Shown: positions 1 to 55,982, counted from the first letter of the stretch. The stretch is DNA of 55,982 nucleotides from Phycisphaera mikurensis (GCA_022730455.1 DZDI01000004.1:1-55982); one strand, 5' to 3'. Notes: generated from the sequence alone by a model not told the origin. Numbers and translations are program-made.

Positions 1-54
1 TCAAAGCGCAACTTTATGAAAAATATGGGGATATGTCTTAACTTAGTGGCATTA
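1..54 (+). mobile_element. Right end of a probable IS4-family element, truncated by the window edge
   Basis: An open frame KAQLYEKYGDMS* ends at TAA 39-41 inside CTTAACTTAGTGGCATTA (37-54), which resembles IS4-family terminal inverted repeats where the transposase stop overlaps the IR. Confidence 0.55.
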
Positions 55-104
55 ATAACGGTATCTGGATAACGGTACCTGACACCTTTTCGCGTGCCTT
101 ATTT

Positions 105-881
105 TCAGCCATGAAGGTCAAAGGGCTGGTAGCGCTGTTTCCCCGACAATACGACCGCCCAACCACACCGACCGCTCTGGTCCGGCCAGACGGTGACTGT
201 ATAGGGGCGGGAGATATTATGGCTACCGGGCAAGCGGGCCAACAGGTGAATGACAGTGCCCGAAGGACCGGTGCCGCGCGGGATTAAGCGCTGTGAAAAC
301 TGTAGCATCAGGCACGTTACAGGCCCCCGCTGCCACTGGGTTAACGCCGCGGGTTGGCCGGCAACAGTTACCGCCGCGAAGCCTATGAGTTTGAAGCCGC
401 CATAATTATAAAGCTCTACCGGGAACGGCATGGCAGGCAAGGCCTTCTGGAGGGAGGCCATCGTGACGTTACCCGGCGCTAACATGGGTTTATTAAGATA
501 TAATCCCAAGCTTTGCCATGCTAGGGATGTCAGCACATTTTGTCGCTGCGATTGTATCCAGAATCTTACACCTGCCAAAGCGGCTATCAGCAAAGCGGCA
601 GCGACCGCCCAAGGTACCAGACGGCGAATCATGAGTTGGAGATTTCCGGATTTATCCTCGGGAATCTTAAGTAGGCGTTCAGTCAAATCGCCCGATGGTT
701 CAGGCTGTGCCGCAGCTAAGTCCAAGCGCAGTTTTTCCTGTTCCGCCAAGGCGGCGAAGTAATAATCGCGGATATCCTCCGGTGCTGCCGCTACCAGGCG
801 ACTTAGTTCGCGGCGGTGCGGATCATCCGGCGGAAGAACGCAGTAATGATCAATAATGTTGCGCAACTCAAGAGAATTCAT
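105..881 (-). CDS. Putative single-pass membrane anti-sigma factor
   Basis: Overlaps the ECF sigma stop (ATGA); short cytoplasmic N-terminus, one TM helix (LVPWAVAAALLIAALAGV), extracytoplasmic C-domain. Confidence 0.7.
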   Translation of the reverse strand: MNSLELRNIIDHYCVLPPDDPHRRELSRLVAAAPEDIRDYYFAALAEQEKLRLDLAAAQPEPSGDLTERLLKIPEDKSGNLQLMIRRLVPWAVAAALLIAALAGVRFWIQSQRQNVLTSLAWQSLGLYLNKPMLAPGNVTMASLQKALPAMPFPVELYNYGGFKLIGFAAVTVAGQPAALTQWQRGPVTCLMLQFSQRLIPRGTGPSGTVIHLLARLPGSHNISRPYTVTVWPDQSGRCGWAVVLSGKQRYQPFDLHG

Positions 882-1456
882 GATCCGTCTCCAGTATTTT
901 TGGCTTTCCTGGTCGCTGCGTCCTGACCGGCATGTAGGTGATCGGCAGCAATGGATGCCCGCAGCGATTGCTTGGCGCGGAAAAGGCGCGACAGCAGCGT
1001 GCCCAGAGGAACGTTCAATTCCCGTGCGGCCGCTTCACAACTCAGCCCCTCTGAATAAACCATAAGAAACGGCTGCTTGAAACGTATATCCAACCGGTCC
1101 AACCCCACTTGGAGGACTTCGCGCTTTGCAATATCGGATGACGTATACATTTTGTCGGCCAGTTCGGCGGCTTCTTCCAGCGGAACAGTCCGTACCATGC
1201 GGCGCTTGTTCAAGGTGCGGAAATGCCGCCGTCTTAAAATCTGAAATAGCCAGCCTCGCAGTGCGTTCTCATCCCGCAGGGTGTGAATGGAACGCCACGC
1301 GTGCAAAAAAGTCTCTTGGACGAGATCTTCCGCACCGCCATCCCGCCCACAAAGCCGAACTGCATAATGAAACAGCTCCTGCGCATGCTGTTCGACAGCT
1401 CGTTCATAAAAGGTGCGGCCAAGGGCGGGATCAGTCATACATCCACGTTCATCCAT
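878..1456 (-). CDS. ECF-family RNA polymerase sigma factor
   Basis: Region 2 AEDLVQETFLHAW...LRGWLFQI and region 4 EGLSCEAAARELNVPLGTLLSRLFRAK. The ORF-track TTG start at 1477 lies in the MITE; the real start is probably ATG 1456 or 1438. Confidence 0.92.
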   Translation of the reverse strand: MDERGCMTDPALGRTFYERAVEQHAQELFHYAVRLCGRDGGAEDLVQETFLHAWRSIHTLRDENALRGWLFQILRRRHFRTLNKRRMVRTVPLEEAAELADKMYTSSDIAKREVLQVGLDRLDIRFKQPFLMVYSEGLSCEAAARELNVPLGTLLSRLFRAKQSLRASIAADHLHAGQDAATRKAKNTGDGS

Positions 1457-1459
1457 CCA

Positions 1460-1601
1460 GTAACCGTTCACGGGCAAAAGTGGCGAAACTTATTAAATAA
1501 CCGGTGTTTTTTGCGATGCAGGCCTATTTTAGGTCTGCTCTTTGCGCATTAGTCCTATATTATCAGTTGAATTCCATTCCTTTTGCCCCGTGAACGGTTA
1601 C
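1460..1601. mobile_element. MITE with IS66-like (GTAA...) terminal inverted repeats
   Basis: GTAACCGTTCACGGGCAAAAG (1460-1480) and CTTTTGCCCCGTGAACGGTTAC (1580-1601) are inverted repeats differing by a 1-nt indel; flanks ATCCATCCA / ATCCACCCA (8 of 9 identical); AT-rich non-coding interior. Confidence 0.8.
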
Positions 1602-1656
1602 ATCCACCCATTTGCACCGGCGGAACCCTAGTTCCTGCTATATCGGAAAAACCGCA

Positions 1657-2292
1657 CTAGGCCGATATATTCTTCATCGTTGCTGTCTGCCGACGGCGTA
1701 AGATCAGTAATGCCGCCCCACCCATGGCCCCCAATAGCAAGGCGGGGGTTGGCTCGGGTACCGGCTGCACCTGGAACTTTGCGCCTGCGTCACTAAACGG
1801 CGCACCCGCATATACGAACGCTGTCAGCACCGATGGATGAATACCGTTGAATGAGTACATGGAATTTCCAAATACGGAAGCTGGCGCATCGGGTGTGGTA
1901 AAGGAGAAACCCGACAGGATCTTTCCGGCATCCAGATAGCCGGCTGAGCTGGTGGCTTGCCACTCAATCGAAGCCCCCTGCTCTGCTCCTCCCACCGACT
2001 GGGAATCCGGGCCGTTTTCCCATCCGGTGGGGGCAGAAACGACAGTGGGATTGCTGGCCAGATAACTCTGGCCGGGAACCCAAGAGAACCAAAATGTGCC
2101 GATTGTGCTACCTGATGTGCCCGTATTGGTGAGCGATAAATCATAGGTATAAGAACCGGCGCTATGGGAACCCAAGGTGATTGTTGCACTGGCGGTTTCG
2201 GCAGCGTCGACGTTGGCCGGTCCAACAAACGCCACTGTGGCTGCCAAGGCAACCCCCGCGGGAAGGATTGAGTTTTTCAATGTGCTGAACAT
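1657..2292 (-). CDS. PEP-CTERM sorting domain protein
   Basis: Signal peptide, S/T/G-rich body, C-terminal VPEPTPALLLGAMGGAALLILRRR. Confidence 0.9.
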   Translation of the reverse strand: MFSTLKNSILPAGVALAATVAFVGPANVDAAETASATITLGSHSAGSYTYDLSLTNTGTSGSTIGTFWFSWVPGQSYLASNPTVVSAPTGWENGPDSQSVGGAEQGASIEWQATSSAGYLDAGKILSGFSFTTPDAPASVFGNSMYSFNGIHPSVLTAFVYAGAPFSDAGAKFQVQPVPEPTPALLLGAMGGAALLILRRRQTATMKNISA

Positions 2293-2555
2293 AGGAGACC
2301 TTTCTACTTAAAAAACATGACTCAGTCGCAATCAGACAAAATTGCGTTGTACCACCTTAGTAGTGCCGACCAGCAGTTGATTTATTCCCGTCGATTATAA
2401 ACTTTTCACCGTAACGCGGACATGGCGGTGCCGGCCACGTTACACGCCCGGGTGCATGACGCTTGACGCCTGGCTTTTTAGCAACTTGGCTTATACCGGC
2501 GTGCCGGGAATAGGAAAAAAGATGCCAATGATTTGAGGATCCACCATTTAAATTC

Positions 2556-2979
2556 TTAGGCGGTCATTTGCTTAGGGACAAGAATTTTCAGGCGGATTTG
2601 CGGCTCGTATTGGCGCTGCCGGATGATACGTTTTTCGCTTGGCAGCCGCGCTGGAAGAGGCCGATACATTCGTTTGAACACCGCCACCGCGGACACTTGC
2701 CCCCATCCTGCCAGTGTAATGCGGGTCGCGGATTCCTGCAGAGAGCAGCCATCGGCAAGGTGCAAAAGCAGCATCCGGAGCAACGCCGACGGGTTCTTCA
2801 CGCTCCGCGTTCGACGCAAGGCTCCGAGCTCTCTGGCCTTGGATTCCCAGCCACCGGGCATCAGTTTGACCAAGAATCTCCACTGTTCGTCCGCTCGTGC
2901 CATCCATTGCTGCATGTTTTTCATGCAAACCGATATACACACATTCAGTGCAAGACGTAGAATTAAGTTAGCGCCTCTG
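2556..2979 (-). pseudogene. IS4-family transposase N-terminal remnant with left IR
   Basis: WRFLVKLMPGGWESKARELGALRRTRSVKNPSALLRMLLLHLADGCSLQE...SAVAVFKR resembles an IS4 transposase N-terminus; no DDE domain follows; IR-like CAGAGGCGCTAACTTAA at 2979-2963. Confidence 0.7.
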
Positions 2980-3073
2980 GGGGCATCCCCTTGGTTACTG
3001 CGCCGAGGGCACCAGACATTAGTGCTCTGTCACGCCGACAAATTAGGGGCCCACCCTGAGTTTCTAGCCGCGG

Positions 3074-3102
3074 TTGATCGTCGAATCTTTTAGTTATATT
3101 AT
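3074..3102 (+). promoter_or_regulatory. Putative sigma70 promoter giving a nearly leaderless mRNA
   Basis: TTGATC-N17-TATTAT ending 8 nt before ATG 3111; no SD visible. Confidence 0.4.
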
Positions 3103-3110
3103 CCGCAGAT

Positions 3111-6100
3111 ATGACGAAGAGCACCCAATTGCCACAAATTGTTGATACTTCAAGCCTTGTGCCGCCTGCAGTGAGCGATAGCGGTGAGTACTCGGACGCG
3201 ATTAAAGCCTTATTGGAAGTGGATGTGGGCGAAGTGCGACTTAACGCACTCGACCGGCGGCTGTACGCTACAGACGCTTCGAACTACCAGGTGGAGCCTC
3301 TGGCGGTGGTCATCTGTAAAACGCCGGAGCAGGTTTCTCGACTGGCGGCATTCTGCCAGAAATACCATCTACCGCTGCTGCCGCGGGGTGGAGGCACGAG
3401 CCTCGCCGGCCAATGCACCAACCGTGCAGTGGTGGCGGACCTGTCCGGACCCTTTCGGCAGATATTTGGTGTTGACCGCGACGGGCGGACTTGCCGAGTC
3501 CAGGCCGGCACCACCATTGACGACGTGAACAATTATCTCAAATCGCAAGGCGAGGATCTATTTTTCGCACCCGACCCGGCCACCTTAAGCCAAGCCACCA
3601 TTGGGGGTTGCATTGGCAACAATGCCGCTGGAGCCCGATCGTTGCGCTATGGCCGAACGAGTGAAAATATTACGACACTTGAGGCCGTGCTGGCCGATGG
3701 CACAATGGTTCAATTTGCACCGGGGGCGGGAAGAAGCAATCAGCGAGTTGCAGATCTGGCAACGGCTGTGGCAGCCGTGGTGCTTAAGCATCGGGAGACC
3801 ATACGCAGCAGGTTTCCACGTTTGAATCGGCGCAATGCGGGCTATGCGCTCGATATGATCCTCGATCAACTGGACGCGGGATGCCAACCCATTGATCTGA
3901 ATCTGGCACCTCTCATATGCGGCAGCGAAGGTACTTTGGCTATCGTCCTGGCGGCAACGCTTAAACTTTGGCCGACACCCAAAAGTCGCTCCCTGTATCT
4001 CCTGCGTTTTGCGTCCTTGGATGGCGCTATTGCCGCCGTGTCTCCTCTGTTGAAATTACATCCAACAGCCATTGAGCTCATGGACAATATGGTATTGCAG
4101 GCAGCCGCATTAAACACTGCAGCGACAGCCATCATGCATGAACTTGGCATAGTGAACCCCGCAGGCCAGAGTGCGGGGGCCGCAATAGCCGCCGTGTTAT
4201 TGGTGGAATTTCAGCATGATCGCGATGCCTCCGCCGACGCGGAACCGGGCGAACTGGAATCGCGAATGCGAGCCGTGGCTGGTGTTACAGACATGGAAAT
4301 ACTCGATGCACAAAAACAGTCGAGCGCATGGCAATTGCGGCGCAGCGCCGAGGCCCTGCTCCACGCATTTTCCGCCGATACCAAGCCTGTCACGTTCGTC
4401 GAGGACAACGCCATCCCCGTTGCGCAATTATCGCATTTTGTTCATGGTGTTGAAGAGATTGTTTCCCGGCACAACACATCGGCGGCATACTACGCGCACG
4501 CATCAGTAGGCGTTTTGCATATTCGCCCCCTGCTGAATTTGCATTCAGCCGACGGGCGCGAGGCCATGGTAAATATCGCTGTTGAAGTTGCGCGTCTGGC
4601 ACGCGATTGCGGCGGCGTGATGTCGGGTGAGCATGGTGACGGGCGTGTTCGAGGGCCTCTGCTGGAAGAGTTTTTCGGCTCCGAAATCATGGAAGCATTT
4701 GTCAAGATCAAACAGATTTTTGATCCGGCAGGAATATTAAATCCCGGGATGATCGTGGGCGCCGGCAAACCGGCTTCCATCGCGCAGCAGTTGCGATTCG
4801 ATCAGATAAGTCCGACGGCGGTATCGAAACTGCAGCCCATTTTCGATTACGCCGAACAAGGCACCTGGGTAGGGGCCGTGGAGATGTGCAACGGCGCGGG
4901 TTTTTGCCGCAAACTGGGCCCGGGAACCATGTGCCCATCCTATCGTGCCACACTTGATGAAAAACATTCTCCGCGCGGCCGGGCCAATGCCCTGAACTTT
5001 GCAATGCTCTCGCCGGTAGGCGAACCGAAACTCAATGACCCCGACACTCTTGCCACACTCGATTTGTGTCTGTCGTGCAAGGCATGCAAGACTGAATGCC
5101 CCAGCAATGTGGATATCGGGAAATTGAAGGCGGAGTATTACGCCGCGACGTACCGGGCGGTTGGGCATATTCCGCTGGCTGCGCAGTTTGTCGGCCGAAT
5201 CCGATTGCTGAATCAGCTCGCCAGCTACATGCCGCTGATTGCCAATGGCGTAACACAGGCCGGATGGTTTCGGCGGTGGATACTCCCTCGCCTAGGTATT
5301 ACGCCCGAGCATCCGCTGCCGCTGTTTCAAAAACACCTGCAACGGCGATTGCGACAAGCTGGGATTCCGAGCCGAAGACCGGGCCGTCCGTGCGTTGTAC
5401 TTTTTTTAGACTGCTTCACGGGTTATACCGATTCACCTGTTGGTGTGGCGGCAGTGAATCTGCTGCAGCGGATGGATTATGATATTGTCGTTGCCAATGC
5501 TGGCTGCTGCGGTAGAAGTATGATGTCCGTGGGCATGCTGGAAATGGCACGTGACACGGCAACCAGGACGCTGCGGCGATTGCATTCCTACGCCCGAGAG
5601 TTAGCACCGGAGGCGATTTTATTTTTAGAACCGTCCTGCCAAAGTGCGGCCATCGACGACTGGAAAGTTTTATTGTCCGCAGTTGATAGAGAGAAGCTCA
5701 CCTCCTTGCCACCCCTGCTTTCAGTTGAAGAATTTGTTGCCCGGAGAACGGATCTGCTGAAACACAATAAGCGCACGTCCGCGTTGATGACGCCGGTTAT
5801 CTTCCACGGCCACTGTCACCAGAAAGCACTTTGGGGCACGCAGGCGATGCAACAACTCCTGTCGCAATTCGCCGACGGTCACGGGCAGATTTTACCGACA
5901 GGCTGTTGCGGATTGGCCGGGGCTTTCGGATACGGGCTCAAGCGGTACGAAGTCAGCAAGGCAATATTTGCCGCACCGGAATTTGATCCCATACGCCGTT
6001 CCAATGAGACCGACATGATTCTGGCCAGTGGTACATCGTGCCGTGCACAGATTCGTCATCTATCCGGACGCAACGCGATGCATCCCGTTGAATGGCTCGA

Positions 6101-6128
6101 CGAAATCTCACGCCCCGACAACGGCTGA
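3111..6128 (+). CDS. FAD-binding / Fe-S oxidoreductase (GlcD-GlcF fusion, YdiJ/D-2-hydroxyacid dehydrogenase-like)
   Basis: PRGGGTSLAGQ, GSEGTL, SGEHGDG, CNGAGFC...MCPSY, CLSCKACKTECP, C-terminal CCG motifs. Confidence 0.92.
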   Translation: MTKSTQLPQIVDTSSLVPPAVSDSGEYSDAIKALLEVDVGEVRLNALDRRLYATDASNYQVEPLAVVICKTPEQVSRLAAFCQKYHLPLLPRGGGTSLAGQCTNRAVVADLSGPFRQIFGVDRDGRTCRVQAGTTIDDVNNYLKSQGEDLFFAPDPATLSQATIGGCIGNNAAGARSLRYGRTSENITTLEAVLADGTMVQFAPGAGRSNQRVADLATAVAAVVLKHRETIRSRFPRLNRRNAGYALDMILDQLDAGCQPIDLNLAPLICGSEGTLAIVLAATLKLWPTPKSRSLYLLRFASLDGAIAAVSPLLKLHPTAIELMDNMVLQAAALNTAATAIMHELGIVNPAGQSAGAAIAAVLLVEFQHDRDASADAEPGELESRMRAVAGVTDMEILDAQKQSSAWQLRRSAEALLHAFSADTKPVTFVEDNAIPVAQLSHFVHGVEEIVSRHNTSAAYYAHASVGVLHIRPLLNLHSADGREAMVNIAVEVARLARDCGGVMSGEHGDGRVRGPLLEEFFGSEIMEAFVKIKQIFDPAGILNPGMIVGAGKPASIAQQLRFDQISPTAVSKLQPIFDYAEQGTWVGAVEMCNGAGFCRKLGPGTMCPSYRATLDEKHSPRGRANALNFAMLSPVGEPKLNDPDTLATLDLCLSCKACKTECPSNVDIGKLKAEYYAATYRAVGHIPLAAQFVGRIRLLNQLASYMPLIANGVTQAGWFRRWILPRLGITPEHPLPLFQKHLQRRLRQAGIPSRRPGRPCVVLFLDCFTGYTDSPVGVAAVNLLQRMDYDIVVANAGCCGRSMMSVGMLEMARDTATRTLRRLHSYARELAPEAILFLEPSCQSAAIDDWKVLLSAVDREKLTSLPPLLSVEEFVARRTDLLKHNKRTSALMTPVIFHGHCHQKALWGTQAMQQLLSQFADGHGQILPTGCCGLAGAFGYGLKRYEVSKAIFAAPEFDPIRRSNETDMILASGTSCRAQIRHLSGRNAMHPVEWLDEISRPDNG

Positions 6129-6304
6129 AACGTGTCGCGTGAGGCAGCCGCTACGAACCGCATTTCATCGCCCAAAGACATCGGGTACCCCCTGTTGGGA
6201 TGGCGCTGGTTGATTCTCGTCGATAGCGAATCGATTCTGGGCGCTTTCCCTGCATCGGGTTTAAGGGTGTATACTTAAGGGGAGTATTGGCAGGAGAATA
6301 CCCC

Positions 6305-6574
6305 ATGCACAAGATCACGCTGATGATTAAACCGGGCGACACTGCATGCCTGGCGGCCCGACGGGTGATTGATTTAATCGTCACACCCCACGTGGCGGCT
6401 CTGATAGAAGAAGTCGATGTCACACAGGATGCGGAGCTACAGGCTGAGTATGGCACGGATGTACCCGTGGTGCTGGTGGACGATGTTGTGGAATTTCGGC
6501 GGAGTATAGATCCGGAACGGCTTGCCCGGCTTTTTTATGATGACCTCGGTGAGCGGTTTGCGGGCATCAGTTAG
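6305..6574 (+). CDS. Glutaredoxin-like (DUF836-type) protein
   Basis: AGGAG RBS; KPGDTAC...EEVDVTQDAELQAEYGTDVPVVLVD pattern. Confidence 0.75.
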   Translation: MHKITLMIKPGDTACLAARRVIDLIVTPHVAALIEEVDVTQDAELQAEYGTDVPVVLVDDVVEFRRSIDPERLARLFYDDLGERFAGIS

Positions 6575-6614
6575 CGTTTACCGGTCTATTTGATGGCTTA
6601 ATGACCGCTCATAT

Positions 6615-7046
6615 ATGGGAAATGTGGGACGACCAGCGATGGAATGTAGAATCAATTTGCGCGTTCGATATGTCGAATGTGATCCCATGGGGTATCTGCA
6701 CCACTCCAACTATCTGCCGTATCTGGAGATGGGCCGCACCGAACTGTTTCGTCAAAGTGGCGGCGATTACCGCACATTGGAATCGGAGGGATTCTTTTTT
6801 GTCGTTACCAAATTAAGCATTCAATTTAAGCGCCCAGCCCGGTTTGATGATGAGTTGGAGGTTATCACCCGGGTTGTCCGCAGGACACATGTGCGCATTG
6901 ACCATGACTATGACATATTTAATACAACATCCCGTATTTTAATTTCCACAGCATCGAGCACCATTGCCTGCGTAGACCGCAGCGGACAACTGATACCGAT
7001 ACCTGATAAAGTCAGCTTTCAGCCGATTGATGGCGCGGCAGGCTGA
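6615..7046 (+). CDS. Acyl-CoA thioesterase (YbgC/4HBT hot-dog family)
   Basis: RVRYVECDPMGYLHHSNYLPYLEMGRTE, FKRPARFDDEL; start may be ATG 6639. Confidence 0.9.
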   Translation: MGNVGRPAMECRINLRVRYVECDPMGYLHHSNYLPYLEMGRTELFRQSGGDYRTLESEGFFFVVTKLSIQFKRPARFDDELEVITRVVRRTHVRIDHDYDIFNTTSRILISTASSTIACVDRSGQLIPIPDKVSFQPIDGAAG

Positions 7047-7051
7047 CCGCC

Positions 7052-8401
7052 ATGGCTCCGGCAAGCGGCATACCCAATGGGTCCACGGACACCCAGTTTG
7101 ATCTGCTCATCATCGGCTCCGGGGCAGCCGGCATGATGGCTGCGGTCACCGCAGCGAGCACACTGGATTCATCAGGGATTGCAAACGTCCGGATTGCTAT
7201 TCTCGAAAAAAATACCCGACCTGGAATTAAGGTTCTCGTCTGCGGTGGCGGGCGATGCAATTTGACCAATGCTGGCGACGTGAATTTTCTCATCGCACAA
7301 TTCGGACGTAACGGACGGTTTCTTACTCCGGCACTCAGGCACATGGACAACGACGGCCTGCGTCAATGGTTTGCCGACCGGGGCGTGGCCACGCATGAAG
7401 AGCATGATGGAAAGATCTACCCCGACTCCAATAAGGCAAGTTCCATTGTCGATACACTGGTTGACACCATGCGTACCGCAGGAGTGCATATACTCTCGCA
7501 GTGTGCGGCCGTTGAGGTAGAAGTTTTGCCGTGCGGTGCCTTTTCGATCCGAACATCCACTTCGCAATCGCTGACGACCCGCCATTTGCTGATCTGTTGC
7601 GGCGGACAGAGTTACACCCGCATGGGTACTACGGGAGATGGCTACCGCCTCGCTACGGCGTTAGGTCACCATATTGTGACGCCCCGGCCGGCGATTGTGC
7701 CGTTACTGGTTAAAGAAGCATGGGTCGCTGATTTGCAGGGGCTCGCCGTGTGCGATGTCAAGGTCAACATCGAGGCCCCCGGCCCCCTGCCGGTACTGGC
7801 CACGGAAAAACCCACACCAAGTATTAACGATTTGCTGTTTACGCATTTTGGTCTTTCCGGCCCGGCGGTTTTAAACCTGTCAGAAGTGGCCGCCGAACTC
7901 TTGGAAGGCTTCTCCGCGATAGCTCTGAGGGTGGATTTTTCGCATCGCGTAAGCCATGAACAATGGCGGACTTTCTTTGCCAACTGGCGACGACAACATG
8001 GTGCACGGCTGGTCAAAACTCAATTGGCTGCAACTATTCCGGCTCGACTGGCCAGCATGTTTCTACATCTCACCGGCACACCGGAAAGTACACTCTGCAG
8101 TGCCGTTACGAACGCTCAGACGCACCAGATAATAGAATGTATTAAAAACACCAAGTTTACAGTGTACGCCACCCGCGGCTTCAAGGAAGCGATGGTAACG
8201 GCGGGCGGTGTGAGGCTGCGGGAAGTGAATCCCGACACCATGGAATCGCGCATCTGCAGCAATCTGTTTCTGGCCGGAGAGGTGCTGGACCTCACAGGCC
8301 CCAGCGGCGGTTATAATTTACAATTGGCGTTTTCGACAGGATGTCTGGCGGGGGAATCCGTCGCCGGAAAAATTATTCATAGCAGACAGGAGCACCATTG
8401 A
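7052..8401 (+). CDS. HI0933/BaiN-family flavoprotein oxidoreductase
   Basis: IIGSGAAGMMAA, GGGRCNLTN, GTTGDGY, LFTHFGLSGPA, VTAGGV, GGYNLQLAFSTG. Confidence 0.92.
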   Translation: MAPASGIPNGSTDTQFDLLIIGSGAAGMMAAVTAASTLDSSGIANVRIAILEKNTRPGIKVLVCGGGRCNLTNAGDVNFLIAQFGRNGRFLTPALRHMDNDGLRQWFADRGVATHEEHDGKIYPDSNKASSIVDTLVDTMRTAGVHILSQCAAVEVEVLPCGAFSIRTSTSQSLTTRHLLICCGGQSYTRMGTTGDGYRLATALGHHIVTPRPAIVPLLVKEAWVADLQGLAVCDVKVNIEAPGPLPVLATEKPTPSINDLLFTHFGLSGPAVLNLSEVAAELLEGFSAIALRVDFSHRVSHEQWRTFFANWRRQHGARLVKTQLAATIPARLASMFLHLTGTPESTLCSAVTNAQTHQIIECIKNTKFTVYATRGFKEAMVTAGGVRLREVNPDTMESRICSNLFLAGEVLDLTGPSGGYNLQLAFSTGCLAGESVAGKIIHSRQEHH

Positions 8402-9318
8402 TCCCTGACCGCCGCGACCTTCAAACGGAACAGCCCAACCCGTATTCCGCCAATTTGGATGAGCTGAGTGTCACCGATGCTCTGCGTTTAATGGATGCTG
8501 AAAATATCCATGCGGTGGAGGCGGTGAAGGCTGCGCACAGGTCGATTGAAACCGCAGTGATGTGGGCAACGGAGACGCTGCGTCATGGCGGTCAAATCAT
8601 TTATTCGGGTGCGGGAACCAGTGGTCGACTGGCAGTATTGGATGCCGCTGAATGCCCCCCAACTTTTTCCAGCGATCCCCAGCAAGTTGTGGCCATTATT
8701 GCCGGAGAGGATGCGGCTCTGCGACAATCGATTGAGGGGGTGGAAGATGATTTTGATGCCGGCGTACGGGCTGCCGATGACCTGCAGCTTGATAAAGATG
8801 ATTTGCTCATTGGTATCGCCGCGGGCGGCACAACGCCGTACGTTCACGGATCGCTTTCGGCTGCACGCTCGGCCGGCGCCAAGACTGTTTTTATGGTATG
8901 CACGGATCCATCCCCGTTGTCATCCGCAGCGGATCTGATCATCTATCTTGCGACTGGTCCGGAAATAATCACCGGCTCCACCCGTCTGAAGGCGGGTACC
9001 GCCACCAAACTTGCCTTGAACGCCATCAGTACTTTGGCGATGGTGCAAATGGGCAAAGTCTTTGGCAACATGATGATCGATGTGGATGCCGGGAAAAATG
9101 CCAAATTATGGGATCGTGCGGCACGCATGATTGAAGCCATCACCCGGCTAACCCGGTCTGATTCGCTGCAGTTGTTGCAAAGCGCGGATGGCCGGGTTAA
9201 GCGGGCGTTGGTGATGTATCACCGCGGTGTTTCTTCGGAAGCGGCGGATCACCTGCTGACGGATAATCAAGGGCGACTGAGAGATTTGCTCACCCCGCCG
9301 CCCACACGCAATATCTGA
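8398..9318 (+). CDS. murQ: N-acetylmuramic acid 6-phosphate etherase
   Basis: TEQPNP, GAGTSGRLAVLDAAECPPTF, GPEIITGSTRLKAGTATK. Confidence 0.95.
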   Translation: MIPDRRDLQTEQPNPYSANLDELSVTDALRLMDAENIHAVEAVKAAHRSIETAVMWATETLRHGGQIIYSGAGTSGRLAVLDAAECPPTFSSDPQQVVAIIAGEDAALRQSIEGVEDDFDAGVRAADDLQLDKDDLLIGIAAGGTTPYVHGSLSAARSAGAKTVFMVCTDPSPLSSAADLIIYLATGPEIITGSTRLKAGTATKLALNAISTLAMVQMGKVFGNMMIDVDAGKNAKLWDRAARMIEAITRLTRSDSLQLLQSADGRVKRALVMYHRGVSSEAADHLLTDNQGRLRDLLTPPPTRNI

Positions 9319-9337
9319 TATCGGATAAAATCATTGC

Positions 9338-10906
9338 ATGAATAACGCGAAGCCGACAGTGGAAGAGACCCTCCCCATTCTGGATTTTGGATCACAGTAT
9401 GTTCAGCTTATCGCCCGGCGTGTGCGCGAGGCGGGCGTACGGGCACTTCTGGTAGACCCCGCTACCCACGCCGAAGAACTTAAAAAACTCAATCCCGTGG
9501 GGATTATTCTTTCCGGTGGCCCATCGAGCGTTTATCAGGCCGATGCCCCCCGCTGCGATGAAAACATATTCAATTTGGGTGTGCCCATTTTAGGCATTTG
9601 TTATGGCATGCAGATCGCCGCTGAGTTGCTGGGGGGCAAAGTAAAAAAGGGAAATGCAGGCGAATATGGCGCGGCGCGGCTTACGGTAGCGGCCACACCT
9701 GAAGCTGACGATTTATTTACCGGTGTGCCACCATCCACCAACGTCTGGATGAGCCACGGAGACCAGGTCAATGCACTAGGTAATGAGTTTATTTCACTGG
9801 CTGCCACGCAAACTTGTTCATTGGCGGCCATTCGACACCGCAGCCGCCCTTTTTTTGGTGTGCAATTTCATCCGGAAGTTACCCATACACCCCATGGGGG
9901 CAAGGTATTGGAAAATTTTCTCTACCGCATCTGTAAAGCTACGGGGACGTGGCGGATGAACAACTTTATGGAAACAAGCATTGAGGCCATACGTCGTCAA
10001 GTTGGCACTGGAAGAGTGATTTGCGGCCTGTCCGGCGGCGTGGATTCTGCCGTGGCTGCGGCATTGATTCATCGTGCCATCGGGCACCAACTGACATGCA
10101 TTTTTGTCGACAATGGACTGCTGCGCAAAAACGAACGGCAAAGCGTCGAATCTACTTTCCGGGATCATTTTCACATTGACCTGCGCGTGGTCGATGCCGA
10201 GGACGAATTCCTGTCTGCTCTCAAGGGCGTGACCGAACCTCAGGAAAAGCGGAAACTTATCGGCAAGGCTTTTGTGGATGTTTTCAAACGCGAGGCCCAA
10301 ACCATCCACGACGCACGCTTTTTAGCCCAAGGTACCCTGTATCCGGATGTTATTGAAAGCGGCCAGGGGTACTGGCGTACGGCGGCCAATATTAAATTGC
10401 ACCACAATGTCGGTGGACTGCCGGCCGAGCTCGGCTTTGAACTCGTTGAACCGCTGCGCGAACTCTTCAAGGATGAAGTGCGGCGGCTTGGTGAGGTGCT
10501 TGGTTTGCCCGAACCGATGGTGTGGCGCCATCCATTTCCCGGGCCGGGATTAGCCGTGCGGTGCATTGGCGAAATCACCAGAGAACGGCTTGACCTGCTC
10601 CGCGACGCAGACGAAATTTTTCTGGAAGAAGTGGTCGCGGCAGGCCTGTATCGATCCACCGCGCAGACATTTGCGGTGCTGTTGCCGGTACAGAGTGTGG
10701 CGGTTATGGGAGATGACCGCAGTTATAATCCGGTGATTGCATTGCGAAGCGTTGATTCCAGCGATTTTATGACCGCCGATTGGAGCCGCCTGCCCTATGA
10801 TCTTCTGGCGCGGGTGTCTAGCCGGATTGTAAATGAGTTGCGAACGGTCAGCCGCGTGGTTTACGACGTGACCAGCAAGCCGCCCGGCACCATTGAATGG
10901 GAATAA
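9338..10906 (+). CDS. guaA: GMP synthase (glutamine-hydrolysing)
   Basis: [51 protein letters not shown]. Confidence 0.98.
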
Positions 10907-10909
10907 TAT

Positions 10910-11368
10910 TTGACCAGCGATTCGCCCATCCATCCTCATGACCGCCATTTACCAACTGCGGTAATTCGCAAGCGGCGGCGATTCCGGCGTATCGCCTACA
11001 TCATGCTTGCCGTGGCTCTGCTCACAGCCGCCCCCGGCTGGATTCTATACGGGGTGGCCATATGGAACGTCTTTACCCTGCGGCATTTTACTTTTCTGCA
11101 GGCTATTGCCGCCTACGGGTTATTAATTATTTCCAGTGTTGCGCTGGTGCTCGGTCTCCTGTACCTGCTGCTCGCTCAGGCCCGGCGTATGTCTCTAACC
11201 GTCGATGGCGGTGCGGATGGTGTCGACGGTCAGACCAACCCGCGCTGCGGCAACTGCGGTTGGCCTCACGACTACCCCGACCGCTTCTGCCGCCATTGCG
11301 GCAAGGCATTGGCAGGTGTTTCGAATGCAGACGGGGAAGCGACTCCGACGGGACCGCAGCGTCCATGA
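10910..11368 (+). CDS. Membrane protein with C-terminal zinc ribbon
   Basis: Two TM segments followed by CGNC-x10-CRHCG; starts 3 nt after guaA. Confidence 0.7.
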   Translation: MTSDSPIHPHDRHLPTAVIRKRRRFRRIAYIMLAVALLTAAPGWILYGVAIWNVFTLRHFTFLQAIAAYGLLIISSVALVLGLLYLLLAQARRMSLTVDGGADGVDGQTNPRCGNCGWPHDYPDRFCRHCGKALAGVSNADGEATPTGPQRP

Positions 11369-11560
11369 AATGACAATGATGGAGATGTCGGCATCGGGTC
11401 CGCATTTGAAACCCACTGATTATCGAGATGGTCGTATGGCTTATACGCCCGATACATAAGAGAGGAAACACTTACGTCGCTATCTTCTGAATCCGCAGCA
11501 AACACCAGCCGTAAGGCTGGAACCCCTGAACAACAACTGCATCCGTTTCGTCTTGTTGGC

Positions 11561-12670
11561 ATGTCGTGGTCGCACTTCCTCAATGATGGAGGAGCTTTTT
11601 TCTTGCCAGGCATCCTGCCAGCCGTCATAAGGCACCTGCATCAGCCACTCTTTATGGTGGGCCCCATTGTGGCATCGATATATATTGGCCAGATACTCCA
11701 GCCACTGTTTGGAATTCTGGCCGATCATTTTGGCGGCAAACTCTTCGTGATATCGGGTTTAGTACTCTGCGTGGGAACCGCGTCGCTGATTGGTCTGTCT
11801 CCGAATGTCTGGATTCTCATTGGATTGGTGCTGCTTTCAGGACTTGGCAGTACAGCCTATCATCCCCAGGCTCTGGCGGCGGCGCGTTCAATCTCCGGGC
11901 GACGGCACGCACAGGGAATGGCGGTGTTCCTGGTAGGTGGGGAATTGGGGAGGGGATGCTGGCCTTTGCTGGCGAGCCTGATCGTGGTACATCTTGGACT
12001 GGCTCGCCTGTGGCTTATTGCCATTCCAACAGCGATGACGATTCCGTGGTTGCTGCGTATTGTTCCCACGCAGCCCGCCAGACCACTCAGCCGAGGCTCC
12101 ATATCCATTCGTGCTCATCTCAAGCCATTTCTGATCCTCGTTGGTTTTTCCGCGTTTCGTAATTTTGCGGTCTTCGGCGCAATCGCATTTATACCCATTA
12201 TGTGGCACCTGCGCGGCGGCAGCCTGATCCAGGGCGCCGGCATCCTAACCACACTGCTGGTCACCGGAATTATTGGTCAAATGGCGGGTGGCACGGCAGC
12301 CGATAAGTGGGGACGACGGCATGTGCTAATGGCATCAAGCGCAGCCATGCTGGTGCTTCTACCGGTATTACCGCATCTGGGCGGCGCGTGGCTTTATATT
12401 GTCGCCGGACTGCTCGGAATCGCCTGTTTCAGTACATACTCCAGCACACTGATCATCGGCCAGGACATCTTTCCGGAAAATCGAGCCATGGGATCGGGCA
12501 TTGCCCTGGGTTTTTCCAATGCCATTGGCGCCATAGGGCTTTTTCCACTTGGATATGTGGCGGCCACCATGGGAATCGATACCGTATTTAATTTCCTCAC
12601 CATCGCCTGCGTAGGCATGCTGCTTATGAGCCTTACCTTCACACGTAGAGCCCATCCGGCGATGCATTAA
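11561..12670 (+). CDS. MFS transporter (Fsr-like)
   Basis: HFLND, QPLFGILAD, AYHPQA, ADKWGRR; many TM helices; true N-terminus probably lies upstream of this ATG. Confidence 0.9.
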   Translation: MSWSHFLNDGGAFFLPGILPAVIRHLHQPLFMVGPIVASIYIGQILQPLFGILADHFGGKLFVISGLVLCVGTASLIGLSPNVWILIGLVLLSGLGSTAYHPQALAAARSISGRRHAQGMAVFLVGGELGRGCWPLLASLIVVHLGLARLWLIAIPTAMTIPWLLRIVPTQPARPLSRGSISIRAHLKPFLILVGFSAFRNFAVFGAIAFIPIMWHLRGGSLIQGAGILTTLLVTGIIGQMAGGTAADKWGRRHVLMASSAAMLVLLPVLPHLGGAWLYIVAGLLGIACFSTYSSTLIIGQDIFPENRAMGSGIALGFSNAIGAIGLFPLGYVAATMGIDTVFNFLTIACVGMLLMSLTFTRRAHPAMH

Positions 12671-12949
12671 ATTTTACATATATTATCAACTCTATTTCAA
12701 TGACTGTGATTGCCGGAGCGTGATTTTTCAGCGCCAGTCGCTAACTTACTCCAAACATCGTATGTCCAATCGGTTTATAAATCGTTACGAAACCGTTAGG
12801 GACAAGAATAAAGCCCACTGCTATCACAGACTGCACCATTACCTAGCGCAGTTCTAACAATTGGAAACATAATCCCGTCTGACGCAAAGAGATATTCGTC
12901 AGGCGAACCTGTCGAAGTCTAAATGGATAGCTTTTTAGGAGAACAAGCT

Positions 12950-14467
12950 ATGATCCCAGAGAACCGCAAGTTTCCACATCGTGCTGCCATATTTACAGCG
13001 GCGATGTCCATGAGCGTGTCGGCAGCATGTTTTGCCGCCGCTCCAATCCCGCAGGCTGCCACCCGGCCAACGGCCGCTCAGCTTGAGACCGAAATTCAGG
13101 CTTTACAGAATCAAGTAAAGGCCTTGCAAAGCGGTCAGAATCATGTACGGCAATCGGAGGAATCAGCCGCCCAGGTGCGACAAATCGTCAAACGGGTGCT
13201 TTCCGACGCCAAAACACGGTCCCATTCCATGGGCAACGCCTTGGAAGCGGGATACAACAACGGCTTTTTTATCCAGAGTGCAAATAAAGAATTCAATCTG
13301 ACGATCAATGGTTACCTGCAATACCGCTACACTTGGTCGCAGGCTCAGGCTGGCAACAATGTTACGGCCACCGGCAGTCCGATTCCGTCATCTGACACCG
13401 GTAATTCCAATGGTTTCGACGCCCGCCGGGCCCGGTTAATTCTTTCCGGCTATGCTTTCAAGAATATTATTTATTCAATCTCGGGTGATTTCGCCAGCGG
13501 CAGCGGGCTGGGCAACAGTTTTCAAATCCTGGATACCTGGATTGGTTACGAATTCAATCCGGGACTGATGATTCGCACCGGGTCCATGCTGGTGCCATTT
13601 ACACACGTTGAATATTACAGCTCCGGCACGGAATTTCCGGAATTTGCCGCCTGTGAAGCGCCATTTGATCCGGTCCGCTCATTGGCCCTGGACGTTTCAG
13701 GCAACCTGGACCAGAACAAGCTCTTTTATGACGCCCAGATCAACAACGGATCCAAAGCCAATAACCTCGACGGCAGCAGCAACGTGAGCGCTTCGACCAA
13801 CCTTGATAACCGCCTGGGTTTTTATGCACGCGTGCAGTATGCGGGCGCCGGTACGAATGCCGATTTCACCGATTCACCCGATGTGTCATGGCACAAGCAT
13901 CTGGTATGGGCGATCGGTGCCGCCATGGGCTATGAAACCCAGAATTCATCGTCTGGTGTATACCCAGCCCCTCAGAGTTCCCTCGCGCTTGCTGGCTTGG
14001 CCACACCCAACAACGGGTATCTCGGCGGAGTTGTAGCCAGCGGATCGCTGTATCGTGCCACCGTGGACGCCCATATGAAGTATCGTGGCTTAGCGTTAAA
14101 TGGGGCCGTCTTTTATCAGAATTATAATGCGGCCACACCCGGTGCAGGTGGCAGCACCGCTTTGCTGTACAAAACCTATGGCACCGGCAGCGTTTGGCAG
14201 TTGGGCGCCTACGGCGAAGCTGGCTATTTCATCGTACCGCACAAATGGGAATTGGCCGCCCGCATTGGCGATCTGACGACTGACGGTCAAGGCAAACAGT
14301 CGATGGAATACACGGCTGGCGTAAACTACTACATCTTCGGTGAAAATGCCAAGATACAAGCTGCCTTTACCTACTTGCCCAATGCGGCGTACACCAGCCC
14401 GAATATTGGCTCAAACGCCAACACCCAGGACTTTATTTCGCAGGTGCAGTTGCAGGTGAAGTTCTAG
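12950..14467 (+). CDS. Outer-membrane porin, OprO/OprP (phosphate-selective)-like
   Basis: AGGAG RBS; signal peptide, coiled coil, AGYNNGFFIQS...INGYLQYRY, FDARRARL, terminal beta-strand QLQVKF. Confidence 0.8.
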   Translation: MIPENRKFPHRAAIFTAAMSMSVSAACFAAAPIPQAATRPTAAQLETEIQALQNQVKALQSGQNHVRQSEESAAQVRQIVKRVLSDAKTRSHSMGNALEAGYNNGFFIQSANKEFNLTINGYLQYRYTWSQAQAGNNVTATGSPIPSSDTGNSNGFDARRARLILSGYAFKNIIYSISGDFASGSGLGNSFQILDTWIGYEFNPGLMIRTGSMLVPFTHVEYYSSGTEFPEFAACEAPFDPVRSLALDVSGNLDQNKLFYDAQINNGSKANNLDGSSNVSASTNLDNRLGFYARVQYAGAGTNADFTDSPDVSWHKHLVWAIGAAMGYETQNSSSGVYPAPQSSLALAGLATPNNGYLGGVVASGSLYRATVDAHMKYRGLALNGAVFYQNYNAATPGAGGSTALLYKTYGTGSVWQLGAYGEAGYFIVPHKWELAARIGDLTTDGQGKQSMEYTAGVNYYIFGENAKIQAAFTYLPNAAYTSPNIGSNANTQDFISQVQLQVKF

Positions 14468-14518
14468 GTAGACATGCCTCCGGCTGGCATCGCCGCAAAC
14501 AAGCTGAAAACTCTCCCC

Positions 14519-14552
14519 GGGCGGGCCAAAATGGCCCGCCCTCTTTTATTTT
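14519..14552 (+). terminator. Intrinsic terminator of the porin gene
   Basis: GGGCGGGCCA-loop-TGGCCCGCCC followed by TCTTTTATTTT. Confidence 0.85.
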
Positions 14553-14607
14553 GTACGTCATAACACCGGCCGCTCATTATCGGTGTCATCAATTTCCGGA
14601 ACCAATG

Positions 14608-14703
14608 AAAAAAGCTGGTGATCGATAGCGATCACCAGCCTTCGTGGGGGAGAAGGAAGGAACTTACGTCTCGCAAGGCCGTGGGAAACCTCGCAAGACA
14701 CCC
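14608..14703 (-). ncRNA. Candidate trans-acting sRNA
   Basis: 11-bp stem GUCUUGCGAGG/CCUUGCGAGAC, single-stranded UUCCUUCCUUCUCCCCCAC, terminator GCUGGUGAUCG/CGAUCACCAGC plus U6, upstream ECF-type promoter. Confidence 0.65.
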
Positions 14704-14705
14704 TC

Positions 14706-14734
14706 TACTACGCCGCGCGGGAAAGGAAGGTTCA
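14706..14734 (-). promoter_or_regulatory. ECF-sigma-type promoter of the candidate sRNA
   Basis: TGAAC-N17-CGTAGTA matches the AAC...CGT ECF consensus. Confidence 0.55.
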
Positions 14735-15094
14735 TACAACTTCTAAAATTATCGGTCTGTAACCATGAAGGCCCAGCATCCATGCTTTTGACACGCCCGG
14801 ACCAGCCGTGAATGTCAGATAACAAAGGCTTGCCAGACTAAACTGGCCCTTTAGGAGTCTGTCCCAGCTTCCAAATTCAGCTTATCAGACGGTACCGGAG
14901 TAAAATCCGCCCAATTTTTTCTGAATGAACTCCCACTGCATTCCGATAGATAAGGCGGGAGATGGAGAAACAATTTGGGTTACTCATCGCAGCGACGCCT
15001 ATCTGCTCGCCGATGACCCTTGGTGAAAAAAATCAGATTACCCTCCGAGACGGACAGCCCATTTGTTTCAAGCCCGATCTGGGAGGTTTTTTGA

Positions 15095-15862
15095 ATGAGA
15101 AAGGCGCCTATGCGTTCCAAAATCCAGAAATTGAATCGTGGCTTCACCCTGATTGAACTTCTCGTGGTCATTGCAATCGTGGCTATAATGGTATCGCTGC
15201 TGCTGCCCGCTCTGGCCGCCAGCCGCAATCTGGCCCAGCGCGCCAGTTGTGCCGCCCAGTTGCATTCTCTGGGCCAAGCCTTCGCCATCTATGCGGATAC
15301 GTATAACAACCAATACCCGGTCAATTCAGAATATGGACTTCCGTTTGAGTATATGGTCAACGGCTACAACAATGTCACTCAAAATTGGAACCCGGCAGGA
15401 TTCAGTCTGTTATACACCTCTGGGACGCTGACGGTTCCACAGATGTTCTACTGCCCGCAATCCGGCTACTACGGCCCAGCCAGTGCGGTCAACGGAACGT
15501 ATCTGCCAACTTTGGTAGACAAAGGGTATACCATCGATTGGATGAATATTGCCTATAGCTATTGCTACTACTACACGCCCAAGACGCAGAATAACTTGTG
15601 GGGTCGAGACACCGACACGCCGCAAATTCAATTCAGCAGCGGCCCAGATGCTTCAAACAACACTATATTGGCGGGTGATACGACCTTGGCTGTCTTCAAC
15701 TCTTTTGACTGGCCCAGCAGCCCCGCTTCTAACCATATGGATATCGGTAAGACTCCTGCGGGTGGTAACGAGCTTTACAACGATGGCTCGGTACGCTGGC
15801 ATAACTTCAGCCAAATGCATGTTGGTTATAGCTGGCTCGGCATATTGAATTTTTATCAATGA
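15095..15862 (+). CDS. Prepilin-type N-terminal cleavage protein, DUF1559/H-X9-DG family
   Basis: [26 protein letters not shown]; MFYCP; NH...[13 protein letters not shown]; GGAGG RBS. Confidence 0.9.
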
Positions 15863-15895
15863 TGACGCTAATCTTTTAACAGTGGCAGGCATGGA

Positions 15896-15931
15896 CACCG
15901 GTCGCCAATTCAGCGCGGCCGGTGCTTTTTT
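15896..15931 (+). terminator. Intrinsic terminator
   Basis: CACCGGTCGC...GCGGCCGGTG followed by a T-run. Confidence 0.75.
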
Positions 15932-16002
15932 CATCCGGGTAAAAACACCATGCACAGTCGATGTTCACCTGCGGGATGAACAACCATCAGCCGAAACCAT
16001 TC

Positions 16003-16860
16003 TCATGGCTGATATTCGTGACACGGTGCAGGATAAGTACGCCCCTTGACGGCGTCGCGGTATTGTGCGGCTGCAGTCGCGACATGCGACGGCACGTTAC
16101 CCATGACGGGTGCAAACCGTGGCGGTTTAGCATTAAATCCAAGCAGGTCGGTCACCACTACGACGTGCCCATGGCAGCTTATACCGGCACCGCAGCCGAT
16201 CACCGGGCAATCAACCTTTGCCACGACACGCGCTCCCAGTGTGGCTGGAACCGCCTCAAGCAAAATCAGCGAGGCCCCGGCCTTTCGGGCATCCTGGGCT
16301 AAAGCGATAATCTCGGCCGCCTCCGACTCGGCTCGACCGTGGACACGATACCCTTTGGGATGCGATACATGCTGTGGCAACAATCCCAGATGGGCGCACA
16401 CAGGGACGCCGGCCTCCGTCAGGGCTGAAATAATATTTAATTGCTCCGGTAAAATTTCACACTTCACCGCGCTGGCACCAGCATTGATTAAACGGCGTGC
16501 ATTAACAACGGCGGCGGACGGAGTATCATAACTGCCGTCGGGCATGTCCCCCATCACCATGGCGCGGACGGTGCCACGTCCGACGGCCGCTGTCACTTCG
16601 ACCATGAAATCCATTGGAACACCGCGGGTGGTAGGTAACCCCAGCAGTGTGGTGGCAACTGAATCACCAACCAGGAGGATATCGATGCCGACCTCGTCGA
16701 GCACCCGGGCGGTCAGATAGTCGTAGCAGGTGAGCATGGAGATCGGCTCATCTTGGCGTACCATTTCGCATAGTGATTCCACACTGATGCGCAGTGGGCG
16801 GCCCATTTTGCTTTCGTCCGATGGGCGTACCGAAGAAGATTCGTTTGCGTCAGACATCAT
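16003..16860 (-). CDS. panB: 3-methyl-2-oxobutanoate hydroxymethyltransferase
   Basis: [31 protein letters not shown]; start moved to an ATG downstream of the uppS stop. Confidence 0.93.
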
Positions 16861-16885
16861 GATAGAGTCGCAGGCTCCAAGTGGA

Positions 16886-17674
16886 TTACACGGATTCCAG
16901 TCCGCCAAATCGGCGCTGCCGTTTTCCGTATGCCTCGATGGCCAAATCCAGATCCGCGGAGCGAAATTCCGGCCAGCAGACATCGGTCACGTAAAGTTCC
17001 GCATAGCTGATCTGCCAAAGAAGATAATTGCTGACGCGCATTTCGCCAGCCGTACGAATGAGCAAATCCGGGTCGGGCATGCCAGCGGTATATAAATGCG
17101 CCGCGATAGTTTCGGGGCCAATATCCTCCGGGTGCAATCGGCCCGCCTGCACTTCGCCTGCAATCTCACGCACCGCATCGGTGATTTCCGTACGCGCCCC
17201 ATAATTAACAGCCAGACATAGCGTCATACCCGTATTGTGATCCAGTAACGCCGTAGTTTGGTCAATCTCACGCAGCACTGCGTCCGGCAGGCCGTTCCGC
17301 CGTCCGATTTGACGGAAGCGAATGTTATTTTTATTCATTAATTCCCGCTCACTCACCAGGTATTGGGCGTACAGATGCATTAGTTCATTGACTTCCGTCG
17401 TCGGGCGGCTCCAATTTTCAATGGAGAAACTGTATAGCGTGAGCTGTTTGAGGTGCAGTCGGGCACAATGCTCAATAATTTCACGGGCCGTTTTGGCACC
17501 GGCCCGGTGCCCGAAGGTGCGCTGCTTTCCCTGGCGTTTCGCCCATCGTCCATTGCCGTCCATAATGATGGCGATGTGCTTGGGTGAGACGTTTTCCACC
17601 ACTGATGCCGTCGTGCTGGGTTGCAAACTGGCGGCAGACGGCGGAATCGTTATGGGCGGGTCCGGACTCATCAT
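16886..17674 (-). CDS. uppS: Undecaprenyl-diphosphate synthase (cis-isoprenyltransferase)
   Basis: [49 protein letters not shown]. Confidence 0.97.
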
Positions 17675-17711
17675 CTCCTGATTATACGGCTTTTGCGCCG
17701 TACCGGCACAG

Positions 17712-19010
17712 TTACCCCAACATCAAGGTTTGATCGCGACCGGGACCAACGCTCACCATTTGTACCGGTACACCCACATGTTCTTCAATAAAGCCGATAT
17801 ATGCCCTGGCCTCTTTCGGTAACGCGTCGGCACTGTGAACCAGATTCAATTCATCATGCCAGCCCGGCAAGGTGTGATAAATCGGTTGAACATGTGAGAG
17901 TTCAATGGCATCAGCCGGGAATTCATCGGTATTGCCATCGGGTGTGGCGTACTGAACACAAACGTTTATCTCATCAAACGAAGACAGAACGTCCAGCAAC
18001 ATGATGCACAAGCCCGTAGCACCGGTGACTGAGGCCGCATAGCGGACCGCAACCAAATCAAGCCATCCGCACCGACGTGGCCGCCCGGTTGTTGTACCAA
18101 ATTCCCGGCCGCGTTGGCGAATTTTTTCGCCATTGATGTTTACCTGTTCGGTCGGGAATGGTCCCCCCCCCACGCGTGAACTGTACGCCTTCACCACTCC
18201 CAATACCCGGCCAATTGCCTGGGGAGGCACGCCGGTGCCCACACACACACCCGTGCCGCAATTGCTGCTGGTGACAAATGGAAAAGTGCCGTGATCTAAA
18301 TCGAGTAATGTTGCATTAGCCCCTTCAAAGAGAACCCTTTTTGCACTGGCCATGGCCTGATGCAACAAGGTTGTCGTGTTGCATACCAGAGGTTTGAGTC
18401 GCTGGCCAAGCGGAACGTACTCTTCAAAGATCGGTCGCCAATCCATTGGTGCACTTCCAAAAAGGGCTTGAAAGATGGAATTTTTTTCTGGCACGATGTG
18501 CGCTAGGCGACTGCGCAGACGCTCGGGATCAATGAGGTCCGCCATCCGAACGGCAAAATGCCGCGAGGCTTTATCCGCATAGCATGGTCCAATGCCGCGG
18601 GCGGTGGTACCAATTTTTTTATCACCGAGCTTTTCTTCCGCAAGTCTATCCTGCAGACTGTGATAGGGCATTACCACATGGGCCTGAGATGAAATTTTTA
18701 AGTTGTTTTCAAACGTGATACCTCGCTGCTGGAGGCTATCGATTTCGCAGATCAATTGTACGGGATCGATCACAACACCGTTGGCCAGAACTGATATGCA
18801 TTGCGGGCGGAGAATCGCACTGGGAATAAGATGAAACGCATATTTTTGATCCCCAACCTGCACACTGTGACCGGCATTGCTGCCACCATTCCAGCGGACG
18901 GCCAGATCGAAATGTTCGCTGAGAATATCGACGATCTTACCTTTACCCTCATCTCCCCACTGCAAGCCGACCACCGAGGTATGCTGATCACAAAGTTTTG
19001 TTATATCCAT
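17712..19010 (-). CDS. purA: Adenylosuccinate synthetase
   Basis: GLQWGDEGKGK, GTTARGIGPCYADK, EFGTTTGRPRRCGWLD. Confidence 0.98.
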   Translation of the reverse strand: MDITKLCDQHTSVVGLQWGDEGKGKIVDILSEHFDLAVRWNGGSNAGHSVQVGDQKYAFHLIPSAILRPQCISVLANGVVIDPVQLICEIDSLQQRGITFENNLKISSQAHVVMPYHSLQDRLAEEKLGDKKIGTTARGIGPCYADKASRHFAVRMADLIDPERLRSRLAHIVPEKNSIFQALFGSAPMDWRPIFEEYVPLGQRLKPLVCNTTTLLHQAMASAKRVLFEGANATLLDLDHGTFPFVTSSNCGTGVCVGTGVPPQAIGRVLGVVKAYSSRVGGGPFPTEQVNINGEKIRQRGREFGTTTGRPRRCGWLDLVAVRYAASVTGATGLCIMLLDVLSSFDEINVCVQYATPDGNTDEFPADAIELSHVQPIYHTLPGWHDELNLVHSADALPKEARAYIGFIEEHVGVPVQMVSVGPGRDQTLMLG

Positions 19011-19254
19011 GCGTGCTGCATTCCTGCCTTACCAGACCTAATACCCGCGCTTGGGCAAGCCATTGAACATAACCTTGGTCTGGTAACAATTCAATGCGGT
19101 TCGAAAGCGGCAAAGACATAGCGTGCACGAGCGGTTGCCAACCACCCGCAGATCAGCGGCGGCTACCGGCTCCGACGAGCCGCCCCGCACATACCGATAC
19201 ACATAACGGACCGATATCAATCGCGTTTTGCTTGATTCGTATGCGCGATTCTCG

Positions 19255-19854
19255 TCAGATATTAAAGTTGACCAATTGCTCCATAGGATGCAACCCATCG
19301 TTGGCAGGTTCGCCGTGTCCTATCCCGCCGCTGGCGCCGATGTCAACGTCAGGAATATTTCCGGCTCTGGAGGCAAGCATGCGATCTGCCACGGTGCGGA
19401 CTTCGATTTCCATCGGGCAATTTTCATTGCCGTAGTCAAGACACTGTTCAAAATATTTCCTCAGGAAAGCCTGTACGCCCCCACTGCGTTCAATCTGCAG
19501 CGCGTGCGCCAATTTATGCAAAATAATTTTCGCCTGGTCCGGCGCATGCGTTTTGATCAAAATCGTCCGGCCACAGATAAAAGACTCTGTTCTGGAGGTG
19601 AGGATACGCAACTGTTCGGCCAAGTGTTTGAGTTCCGCCGGCGGTTCGGGCAGTCTTTCGACTATCGCAACCCGAATTTTATCGGGCTGGGAGATGCCCA
19701 TGGCAATGGCGTCGGCTGTTTCATCCTGCGTCAATGGGCGGCTGAAATTCCATAAATCCTTCTCCACCGAAGTGACCCAATGCGATGCCAATGGTACGAT
19801 GGTGGGCAACATTTTGTGCAATACCGCCGGATTTATCATTTTTATATCCCTCAA
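19255..19854 (-). CDS. Hypothetical protein, DUF4157/zincin-like with degenerate HExxH
   Basis: RPLTQDE...IILHKLAHALQIERSGG...FLRKY...GNENCPMEIE pattern. Confidence 0.55.
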   Translation of the reverse strand: MRDIKMINPAVLHKMLPTIVPLASHWVTSVEKDLWNFSRPLTQDETADAIAMGISQPDKIRVAIVERLPEPPAELKHLAEQLRILTSRTESFICGRTILIKTHAPDQAKIILHKLAHALQIERSGGVQAFLRKYFEQCLDYGNENCPMEIEVRTVADRMLASRAGNIPDVDIGASGGIGHGEPANDGLHPMEQLVNFNI

Positions 19855-20038
19855 CTTTTAACCCGCCAGATTTGGATACGTATGGGATATCGGCACGTGA
19901 TAAGGCAGTTGATGACGCAATTCGAATCAAACGGGCTTATAGGAGCCTGTCTCGGTGAACTGGGACCGAATAGAAAAGGGCCATTAGAATCGCCTATAAT
20001 GGCGTGCGGAATAGCTCGGATGTTTTGGAGTATGGAAT

Positions 20039-20524
20039 ATGTCAACGACCGGCCAAAGTTTGGACAACGTCGAGCAAACGGGCATCATACTGGTGGACCA
20101 TGGCAGCCGATTGGCAGCCGCCAATGACATGCTCAGCGAGGTGGCGGAGAGATTTCGCCGCCGGTCGGGTTACAAAATTGTTGAGCCCGCACATATGGAG
20201 TTAGCTCAGCCGAGCATCCCGCAGGCATTTGAGGCGTGCGTTCGACAAGGTGCAAGGCGGGTCATCGTACACCCCTATTTTCTGTCGCCCGGTCGGCATA
20301 GCACTACAGACATCCCGCGGATGGTGTCAGAGGCGGCGGCAGCATACCCGGCGGTAGTCTGTAATGTTACCCAGCCGCTGGGTTTAGATGACGAAATTTC
20401 CCGTATTATTCTCAATCGCATCCACGGGTGCGAACGTAATGACTACACTTGTGATCTGTGTGCACCCCGAGGCGGCTGTTTGGTAAAACCCTTGGCAGCG
20501 GCCAATGTATCGACTGGTGCGTAG
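20039..20524 (+). CDS. CbiX/SirB-type sirohydrochlorin chelatase (single domain)
   Basis: LVDHGSR, AHMELAQPSI, PYFLSPGRH; short Cys-containing tail. Confidence 0.88.
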   Translation: MSTTGQSLDNVEQTGIILVDHGSRLAAANDMLSEVAERFRRRSGYKIVEPAHMELAQPSIPQAFEACVRQGARRVIVHPYFLSPGRHSTTDIPRMVSEAAAAYPAVVCNVTQPLGLDDEISRIILNRIHGCERNDYTCDLCAPRGGCLVKPLAAANVSTGA

Positions 20525-20663
20525 TCATCGGGCTATGAGCTTGAGCGACACGAGGTTAAGACATCCCCTTTAGATTTGCGCACCAATCACTGTTGACGCA
20601 CAGCAACTTCGATTTTGCGGTAATATAAGCGCCTGAAGGGTATTGTATAAGCGATGAACAGCG

Positions 20664-21161
20664 GTGCGATGTCCATATTGTCATAGCGAAAACGATGACC
20701 GCGTGATTGATTCACGACCGGCGGAGGGAGGCGAAGCCATCCGGCGACGGAGGGCCTGCCAGCAGTGCGGACGCCGATATACCACCTATGAACGTGTGGA
20801 GGAAGCCGTCCGCATTACAGTGGTGAAAAAAGACGGAACCCGAGTTCCATACGATCGCAATAAGGTTCTGGATGGCATCCAGCGGGCTTGTTATAAGCGT
20901 CCCGTGCCGGCACCAGCCATTTCCAGCATGGTAGACTCGGTGGAGGAGCAGATTCAGCGCCTTTTTGACCGCGAGGTACCAAGTTCAGCCATTGGGGAGT
21001 TGGTGATGAAAGCGCTGCGGGCTACGGACGCGATCGCATTTGTGCGCTTTGCATCGGTGTACCGGGAATTTCGTGATCTGGGGGAGCTGGCTCTGGAGGT
21101 GCAAAGCGTGATGGAAGATGATAAAAAAGATACAAGGCAGCCGGAACTTTTCCAGCCGTGA
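20664..21161 (+). CDS. nrdR: Transcriptional repressor NrdR
   Basis: CPYC...IRRRRACQQCGRRYTTYE, ATP-cone, AFVRFASVYREF. Confidence 0.97.
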   Translation: MRCPYCHSENDDRVIDSRPAEGGEAIRRRRACQQCGRRYTTYERVEEAVRITVVKKDGTRVPYDRNKVLDGIQRACYKRPVPAPAISSMVDSVEEQIQRLFDREVPSSAIGELVMKALRATDAIAFVRFASVYREFRDLGELALEVQSVMEDDKKDTRQPELFQP

Positions 21162-23158
21162 TCAATAGACGCGCGGCGAAGATTTTGTGGTCAATGACCA
21201 ATAATGAGGTTATGCTCGGCGGCAATGGAACAGTTGGATCGCCAGATGGGGTGTGCAAGCGGATGAGATCAACAGAGTTAAGACGCTGCGGAAAAATATT
21301 GAGCGCCGCGGCTGGATTATTGTGTTTAAGCATTTTGGCTGGTTGTTCACAGGGGCCAAGCTCTTCCAATCCTCCCATTGCTGCCCAGGATCGGGTACCG
21401 CTGCCATCGGTTTATCCCGCATTGCGCGGAACGGTGGGTCAGTACGCGGGATTGGGATACACCGGTCCGATTGTGGTACGTGGATGGGGTTTGGTCGCAG
21501 GCTTGCCGAATACGGGCAGCGGTCAGATGCCGCCTCCAATCCGCAAGCTGATGCTGAACCGACTCTTAAGGGCGGGCATTGGTTTTTACACCCGTGGCAC
21601 GGGCGATATAGACCCTAACCAGATATTGAATAGTAAACAGGTGGCAGCCGTCGCCGTTGAGGGAGCAATTCCTCCATTGGCGACACAGGGCACTTCATTC
21701 GACGTGTACCTCAAAGCGCTGCCGAATACCGGCACAACCAATCTTGAAAATGGATTGCTGTGGCCGGTTGGTCTCCGGGTGCATATCCGACTGGCGGATC
21801 AAAGCGACGTTGTGGCGCGGGCGCGAGGCCCGGTTTTTTGTAATCCGTTCACATCCAAAGGCACACTCAAACCGGCCAATGCCATTGTGCGTAACGGACG
21901 GGTCATCGGCGGGGCCATGGTATTACACAGCGTTCCTGCCGTACTGGAGCTGTATACTCCGTCATACCGCATCACTGATTTAATTCAACGGGTGATCAAT
22001 CAGCATTATGGCAATTATCCGGCGGTGGCCACCGCCGAAAATGACCAGGTGGTCAAAGTGCGGATCCTTCACCGCTATCGCCATTATCCTATGCGGTTTA
22101 TTCGCCGCATAATGGAGTTATATCTTGCCGGTAATGTGCCAGGATTTAACGCCCATCAGGCACAGGTGATTATCCGATCTCTGCGCGATCCAGCCGCGCC
22201 ACATGCCGCGTTGGGTGTAGCACTGGAGCAGTTGGGCGAGCCGATTATTCCAATATTAAATAAACACTACAACTCGTCCAATCCGGCCGTCGCCTATTAC
22301 TGCCTGCAAGCCGGGGCCAGACTTGGCGACAGTGACGCCATCACCGACATAAGTAAAATTGCACTCGATACGACCAGTCCGTTTGAACGCAAAGCCATCT
22401 ACACGCTGAGCCATTGCCATGACCGCTTTCTGGCGGGTGTCACGTTCCGAAAACTGCTGCGATCAGCATCGCGCAAGGTGCAGATCATGGCATACAAGGC
22501 CCTTTTGACAATCCACTCGTCGATTGTCTATTCACAGGAAATAAGCCAGAAATTTATCATGGATATTGTGCCCGGCCATCAGAGGTGCACCATTTATGTC
22601 ACCACCCATCGAATCCCGCGCATTGCCTTTTTGGGGCGTATACCGTCGCTTGCGCCCGGAGCGCTTTACATCAGCCCGCGCGACGCTTTAACGGTTAATT
22701 ATCTGCCGGCCAAAACGAAGACGGCGAACGACAAAAAAACCGCCCCGCCGAAAGAACCCGTGACCTTGTATTACCGCAGTCCACTAACCGGCCAGACGGT
22801 TTCCATGAAATGTGGAGCTGCACTGCCATCGATTTTGGCGACGCTCGCGGGAGCGCCCAATCCATTTGCGAAACACTTCAATCCACATCAGCCCTTCATC
22901 GGGGCATCTTACCAACGCGTGGTGGAGATGCTCTACACGTTGTGCCATTCCGGCCAGGTCGATGCTGACTTTCATATGGAAACCATCTCGGGCAAGAATC
23001 GATTGCTGATGGCGACCCTGAATCGGCCACGGCCCAGCCGCAGTACAATGACCCCATCGGCGAAGAAAGGACTGGCAACGCAGCCGTCCTCAACACCGTT
23101 TAGCACCCGACTGCCGGGTGAATTGCCCGCCGGAGCACAAAATTCGCCGAGCCACTGA
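21158..23158 (+). CDS. FlgI (P-ring)-like lipoprotein with HEAT repeats, planctomycete type
   Basis: Lipobox ILAGC; VRGWGLVAGLPNTGS FlgI-like motif; helical repeats; true start may lie downstream. Confidence 0.75.
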   Translation: MINRRAAKILWSMTNNEVMLGGNGTVGSPDGVCKRMRSTELRRCGKILSAAAGLLCLSILAGCSQGPSSSNPPIAAQDRVPLPSVYPALRGTVGQYAGLGYTGPIVVRGWGLVAGLPNTGSGQMPPPIRKLMLNRLLRAGIGFYTRGTGDIDPNQILNSKQVAAVAVEGAIPPLATQGTSFDVYLKALPNTGTTNLENGLLWPVGLRVHIRLADQSDVVARARGPVFCNPFTSKGTLKPANAIVRNGRVIGGAMVLHSVPAVLELYTPSYRITDLIQRVINQHYGNYPAVATAENDQVVKVRILHRYRHYPMRFIRRIMELYLAGNVPGFNAHQAQVIIRSLRDPAAPHAALGVALEQLGEPIIPILNKHYNSSNPAVAYYCLQAGARLGDSDAITDISKIALDTTSPFERKAIYTLSHCHDRFLAGVTFRKLLRSASRKVQIMAYKALLTIHSSIVYSQEISQKFIMDIVPGHQRCTIYVTTHRIPRIAFLGRIPSLAPGALYISPRDALTVNYLPAKTKTANDKKTAPPKEPVTLYYRSPLTGQTVSMKCGAALPSILATLAGAPNPFAKHFNPHQPFIGASYQRVVEMLYTLCHSGQVDADFHMETISGKNRLLMATLNRPRPSRSTMTPSAKKGLATQPSSTPFSTRLPGELPAGAQNSPSH

Positions 23159-23257
23159 GCCATGCTGGCGGCTGGGAGAAATAAGCGCCCGGAGTCCGTC
23201 CCAATAACAGCAGGGCTACGATTATCTGGACAGCGTCCTGCGACAGCGCCCGGCCAA

Positions 23258-24673
23258 TTAGACGTTGGCACGTTGTTTGCGAAGATCGGCCAAGCGTTGG
23301 CGGGCGTCGCGAAAATTGAAATCCCACTGGGTGATCCTGCTGTATATTTTTTCTGCTTCCGGTCCTTGGCCGGTCAATTCGTAAGCCCTCGCCAACCAAT
23401 AGTGCATTTCTTTACTGCGGCTGTCACCGGTAGATGCCGATTCATAACTTTCAATCGCTCGTTGCAGGGTTTCAACGGCTTCCAAGTGCATGCCTTGGTC
23501 TAAAAAGGCCCGGCCCAGCAGTTGAAGCGCATCAGCGCGATGTTTGGGACTTGCCTGGGCCTGTTGTAGCACACCAATCGCCTCTTCCGAGCGGTGAGCA
23601 CGGTAGAGGCGCAGGCCATATTCATAGGCAATATTGGCATCGGAAGGAAAATTTTTCATTCTTTCAGCAAATTCATCAACTTCAAATGCGAGTTTTTGCG
23701 CATCGAACTCAACAACTCTTTTTGCGAGATCTTTGTCATCTGGATGGGCTTTTAGTTGGTCATTCAGGTCGCGTAAATCGCGCCGAAACTTGCGAATGCG
23801 TACATCCCCTTGCAGCAGCTTGTATCGGTAGGTGCGAGTCTCTTTATGTGCCCGCTCCAACACGTCTATGGCTTCCTGATCGCTTTCGTCAGACTCCACA
23901 TCCAGCAGGGCCTTGATCAACTTAGCAATGTTTTGGGCGTCGAGTGGATTTTCCTCCCATTCTTCGCGAGCATCCTCCACCATTTTGATCCGAAATTCTT
24001 CGGTTTTGTTGAGCGCATCTTTCTGCAATAATTCCTTGGTCTCGTCCTTGTTGGCCAGCGACTCCTTGAAGTCGGGCACTGCTTCGTAGCCACCACGTTT
24101 GAGGGTTTCACGCGTACCCAGATCTTTAATGCGCTGATCCAGCGATGGATCGTTGGGGGTTAATGCATAGGCCAACTGGACGGCTTCGCCCGCTTTGGCA
24201 AAGTTCTCCATCTGCTCAAAATAGTCTGCCATCTCCAAGAACTGTCTGGGGTTCGGTGTTTTGCCGGTACCGATGCCTTGGAGCACAACGGGACCAAACC
24301 ACATGACCACTTCCCGATAACCGGCGAGAGCGGCATGTTTCATCATGTTAAGCATGTGGCTGATGTTGCCGGGGTCTTTAGCGAGAAGATATTCCGCATT
24401 AAGCATTTGTTCTTTTGGAGACTTACCCGAGAAGTAAGGCTTGGCGCCCAGAAATCCTCCGGCAGGCTTGCCACCACTTACTTTACGGCGTAATGATACA
24501 TCGCGGAGTGCCTTATGTTCGTCGATGTTTTCCGGTTCCCGCAGGAGACCCTGCACGTACATATCCAAGGCATAGTCGTAATTACCAGTGTCCGCAACGG
24601 TTTTGGCGCGGTCAAAAAAAGACTTTCCCTTACCCGGGCCTTCTGTAACAACAGTCTCTTGTGATTTGACCAT
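23258..24673 (-). CDS. Tetratricopeptide repeat protein
   Basis: Repeated TPR-like helices; C-terminal YWLARAYE...YSRITQWDFNFRDA. Confidence 0.8.
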   Translation of the reverse strand: MVKSQETVVTEGPGKGKSFFDRAKTVADTGNYDYALDMYVQGLLREPENIDEHKALRDVSLRRKVSGGKPAGGFLGAKPYFSGKSPKEQMLNAEYLLAKDPGNISHMLNMMKHAALAGYREVVMWFGPVVLQGIGTGKTPNPRQFLEMADYFEQMENFAKAGEAVQLAYALTPNDPSLDQRIKDLGTRETLKRGGYEAVPDFKESLANKDETKELLQKDALNKTEEFRIKMVEDAREEWEENPLDAQNIAKLIKALLDVESDESDQEAIDVLERAHKETRTYRYKLLQGDVRIRKFRRDLRDLNDQLKAHPDDKDLAKRVVEFDAQKLAFEVDEFAERMKNFPSDANIAYEYGLRLYRAHRSEEAIGVLQQAQASPKHRADALQLLGRAFLDQGMHLEAVETLQRAIESYESASTGDSRSKEMHYWLARAYELTGQGPEAEKIYSRITQWDFNFRDARQRLADLRKQRANV

Positions 24674-25063
24674 CTCAATTTCCGAAACGCCTAACAACCG
24701 CCAGCCAAAATTATACTGGCCCCGCCGCCGAATATTGCTGCCGCGCCTCGTGAGTATACACGCTCCAACTCACTAAAGACGCCCAAGCCCCACGCCAATT
24801 CGCCATCTATTAACAAACTTAACCGACTACGGGTGATAGTCAACTCCGTATGGTCTTAGTCGCAGATAGACGAGTAGCCGGCATCACCAGCTACCCGCGA
24901 CCCCACGCCATATTCGCCCAGCCATCCGGGATGCCGTCGGAATGCTCGCCCCTCGGACCACTGTCACGAATGGGATGAGTCAAACGACCAGCGGCACGAC
25001 CGCGCTATTCAAGCCTCTGATCTCGATCTGAACCATGGGTCACCGTACGATGCCTACCGATTC

Positions 25064-27100
25064 TTAATCAATGTCTGGGTGCGGTTCTCCAACTTTAAGC
25101 ATCAGAGCGCTGTGCGGCTTAAGTGATGCAGAAAACTGGGCGTGCCGCCCCAAGTCTTTCCGCCGCCATAAATCCCGTACCGTGACTCGACCCATGGGTG
25201 GTTTAACGCCCGGCATAACGACCGGCTGTACCATGCTCCACGACGGTATCTTGATTTCCTGATTCATCAAACCTAAGTTATAAATGGACACTGCCACGGT
25301 GCCGTCAAACAATGGCCTCGCCCAAACTTCCATCGATCCCTTCCGATAGACACGCTGGGCCTGCTTGCCAAGTTCATCCTGATTGACCGCCAATACCTCG
25401 GTGTTGGTCATCAGGTCGGTGGTGAATTTATCTAATATCGTCAGGTCACAACCGAGCAGCAATGGGGCTGCCAGCATGCACCAATGCGTGATGTGGGTAA
25501 CCTGCTCATTAGGTGTGAGATGCGTAGGATGTGGCGGTCCATCTTCAAATGATCCCACGCCAACCACCAGCATATCAGGATCATTCCACCGCCCCGGCGC
25601 CGAAAATGGAAACAGTGGCCCATCGGCCAGGAAGCCGTTGTTCATGACGGCCTCCCACGAATCATTTATGTCGCCACTGATACGGTAACTGTTGCCGTAA
25701 ACCGGGTATAGCCCACCCCACGTCCAAACGTGTCCCATCCCATACTGGCATAGGCTAAAAAATATATCTCGATCGGAGGACCGCAAAGCCCGCCCCATCT
25801 CGCGGTAGGGCTTGATGTACTGCTCCAGATCCGGGTGGGGCGGAACCTTTGCTCCATAGCTGCACCAATCATACTTGAGGTAATCCACGCCCCATTTGGC
25901 ATAGGTGTCGGCATCCTGCTGAACATGGCCGAAGCTACCGGTATGGCCTCCGCAGGTCGTCGGGCCAGGAGATGAATAAACCCCAAACCGCAGACCCCGC
26001 GAATGAATATGGTCTGCCAATTTACTCATGCTGGGGAACTTGCTGGTTGTTCGAATCGTGCCGTCTGCGCGGCGTCCATTCTGCCAACCGTCATCCATAT
26101 TGACATACATAAACCCCTTCGCAGCCAGGCCGCTGGAAACCATCGCGTCTGCTGCGGCCATGGTGAGTTTTTCAGAATTATCCATCCCATAGGCGTTCCA
26201 CGAATTCCATCCCATTGCAGGGGTGCGAGCCAGCATATGCTTACCGGCTATGATCTTCAGCGTCCGCTTCGCCGAACCATGCGAATTGACCGCCGTCAGC
26301 TTTACTCGGTATTCCCCCGCCTGTTTCACCTGGCCGGAAATAAAACCGCGATCATCCAGCGACAACCCATCCGGCAAACCAACCGCCTTAATTTGCACCG
26401 GCTCGACTCCCGTGTGGGGGACGGCAAAAAGAAAATCTTTACCCGGACTGCAACCCACCACACGCGGCCCATGGAATTCCGGATAGTCAGGGTTACCGCT
26501 GGCGATATCAGGAATCGAGCGGTCGATCAGATCGTCTGACGCAACGGGTAGCTTTTTCGCGTTGGGCTCCATGTAAATGACCGGTTCGATCCAATCGGCA
26601 TGGTCATAATTTATGGTCGGACCGGCGGGTTCGACCACCAACGTCATATTTTTAGCACCTCGAAGATCAGCGGTGAGTTTGTGGGCGGCGGTGTTACCTT
26701 TCATCACCGGAGATTCGGCGACTTTTTTGCCATCAACATAGACGGAAAAACGCACGGCACCGGTTTGTGAGGCCTCATTGATACCGCAAAGTGATGAAAA
26801 ACGCCGGGCACCGCCAAAAAGCTTAATCTGGAAGTAACTGGCCGCATGGGTGCCAATTCCGCGGCGGTAGGTAACCCCGGCGACCCGCAAAGGATGCCCG
26901 CCGACGCTTTCATTCTTGTGTGGAGAACCCCATCCTTGCGTGATGAATGAAATTTGCAGGTCCTCCAAATGGACGACAGCCGCACGGCGCGGCGCCGCCG
27001 TAGCCGAATTCGCAGCCGCCGCAGCGCTGGCGATCGATGCCCCCAGCGCCAGATGCATAACGTCTCGCCTCGTCAAGGGATGAGATGGTTTTCTCGCCAT
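25064..27100 (-). CDS. Tat-exported GH27 alpha-galactosidase with NPCBM and Ig-like domains
   Basis: TRRDVM Tat signal, GIGTHA/DHADW (NPCBM), TPAMGWNSWN, NMDDGW, DYLKYDWC, WNDPDML. Confidence 0.93.
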   Translation of the reverse strand: MARKPSHPLTRRDVMHLALGASIASAAAAANSATAAPRRAAVVHLEDLQISFITQGWGSPHKNESVGGHPLRVAGVTYRRGIGTHAASYFQIKLFGGARRFSSLCGINEASQTGAVRFSVYVDGKKVAESPVMKGNTAAHKLTADLRGAKNMTLVVEPAGPTINYDHADWIEPVIYMEPNAKKLPVASDDLIDRSIPDIASGNPDYPEFHGPRVVGCSPGKDFLFAVPHTGVEPVQIKAVGLPDGLSLDDRGFISGQVKQAGEYRVKLTAVNSHGSAKRTLKIIAGKHMLARTPAMGWNSWNAYGMDNSEKLTMAAADAMVSSGLAAKGFMYVNMDDGWQNGRRADGTIRTTSKFPSMSKLADHIHSRGLRFGVYSSPGPTTCGGHTGSFGHVQQDADTYAKWGVDYLKYDWCSYGAKVPPHPDLEQYIKPYREMGRALRSSDRDIFFSLCQYGMGHVWTWGGLYPVYGNSYRISGDINDSWEAVMNNGFLADGPLFPFSAPGRWNDPDMLVVGVGSFEDGPPHPTHLTPNEQVTHITHWCMLAAPLLLGCDLTILDKFTTDLMTNTEVLAVNQDELGKQAQRVYRKGSMEVWARPLFDGTVAVSIYNLGLMNQEIKIPSWSMVQPVVMPGVKPPMGRVTVRDLWRRKDLGRHAQFSASLKPHSALMLKVGEPHPDID

Positions 27101-27295
27101 GGTGACCTGTCTCCTTAAAAGGTTGTGCGAAATACGTAAATTTTCAATACCTCTCATCTTCCCTTACAATTGTACCGCATGCGAGAATAGCTCACGTCGA
27201 GAGATATTGTCAAATGACGTAGATCGACAATATCAGGCGGTCCGTTTTCAATGCCACGTTTGGTGATCGCGCCACCCCATTCGCCTGACACCATT

Positions 27296-28054
27296 CTAAG
27301 GGGATGTCGTTAGTTTGGGATGGTCCGCCGATGCCTGTCGAAGGAGATGAGCGATAAGCCCCGAATGCCCTGGTTCGGCGACAAATTCCAAACCTCCATC
27401 GTTTTGTAAATAAATGGTGTAAAGGATTCCGGGGCGGACGGGCTTGGCTACATACTGGCGCTGCACCACTTGGAGGCCAAGCGTTTTGGCGGCATGCCGC
27501 GATCGTATTAGCTTTTTGATCCTGTCCCAAAGCATAAGGGCAAACGGGTTGGGGGCACCTTGGCGTGGTTCAAGCACGCGCGGGACACCATCCTGGCTCA
27601 GCAGCGAAACGCCGTGGTCGGGAGCTTCTGTTTTGGAAAAGATATTGGTGAAGAACCCAATCGATTTGCCGCGCAGCACATCGCCGTCCTCTACAAATGA
27701 GTCAGCAAATTTAAGTACGTAACCTCCGATGTACGGTTCATCCCCGGGGATGATAATTTTTTTCAACGGCAGCGGAATCGGCTGCCCACTTTTAGAAAAG
27801 GTAAATTCACGCCATAAAATAGTGGTTTGCCCCACTCGACCGCGTCCGTTGACGGTCTGCCCATCCACCACCAGTTGGGCCTCGCGGGTTCGACCGGTAA
27901 GGCGCTTGATGACCGCTTTTAGTTCAGATTGTTCCTTTTTCAATGCGGCAATCTGCGCATCACGTGAGAAATAACGCTGGCTGAAATTGACGGCCAACGT
28001 GACAAATGTCGCTAGCACCACGATCCAGAAAATTCCGCGCCCCAATTTCATCAA
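27296..28054 (-). CDS. Hypothetical membrane-anchored protein
   Basis: N-terminal TM plus coiled coil; long ORF with GGTGG RBS; co-oriented with ptsI. Confidence 0.75.
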   Translation of the reverse strand: MMKLGRGIFWIVVLATFVTLAVNFSQRYFSRDAQIAALKKEQSELKAVIKRLTGRTREAQLVVDGQTVNGRGRVGQTTILWREFTFSKSGQPIPLPLKKIIIPGDEPYIGGYVLKFADSFVEDGDVLRGKSIGFFTNIFSKTEAPDHGVSLLSQDGVPRVLEPRQGAPNPFALMLWDRIKKLIRSRHAAKTLGLQVVQRQYVAKPVRPGILYTIYLQNDGGLEFVAEPGHSGLIAHLLRQASADHPKLTTSP

Positions 28055-28083
28055 ACCACCTTATGCCCATGGCCGCTGAATAA

Positions 28084-29664
28084 CTAACGAATCAGTGGTG
28101 CCGTTAATGCTTTAAGTCGATCGTGCCAGAGACGGGTCATTTTGACGAAGGTCGTAGGTACCCATTGAGAGCCGTCGCCTGCAATGTATTTCAACAGGCG
28201 ACCATGACTGGTAACCCACATTTTTGATTCGTACGGGTCCATAAGATCAGTCACCAGAAATGCGCGTTCCATCCGGCCGCCGACCGGTACGGTGGCATGC
28301 GATTGCACCGATAATATGCGTAAGGCAGGTCGCTGCCCTCTGCGATTGTACGACACCATCGCAAGCGGCTTACATTTACGCAGGTTCACCAGATGTGGCC
28401 AGAATAGTTTGAGAATCGGCGGCATAAATGCGGGCATCGCAGGCCGAAGGACAAAACGCACAGGCCGATTGGGCACTCCGGCCACAATGTGACTGATAGT
28501 CCGTACCACATGCACGTGCGTGCGGTAGATGTACCCGTCGGTTGGGTTACCGTGTGAATCAAGAATGGGAAAATAACCTGTGGTACTCTGCCCCACTTCC
28601 GTCACCCAGTGAGTATCGTAATTGGGATAAAGGGGGTGCAGTTTGACGAGGTGAGGCTTGCGCGTTTTGGGGTTGACGACAATGCGTTGCGCGTGAAGCT
28701 CGGCCACGATCGGATTGTTAAACGGGAGCATGGTCTCGACCGAATCCGTCCACAGTGAAACGTGGGTGGGTGGGCTTTGGGCTCCGGGCTGGTGCGTAAA
28801 CGCCCAAAAATATGTTTCCTTGTGAAAAATGTCGGTACCATTTTTCAGAAATACCCGACTGTTGACTGAGCAGAATACGCCATAAAGTCCATCACGTTTA
28901 CCGCGATAATTTTGGATGGCAACATAACCAAGCGGGTGGCCGTAGGCTTTAATTTGAAACAGGCGCGTGCCGAGATGAATCTTCTTGAGCAATTTTCCGG
29001 CGGATATGGTTTTGAGCCACAGTTTGGCCCGATGGACGGCCGCCAGACGTAATTTGGCCTCCTCCCGGATGTGAATGAATCGGAACGATTTAAGGACACG
29101 TGCGAACATGGTTTTTGCGCCGGTCTGCAAATCGCCGGGGCTGAAGAATGTGATTAGGAATATTTCCTTCGGGTTTTTTTCGATGAGCGCCTGTTGTCTC
29201 AAGATGGACACCGGATGTTTGTTGGAAACGGCCTGAAATCGGATGGTAAAGAGCACCGCTTTGTGACCGGAAATGACAGCGGGCTTCCGCACCAGAACCC
29301 GGACTTTTTTGTACGTCTGACGGTCGGCAGCCAGCGACTCTTTAACGATCTGTTTCAACTTGACCGGACTGGCAAAAAAGCTCTGGTGCACGATAAGCCC
29401 CCATCGCAATGGGGCGTAGGTGAAGCTGACAATATCGTTACCTTTGCGTGCGTAAACAACAGAATCGCGCGGTGAGCGAAGAATAAATCCATCGGCGTCA
29501 TCGCGCCAGGCAGGTGCCAGTTTGGTATCCAATCCCGCACAACGCGCTACCGGCGAAAAACAGAATGGCCCTGCGAGTATAAAAAGAATCAGACCGAACA
29601 ATAATTTATTTTTACTAAGACATTGGGAGGGACTGCGGTAGGTGGGATGGCTTTGTTTTAACAC
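28084..29664 (-). CDS. Hypothetical exported basic protein (PsbP-like N-terminal region possible)
   Basis: 526-aa ORF with signal-like hydrophobic segment, K/R/H-rich. Confidence 0.7.
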   Translation of the reverse strand: MLKQSHPTYRSPSQCLSKNKLLFGLILFILAGPFCFSPVARCAGLDTKLAPAWRDDADGFILRSPRDSVVYARKGNDIVSFTYAPLRWGLIVHQSFFASPVKLKQIVKESLAADRQTYKKVRVLVRKPAVISGHKAVLFTIRFQAVSNKHPVSILRQQALIEKNPKEIFLITFFSPGDLQTGAKTMFARVLKSFRFIHIREEAKLRLAAVHRAKLWLKTISAGKLLKKIHLGTRLFQIKAYGHPLGYVAIQNYRGKRDGLYGVFCSVNSRVFLKNGTDIFHKETYFWAFTHQPGAQSPPTHVSLWTDSVETMLPFNNPIVAELHAQRIVVNPKTRKPHLVKLHPLYPNYDTHWVTEVGQSTTGYFPILDSHGNPTDGYIYRTHVHVVRTISHIVAGVPNRPVRFVLRPAMPAFMPPILKLFWPHLVNLRKCKPLAMVSYNRRGQRPALRILSVQSHATVPVGGRMERAFLVTDLMDPYESKMWVTSHGRLLKYIAGDGSQWVPTTFVKMTRLWHDRLKALTAPLIR

Positions 29665-29741
29665 GCCTGGTATATCTCCGTGCTGAACATGGCGGGGCGA
29701 TCCGAGTCGCTGCCAATAACTCTTGGGTTTTATCTTTTACG

Positions 29742-30353
29742 CTATGGGTTCTGGTGCGCCAAGCGAGCGGCAACGCTCAAAAATATCTCCTTGTCGTAAA
29801 CCGACAGGCTATGCCCATATCCGAACACTACCACATGAAACCGTCCCCCACCGATAGATCGCGCCATAAGGAAGCGGATGCCATCAATCGGCGGCTTACC
29901 CGGTGCTGCGGCTGGAGTATGGGTCGCGACGCGATGACTTCGCCATATCAGCAGCGGTATACCCATAAAGCTCTCAATGGCTGGCTTGGGTGTTGCCCAT
30001 CCATGAGAATGGGGGAAGAGTTGGCGGATAAACGGGCTGGCGTGGACCGTGGTGGAACCAGAACCGACGATCGACTCTCTCGTCGCGTTGAAGAAAGCCA
30101 GCATAATGTGATGGTGCCCTGGTTGATGCCATATATAAGTGGCAGCATCCGACGGGAGGGCATTTGCAACGGGCAACCGAGTTGCCATCGCCCCGCTCGG
30201 CAGCAGAGTCTTATACCACGGCCCGCGCAGCGCACGCCGGTAAGCCATGGATCCTCTGGCGGCAAGTAAAGCGACCCCCAGCAATATAAGCATCAGTATG
30301 GCCAGTGCCTGGTTTCGGAAGGTCGGATTGGCTACATCAAAATAACGGGCCAC
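29742..30353 (-). CDS. Hypothetical membrane-anchored protein
   Basis: Starts 2 nt after the ptsI stop; N-terminal TM. Confidence 0.6.
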   Translation of the reverse strand: MARYFDVANPTFRNQALAILMLILLGVALLAARGSMAYRRALRGPWYKTLLPSGAMATRLPVANALPSDAATYIWHQPGHHHIMLAFFNATRESIVGSGSTTVHASPFIRQLFPHSHGWATPKPAIESFMGIPLLIWRSHRVATHTPAAAPGKPPIDGIRFLMARSIGGGRFHVVVFGYGHSLSVYDKEIFLSVAARLAHQNP

Positions 30354-30355
30354 AG

Positions 30356-32137
30356 TCAGGCTTCCTGCGAATAATGGGCCAATTTAGATACATCATCGCG
30401 ATAGTAATCCGGATGATAACGACGCATCTCGTCATGCAGCAGGTTGAGAATATGATGTGCATGCTCAAGCTTTAGCGTTTTGTTGGCAACTTTTTCCGCC
30501 TGCTTTACCGTGATTTGGCGAATGAGTTGTTTGATTTCCGGGATATTGTTGGGCGTGATGGAGAGCGTGCGCAACCCTAAGCCCACCAACAGCATAGTGT
30601 AGTCCGGATCGCCCCCCATTTCGCCACAGAGCGATACATTTTTCGCTTCTGCTTTTCCAGCCCGCTGTACCCGCCGAATTAAGCGGATCACAGCCGGATG
30701 GGCGCCCGTAAAGAGCGAAGCCACGTGCTGATTGCCACGATCCACCGCCAAGGTGTATTGAATGAGGTCGTTGGACCCGATGGATACAAAATCAGAATCC
30801 CGTATATAGGGTTTGGGCATCAGGGCAGTGGATGGAACCTCAATCATCATGCCGACGCGAATGTAACGGTTGTAGGCAATCCCCTCTTCATCCAAATCTT
30901 CCATGGTGTCCTTAAGCACCATCTTGGCTTGGCGCAATTCCATCATATTGCAGATCATGGGAAACATAATCCGAACATCTCCATGCACACTGGCGCGGAG
31001 AATGGCACGCAACTGAACCTTGAACATGTCCTGATTTGCAAGGCAAAGGCGAATCGAGCGACGCCCGAGAAAAGGATTCGATTCCGCCGGCAAATCCAAA
31101 TGAGGGGTAGATTTATCGGCGCCCAAATCCAGTGTGCGGATAACCACGGGTTTACCTGCCAAACGCCGCACTACTTCCGTGTACGCGGCGTAGTGATCGT
31201 CCTCAGTGGGGGATTTTTCATGCCCCAGATAAAGAAATTCCGTTCGATAAAGCCCAATACCCAGGGCACCTTTCTGCAGCGCCTGGTCCACCTCGTGTGG
31301 AAATTCAATATTGGCCATCAGTGTGATATCGGCACCGTCCTTGGTGCGAGCTGGTTGATCACGCAATTGCTCCAGTTCGCTGGCATGCCGCATCTGGCGT
31401 TCTGCGAGAATGCGAGCTTCATCAATGGTCAGCGGATCGGGATCAACGGTCACCTTACCTTCGTGACCATTGATTATGATGATGTCGCCGGTACGCACTT
31501 CATGGACGATGCCATCGACACCTACAACGGCGGGAATGCCGAGCGAACTCGCGATGATCGCCGTGTGGCTGGTCTTGCCGCCGGATTCAATGGCGATACC
31601 GCGAACCATGGTTTTGTCGAGGGATGCGGTTTGCGATGGGGTCAGATCGCTGGCGATCAGAATAACCGGCTCTGTGAGTTCTCCAATCCGCAATCGCTCA
31701 GCCCCGGTCAATTTTGACAGCAGCCGCCGCTCAATGTCGTAAATATCCTTCACGCGGTCCCGAAAGTACGCGTCGGAATGGTCGGTGAATATTTTGGCAT
31801 AATCCCGTAAGGCGCGGTAAACCGCGTACTCTGCGGAGTAATTTTGGCTGTTAATCAAATTGATGAAGGTGCGGATGAGCTCCGGGTCATTGAGCAGGCC
31901 GAGATGAAAGTCAAAAATCGCCCCGGTCTCTTTGCCCAAGTGGCGTGAAGTTTGGTCCCGAAGTTCTCGGACTTCCTCACTGCTTGCGGCGATAGCGACT
32001 TGAAGCTTTTGCTTTTCAGCTTCGACAGCAGTGCCGGCAACGGTATGAGAACCGATCTTCAGTTGGTCATCGGAAATGACGAGCGCCTTGGCAACCGCTA
32101 CGCCACTTGAGACCCCTATACCCTGAAGAACGTCCAT
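30356..32137 (-). CDS. ptsI: Phosphoenolpyruvate-protein phosphotransferase (PTS Enzyme I)
   Basis: GGKTSHTAI (phospho-His), GIGLYRTEFLY, IRTLDLGADK, SIGSNDLIQY, CGEMGG. Confidence 0.96.
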   Translation of the reverse strand: MDVLQGIGVSSGVAVAKALVISDDQLKIGSHTVAGTAVEAEKQKLQVAIAASSEEVRELRDQTSRHLGKETGAIFDFHLGLLNDPELIRTFINLINSQNYSAEYAVYRALRDYAKIFTDHSDAYFRDRVKDIYDIERRLLSKLTGAERLRIGELTEPVILIASDLTPSQTASLDKTMVRGIAIESGGKTSHTAIIASSLGIPAVVGVDGIVHEVRTGDIIIINGHEGKVTVDPDPLTIDEARILAERQMRHASELEQLRDQPARTKDGADITLMANIEFPHEVDQALQKGALGIGLYRTEFLYLGHEKSPTEDDHYAAYTEVVRRLAGKPVVIRTLDLGADKSTPHLDLPAESNPFLGRRSIRLCLANQDMFKVQLRAILRASVHGDVRIMFPMICNMMELRQAKMVLKDTMEDLDEEGIAYNRYIRVGMMIEVPSTALMPKPYIRDSDFVSIGSNDLIQYTLAVDRGNQHVASLFTGAHPAVIRLIRRVQRAGKAEAKNVSLCGEMGGDPDYTMLLVGLGLRTLSITPNNIPEIKQLIRQITVKQAEKVANKTLKLEHAHHILNLLHDEMRRYHPDYYRDDVSKLAHYSQEA

Positions 32138-32574
32138 GAAGGCCTCATTCCAAAAAGAGAGTCAGGACACCGCAAGAGTCTAACGACATCGGCGCCTGAT
32201 CGATTGCATCCGACCGATTGCTCAAACTGGCCGGAAGTATATCTGCTATCATCGTTTGAATCCAGCGAAACGCTGCAGGCGAGGGTCTAAATCACCATGG
32301 GGATGACGACGGGGCTATGGGCCGTCCCGTATGCGCCGCAAAGCCATCTGTGCGATGTCACAGCGGAACAAATGTGCATGAAAAATAAAGCGCCGCACCG
32401 GCACGGAGGCCCGCAACCGCACCACGACGGCACCACGATCTGGACGGTCTCCCAAGCGCTTCGCAACCCGGCTGGACAACCTGAACAAACCACGTTAGCC
32501 AAGAGCCTGTCCAAGCCATAGCAGGGCTGCGATGTGCCGGAAACGCCTCGGATGAAAGGCGTCCGCAAAACCCT

Positions 32575-33540
32575 TTAACGCCGTAGAATTTCCCCATCCA
32601 ATACCAATCGGAGTTTTTCAAGGGCGCGATTTTGAATCTGGCGGACGCGCTCCTTCGTAACACCGATCACTTGGCCGACCTCTTCGAGGGTAAGAGATTC
32701 AGTATTCATGGGCCTATTGACCGCAAAGCGAGCTTCAATGACTCGCTGCTCGACGTCGGTCAAATCCGCCCGATTACTGGAGATAATGCGATGCAACTCC
32801 TCAATCGCATCTTTGGCAACGGCTTGGCGGCGAAGTTCCATCTCGTTGGATCTTTCCATGGATGGATCAAATTCCGCCGGGAATAGGTTGTTGTAGCGAT
32901 TTGATTTCACCGCGACGCGGCTAAAGGCCTTGAGGATCGCCCGGCAAGCGTAGGTACTGAATTTAAAGCCGCGTGCCGCATCAAATTTTTCAACGGCCCG
33001 CAACAAGGCCATGTTTCCCTCGGAAACAAGCTCGCTGAAATCGACGTCCGACATGCGGGTGCGCTTGGCCATGGCTAAAACCAACGCCAAGTTGGCATTC
33101 GTGAGAATTTCGCGCGTTGCACGGCTGCGACGATGCCAAAGAACCACTTCACTGGCGACCTTGCGCCCCGGTGCCGCTTTGAGGCGTGCAACTGCCTGTT
33201 TGGTACGCATGCGAGCGTAATTGTAACGGAGAAACAAATGCTGCTCTTCTTTAGTGCTCAAAAGTGCCGAAGACGGCGCGGACGACCCATTGAGATCATC
33301 ATCCAGCATGGGGTGATACCACGAGGTGCTCGCCGCCGTGATGTCCATTCCTTCGTCATAAAGTGTTGCCTCGGCAGAGCGCTTCTTGAACAACGGGTTA
33401 TCCATATAGTCGATAGGAAGTGATATGGCCTCCAGGGCGACTTTCAATGAATCACCCTTCAGGTGCGAGAGAGCACGACGAAGTTTAGAGGGCAATTCTC
33501 GCAAGGTTAAAATGACGGGCGGGGGCGTTGCAACTGGCAT
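32575..33540 (-). CDS. Sigma70-family (non-ECF) alternative sigma factor, planctomycete type
   Basis: ANLALVLAMAK, ELVSEGNMALLRAVEKFD...GFKFSTYA, TLEEVGQVIGVTKERVRQIQ. Confidence 0.92.
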   Translation of the reverse strand: MPVATPPPVILTLRELPSKLRRALSHLKGDSLKVALEAISLPIDYMDNPLFKKRSAEATLYDEGMDITAASTSWYHPMLDDDLNGSSAPSSALLSTKEEQHLFLRYNYARMRTKQAVARLKAAPGRKVASEVVLWHRRSRATREILTNANLALVLAMAKRTRMSDVDFSELVSEGNMALLRAVEKFDAARGFKFSTYACRAILKAFSRVAVKSNRYNNLFPAEFDPSMERSNEMELRRQAVAKDAIEELHRIISSNRADLTDVEQRVIEARFAVNRPMNTESLTLEEVGQVIGVTKERVRQIQNRALEKLRLVLDGEILRR

Positions 33541-34209
33541 ACGATACTCCTTCCAGTTTACTGTGCGGCCGTTAACTAATAACGCCGCATCAACTCAATA
33601 TACGGAGCAAATTCGGGACCCGATTGGCCAAAATGCAAACTTTTCCCCATCGCATAGCCATAACTATTTTATAATCATATGGTTGCAATTAAAATGCTTA
33701 TTTGAAATTTAAATTTGACTAACTGGACACATGCGAACTTTGCCGCGTGCTTAACGCCAAGTTGTCAGCCATCAAAGCCTCACAATCTGCCACGACGCCA
33801 CGATCGCAGCAGGAATGCCGCAGGGTGAATGCATACTCGGCACAGTTGGCGAAACGATGCAAAACATTCTGACGCATGCGAGCCACGAGTTATCCGCGTG
33901 ATGAACCGGCGTTTTCACGTCCGCATCATGCGCCAAACCACGGGCAACGGCCAGTGCCCTGTCACGTCTACAAATTAGGATTGATTGGCCTGACGCTGAA
34001 CCAGTACACCTTCCGAAACCCTTGACGGCGGCACCTCATTGGAGGAGTATAGTTGGCGGGATTGGAAGTTTTTAATAGCGTGGTTGAGGTGTTATGGGTT
34101 TTTCCCCCGCACGACTTGTTCCCAATACTAAATGCATGACCGAGCCGCCAGTTACCGGGAGAACAGATTCTTGAACAGTCGTTTATTTGTGCAGAGGAGT
34201 ATTAACCCT

Positions 34210-36084
34210 ATGGTTCACCGCGTATTAATATGTTTGATCGCCGTGCTGGCAGGCGCGGCCATGACCTGTCACACAGCACTTGCCAAAGCGTTACCCACCT
34301 CAAAACCAAAGCCGATGATCGGCCGCTATCCGTTGACATGGGCGTCGCTGCCGCATAAGAATGTGCCCAAGGGTCAGGTATTTTCATTTAAATTAAAAGC
34401 TAATACCATATTTCCTGATACGCGGCGGATCATCACCGTATATGTCCCTGCGGAATATAAGGCTCGAAAACCTGCCGCCGTCATGGTCTCGCTGGATGGC
34501 TGGGGGCCGTCTACCGTTTGTGATAACCTGATTTATAAAAAGCAGATGCCTGTGGTCATCGGCATAGGCGTTTCCGCCGGCGTCGCGCCGCCCGTCGGCG
34601 TTAAAATTACCACTGCCCAGTACAGCCAAATGGTGGTGTGGGGGCCCATTCCGACGACCAATGGTGTACCTGTCGACCCGCGCTGGAATCGCAGTTTTGA
34701 ATTTGACGGCGTCAGTGATCGTTTGGCACGGTTTCTCATGCAAGTGGTACTGCCCGCCGTGGAAAAACACCGCACACCAAGCGGTCTTCCCATTATTCTG
34801 ACCCGCAATCCCAACGAGCGTGCCATCATGGGTGGAAGCTCAGGTGGCATTGGGGCGTTCACTGCTGCATGGATGGATCCTGACGCCTTCCGCAGGGTAA
34901 ATACCGCGGTCGGCACTTTTGTCGATATGCGGGGTGGAAATTGGTATCCGCCGATCATTCGCAAAATGGATCCCAAGCCGCTACGGGTTTTTATGCAGTC
35001 TGGCTCACACGATGACTGGCCGGCCGGGCCGGAAATGGGTTCATGGCCATTGGGCAACCTTGCCTTGGAGCATGCGCTGAAATTTGCCGGATACGCCGTC
35101 GAGCATGCATGGGGTACCGGTGGCCATAATGGCAATCAGGAAACGTCCGTGCTCCCTCATGCGTTGCGGTGGTTATGGAAGGACTGGAAGCACCCAATTA
35201 AAACCGGCTGGTCCCACAACCCTGTGCTCCAAGCCATGTTGATTCCCGGGCAACACTGGCATTTGGTCACAAAGCGTTCGTTTTCTCCAGGGTATATGGC
35301 AGCGAACCAAAAAGGACAGGTATTTTTTCAGGATACCGTGAATGGGAACATTTATCGCCTTGCGCACCACGGCGATCCTCGGCTCTTTGTACATGCCAGT
35401 CCAGGGCTTAACGGCATGGCCTTTGGCCCCAACGGACGGCTGTACGTGGCAGACTCGGCAACCCATCAGATTGTGGCATATGCCGAGAACGGAAGCTCCA
35501 CCGTTGTAGCCAATGGCATCCGAGGTGCACAGTTGGTGGTGACGCATCGGCGGGTTGTCTATGTGGCGGGTAACACCAGTCGATTACGGCACACCGGAAT
35601 CATATGGCGGATTAACCCCGGCAAGAAACCCGTCGTTGTAGCGCATGGATTAAGATCCCTCAGCGGCATTATTTTGCGTCCCGATGATGGCTGGCTCTGC
35701 GCAGCTCAGGCGTACAATCACATGGGATACAGCTTCCAAGTTCGCTCCCAAGGCAACCTGAAATACCGCGAACCATACTATTGGTTTGAACAGGCGCCAT
35801 GGGCAGAGAACAGTGGCACACACCAATTGACGGTGGATCGCAATGGCTGGATTTATGCGGCCACCGTTTTGGGGGTACAAGTGCTGGACCACAGCGGTCG
35901 AGTCTCGGCGATTCTATCCGTACCGAGCGGCCGACCGGTGCTGGGCGTTTGCTTCGGAGGAACACATTTTCGATATCTCTTCGCAACCAATGGGAAACAC
36001 ATCTATGAGCGGCGGTTAAAGGCGCAGGGCATGCCTTCATGGCACAGACCGATCAGCCTGCCAGTGGGACTTGGAGAATCGTAA
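34210..36084 (+). CDS. Exported esterase (Fes-like alpha/beta hydrolase) - SMP-30/gluconolactonase fusion
   Basis: AGGAG RBS, signal peptide, YVPAEY, GGSSGG nucleophile elbow, GGH, C-terminal beta-propeller repeats. Confidence 0.85.
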   Translation: MVHRVLICLIAVLAGAAMTCHTALAKALPTSKPKPMIGRYPLTWASLPHKNVPKGQVFSFKLKANTIFPDTRRIITVYVPAEYKARKPAAVMVSLDGWGPSTVCDNLIYKKQMPVVIGIGVSAGVAPPVGVKITTAQYSQMVVWGPIPTTNGVPVDPRWNRSFEFDGVSDRLARFLMQVVLPAVEKHRTPSGLPIILTRNPNERAIMGGSSGGIGAFTAAWMDPDAFRRVNTAVGTFVDMRGGNWYPPIIRKMDPKPLRVFMQSGSHDDWPAGPEMGSWPLGNLALEHALKFAGYAVEHAWGTGGHNGNQETSVLPHALRWLWKDWKHPIKTGWSHNPVLQAMLIPGQHWHLVTKRSFSPGYMAANQKGQVFFQDTVNGNIYRLAHHGDPRLFVHASPGLNGMAFGPNGRLYVADSATHQIVAYAENGSSTVVANGIRGAQLVVTHRRVVYVAGNTSRLRHTGIIWRINPGKKPVVVAHGLRSLSGIILRPDDGWLCAAQAYNHMGYSFQVRSQGNLKYREPYYWFEQAPWAENSGTHQLTVDRNGWIYAATVLGVQVLDHSGRVSAILSVPSGRPVLGVCFGGTHFRYLFATNGKHIYERRLKAQGMPSWHRPISLPVGLGES

Positions 36085-36170
36085 TTAACTGCAATATTGC
36101 CTGAAACGGTCCCAGCGCCGTGGTGATCGTACCTCAGACTATGTCCCCCTTAAGAAAGGAAAACAACGTC

Positions 36171-39100
36171 ATGTCTGACACACAAGAGCACCGAGACAAC
36201 AGTGACATTTCGCGTCGAGGATTTCTCAAGGTCTTGACCGCCGCATCCGCGGCTTTGGCCATCACCCCAGCACCCAGCGCAACCGAGTTGGCGTATGCCG
36301 AGGAAATTGGCGTTCCTCTACGGGGACCGGATGGAAGAATTATTGTGTTTCATCCGCCCATGGCATCCGGCATCCCGCTGGGTGGAATGGGTGCCGGCAC
36401 GTTTGAGATACGCGCCGATGGCGGCATGTACCAATGGCAGATTTTTAATAATTGGGCACAGCGCTTGGTTTTACCAGATACCTTTTTTGCGGTCCGGGCG
36501 AAGGAAGAGGGAAAGTCCGCCGTAACCCGTCGCCTGGAAACCATTCGCCATACGTCCAATCCCGGCAAGCCGGTCAAAAATATTACCTACGAAGGTCGTG
36601 CGCCGATTGCCCGCCTGCGATACGAAGAACCGGCCCTGCCTGTCGATGTATCACTTACGGCCTGGTCAGCCCTGATACCGCATCAGCCACGCGATTCTGG
36701 CCTTCCAGCCGCCGTTTTTACCTTTGATGTCACCAACCGCTCCACCGCCAGGGTACAAACGACGCTGCTGGGCACCTTGCGCAATGGCGTGGCATTGAGC
36801 AACGGCTGGACTGGCACGGAAAACCGTCTGGAACGAGATGCCGCCATGACAGCCATTCACATGCAAGGGCGTATCGATTCGCGGCCATCGGTTATGAGCA
36901 AACCCGTGCGTGTGCTGGTGCTGCTGGAATCCATGCCGAACCGCGTGCAGGAGGTTTTAAAAAATACGACCAATCTTTCACTTGATACGAGTATCAACGT
37001 CAACAAGGCCCCCGTGACGCTTCCATATTCAACAGGCGATGATCTGGCAAAACACTTTGACGTAATCTGGCTGGGTGAAATTCCGCACGCCAGCGCCACA
37101 CTTGGCCACGCCAACATGGCCTTGATCCGTGACGCCGTGCATAAGGGCGTTGGCCTTTTTGTCAGCGGCGGCTGGGACGCATTCTACGGAGAAAGCGCCA
37201 CACGCTGGGCTCATCTGAACGGTACACCCATTGAACAGGCCTTGCCAGTCAAGTTCCCCGATTCAGTGGATGCTGTCAACCAGCAAACCAGCATCCATGT
37301 CGCTGAAAAGGCAGATTTTGTCCTAGGTATGCCGCAACTCCAAATGATCGAGGGATACAGCCGTATCGCCTCGCTGAGGCCCGATGCGAAAGTCTTGCTT
37401 AAAGCTGATGACGGCACGCCATTATTAATTACAGGCCGTTATGGTCAGGGTCGAACCATCGTGTGGGCCTGCTCCATCGCCGGTGGATGGCCGCCAATGC
37501 ACTGGACGCAAGCTCCGCTGTTTTACGCCAGTTTACTGGCGCATCTTGCCCACGCCGATTTTTCACCCGGGTACGGCGTGGATTCTTTTGACGGCTCCAG
37601 CGGCGATATGACCCTTGCCGCCCTTTCCACCGATGCGCTGGCCGCCACCCAATGGCGGAATAGCAATGCATTTTGGTCGGAATTCGAGAACCATGGAAAG
37701 CTACAGGATCAGGAAGTACCGCCCGAAGACGCACGCAATACCGCCTTGGCCTTCGCATTTGATTTGGCCCCGGGTGAAACCCAAAAGGCAACATTTTTGC
37801 TGACTTGGTATTTTCCTAATCAATACGATTATTCACACAATGCCAACTTCCTTGGGCACATCTATAACCGTTGGTTCCCTAATTCCATGGAAGTTGCCCG
37901 GGAAATGGCACATCGCCACACGGAGTTGTTCCGCCGAACGGCAGCATTCCAAAACGCGCTTTATGCCGGCAGCATGCCACCCAAAGTAAAAGATGCCATC
38001 AACGCCCAGCTTACCACGCTCACTAAAGAAAGCTGGTGGGTCAAAGACGGGACGTTTGCCGTGTGGGAAGGCATGGGCTGCTGCGGATTGCAGACGCTTG
38101 ATGTGGCCTTTTACGGCTCCAGCACCATTTCGCTCCTCTTCCCGCACCAGCAGAAAACGTCTATGCGGCTTAGCGCCCGCCACCAGAAACCCGATGGCGA
38201 GATGCCCCATTTTTTCCCCGGCACATTTGAACACCCAGATTCCTGGTTCAAAATCGATCTTATGCCTGCATTCGCGCTGATGGTGTACCGCGACTACATC
38301 TGGTCTGGCGACCACGGCTACCTGCGCGAAATGTGGCCCGTCATTACCAAGGCCATGGCGTACGACCAGAGAACCGACAAAAACAAAGATTTTCTCCCGG
38401 ATGATCACGGAGCGGACAATACATTTGACGGCTGGCCCATGAACGGTACCACCGCCTACGTGTCCAGCATTTTTCTGGCCGGATTGGCTGCGGGCATACG
38501 CATGGCACGGGTGCTGGGTGATACCCAGACAGAAGCCAATTACACCTTGTGGCTGGAAAAAGGGAAGAAAAGTTTTGAATCTCAGCTATGGAATGGCCAC
38601 TACTACCAGATGGCGCGGGATATAGGAAATGGAACAGAAAACACCGGCATTCTCCTGGCCGGTACCGTCGGACAATGGTTCGCCGATGTTTGTGATCTTG
38701 GAGAAATTCTGCCGCGCGATCATGTCTTGGCGCATAACTTGGCGGCCTTTCATTACTGCCGCAAAAAAACGTGCCCCGGTATGCCGTATGTGAATCCCAC
38801 TGATGGCATCGCGTACATCAATGGAGACTGGCCGTACGGCGGTACCCCACAGGGTGAGGGCCAATGGAGCGGGCCGTGGACCGGCATCGAGTACATGTTT
38901 GCATCCTCGCTGGCGTATCTGAACCAAACGGAGCTTTCCGCCACCGTGACAACGGACGTATACAACCGATACGTCCATCGTCGGGCACCATGGGATCATA
39001 TTGAATGTGGCGAGCATTATTTTCGCCCACTGAGTGTGTGGACGGTGTTGCTTGGTCTCCAAGGGTTCCGCTGGGACGCCATACGCCGATCGCTGGGCTT

Positions 39101-39419
39101 CACGCCGCGTATATCCGAAACCAATCACAGGTCGCTGTTTTGCACCGCCGCCGGTTGGGGTGAATATTACGCCCAGACCGTTGCCGGGCGACGCGTTCAC
39201 CGTGTGGTACACCAGGCGGGACGATTGGCCTTGTCTGAATTTACCATCGGGCTAACGCCCGTCGAAGGTACGCCGCCGCTGACGGATTTGAAGGTTGCAG
39301 TAGACAATCAGCCGCTGGATGTGGCAAGTACGGTGACCGATAATCGTGCCGTGATTACTTTTAAGCGGCCGCTGCGGATGCGAGAATCGTCGAGTTTGGA
39401 TGTCTCTTGGAAATTGTGA
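36171..39419 (+). CDS. Tat-exported GH116 glycoside hydrolase with inserted GATase1-like (DUF1355) domain
   Basis: SRRGFL Tat motif; GIPLGGMGAG, WQIFNN, TWYFPN, WEGMGCCG, DNTFDGW, WTGIEY, HIECGEHYFR. Confidence 0.85.
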   Translation: MSDTQEHRDNSDISRRGFLKVLTAASAALAITPAPSATELAYAEEIGVPLRGPDGRIIVFHPPMASGIPLGGMGAGTFEIRADGGMYQWQIFNNWAQRLVLPDTFFAVRAKEEGKSAVTRRLETIRHTSNPGKPVKNITYEGRAPIARLRYEEPALPVDVSLTAWSALIPHQPRDSGLPAAVFTFDVTNRSTARVQTTLLGTLRNGVALSNGWTGTENRLERDAAMTAIHMQGRIDSRPSVMSKPVRVLVLLESMPNRVQEVLKNTTNLSLDTSINVNKAPVTLPYSTGDDLAKHFDVIWLGEIPHASATLGHANMALIRDAVHKGVGLFVSGGWDAFYGESATRWAHLNGTPIEQALPVKFPDSVDAVNQQTSIHVAEKADFVLGMPQLQMIEGYSRIASLRPDAKVLLKADDGTPLLITGRYGQGRTIVWACSIAGGWPPMHWTQAPLFYASLLAHLAHADFSPGYGVDSFDGSSGDMTLAALSTDALAATQWRNSNAFWSEFENHGKLQDQEVPPEDARNTALAFAFDLAPGETQKATFLLTWYFPNQYDYSHNANFLGHIYNRWFPNSMEVAREMAHRHTELFRRTAAFQNALYAGSMPPKVKDAINAQLTTLTKESWWVKDGTFAVWEGMGCCGLQTLDVAFYGSSTISLLFPHQQKTSMRLSARHQKPDGEMPHFFPGTFEHPDSWFKIDLMPAFALMVYRDYIWSGDHGYLREMWPVITKAMAYDQRTDKNKDFLPDDHGADNTFDGWPMNGTTAYVSSIFLAGLAAGIRMARVLGDTQTEANYTLWLEKGKKSFESQLWNGHYYQMARDIGNGTENTGILLAGTVGQWFADVCDLGEILPRDHVLAHNLAAFHYCRKKTCPGMPYVNPTDGIAYINGDWPYGGTPQGEGQWSGPWTGIEYMFASSLAYLNQTELSATVTTDVYNRYVHRRAPWDHIECGEHYFRPLSVWTVLLGLQGFRWDAIRRSLGFTPRISETNHRSLFCTAAGWGEYYAQTVAGRRVHRVVHQAGRLALSEFTIGLTPVEGTPPLTDLKVAVDNQPLDVASTVTDNRAVITFKRPLRMRESSSLDVSWKL

Positions 39420-39807
39420 GTGACAGATCATATGGCGTCACAAAACATACTTGGGAGTCTGTCCACGTCATAACAGGGCGGTGAAGATATTGACGGCGAG
39501 GTATTGACGCATCTGGCCCATGATGGGGATATCCCGTAAATAGGCATAATCCTTGTGCGCCATGGGGTATCCCCGTGGATGCTCCCTCGGGTTTGTACCG
39601 CCGTGCTTGCCAACCACGATTCATCGCGGCGGCCAGCAAAAGTTTGCCAGACATGGCCGATGGCCTTGAAACCTCATCACGAAGTCGCCTTTTATGAAAA
39701 TTCATTTGCCTTTCTTCTAAGTTGGCGTAAACTTCACGCATAGTTGTATTCGTCGTGAGATTAACTGGCCGAAAGGCCGTGCACGGTTTCGGATTACGGC
39801 ACTCTCA

Positions 39808-41031
39808 TTGAACATGCAGAAACAAAACCGAATGAGGTCAACCACCCCCACCAAGCCGATTGGATCGAGATTGACATCGGCGAGGTTGCCCCTTCCCCCG
39901 CCAAACATGCATATTCCATCACGGGTGCTGTTGTCCTTGCCTTGGTATGCGCCCAACATTCATCACGGCATCGCACGCTATGCGGAACAGGCCGGATGGA
40001 ATCTCGACCTGAGTTGGGTCCACGATGCGCTTCTGCCCGCCAAATGGGACGGCGATGGCATCATCTGCATCGCCGGCGTCAATGCTGCCATTGACCGCAA
40101 GGTTCTGCGTTACCACAAACCCATTGTGAACATCGGCAACCATGAGCAGTTCCCCGCTCCAAGAGTGGCAGCCGATATGGAAAAGGTTGTAAAATTAGCC
40201 ATTGAACATTTTACCCAACGCGGATTCAAGCATCTGGCTTATTACATACGCCTTGGCACAAGACCGGAACTGGCCAAACTTAAAATATTCGAGACCGGTG
40301 CGGCGGCGACGGGAGCCACCTTCCACCCGATCAACTGTTCGGCCACACCGGATCGTGATCGTCTGCGGCAACTGAGCCGTCAAATTGGCAAATTGCCCAA
40401 ACCACTGGCAGCTACTGCGCAAATGGATGAATTCGCGGTTGAATTGATCCATGCCAGCCGTTCCGCCGGGTTGCGTGTGCCGGAAGATGTAGCGGTTCTG
40501 GGCTGCAACGATGACCGGCTGATCTGCCCCTTTGCGACAGTTCCGTTGTCCAGTGTTGACAATAATCAGGAAGGAATCGGCTATAAGGCGGCGGAGTTAC
40601 TCGACCGTCTCATGCATAGCGAACCTCCACCGGCTCAGGCCGTACTGGTTGCACCATGCGGCGTTACCACCCGACAGTCCACCGACATTCTGGCCGTCAG
40701 CAATGAAAATGTTCTGGCCGCGCTGGCGATAATTAAAAAACATTATGTCGATACGCTTTCCGCCAAGCGGGTGGCAGCGGAAATACACATTTCTGAAAGA
40801 CAATTATTTGAATCCTTCAAGCGTCATCTGGGCCACAGTGTCAAGCATGAAATACTGCAGCGGCGGATAGAACGGGCCAGTTACTTACTTACGCAGTCCG
40901 GGCGGAAGATGCAGAATATCGCATGGGAATCAGGCTTTTCAACGCTAAGCCAGATGGTGAAGGTATTCCGCCGTGTTAAGAGCACCACACCCGGGGCATA
41001 CCGTCGTGAATTTGGACGGACTTTCAGATAG
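39808..41031 (+). CDS. XylR-type regulator (periplasmic-binding fold plus AraC HTH)
   Basis: GIARYA, DGIIC, LPKP, VPEDVAVLG, LSSVD, RQSTD, C-terminal AraC TPGAYR; start may be ATG 39907. Confidence 0.9.
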   Translation: MNMQKQNRMRSTTPTKPIGSRLTSARLPLPPPNMHIPSRVLLSLPWYAPNIHHGIARYAEQAGWNLDLSWVHDALLPAKWDGDGIICIAGVNAAIDRKVLRYHKPIVNIGNHEQFPAPRVAADMEKVVKLAIEHFTQRGFKHLAYYIRLGTRPELAKLKIFETGAAATGATFHPINCSATPDRDRLRQLSRQIGKLPKPLAATAQMDEFAVELIHASRSAGLRVPEDVAVLGCNDDRLICPFATVPLSSVDNNQEGIGYKAAELLDRLMHSEPPPAQAVLVAPCGVTTRQSTDILAVSNENVLAALAIIKKHYVDTLSAKRVAAEIHISERQLFESFKRHLGHSVKHEILQRRIERASYLLTQSGRKMQNIAWESGFSTLSQMVKVFRRVKSTTPGAYRREFGRTFR

Positions 41032-41328
41032 TGAAATCGTCGGAGACAACTTTTCGCTTCGCGGCGCCGAGGGTGGCTGTTTCCTCAGCACAAGGCCATT
41101 TGCCATGCGTACCACATTGCCTGGAAACGCCCCATTCCAATCCATGAGAACGTGAATTCGGAATAATGGGCCAATCAATTCGGGCATTGCCGACAAATCT
41201 TCCCCGGCAGTTGGGTAGACGCCACTTGCGAACGCGCCAGTTCAAGCCCGGCAGCTAAACAAACCACACACGGGAATGCAGCTACCTGGTCCAATAAAAT
41301 TTACCAACGCCTTATTCCCAAATGATAT

Positions 41329-41367
41329 AAAAAAAAGGATCCGATGATATCGACATCATCGGACCCT
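41329..41367 (-). terminator. rpoBC intrinsic terminator
   Basis: AGGGTCCGATGAT...ATCATCGGATCCT followed by a long T-run on the minus strand. Confidence 0.9.
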
Positions 41368-41392
41368 GATACTTACCAACTAATTTATCCTG

Positions 41393-44300
41393 TTACGCAT
41401 TGGCGGTTTCACCGGCTACGGGCTCTAACCCGATTGGCGTTTCTCCTGGCAGGGTGGGAACTGCGATATTGGGTTCGATTTCGGCAACAGGGGTGCCAAT
41501 GTGGGCGATTTTCAATTGCTGATAAGGACGGAACCCGGTACCCGCCGGAATGAGGTGCCCCAAGATCACGTTTTCCTTTAAACCTTGCAGTGTATCTTCC
41601 CGGCTCGCAAGTGCCGCCTCAGTCAGCACCTTGGTGGTTTCCTGGAAACTAGCGGCCGACACAAACGATTCACTCTGCAAACTGGCCTTGGTGATACCCA
41701 AGAGCAGGGTCTTGGCTTTGGCCGGCTTAGCACGCCGCGTCTTGGGCGGCGTACCCCCCTTGGATTCGATTTCAGCGGCGACTTCCTTGGCCTGTTCGCG
41801 CGTCAACAGCTTGCCGATCGGCAGGCCACTGTCACCCGGCTCATCGATGCGAAGCATCTTGGCCGTTTCTTCATTAAGTGTCTGGAAGCGAAAGCGATCG
41901 ACCACTTCGGTCGGCAGACACGCCGTGTCGCCAGGATCTTCAATCCGCACCTTCCGCACCATCTGAGCGATGATGATCTCAATATGCTTGTCAGCAATAC
42001 GCTGATTTTGCGTACGATAGACATTTTGAATTTCCGAAAGCAGGTATTCCTGCAGTGCGTCCTCACCTTTGATCCGCAGAATATCCTGCGGCACAAGCGG
42101 CCCGTCAATAAGCGGATCGCCCGCTTCAACGGTATCTCCGGCGTGTACGCGCAACTGGCGATCCTGCGATACGTGGTGTTCGTGAGCGACATCGCCAGGC
42201 CCTTTAATAGTAATCGTCATTTTGCCGCGACGTTTGTCGGATCGCAGCTCAATGACACCTGAAATTTCCGCCATGATGGCTGTATCCTTGGGCTTGCGGG
42301 CCTCAAGAATTTCAGTGACGCGCGGCAGACCTGAGGTAATGTCAGACGTACCCTTGATTTCCCGAGGTTGGCGGGCAAGCAACGTGCCAGGCAAAACCAT
42401 CTGACCGGGTTCCACATCGATACGTGTCTTGGCCGGTACATAATGGAAATCCAATGTTTTGCCGTCCGCCGGATCAACAATATTAATACGGGGATGACGT
42501 TCGCCCCGGTGTTCGACGACCACGAGACGCCGGGTACCGCCCTTGCCTTCGCTTTCGGCCCGGACCGTTTCGCCTTCTTCGATGTCATCGAACTTCACCA
42601 TACCGGCTTTTTCAGCCAAGATGGGCGTGCGATGCTGATCCCAGGCGCAAAGTTGCTGGCCGGCCCGCACCGTGTCGCCGTTCTTGACATGCACATAAGC
42701 ACCGTACGGTACGCGATGTTTTTCAAGTTCGCGTCCTTTGGCGTCCTTAATGACCACATCGCCATTTTTCTTGAGGACGACCGTGTGCCGAACGCCTTCA
42801 CTGTCGGTGACATCAACGGCGTTAAGATCACCAAGATGCACAACACCGGCCACCGAGGCGCGCAATTCGTTTTTCTCGAGGATACGGGTTGCCGATCCAC
42901 CGGTATGGAATGTACGCATGGTAAGCTGCGTACCAGGCTCGCCGATGGACTGGGCGGCAATGATTCCCACAGCAAGGCCCTCTTCAACAAGGGTATTGCT
43001 GGAATGGTCAATTCCATAACAGCGGGCGCAAATGCCGCTCGGACTTTCGCATGTCAGCGGGCTGCGGACGCGCACAGTCTCAATATTAAGGGCTTCAATC
43101 TTGCGGGAAATCTCGGTGGTAATGATCTGCCCTTCAAGCACGATACTTTCGTCGGTGATGGGGTTCATCAAAGTATCAGCCGCACAACGTCCCACGATAA
43201 TATCGCGGAGAGGTACATCCACCTGGTCACCCTTGAAGACTGCTTGTTTGCGGATACCGCTTTGCGTACCGCAATCGTGCTCAGAGATAATGACATTCTG
43301 CGCCACATCCGCCAGCTTACGGGTGAGATAACCGGAATCTGCCGTCTTGAGAGCGGTATCCGCCAAACCCTTACGGGCACCGTGCGTTGAGGTGAAATAT
43401 TCCAACACCGACAACCCCTCACGGAAGTTGGTCTTGATGGGCGTTTCCATGATTTCACCAGAGGGACGGCTCATCAAGCCACGCATACCAGCAAGCTGTC
43501 GGAAATTATCGACATTACCGCGGGCCCCCGAGTCGGCCATAAGGAAGACGGGGTTAAGGTAAGGCGCACCGGACGGATCCTTCGGCGGAAGCGGTGCCAA
43601 GCTGCCAGCCTGACGAGTGTCATGCTCAAGTTCATTCATCATTTCCTTGGTGACTTCCTCGCGGGCATGAGCCCAGATATCCAGCAACTGGTTGTATCTT
43701 TCACGTTCAGTGATGGCGCCCAAATTGAGATTTTTCTCAACGCGGTCGGCCTTTTTCTGGGCTTCTTCAATAATCTGTCGTTTTCTGGCGGGGATGCGCA
43801 GATCCGTTATACCGAAACTCAAACCAGCCAGAGTGGACATCTTGAAGCCGAGTTCCTTCATATCGTCCAGCAGGGAAATCGTCGCGGGTCGACCAAGATG
43901 CTGGTAGCAGTCTGCGATGACGCGGCTACCCCCTTTGCTCGAGAGTGTATAATTGTAAAATGGCATCTGCGGCGGCAGAATGTCGTTGAACATGCACCGC
44001 CCGACGGTCGTCACGATAACGCGCGAAGACGGGGTTGGCTCAGCCCCTTTGCTCTGTCCGGTCACGACCGCTCGACGGTCAATGCGGACTTTGATGCTGG
44101 TATGGATGCCAATAACTTTACGATGGTACGCCAGCAGGGCCTCGGCATAATCACGAAAGGCCATTTCCTGACCGGCCGGGCGTTGGCCGGCCTCTCCGCC
44201 GAGTAAGGCGGTAATGTAATAAATACCCAATACAATATCCTGCGACGGCCCGATGATCGGCGAACCATTGGCAGGCGAGAAGATATTGTTGGTGGAAAGC

Positions 44301-45736
44301 ATCAGCAGATGCGCTTCGGCCTGGGCCTCGATGGAAAGCGGCAGATGCACCGCCATCTGGTCGCCGTCAAAGTCGGCATTAAAGCCTTTGCATACCAGCG
44401 GGTGTACCTTAATGGCATTGCCTTCAATCAGCACCGGTTCAAAAGCTTGAATGCCGATGCGGTGCAGGGTCGGAGCACGGTTAAGCAGAACCGGGTGACC
44501 TTTGATAACCTCTTCCAGAATATCCCAGATTTCCTGGTCGCGGCGTTCAATCATTTTTTTCGCTGCTTTGATGGTGTCCGCCAGTCCGTGCTCTTTAAGT
44601 TTACGGATAATGAACGGCTGGAAGAGTTCGAGTGCAATTTTCTTGGGCATGCCGCACTGATGCAGTTTAAGTTCAGGTCCGACGACGATAACCGAACGGG
44701 CCGAATAATCCACGCGCTTACCGAGAAGATTTTCGCGGAACCGGCCCTGTTTGCCCTTGATCATGTCCGTCAACGACTTCAATGGTCGATTGGATGAACC
44801 AATCACGGGACGACGGCATCGGCCGTTATCGAAAAGCGCATCAATGGACTGTTGAAGCATGCGTTTTTCATTGCGGACAATGACTTCCGGGGCGTTGAGG
44901 TCCTGGAGCTTCTTGAGACGATTGTTACGATTAATAATCCGGCGGTAGAGGTCATTGAGATCGCTGGTGGCAAAATTACCCGATTCCAGCAGAACCAGCG
45001 GGCGCAGATCCGGCGGGATGACGGGGATGACGTCGATAATCAGCCAGTCAGGTTTATTATGCGATTTACGCAGCGCCTCAATGATACGAAGGCGCTTTGA
45101 CAGATCCTTTAATTTCTGTTTGCTGCGTGTCTCACTGATGCCCGTGCGCAGATTGATCGACTCCAGCTCCAAATCCAGCTTACTGAGCAGAATTCGGATC
45201 GCCTCAGCACCCATATGCGCTTTGAACGCGTCGCCAAACTTTTCGCGTGCATCGCGGTATTCTTCTTCCGTTAAAAGTTGGCGTTCCTTCAGCGGGGTTG
45301 AACCGGGATCGGTCACAATGTGGTCTTGATAGTAAATGACCTTTTCCAAGTCGCCAGTTTTCATGTCCAGCAAATTGCCCAAGCGGCTCGGACTGTTTTT
45401 GAAAAACCAGATGTGTACAACCGGGGCCGCAAGACCGATGTGCCCCATGCGTTTACGACGTACGCGGCTGTGCGACACGCGAACACCGCAACGATCGCAA
45501 CTGGTACCCTTGAATTTGGTCCCGCGGTATTTGCCGCAGGCACATTCATAGTCACGTTCTGGACCAAAAATACGTTCGCAGAACAAACCGTCCCGCTCGG
45601 GACGGTAAGTGCGGTAATTGATGGTTTCCGGCTTCTTAACTTCGCCGAAGCTCCAGGACGTAATGTCCTTGGAACTCGCGAGCGATATTTTCACCGACCT
45701 GAAGTCATTTACTTTGTCCCAAATGGGTTCCGCCAT
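41393..45736 (-). CDS. rpoC: RNA polymerase beta' subunit
   Basis: [42 protein letters not shown]. Confidence 0.99.
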
Positions 45737-45829
45737 GGTACAGGCTCCCGCAAAAGGTAATATTTATTCAATCAATCCAATGATTAACACGATCTCAAAC
45801 ACATTAATGCCGTGCTGGCCGCTGCTCCG

Positions 45830-48800
45830 TTATCTGCCGTCCGCGCCCTTTGCATCGGTCTTAGCATCCAGCGGCAAATCGCCATCACGATCTTTGCTAA
45901 GCACCATATTCAAGCCCAAGCCTCGAATTTCGTTTACAAGCACATCGAAGGAAACCGGTGTGCCGGCTTGAAGGATGTTGGTGCCTTTGACCATGCTTTC
46001 GTAAATCTTGGTACGCCCATCGACATCGTCAGATTTAACGGTGAGCAATTCCTGCAGCACGTGCGCCGCTCCATACGCTTCCAGTGCCCAGACTTCCATC
46101 TCTCCGAAGCGTTGGCCACCGGTACGCGCCTTTCCACCCAACGGCTGCTGTGTGATAAGGCTGTAGGGGCCGGTGGATCGGGCGTGAATCTTTTCATCCA
46201 CCAGATGGTGAAGCTTCAGCATGTACATGTAGCCGACGGTTACACGTTGTTCAAACTGCTCACCGGTGCGTCCGTCAAATAGCGGCACCTTGAGTGATTC
46301 CGGCATTTCGACGAACATTTCGACCGGCGATGGCGCCTCTTTTTTGTCTTTTAACTCTTTGAGCCGATGACGCACATGGGCGTTGGCCTCGGCTACCGCC
46401 TGATGGATTTCCTCCTCGGCGGCGCCGTCAAACACCGGCGTGACGGCCTGGAAACCCAAAATTGCGGCTGCCCAGCCCAAATGCGTCTCTAAAATCTGCC
46501 CGACGTTCATACGCGAGGGGACGCCCAGCGGATTGAGTGCAATATCGACCGGAGTGCCATCTTCCAAAAACGGCATATCCTCTTCAGGCACAATACGGGC
46601 GATGACACCCTTGTTTCCATGCCGTCCAGCCATCTTATCGCCGACCGACAGGGGACGCTTGGTGGCGAGATAAACCTTCACCATTTCCAGCACGCCTGTC
46701 TGTAGATCATCGCCGTTTTTCATGCGATCGCGCTTGCGGTCACGTTCTTCCTTGAGGTTTTCCAAGGTTGGCTTATAGCGGGCCCAGATGGCTTCACCTG
46801 TCTGGCGCCCCTCATCGCTGCCTTTGATCCACTTCGGCGAGAAGGAATCGGCCTGCTCGCATATGACCTCATCATCGTCATTTTTACCCACCTTTTGTTT
46901 GGTGGTCGGGTCGATCATTACCTGCCCGGTCGCGACGTTGATTTCCTCCGCCATCGTGCGGAACAACGCTGCAATGCGGCCGTTCATCTCAGCATCAAAC
47001 TCTTTAATATCTTTTTGAAGTTGCTTTTTCTGATCATCATTCAGTTGTCCGCGACGGGCAAAATGATGCGCTGCGATGACCACGCCTTCCGTGCCGGCCG
47101 GCACTTCCAGCGAGTCATTCTTAACATCTTCACCGGCGCGACCGAAGATGGCATGCAGTAACTTTTCTTCAGGCGAAAGCTCGGTTTTGCTCTTGGGGGA
47201 CACCTTACCTACGAGTATGTCGCCCGCCAACACATGCGTACCAATGCGAACAATGCCGCGGTCATCGAGATTCTTAAGCGCCTTTTCACTGACGTTGGGA
47301 ATGTCGCGGGTAAATTCTTCCCGTCCCAGCTTGGTCTCACGCACTTCCACATCAAATTCTTCGATATGGATGGACGTAAAGGTGTCATTTTTAATAAGCC
47401 GCTCGTTGACCACAATGGCGTCTTCAAAGTTGTAGCCGTCGAAAGTCATGAACGCCACAAGCACATTGCGCCCGAGCGCCAGTTCACCCTGGCGGCAGGC
47501 GGGGCCGTCGCCAATGATCTGTCCCTTTTTGACTTTTTGCCCAATCGAGACAATGGGCTTTTGCGTGAGACACGTTTTATCGTTAAGGCCCGCGTTTTTA
47601 CGCAGCCGATACTCATCCGAATTGTCAATGACAATCCGCGTACTGTCTACATAAGTAACGGTTCCGGCACGCTCTGCACAAATGACCATACCACTGTTGG
47701 CTGGCACATGTTTTTCCAAACCGGTGCCGACGACCGGTGGCTCGGTAATGAGCAGCGGCACGGCCTGGCGTTGCATGTTGGAACCCATCAAAGCACGGTT
47801 GGCGTCATCGTGTTCAAGGAAGGGGATCAGGGCAGCGGAAACGGCAACCAACTGCTTCGGCGAGATATCCACATAATTTACGTCGCTGCCGCGCACCTGC
47901 TGAAGGTCGCCGTTCTGGCGGGCGAGTATTAAATCTGTGCGTACCTCATGCGTTTTGGGATTGACGACTTCCGGCGGAGCCAGAATCGCCTTCATTTCCT
48001 CATCGGCACGCAGGTACCGGGTATGGCCGTTAACCTTGCCATCTTCCACCACGCGATACGGGGTAATGAGAAAGCCATACTCATCAACGCTGGCGTAGAT
48101 GGACAGCGATGCAATAAGCCCGATGTTGGTACCTTCAGGGGTTTCAATAGGGCAGATGCGGCCGTAGTGGGAAATATGCACATCGCGTACTTCATACCCG
48201 GCTCGTTTACGGTTGAGACCGCCAGGCCCCAGAGCCGAGAGTCGGCGTTCGTGCGTAAGCTGGGCAAGCGGATTGGTCTGATCCACCACCTGCGAGAGCT
48301 CACTGCGACCGAAAAAATATTCAATCGAACTGCTGACACTTTTGGTGTTGACCAATTCCACAATCTTGGTGATTTCCTCAAGCGCCTTCGAGGAGAGCCG
48401 ATCGGTCACCGTCCGCCGCAATTTCAAAAATCCCTTGCGGAGCTCTTCCTGAGCCAATTCATCAATCGTACGCAGACGACGATTGCCGAGATGGTCAATG
48501 TCGTCTATGTATCCATTGCCGGCCCGCAGGTCCAGCATGTATTTGATCGATCCCACCACGTCTTCAGACCGCAGCGTCATCACGTCTTCGGGCACATTTT
48601 GTTCAAACTTGCGGTTGATACGAAAACGCCCCACGCGTCCCAGCCGATAGCGGTTGGTATCAAAAAATCTTTCAGTGAAAAGTGACTTGGCCTTGTCATC
48701 ATTGGGCGGATTGCCGGGCCTCAGCCGGAGATAAATCTTCTTCAACGCGTCTTTGTGGTTGATGGAATCATCTTTGGCCAGCGTGTTAAGGATCAGCGGA

Positions 48801-49624
48801 TCATTGACTTTTTCAATGACTTCGATCTTTTTAAGATTGCCCGACTGTATCTTGGCGATTTTCTCACCAATCTGAGATCCGGACTTCAGCAATTCCTCGC
48901 CGGTTTCGGGGTCTACAATGGCACCGACGGTGTAGTAGTCCGCTTTAAGCTGCCCGACGGAAACCTGCCGCGTTTCGTAAAAAGCGCGGATGATGGCCTC
49001 GTTTTCAGAATATTTTTCATCCAGCGCCCGTAGAAAACTGGTAGCCGCAATTTTACAGGTCTTATCGATACGGACTTCCAACGTGTCCTTTTTAGTGACC
49101 ACGATTTCAATCCAACTGCCGCGTTCCGGTATGACCCGGCAGGCATGCAGCGGGCGATCACTTTCATCGGTTGCGACCAAAAAGTCCACACCCGGTGATC
49201 GGTGCAACTGGGAGACAATAACGCGCTCGGCACCATTGATGATAAATTCACCGCCGCCAGTCATAATCGGCACGTCACCGAGGTAAATACTCTCGTCATG
49301 TATATCGGGTTTGTCTTTTCGCACCAGCCGCACGCGTACCCGAAACTGCATGCCGTAGGTCAGACGAAGCGCCCGACATTCATCCATGGAATATCGGGGG
49401 CGGCCAAGTTCATAGCTGACATATTCGAGGCGCATGGCGTGGTCATTGGATTCAATCGGAAACACTTCGCGGAGTAAGGCCTCAATACCTTCGTTTTTGC
49501 GCGATTCCGGATCCACATCCAGTTGCAGGAATCGCTTGTATGCCGCCGTCTGCACCTCAATGAGATTTGGAATTGGAGCGGCATCGCCACGCTTTGAATA
49601 ATTACGCACCTGCGTGATACGCAT
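45830..49624 (-). CDS. rpoB: RNA polymerase beta subunit
   Basis: [44 protein letters not shown]. Confidence 0.99.
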
Positions 49625-49866
49625 CAGTCACCTCAGCCATCGTGTCAAGAAAAAAATCGTCTTTAAGGTCAAAATCGCGAATTCAAAAAACGCCACCCGG
49701 TTGCAATGTTCTTCACCCTCATGAAGATGCGAGCTAAACACTGCCCGTTGATACATCCAGCATCACCCCCGGGCATTCGCGGGGAACACAGCCTCCGTCG
49801 GCAGCGAGCGAGTTAAAATTAAATGTTGATCGTCAATGCTTCCTGTCGGGTTAGTCATAGCTTGGT

Positions 49867-49895
49867 ATATTAGGCGTTCGGATATGAAAACGCAA
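49867..49895 (-). promoter_or_regulatory. Putative sigma70 promoter for rpoBC
   Basis: TTGCGT-N17-TAATAT on the minus strand, ~240 nt upstream of the rpoB ATG. Confidence 0.6.
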
Positions 49896-49914
49896 GTCCC
49901 CAAATAAACGACCA

Positions 49915-49944
49915 TTGACACCCCCGGTTCGTTCGGGTTATATT
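49915..49944 (+). promoter_or_regulatory. Putative sigma70 promoter for the leader-rplAJL transcript
   Basis: TTGACA-N18-TATATT. Confidence 0.7.
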
Positions 49945-49950
49945 ACCGGG

Positions 49951-50437
49951 CTGCACTGCACCCAACCACTGGTCAGTGACCACGATTGTAACGTGGTGGA
50001 GCGCATATCCAAAATCACCTGCGAGGGTGAGGATGTGCACCCCGCGGCGTTGGATGGTTTCAGGGGCCTTTGCCCCTCTCAACCATCAGATTGCCCGGGA
50101 GCTGTGGAAGCCACTGTTGCCGGTTTACCGGCGGCGGGATGTGTAACCGAGCGGCTGCAGGTATCCATGTGCCCTATGGCAGCGGGATCACCGGGGTCGC
50201 ACCAGACGACAGCCGTTAAGGCAGTTGAATTGCGGTTCACAGGCGGCCTGTGAAATTTTCCGCGTTGCGACGGGACGGCGATTATGTTCCGTCAGATGTT
50301 CAGCGGATTCATCGGCCAAGCCATCCAGCCGTTGATAACAGGCCCTGTTGCAGGGCCTGTGTCGTCCAGCGATAAAGTGGTGGAATTTTTCAGTGCCTCT
50401 GACTTGCACGCACTTGAGGTTCAGGAGTTTTTCATTT
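49951..50437 (+). ncRNA. Long structured leader / candidate ncRNA upstream of rplA
   Basis: About 9-10 consecutive hairpins with G-U pairs favouring the + strand; no credible protein. Confidence 0.55.
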
Positions 50438-51151
50438 ATGGCCATCAAAATCCACGGAAAGCGCTATCAAGCCGCTGCCAAGCTGGTACCCAGCGCACCA
50501 GTGAGTATCGAGCAAGCTGTGCCGATACTCAAACAGCTCAAGGCCGCCAAGTTTGACGAATCAGTCAATCTCGTGGTGCTTTTGGGTATAGACGCCAAGC
50601 AGGCCGATCAGGCGGTTCGTGGGTCAGTGAGTTTACCCAAGGGCATCGGCAAAACCAAAAAAGTAATTGCGTTCGTCCAAGGTGCCAACGTGGAAGTTGC
50701 CAAGGCGGCAGGCGCAGCAGAGGCGGGAGCGGACGAACTTGTCAAGCGGGTTAGCGACGGGTGGCTGGACTTTGACGTGGCCATCGCCACGCCGGACATG
50801 ATGCCCAAAATAACGCGATTGGGTAAGGTGCTTGGGCCACAGGGCAAAATGCCAAGCCCAAAGGCCGGCACCGTGACCGCTGATGTAGCAACGGCGGTAC
50901 GTGAATACGTGGCTGGAAAAATCGAATTTCGCAATGACGCGGGCGGTAATATCCACGCTGCCATCGGCAAGTTAAGTTTTCCGGAAGGTGACTTGGTTGC
51001 GAATATTCACTCATTTATCGATCATATTCGACGCCTTAAACCCGCCACCTCCAAGGGTGTTTATATCCGGAAGATCACGGTGCACAGCACCATGAGCCCC
51101 GGAGTGCAAATTGATATTGGCCATCTGTCGGCACCGGCCGAAGCGAGTTAA
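50438..51151 (+). CDS. rplA: 50S ribosomal protein L1
   Basis: AKFDESV, VRGSVSLPKGIGK, LGKVLGPQGKMPSPKAGTV, STMSPG; AGGAG RBS. Confidence 0.98.
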   Translation: MAIKIHGKRYQAAAKLVPSAPVSIEQAVPILKQLKAAKFDESVNLVVLLGIDAKQADQAVRGSVSLPKGIGKTKKVIAFVQGANVEVAKAAGAAEAGADELVKRVSDGWLDFDVAIATPDMMPKITRLGKVLGPQGKMPSPKAGTVTADVATAVREYVAGKIEFRNDAGGNIHAAIGKLSFPEGDLVANIHSFIDHIRRLKPATSKGVYIRKITVHSTMSPGVQIDIGHLSAPAEAS

Positions 51152-51226
51152 GCGCGGCAGTCGGATGGCTCCTGCCAAGCTTAAATTGGTGATTGCTTTA
51201 GCCAGCTTTACTTTTAAGGATATACA

Positions 51227-51766
51227 ATGAGTAAGCGAATTAAAAACTTAGTCGCAAAAGAACTCGAAAAACGCCTCGATGGAACGGAAAGTCTGGTCGT
51301 AATTGATTACATCGGCATCAGTGCCAATGACGTCAATAAACTGCGTACTGGACTGCGACAGAAAAAAGTCCGCTTGACCGTCGTACCCAACAGTCAAGCC
51401 AAACGAGCGTTTAAGACGGTTGGGCTAGGCGCGGCAGGCTCATTGCTCGCTGGCACCAACGCGCTGGTGTACGGTGGCGAGTCCATCGTGGATCTGGTCA
51501 AAGAATTGGTCAGCTCCAAAAAAGACATTCAAAAGCTTGTGATCAAAGGATCTTTGGTTGAAGGCCAGTTTCTGGATGCTTCCGCTACGGAAGCTCTGGC
51601 CAAGATGCCCAACAAACGGGAACTCAAAGGGCAAATTGTCGGCCAAGTGCTTGGGCCCGGCCGAAAATTGGCTGGCCAGGTTATTGGCCCCGGATCAAAT
51701 ATCGCGGGCATTGTCAAAGCGGTTATTGAAAAACGAGAGAAGGAGACTCCGGCGGCCGCCGCCTGA
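51227..51766 (+). CDS. rplJ: 50S ribosomal protein L10
   Basis: IDYIGIS...LRTGLR...VVPNS...ALAKMPNKREL; lies between rplA and rplL. Confidence 0.95.
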   Translation: MSKRIKNLVAKELEKRLDGTESLVVIDYIGISANDVNKLRTGLRQKKVRLTVVPNSQAKRAFKTVGLGAAGSLLAGTNALVYGGESIVDLVKELVSSKKDIQKLVIKGSLVEGQFLDASATEALAKMPNKRELKGQIVGQVLGPGRKLAGQVIGPGSNIAGIVKAVIEKREKETPAAAA

Positions 51767-51906
51767 ACCAACACGGTGGACACATATACCGCATGAATTT
51801 AATAGATGTTTTGTTTTGATCGATTAGAGCCTGCCTTGAGCAGTTAAAACGAGGCGCGTTGCCTTGGCTGTAACCGGCAAACAGGAAAAAGGAAAGGTGT
51901 ATTACC

Positions 51907-52305
51907 ATGGCAGAATTTGCTGCTGAAATCACGGAACTTGGCGATAAGATCGTCGCCCTCTCGCTGCTGCAAGCTCGTCAACTCAGCGATTATCTCAAAG
52001 AGAAGCACGGCATTGAGGCTGCCGCTGGCGGCGCAGTCATGATGGCTGCCCCGGCAGGCGGAGCCGCGGCCGGTGAGGCCAAGGCTGAAGAGCAGACCAC
52101 GTTTGACGTGGTGCTTAAGGCGGCTGGCGAAAAAACCATTCAGGTCATCAAGGTGGTTCGCGCCGTCACCAATCTGGGTCTGAAGGAAGCCAAGGAATTG
52201 GTTACCGCCGCACCCAAAGTGGTTAAAGCTGGCGTGGACAAGGCCGAAGCTGAAAAGCTCAAAAAGGAGCTTGAGGCCGAAGGCGCAACCGTCGAGCTTA
52301 AATAA
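51907..52305 (+). CDS. rplL: 50S ribosomal protein L7/L12
   Basis: Ala-rich hinge, [31 protein letters not shown]. Confidence 0.99.
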
Positions 52306-52363
52306 GTCCGGCGCATAGGCGGTATACCGAATCATTCCGCCTGTCGAAATTGGCAGACCACGT

Positions 52364-52399
52364 AGGGGTGAAGTCCATGAGACTTCACCCCTTTTTTTT
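52364..52399 (+). terminator. rplAJL intrinsic terminator
   Basis: Perfect 12-bp stem AGGGGTGAAGTC/GACTTCACCCCT followed by a T-run. Confidence 0.95.
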
Positions 52400-52507
52400 C
52401 TCAATCGCAATACAATCACACGGAACCGAAGCCGTTTAGAGGAAAAATGGCGGGTTGCCCCGCGATCCGCCATCGAGTGCCGATTCGGATTTTCAACGAT
52501 GGACAAC

Positions 52508-52770
52508 TCACGACTTGACCGCAATCTTGCGGGCTTTGGCCGCGGAGCTACTGTCAAATGTTGTGGATTGGCTCAATCAGGCGGCGATATTTTCCACATC
52601 GACAGGAATGCCGATACGGAAGGTGCGGCGATAGTGCCCCAATTCATATTCCTGCAATAAATATTGCGGTCGAGAGGCCGTCGGTATCACGCTTACTTCC
52701 ACCGACAATGCCCCATTTTCATAGGTCACCGATACACCCTCCTGTGTGGCACCAGTAACAAAGTCCATGC
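52508..52770 (-). pseudogene. Hsp20/alpha-crystallin small heat-shock protein pseudogene
   Basis: GATQEGVSVTYENGALSV...YLLQEYELGHYRRTFRIGIPVDVENIAA, in-frame TGA (52579-52577), then AAKARKIAVKS* with an IxV-type tail; N-terminus missing. Confidence 0.8.
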
Positions 52771-53243
52771 CAAAACGCGATTTTATTAACATAATTCATT
52801 TTGATACAACATGATATATTTTTCACCGCGCAACGGGGCAAGAATGAATTGGCGCTCGATGAGTGCTGCAGCATCTGCCATTGTGACAGGTAAAAGCGCC
52901 CGATTCCGCGCTCATAATACACGTTTCACAGGTAAATAAAATTGCAATTAGCGCAGGATAAACAATCGAATGAGACTTATGCCCGCTGGTTTGATACGAT
53001 AAGGGCAGCGGCGCAGTCGGCCAGATACCGATGGCAAAGTTTTTTGAAGGCTGCTTTTTTGCACGTTGTATTGGAAGTTGAACGCAATTCTTCAAGGCAT
53101 GGACGCCATCACGGCGGGTACTGCTTCAAAATAAATAGGTTCAATGGGCCGTCGAATGGCGGTGCTTATGTTGTTCCGCAGGCAGCTATTGGGTCGATAA
53201 TACCAACAGGCGGCAGCGGGTTTGTGTATGGAGCCACGAATTG

Positions 53244-54605
53244 ATGCGCGATTCCTCAAAGCAGAAAAAATATTTTGTTCTGGACACCAGCGTTCTGCTG
53301 CATAATCCGGCGGCGCTGTTTTCGTTTGATGACAACGAAGTGGTCATACCGTTTGATGTACTTGAGGAACTCGATAAATTCAAAAAAGACACCAATGACG
53401 TGGGCCGTAATGCCCGGACGGTGATTCGTCATCTCGACCAATTGCGGCAGAAAGGGCATTTAAGCGAGGGGGTGGAATGGAACGGCCACCACGGGTTGAT
53501 CCGCGTGGCAATGGAGCACACCAGCGTACCGAGCCTGAGCGAAGCGGTGCCGGACAACCGGATCATAGCGGCGGCGTGGCGGCTGAAGCAAGAAAACAAG
53601 CCGGTGATATTCATCAGTAAGGACATTAACGCACGCATTAAATCGGACGCGCTGGGCATTGCGGCGGAAGATTATGAATCGCAAAAGGTGGATTACGAAT
53701 CGCTCTACTCCGGTTTCCGTGAACTGGAGGTGGAAAGTCCAGTCATCGAGCGGCTTTACAACGAAAAGCGGTTACCCCTGGCCAGCACGTTTCTGGGCAA
53801 GCTGGACCCGCCGCTGTCACCCAATGAATATGTATTATTTAAAAATGTGGATGCGCCGGATGACGCCAGCAAGACGGGCTTGGCCCGATATGTACCATCC
53901 ACCGGGTCCGTACTGGCCTTGACGCGGATGAAAAAGGCCTGCTTTGGCATATTGCCGCGGAACGTTCAGCAGATTATGGCGCTTGATCTGCTGCTGGATG
54001 ACGACGTACAGATGGTTACGTTGATGGGCACGGCGGGTACGGGTAAAACCCTGCTGGCCCTGGCCGCCGGCATGACCAAATGCTTCAATGAGCAGCGTTA
54101 CGAGCGGTTGCTGGTGGCGCGGCCGATCATGCCGCTTGGAAAAGATATTGGTTTTTTGCCCGGCAGCAAGGATGAAAAGCTGGCTGCGTGGATGCAACCC
54201 ATATTCGACAACTTGGAGTTTTTGCTTACTGATCGGCGGGTGCATTCCGCGGAATCTGCGAACGTTGAAGCTAAATTAAAACAGTTGGTGGAAACCGGCA
54301 AAGTGGTGCTTGAGGCACTGACGTATATCCGAGGCCGCAGCATTCCGCATCAGTTTATGATTGTGGATGAAGCACAAAACCTGACACCGCATGAGATCAA
54401 GACTATCGCCAGCCGGGTGGGTGAAGGCACAAAAATTGTGCTTACCGGCGACGCCGAGCAGATTGATAACCCCTATCTGGACGCCAATTCCAATGGGCTC
54501 TCGTTTACGATTGAAAAATTAAAAGCGTCGGATTTGGTGGGACACGTCACACTGGAAAGGCCGGAGCGCAGCAGCCTGGCCACGCTGGTGGTCAAAGAGC
54601 TTTAA
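53244..54605 (+). CDS. PIN-PhoH (PhoH2/YlaK-like) protein
   Basis: PIN FVLDTSVLLH...EELD...DNRI...SKDIN; P-loop GTAGTGKT; YIRGRS; DEAQN; TGD. Confidence 0.93.
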   Translation: MRDSSKQKKYFVLDTSVLLHNPAALFSFDDNEVVIPFDVLEELDKFKKDTNDVGRNARTVIRHLDQLRQKGHLSEGVEWNGHHGLIRVAMEHTSVPSLSEAVPDNRIIAAAWRLKQENKPVIFISKDINARIKSDALGIAAEDYESQKVDYESLYSGFRELEVESPVIERLYNEKRLPLASTFLGKLDPPLSPNEYVLFKNVDAPDDASKTGLARYVPSTGSVLALTRMKKACFGILPRNVQQIMALDLLLDDDVQMVTLMGTAGTGKTLLALAAGMTKCFNEQRYERLLVARPIMPLGKDIGFLPGSKDEKLAAWMQPIFDNLEFLLTDRRVHSAESANVEAKLKQLVETGKVVLEALTYIRGRSIPHQFMIVDEAQNLTPHEIKTIASRVGEGTKIVLTGDAEQIDNPYLDANSNGLSFTIEKLKASDLVGHVTLERPERSSLATLVVKEL

Positions 54606-55915
54606 TCCTTCGGCGATTTTACCGCGATCCGCCCGTGGCTTTCGCCACGGCTACTGGCCAGCAGGCCGCCGTCCGCCATTTCACGAAACGGCGAATTCGT
54701 ACGGACGCTGTTGCGAAACTCACCGGGCGTATGGCCGGTGCGCCGTCTGAATAAGGTGGAGAGCTGAGGTGCACTTCGCAGCCCGACCTTTTCGGCAATC
54801 TTTTCCAGTGACCAGTTGGTTTCCAGCAATAAATTTGTGATATTAGCCGTAAGCACACTGAGAATCTCATCCTTGGGCGACCTATTAAGCACATCCTTAA
54901 ATCGATGTTCCAACCAACTGCGCGATACAGATTTTGTAGTGGCGGCAAGGTGATCGAGAATGCGTTCCACAGTAATTCGGCACCCGGCATTTTCACGGAT
55001 AAAACGCAGGGCCGCAGCCAAAACTGGATCATCAACCGCCACGATATCCGTACTACGGCGGGTGACAACCCTGATCGGTGAAACCAAAATTTCCTTTTCC
55101 ACTGAACCGGTCCCGGCCATCATAGCGGCCAGCGTCTCCGCTGCCATATAACCGATACGCTCCGTGGCGGGTGCCACGCTGGACAATGGTGGATTGGCGA
55201 GTTCGCACAACACATCGTCGTTATCAAAGCCGACGACGGCAACTTGATCCGGCACCAATAGATGACTGCACCGGCAGGCATTGAGCACTTGCTGCCCGCG
55301 AATATCGTTACACGCCATGACACCGACTGGCTTGGGCAAACTGATCAACCAATCCTCCAGCTCTGCCTCGTGCAGGAGCGATTGGGCTTCAATTGCGGCG
55401 ATCCGCATGCCGGATCGAACCCTGTCGCCCTCATAGACGGCGATTTTTCGATCAGAAATGCCGATGGCTTGGATAAAATAATCTCTTAAATGCTCGGAAT
55501 AATCGGCACCGGCGAATCCACAGAAGGCAAAATGACGCAAGCCTCGTGCCCGCAGGTGTTCCCACGCCAACTCTGCGGTGCGCTGCTCGTTGTTGCAAAT
55601 CCGCGGAATCTTGGAATGAGGGTGGATTCCCCGCAAATCAACGGCCGGTATCTTTCGGCTTCGGATGTAATTCAATTCTTCGCGTGTTTCAATGCGAGCA
55701 ATGATGCCATCACATTTCGCCTTTACCAGCCAAGGCGGAATGGAATCACCAAGCATGCGCTCCTGGTACAGTATGGACCAGTTGTCATGAACGCGTATGA
55801 ACTTGGCAATGCCACGGAGAAGGCCCCGACCGTACACCCGGGAGGATTCAATCAATAGCCCGACGGTTTTTCTGGGAGAACCGGAGTCAAGCGGGGTTAC
55901 GACTGCCTTCGCCAA
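54602..55915 (-). CDS. XylR-type regulator (periplasmic-binding fold plus AraC HTH)
   Basis: LLIESSRVYGRGLLRGIAKF, DGIIARI, LPKPVGVMACND, VPDQVAVVGFDND, RRSTD, TPGEFR. Confidence 0.93.
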   Translation of the reverse strand: MAKAVVTPLDSGSPRKTVGLLIESSRVYGRGLLRGIAKFIRVHDNWSILYQERMLGDSIPPWLVKAKCDGIIARIETREELNYIRSRKIPAVDLRGIHPHSKIPRICNNEQRTAELAWEHLRARGLRHFAFCGFAGADYSEHLRDYFIQAIGISDRKIAVYEGDRVRSGMRIAAIEAQSLLHEAELEDWLISLPKPVGVMACNDIRGQQVLNACRCSHLLVPDQVAVVGFDNDDVLCELANPPLSSVAPATERIGYMAAETLAAMMAGTGSVEKEILVSPIRVVTRRSTDIVAVDDPVLAAALRFIRENAGCRITVERILDHLAATTKSVSRSWLEHRFKDVLNRSPKDEILSVLTANITNLLLETNWSLEKIAEKVGLRSAPQLSTLFRRRTGHTPGEFRNSVRTNSPFREMADGGLLASSRGESHGRIAVKSPKD

Positions 55916-55940
55916 TCAGCTTAGGATGCGGTAATAAATA

Positions 55941-55962
55941 AAGGTAGCAAGAAGGTAGCAAG
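55941..55962. repeat. Perfect 11-bp tandem repeat upstream of the XylR-type gene
   Basis: AAGGTAGCAAG x2. Confidence 0.7.
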
Positions 55963-55982
55963 TATGTCTTAACGATTGGGGG

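Follow-up and report, generated by a model that had tools for sequence, protein, structure and literature searches.

Few ribosomal-protein feedback loops are common to bacteria and archaea, and autoregulation by the protein L1 is among them. The binding site of the protein is small and hard to trace. In the consensus given in the supplement to Fu et al. (2013; PMC3616713), the site on the mRNA consists of the sequence GUGG, a GA bulge, a hairpin (P2), a 3′ bulge rich in G, U and A, and a CCAC sequence that pairs back to the GUGG. That paper describes a stem of 6–12 bp with an internal bulge, located before rplK, before rplA or before both. The canonical element is characterized by nanomolar affinity for L1, lost when G-to-A changes are made in the bulge. 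In a 2024 review (PMC10931766) the mRNA sites are described as mimics of the L1 site on 23S rRNA. Methanococcus vannielii has an rplA-rplJ-rplL operon with an L1 site before rplA, and rplK is placed elsewhere (PMC3616713). The infC operon of Bacillus subtilis has a ribosomal-protein leader of about 200 bp that acts by transcription attenuation (PMC1865079).

We have analyzed the region upstream of rplA in a stretch of DNA from Phycisphaera mikurensis, the whole of which (55,982 nucleotides; GCA_022730455.1 DZDI01000004.1:1-55982) is termed the window. To judge from its sequence, the leader at 49951–50437 is probably an L1 autoregulatory leader of rplA-rplJ-rplL. It is best classed with a family of L1 operators in the Phycisphaerae, of which it would be a diverged member, split in two and displaced from the ribosome binding site; the family in turn is a variant of the known L1 element with an altered topology.

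Like the canonical element of the Escherichia coli rplKA leader (Fu et al., 2013), the putative operator precedes the L1 gene on the coding strand. The core of the canonical element, comprising GUGG, a bulge of two purines, a hairpin that opens with G-C and C-G and a 3′ bulge led by G, can be recognized, in a comparison made by eye rather than with the model of those authors, at 50104–50139, which reads GTGG AA GCC...GGC GGGA. The CCAC sequence follows the 3′ bulge in the canonical element, whereas in the window and its family it lies in the loop of an upstream hairpin. Known L1 sites are stem-loops of 30–50 nt at the rplK or rplA ribosome binding site, whereas the candidate operator of the window is about 290 nt from the Shine-Dalgarno (SD) sequence and its halves are 134 nt apart. 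The premise of the initial annotation that L1 leaders are short was right, and it is a split operator so distant from the ribosome binding site that makes the window unusual.

The M. vannielii operon has the same gene set and the same logic as the window, with rplA first, rplK elsewhere and an L1 site in the leader; the likeness is convergent, in a bacterium. The archaeal site, an uncomplicated stem with an internal loop, lies directly before the start of rplA or overlaps it, and the leader in the window is far longer. The L20 leader of the B. subtilis infC-rpmI-rplT operon (~200 bp) resembles the window in being a long folded leader with a ribosomal-protein site far from the start codon. Unlike the L20 leader, the window has no identifiable terminator/antiterminator pair. 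No planctomycete L1 leader was found in Rfam 15 or in full-text literature searches, and the words rplA, Planctomycet and uL1 are absent from a 2020 survey of ribosomal leader candidates.

The rplA locus and its folded leader

The features of the locus are collected in Table 1. From their shared strand and the spacers of 75 and 140 nt between them, rplA, rplJ and rplL (50438–52305) are presumed to be co-transcribed as the regulated operon. The divergent rpoB is separated from rplA by 813 bases. Within this interval there is a promoter that matches the consensus at 11 of 12 positions, the sole sigma-70-like site revealed by a promoter scan of 49400–50700. Transcription is predicted from the promoter position to start at about 49951, leaving 487 non-coding bases before the rplA ATG. 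Seven overlapping open reading frames of 41–112 amino acids are present in the leader, and none has a Pfam match at or above the cut-off. The promoter followed by some 490 non-coding nucleotides had been noted in the initial annotation, and both parts of that description are borne out; its end coordinate of 50437 is also correct because the Ribosomal_L1 match places the start of rplA at 50438. The L1 protein is of phycisphaeral type; in a protein search with the product of rplA, the named matches were Phycisphaerae and Phycisphaerales MAGs. There were also matches at 81–89% identity, and many metagenomic contigs encode L1 proteins with identities of 70% or more.

Table 1. Features of the rplA locus, with positions counted from the first nucleotide of the window
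Feature	Position	Strand	Description
rpoC	41393–45736	minus	
rpoB	45830–49624	minus	Divergent from rplA
Sigma-70-type promoter	49915–49944	plus	−35 TTGACA (49915–49920), 18-nt spacer, −10 TATATT (49939–49944)
S1 hairpin, 5′ half of the putative operator	49954–49978	plus	CACTG (49954–49958)/CAGTG (49974–49978); inner CC (49961–49962)/GG (49971–49972)
Three variable hairpins between the putative operator halves	49979–50087	plus	HA1 49979–49999, HA2 50001–50040, HA3 50053–50087
GUGG strand and two-purine bulge	50104–50109	plus	GTGGAA; GTGGGA in L001–L003
P2 hairpin	50110–50135	plus	Outer GCC/GGC, 6-nt bulge ACTGTT, inner stem GCCGG/CCGGC, loop TTTA; direct reading
Purine-rich tail	50136–50148	plus	GGGATGTGTAACC; in conserved island 50100–50149
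Fast-evolving folded spacer	50149–50396	plus	Contains perfect hairpins 50236–50254 and 50338–50360
Imperfect helix, SD and start codon	50397–50440	plus	Helix 50397–50427 in the MFE fold; SD AGGAG 50423–50427; start codon 50438–50440
rplA	50438–51151	plus	Pfam Ribosomal_L1, 1.4e-60; ATG 50438–50440
rplJ	51227–51766	plus	Pfam Ribosomal_L10
rplL	51907–52305	plus	Pfam Ribosomal_L12

For comparison we used 80 related loci, obtained by scanning one genome per species in the Phycisphaerae/Planctomycetota. An rplK gene lies upstream of rplA on the same strand in 69 of the 80, and most of these loci also have rpoB after rplL, as in the canonical order. No rplK is present upstream of rplA in the window or in the eight loci nearest to it (L001–L008, with L1 identities of 72–89%). 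The divergent rpoB is common to the window, L001–L004 and L007. The three closest orthologous loci, L001–L003, have intergenic regions of 818–842 nt, and alignment shows that the promoter boxes are kept in all three; boxes resembling TTGACA/TATCTT are visible in L004–L008. No homolog of L11 was detected in the window (best tblastn E 3.5), which, with the frequency of an upstream rplK in the relatives, upholds the view that the leader stands in the place of rplK. The same tblastn search, giving nothing for a degenerate rplK, and the seven reading frames lacking Pfam matches led us to reject a coding remnant.

The leader is predicted to be strongly folded. The minimum free energy (MFE) of the plus strand from 49951 to 50445 is −218.8 kcal/mol, compared with −187.0 ± 6.1 kcal/mol for 100 dinucleotide shuffles, none of which folded as well (z = −5.22). 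The minus strand gave z = −3.60, and this weaker value fits an RNA transcribed from the plus strand. Nineteen 490-nt controls, spaced at 2.5-kb intervals through the window, had a mean z of −0.51 (sd 0.90) and a minimum of −2.50, so that the folding clearly goes beyond chance. The contributions of sub-regions were z = −3.96 for 49951–50103, −1.89 for 50104–50150 and −2.96 for 50151–50437. The long orthologous leaders of L001–L003 have z-scores of −5.68, −3.20 and −3.15, and those of the shorter leaders of L004–L006 and L008 range from −2.7 to −3.4. The value for the 135-nt leader of L007 is −0.4.

The stems listed in the initial annotation can be recovered. Three are exact inverted repeats, at 50338–50360, 50236–50254 and 50053–50087 (50053–50059 with 50081–50087), and the others, including those at 49979–49997, 50001–50040 and 50114–50137, are seen in the MFE fold or by direct reading. 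The proposal that the SD sequence is buried was correct in part. The MFE fold does contain the imperfect helix that ends with the SD; yet AGGAG is left unpaired with a predicted probability of 0.29 in the window, and the values for eight relatives run from 0.03 to 0.82.

Known RNA species were sought and rejected. At gathering cut-offs Rfam 15 gave no match in the whole window, and at E ≤ 10 only two chance-level eukaryotic matches were found in 49500–50600, with E values of 0.14 and 2.7. ARAGORN detected no tRNA or tmRNA in the leader. The initial annotation had found no resemblance to tmRNA, RNase P, SRP, 6S or a riboswitch, and the Rfam search, which includes ribosomal-protein leaders, agrees. 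A mobile or repeated element was likewise rejected; 49951–50437 belongs to no MITE or repeat family with copies in the 56-kb window, apart from an inverted match of 20–24 nt at the level of chance, and the leader has no tandem repeats.

A compact motif upstream of rplA in related genomes

At 32 of the 80 Phycisphaerae/Planctomycetota loci a compact motif stands immediately before rplA. It begins with a hairpin (S1) having a loop of the form NNACCACN, followed by an A-rich linker, the sequence GTGGGA (sometimes GTGGAA), P2, and a tail of G-purine-purine. S1 is a helix of 3–4 bp enclosing the 8-nt loop NNACCACG, and P2 opens with G-C and C-G pairs. The linker is 8–18 nt in length, extended to 26–39 nt in L009, L013, L030 and L042, where hairpins of 20–35 nt are inserted; evidently it tolerates insertions. 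Given the occurrence of this motif at so many rplA loci, and the agreement of its core with the published L1-binding consensus, the earlier description of the leader as an unmatched, undescribed system is not supported.

The motif is closely tied to rplA. A search with the regular expression CCAC, 5–45 nt, GTGG[GA]AG gave 43 matches when both strands of 623,178 nt were scanned (1.25 Mb searched). Thirty of these are on the coding strand, no more than 420 nt before rplA, and they are spread over 30 of the 80 loci. We also constructed a covariance model, R1, from 23 compact instances. In the 80 loci and the window it gave 32 matches at E ≤ 0.1, all of them on the rplA strand and just upstream of that gene, including nine from outside the training set (L030, L061, L043, L013, L042, L009, L073, L057 and L037).

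Both hairpins of the motif covary. Three of the four S1 pairs change on both sides across the family, with 96% of cells paired compared with 26–47% in slid controls, and the score was reached by none of 500 shuffles. For P2 we used a MAFFT alignment that was not fitted to the structure; both partners change in four of the six pairs, the share of paired cells is 89% (23–51% slid) and again 0 of 500 shuffles reached the score. When P2 was anchored independently, pair 3 could form in 24 of 29 sequences (11–17 when slid) and pair 4 in 19 of 29 (7–12 when slid).

The CCAC and GTGG sequences are invariant in all 23 family members. As they never vary there is no covariation for a helix between them, and its formation is suggested by their complementarity and by analogy with the known element. 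A downstream CCAC is absent in the compact family members inspected, and the location of CCAC in the loop of an upstream hairpin implies a pseudoknot. As RNA, the motif would thus be an H-type pseudoknot whose second stem corresponds to helix P1 in the L1 site, providing the same surface in a permuted build. Rfam found only tRNAs in 16 of the compact loci at gathering cut-offs, and only chance matches on the other strand in 3500–3720 of L028 at E ≤ 10.

In canonical loci the tail is GGAG and serves as the SD sequence, 4–9 nt from the ATG, or else the ATG is inside P2. Over the canonical relatives the distance from tail to ATG is 4–30 nt where the start codon is not within P2. Such an arrangement is what a translational operator would require, and in most relatives L1 would therefore block initiation directly.

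A different layout is found in L004–L008. Here the compact motif comes directly after the promoter of the operon itself, followed by rplA-rplJ-rplL with no rplK there, and it is placed 98–276 nt before the ATG. The leaders of the same-clade relatives that carry the compact motif are only 135–310 nt long. We read these promoter-first loci, with their compact form of the motif, as linking the compact and the split states. Two of them, L004 and L007, share the divergent rpoB, and the synteny supports orthology of the operator in the window. The window has the layout of the clear members, with its own promoter, the motif, rplA-rplJ-rplL and no rplK.

The probable divided copy of the motif in the window

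The candidate operator in the window shares with the compact motif the NNACCACN loop closed by CC/GG, GTGG[GA]AGC, P2, the G-purine-purine tail and its position on the rplA strand. The S1 loop is the 8-nt sequence CAACCACT (49963–49970), with CCAC at 49966–49969, and is closed by C-G pairs in the same form as the family loop (49961–49972 within the stem 49954–49978). The GTGG is on the coding strand 3′ of the promoter, 334 nt from the rplA ATG. We propose, on the basis of complementarity and analogy, that GTGG at 50104–50107 pairs with the loop CCAC to form a pseudoknot, giving a helix equivalent to P1. The tail GGGATGTGTAACC is proposed to be the 3′ side of the L1-binding bulge. An alternative register for P2 is the 50114–50137 stem of the initial annotation. 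The differences from the compact motif are that a linker of 134 nt containing three hairpins takes the place of one of 8–39 nt, that S1 is longer and bulged, and that the tail is not the SD sequence; it ends 302 nt before the ATG.

The family models score this copy poorly. No match to GTGG[GA]AGC within 8–45 nt of CCAC was obtained in the leader, and GTGG[GA]AGC alone is not rare, occurring twice on the plus strand of the window. Model R1 gave no match at default filters; with filters off it returned 3.2 bits (E 0.18) over 561 nt, with a different local helix. The partner for GTGG suggested by R1 was the local CCAT at 50083–50086, which we judge less likely because it falls within HA3, a covarying stem, on the 3′ side. 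With model R2 the best match within the 490-nt leader was at 50098–50140, in the expected register, with 8.5 bits (E 0.016); when more sequence was searched, scores of 14.9 and 8.9 bits went to two sites in the window that are unrelated to the motif. The orthologous positions in L001 and L003 received 9.3 bits (E 3.6) and 8.5 bits (E 5.6), respectively, from R2 in 179 kb. Members of the family score 14–63 bits. We read the leader from its sequence as containing the family operator with the linker expanded to 134 nt, and this reading is supported by conserved islands, synteny and feature-by-feature agreement, not by a significant model score.

The conservation was examined in an alignment of four orthologs, the window and L001–L003, whose L1 proteins are 87–89% identical. 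The conserved islands are the −35 box, the −10 box together with 49940–49979 (14–16 of 20 columns invariant), 50100–50149 (13–14 of 20), and the SD/start region (11 of about 21–29 columns). The only islands besides the promoter and the SD/start region are thus the two halves of the motif, 49954–49978 and 50104–50148. In the remaining leader 0–5 of 20 columns are invariant, and about 60% of the leader (50149–50410) is unconserved. That the motif halves are the best-conserved segments of the RNA argues for ongoing selection.

Secondary structure is also retained in the 5′ part of the leader. One pair of S1 covaries over the four orthologs, being UA, UA, CG and GC, and the inner stem of P2 is invariant. 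HA1–HA3 are unconserved in sequence (3–5 of 20 columns invariant), yet their pairing is retained, with compensatory changes in 15 of 29 pairs over the four orthologs, the structure being taken from the same alignment. For S1, HA1–HA3, P2 and the pseudoknot together, in a comparison of four sequences with the structure derived by RNAalifold from that alignment, 93.9% of cells are paired, compared with 36–45% in slid controls; two-sided changes are seen in 16 of the 49 pairs, and none of 500 shuffles did as well.

The situation downstream is different. The helices predicted for the spacer by the MFE fold of the window are kept in the relatives at about the slid-control rate, and pairwise consensus folds of 50149–50396 are weak, at −35 and −40 kcal/mol. 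A conserved structure for this region was rejected on these grounds. RNAalifold suggested that GTGGGAGCCA pairs over a long range with the sequence preceding the SD; this pairing was not adopted, as it consists mostly of G-U pairs with no change on both sides. The length of the spacer is kept, since the distance from tail to ATG stays at 298–322 nt in the four orthologs.

These data bear on the possibility that the leader represents a new type of large regulatory RNA (a riboswitch, or the sensor of some other protein), in which the L1-like core is a coincidence or one module among others. The very strong folding signal, the lack of an Rfam family, the three covarying hairpins that have no assigned role and the conserved length of the downstream spacer would all suit such an RNA. 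Outside the motif halves, however, there is no conserved sequence resembling a ligand pocket and no consensus structure was obtained for the spacer, and the much shorter leaders of the same clade still hold the compact motif. We consider this explanation quite improbable.

The poor conservation of most of the leader might alternatively indicate that it is largely a relic of rearrangement, left by inversion of rpoBC and removal of rplK, and now acting as a folded, protective spacer in which the L1-like motif is vestigial. The helices of the spacer, kept no better than slid controls, are consistent with this, as are the separation of the operator from the ribosome binding site, the low scores of the family models for this copy, and the inconsistent effect on the SD of constraining the operator in silico (see below). 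A vestigial motif would not be expected to contain the best-conserved columns of the leader (13–16 of 20, against 0–5 elsewhere), however, and the inserted hairpins keep their pairing by compensatory changes. In addition, all four of the long orthologous leaders fold well (z from −3.2 to −5.7), and the distance from the operator to the ATG has been held. Overall this reading, the chief rival, seems unlikely to us, and we retain that of a putative L1 leader.

The initial annotation had placed here a large cis-regulatory RNA or an independent ncRNA tied to the synthesis of ribosomes or RNA polymerase. The first part survives, in the form of a long, folded, cis-acting 5′ leader. An independent ncRNA is disfavored, as nothing convincing as a terminator separates the leader from rplA and so much of the leader is unconserved.

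Possible modes of action

The following scheme would account for the leader as an L1 operator. The operon would have lost rplK and its usual upstream neighbors and gained a promoter of its own, and the functional core of the leader would be an L1 operator that mimics rRNA. The promoter-proximal hairpin at 49954–49978 would present CCAC in its 8-nt loop, to which the GTGG at 50104–50107 could pair in the pseudoknot helix equivalent to P1, while the two-purine bulge, P2 (50110–50135) and the purine-rich tail would complete the site. L1 present in excess of free 23S rRNA could then bind the operator and reduce expression of its own operon. We infer the binding of L1, the CCAC-GTGG pairing and the repression alike from the features described above. 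In the lineage of the window the linker of the pseudoknot may have grown into the three covarying hairpins (49979–50087), and a folded, unconserved spacer of ~290 nt would have come to separate the operator from the ribosome binding site.

Our guess is that occupancy by L1 would not occlude the ribosome binding site directly but would alter the fate of the transcript, through Rho-dependent termination or attack by RNases in the long leader; as an alternative guess, it might act on the co-transcriptional folding of the SD helix. The dense folding may shield so long an untranslated RNA against Rho and against RNases. Taken in full, the proposal is that of a working L1 operator of new architecture, with a permuted site, a pseudoknot stretched over a 126-nt insertion of three hairpins, and control exerted from ~290 nt by means other than direct occlusion. 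We put this forward tentatively, and think it rather doubtful as a whole.

Two ways in which the operator might communicate with the start of rplA were explored computationally. Forcing the operator fold in silico produced no consistent shift in the accessibility of the SD or AUG in nine leaders, the probability that the SD is unpaired rising from 0.29 to 0.34 in the window, and with no consistent direction an allosteric effect on the SD was rejected. The second was a switch in which the ACCAC of the loop would pair with a GTGGT-like stretch 45–70 nt before the ATG. The duplex energies beat those of shuffles in L001 (fraction 0.007) and L005 (0.027) only; the values were borderline for the window (0.107) and L002 (0.093), and the pairing was no better than shuffles in L003, L004, L006, L007 and L008. 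It is not a conserved feature.

Alternatively, the leader could be an L1-controlled transcription attenuator, in which binding of L1 favors a terminator hairpin, as in the ribosomal-protein leaders of Bacillus. The ~200-bp infC leader (PMC1865079) provides a precedent. By direct reading, hairpins followed by U-runs are found just after the operator in L004 and L007, and the perfect 9-bp hairpin at 50236–50254 in the window is followed by AAATTTTCC. Against this, a terminator scan of the plus strand of the leader gave a single weak candidate (50263–50280) and did not report 50236–50254, which has four T in a row after it; moreover, the candidate hairpins are not conserved in L001–L003 and the U-tracts are short. 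Attenuation of this kind is in our view very unlikely.

The data give a variant at the level of the phylum, in which the same protein-binding surface is seemingly built with a different strand topology. Within one clade the putative operators form a graded series, from those on the ribosome binding site, through those 70–230 nt away, to one that is split and 300 nt away. Such a series is a natural experiment on how an rRNA-mimicking operator survives the break-up of its operon, with loss of rplK and inversion of rpoBC. Should regulation prove to persist from so far away, L1 would seem to have a second way of acting.

A minor observation concerns the sequence that follows the tail. This is AACCGAG in the window, which contains no CCAC. 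L001 alone of the four orthologs has CCCAC at this place, and this could pair with GTGGG in the canonical topology.

Gene order and the position of rplK

The rpoB-rpoC genes of the window are inverted, lying divergently from rplA-rplJ-rplL. Among the 80 related loci rpoB mostly follows rplL on the same strand, and the divergent layout is common only to L001-L004 and L007, all of which belong to the eight nearest relatives that do not have rplK (encoding L11) upstream of rplA. No rplK homolog was found anywhere in the 56-kb window. A fragment of an L11 homolog is present in L004, about 4.5 kb downstream of rplA and on the opposite strand; it aligns at 53% identity with amino acids 68-139 of the protein from a further related locus, L009. 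This argues that rplK has been relocated, rather than lost, in the clade of L004.

In L008, another of the nearest relatives, the rplA promoter region is immediately preceded by an ORF fragment with a basic, helix-turn-helix-like N-terminal stretch. It probably resembles the first ORF of IS3-family transposases, and this presumed likeness is a hint that a mobile element may be located at the point of rearrangement.

Coordinates of the features (locus positions are those of each locus)
Feature	Locus	Position	Strand
rpoB-rpoC	window	41393-49624	-
Region upstream of rpoB	window	49625-49914	
rplA-rplJ-rplL	window	50438-52305	+
rplA codon 6	window	50453-50455	
rplA-rplJ spacer	window	51152-51226	
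PIN-PhoH fusion	window	53241-54605	
L11 homolog fragment	L004	8472-8687	-
ORF fragment	L008	3357-3650	
Motif near rplA start	11 loci	about 3985-4030 in each	
Variant motif	L073	3936-3989	
Variant motif	L057	2865-2917	
Variant motif	L037	1835-1856	
Variant motif	L022	2030-2065	

The candidate L1 operator in related loci

The compact motif preceding rplA comprises hairpin S1 with its CCAC loop, a linker, GTGGGA, hairpin P2 and a G-purine-purine tail. In the loci with long rplK-rplA spacers of 259-394 nt (L011, L017, L022, L035, L043, L054 and L080) the motif, where present, lies at the 3′ end of the spacer. For a subgroup of 11 loci (L010, L011, L012, L017, L019, L030, L031, L034, L046, L054 and L071) the rplA start codon follows the GTGGGAGC of the motif at a distance of 7-11 nt, and GGGAG is therefore probably the Shine-Dalgarno sequence of rplA, as judged from its placement. 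The ATG and first codons of rplA fall within P2 in these loci, so that coding sequence belongs to the candidate operator. Four variant members (L073, L057, L037 and L022) add covariation at the first pairs of P2. In L073, L022 and L037 the opening pair of this hairpin is C-G, or the first two pairs are G-C and U-A. GTGGCA replaces GTGGGA in L057 and L037.

Sequences flanking the rplA leader in the window

The region upstream of rpoB is 75% identical to L001 over 364 nt, and is better conserved in that comparison than most of the rplA leader. It is presumed to be the leader and promoter region of rpoB on the minus strand; despite this conservation, a promoter scan of that strand revealed no sigma-70-like promoter. 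Within rplA, codon 6 is CAC (His) in the window versus CGC (Arg) at the aligned position in all eight close relatives, creating a CCAC just 3′ of the start codon. The 75-nt rplA-rplJ spacer matched neither the L10 leader nor any other family in Rfam; if L10/L12 feedback is present in the window, its site is unrecognised. Downstream of the ribosomal protein operon lies a gene for a fused PIN-domain and PhoH-like ATPase protein (Pfam matches PIN_4, 5.8e-34, and PhoH, 1.2e-45).
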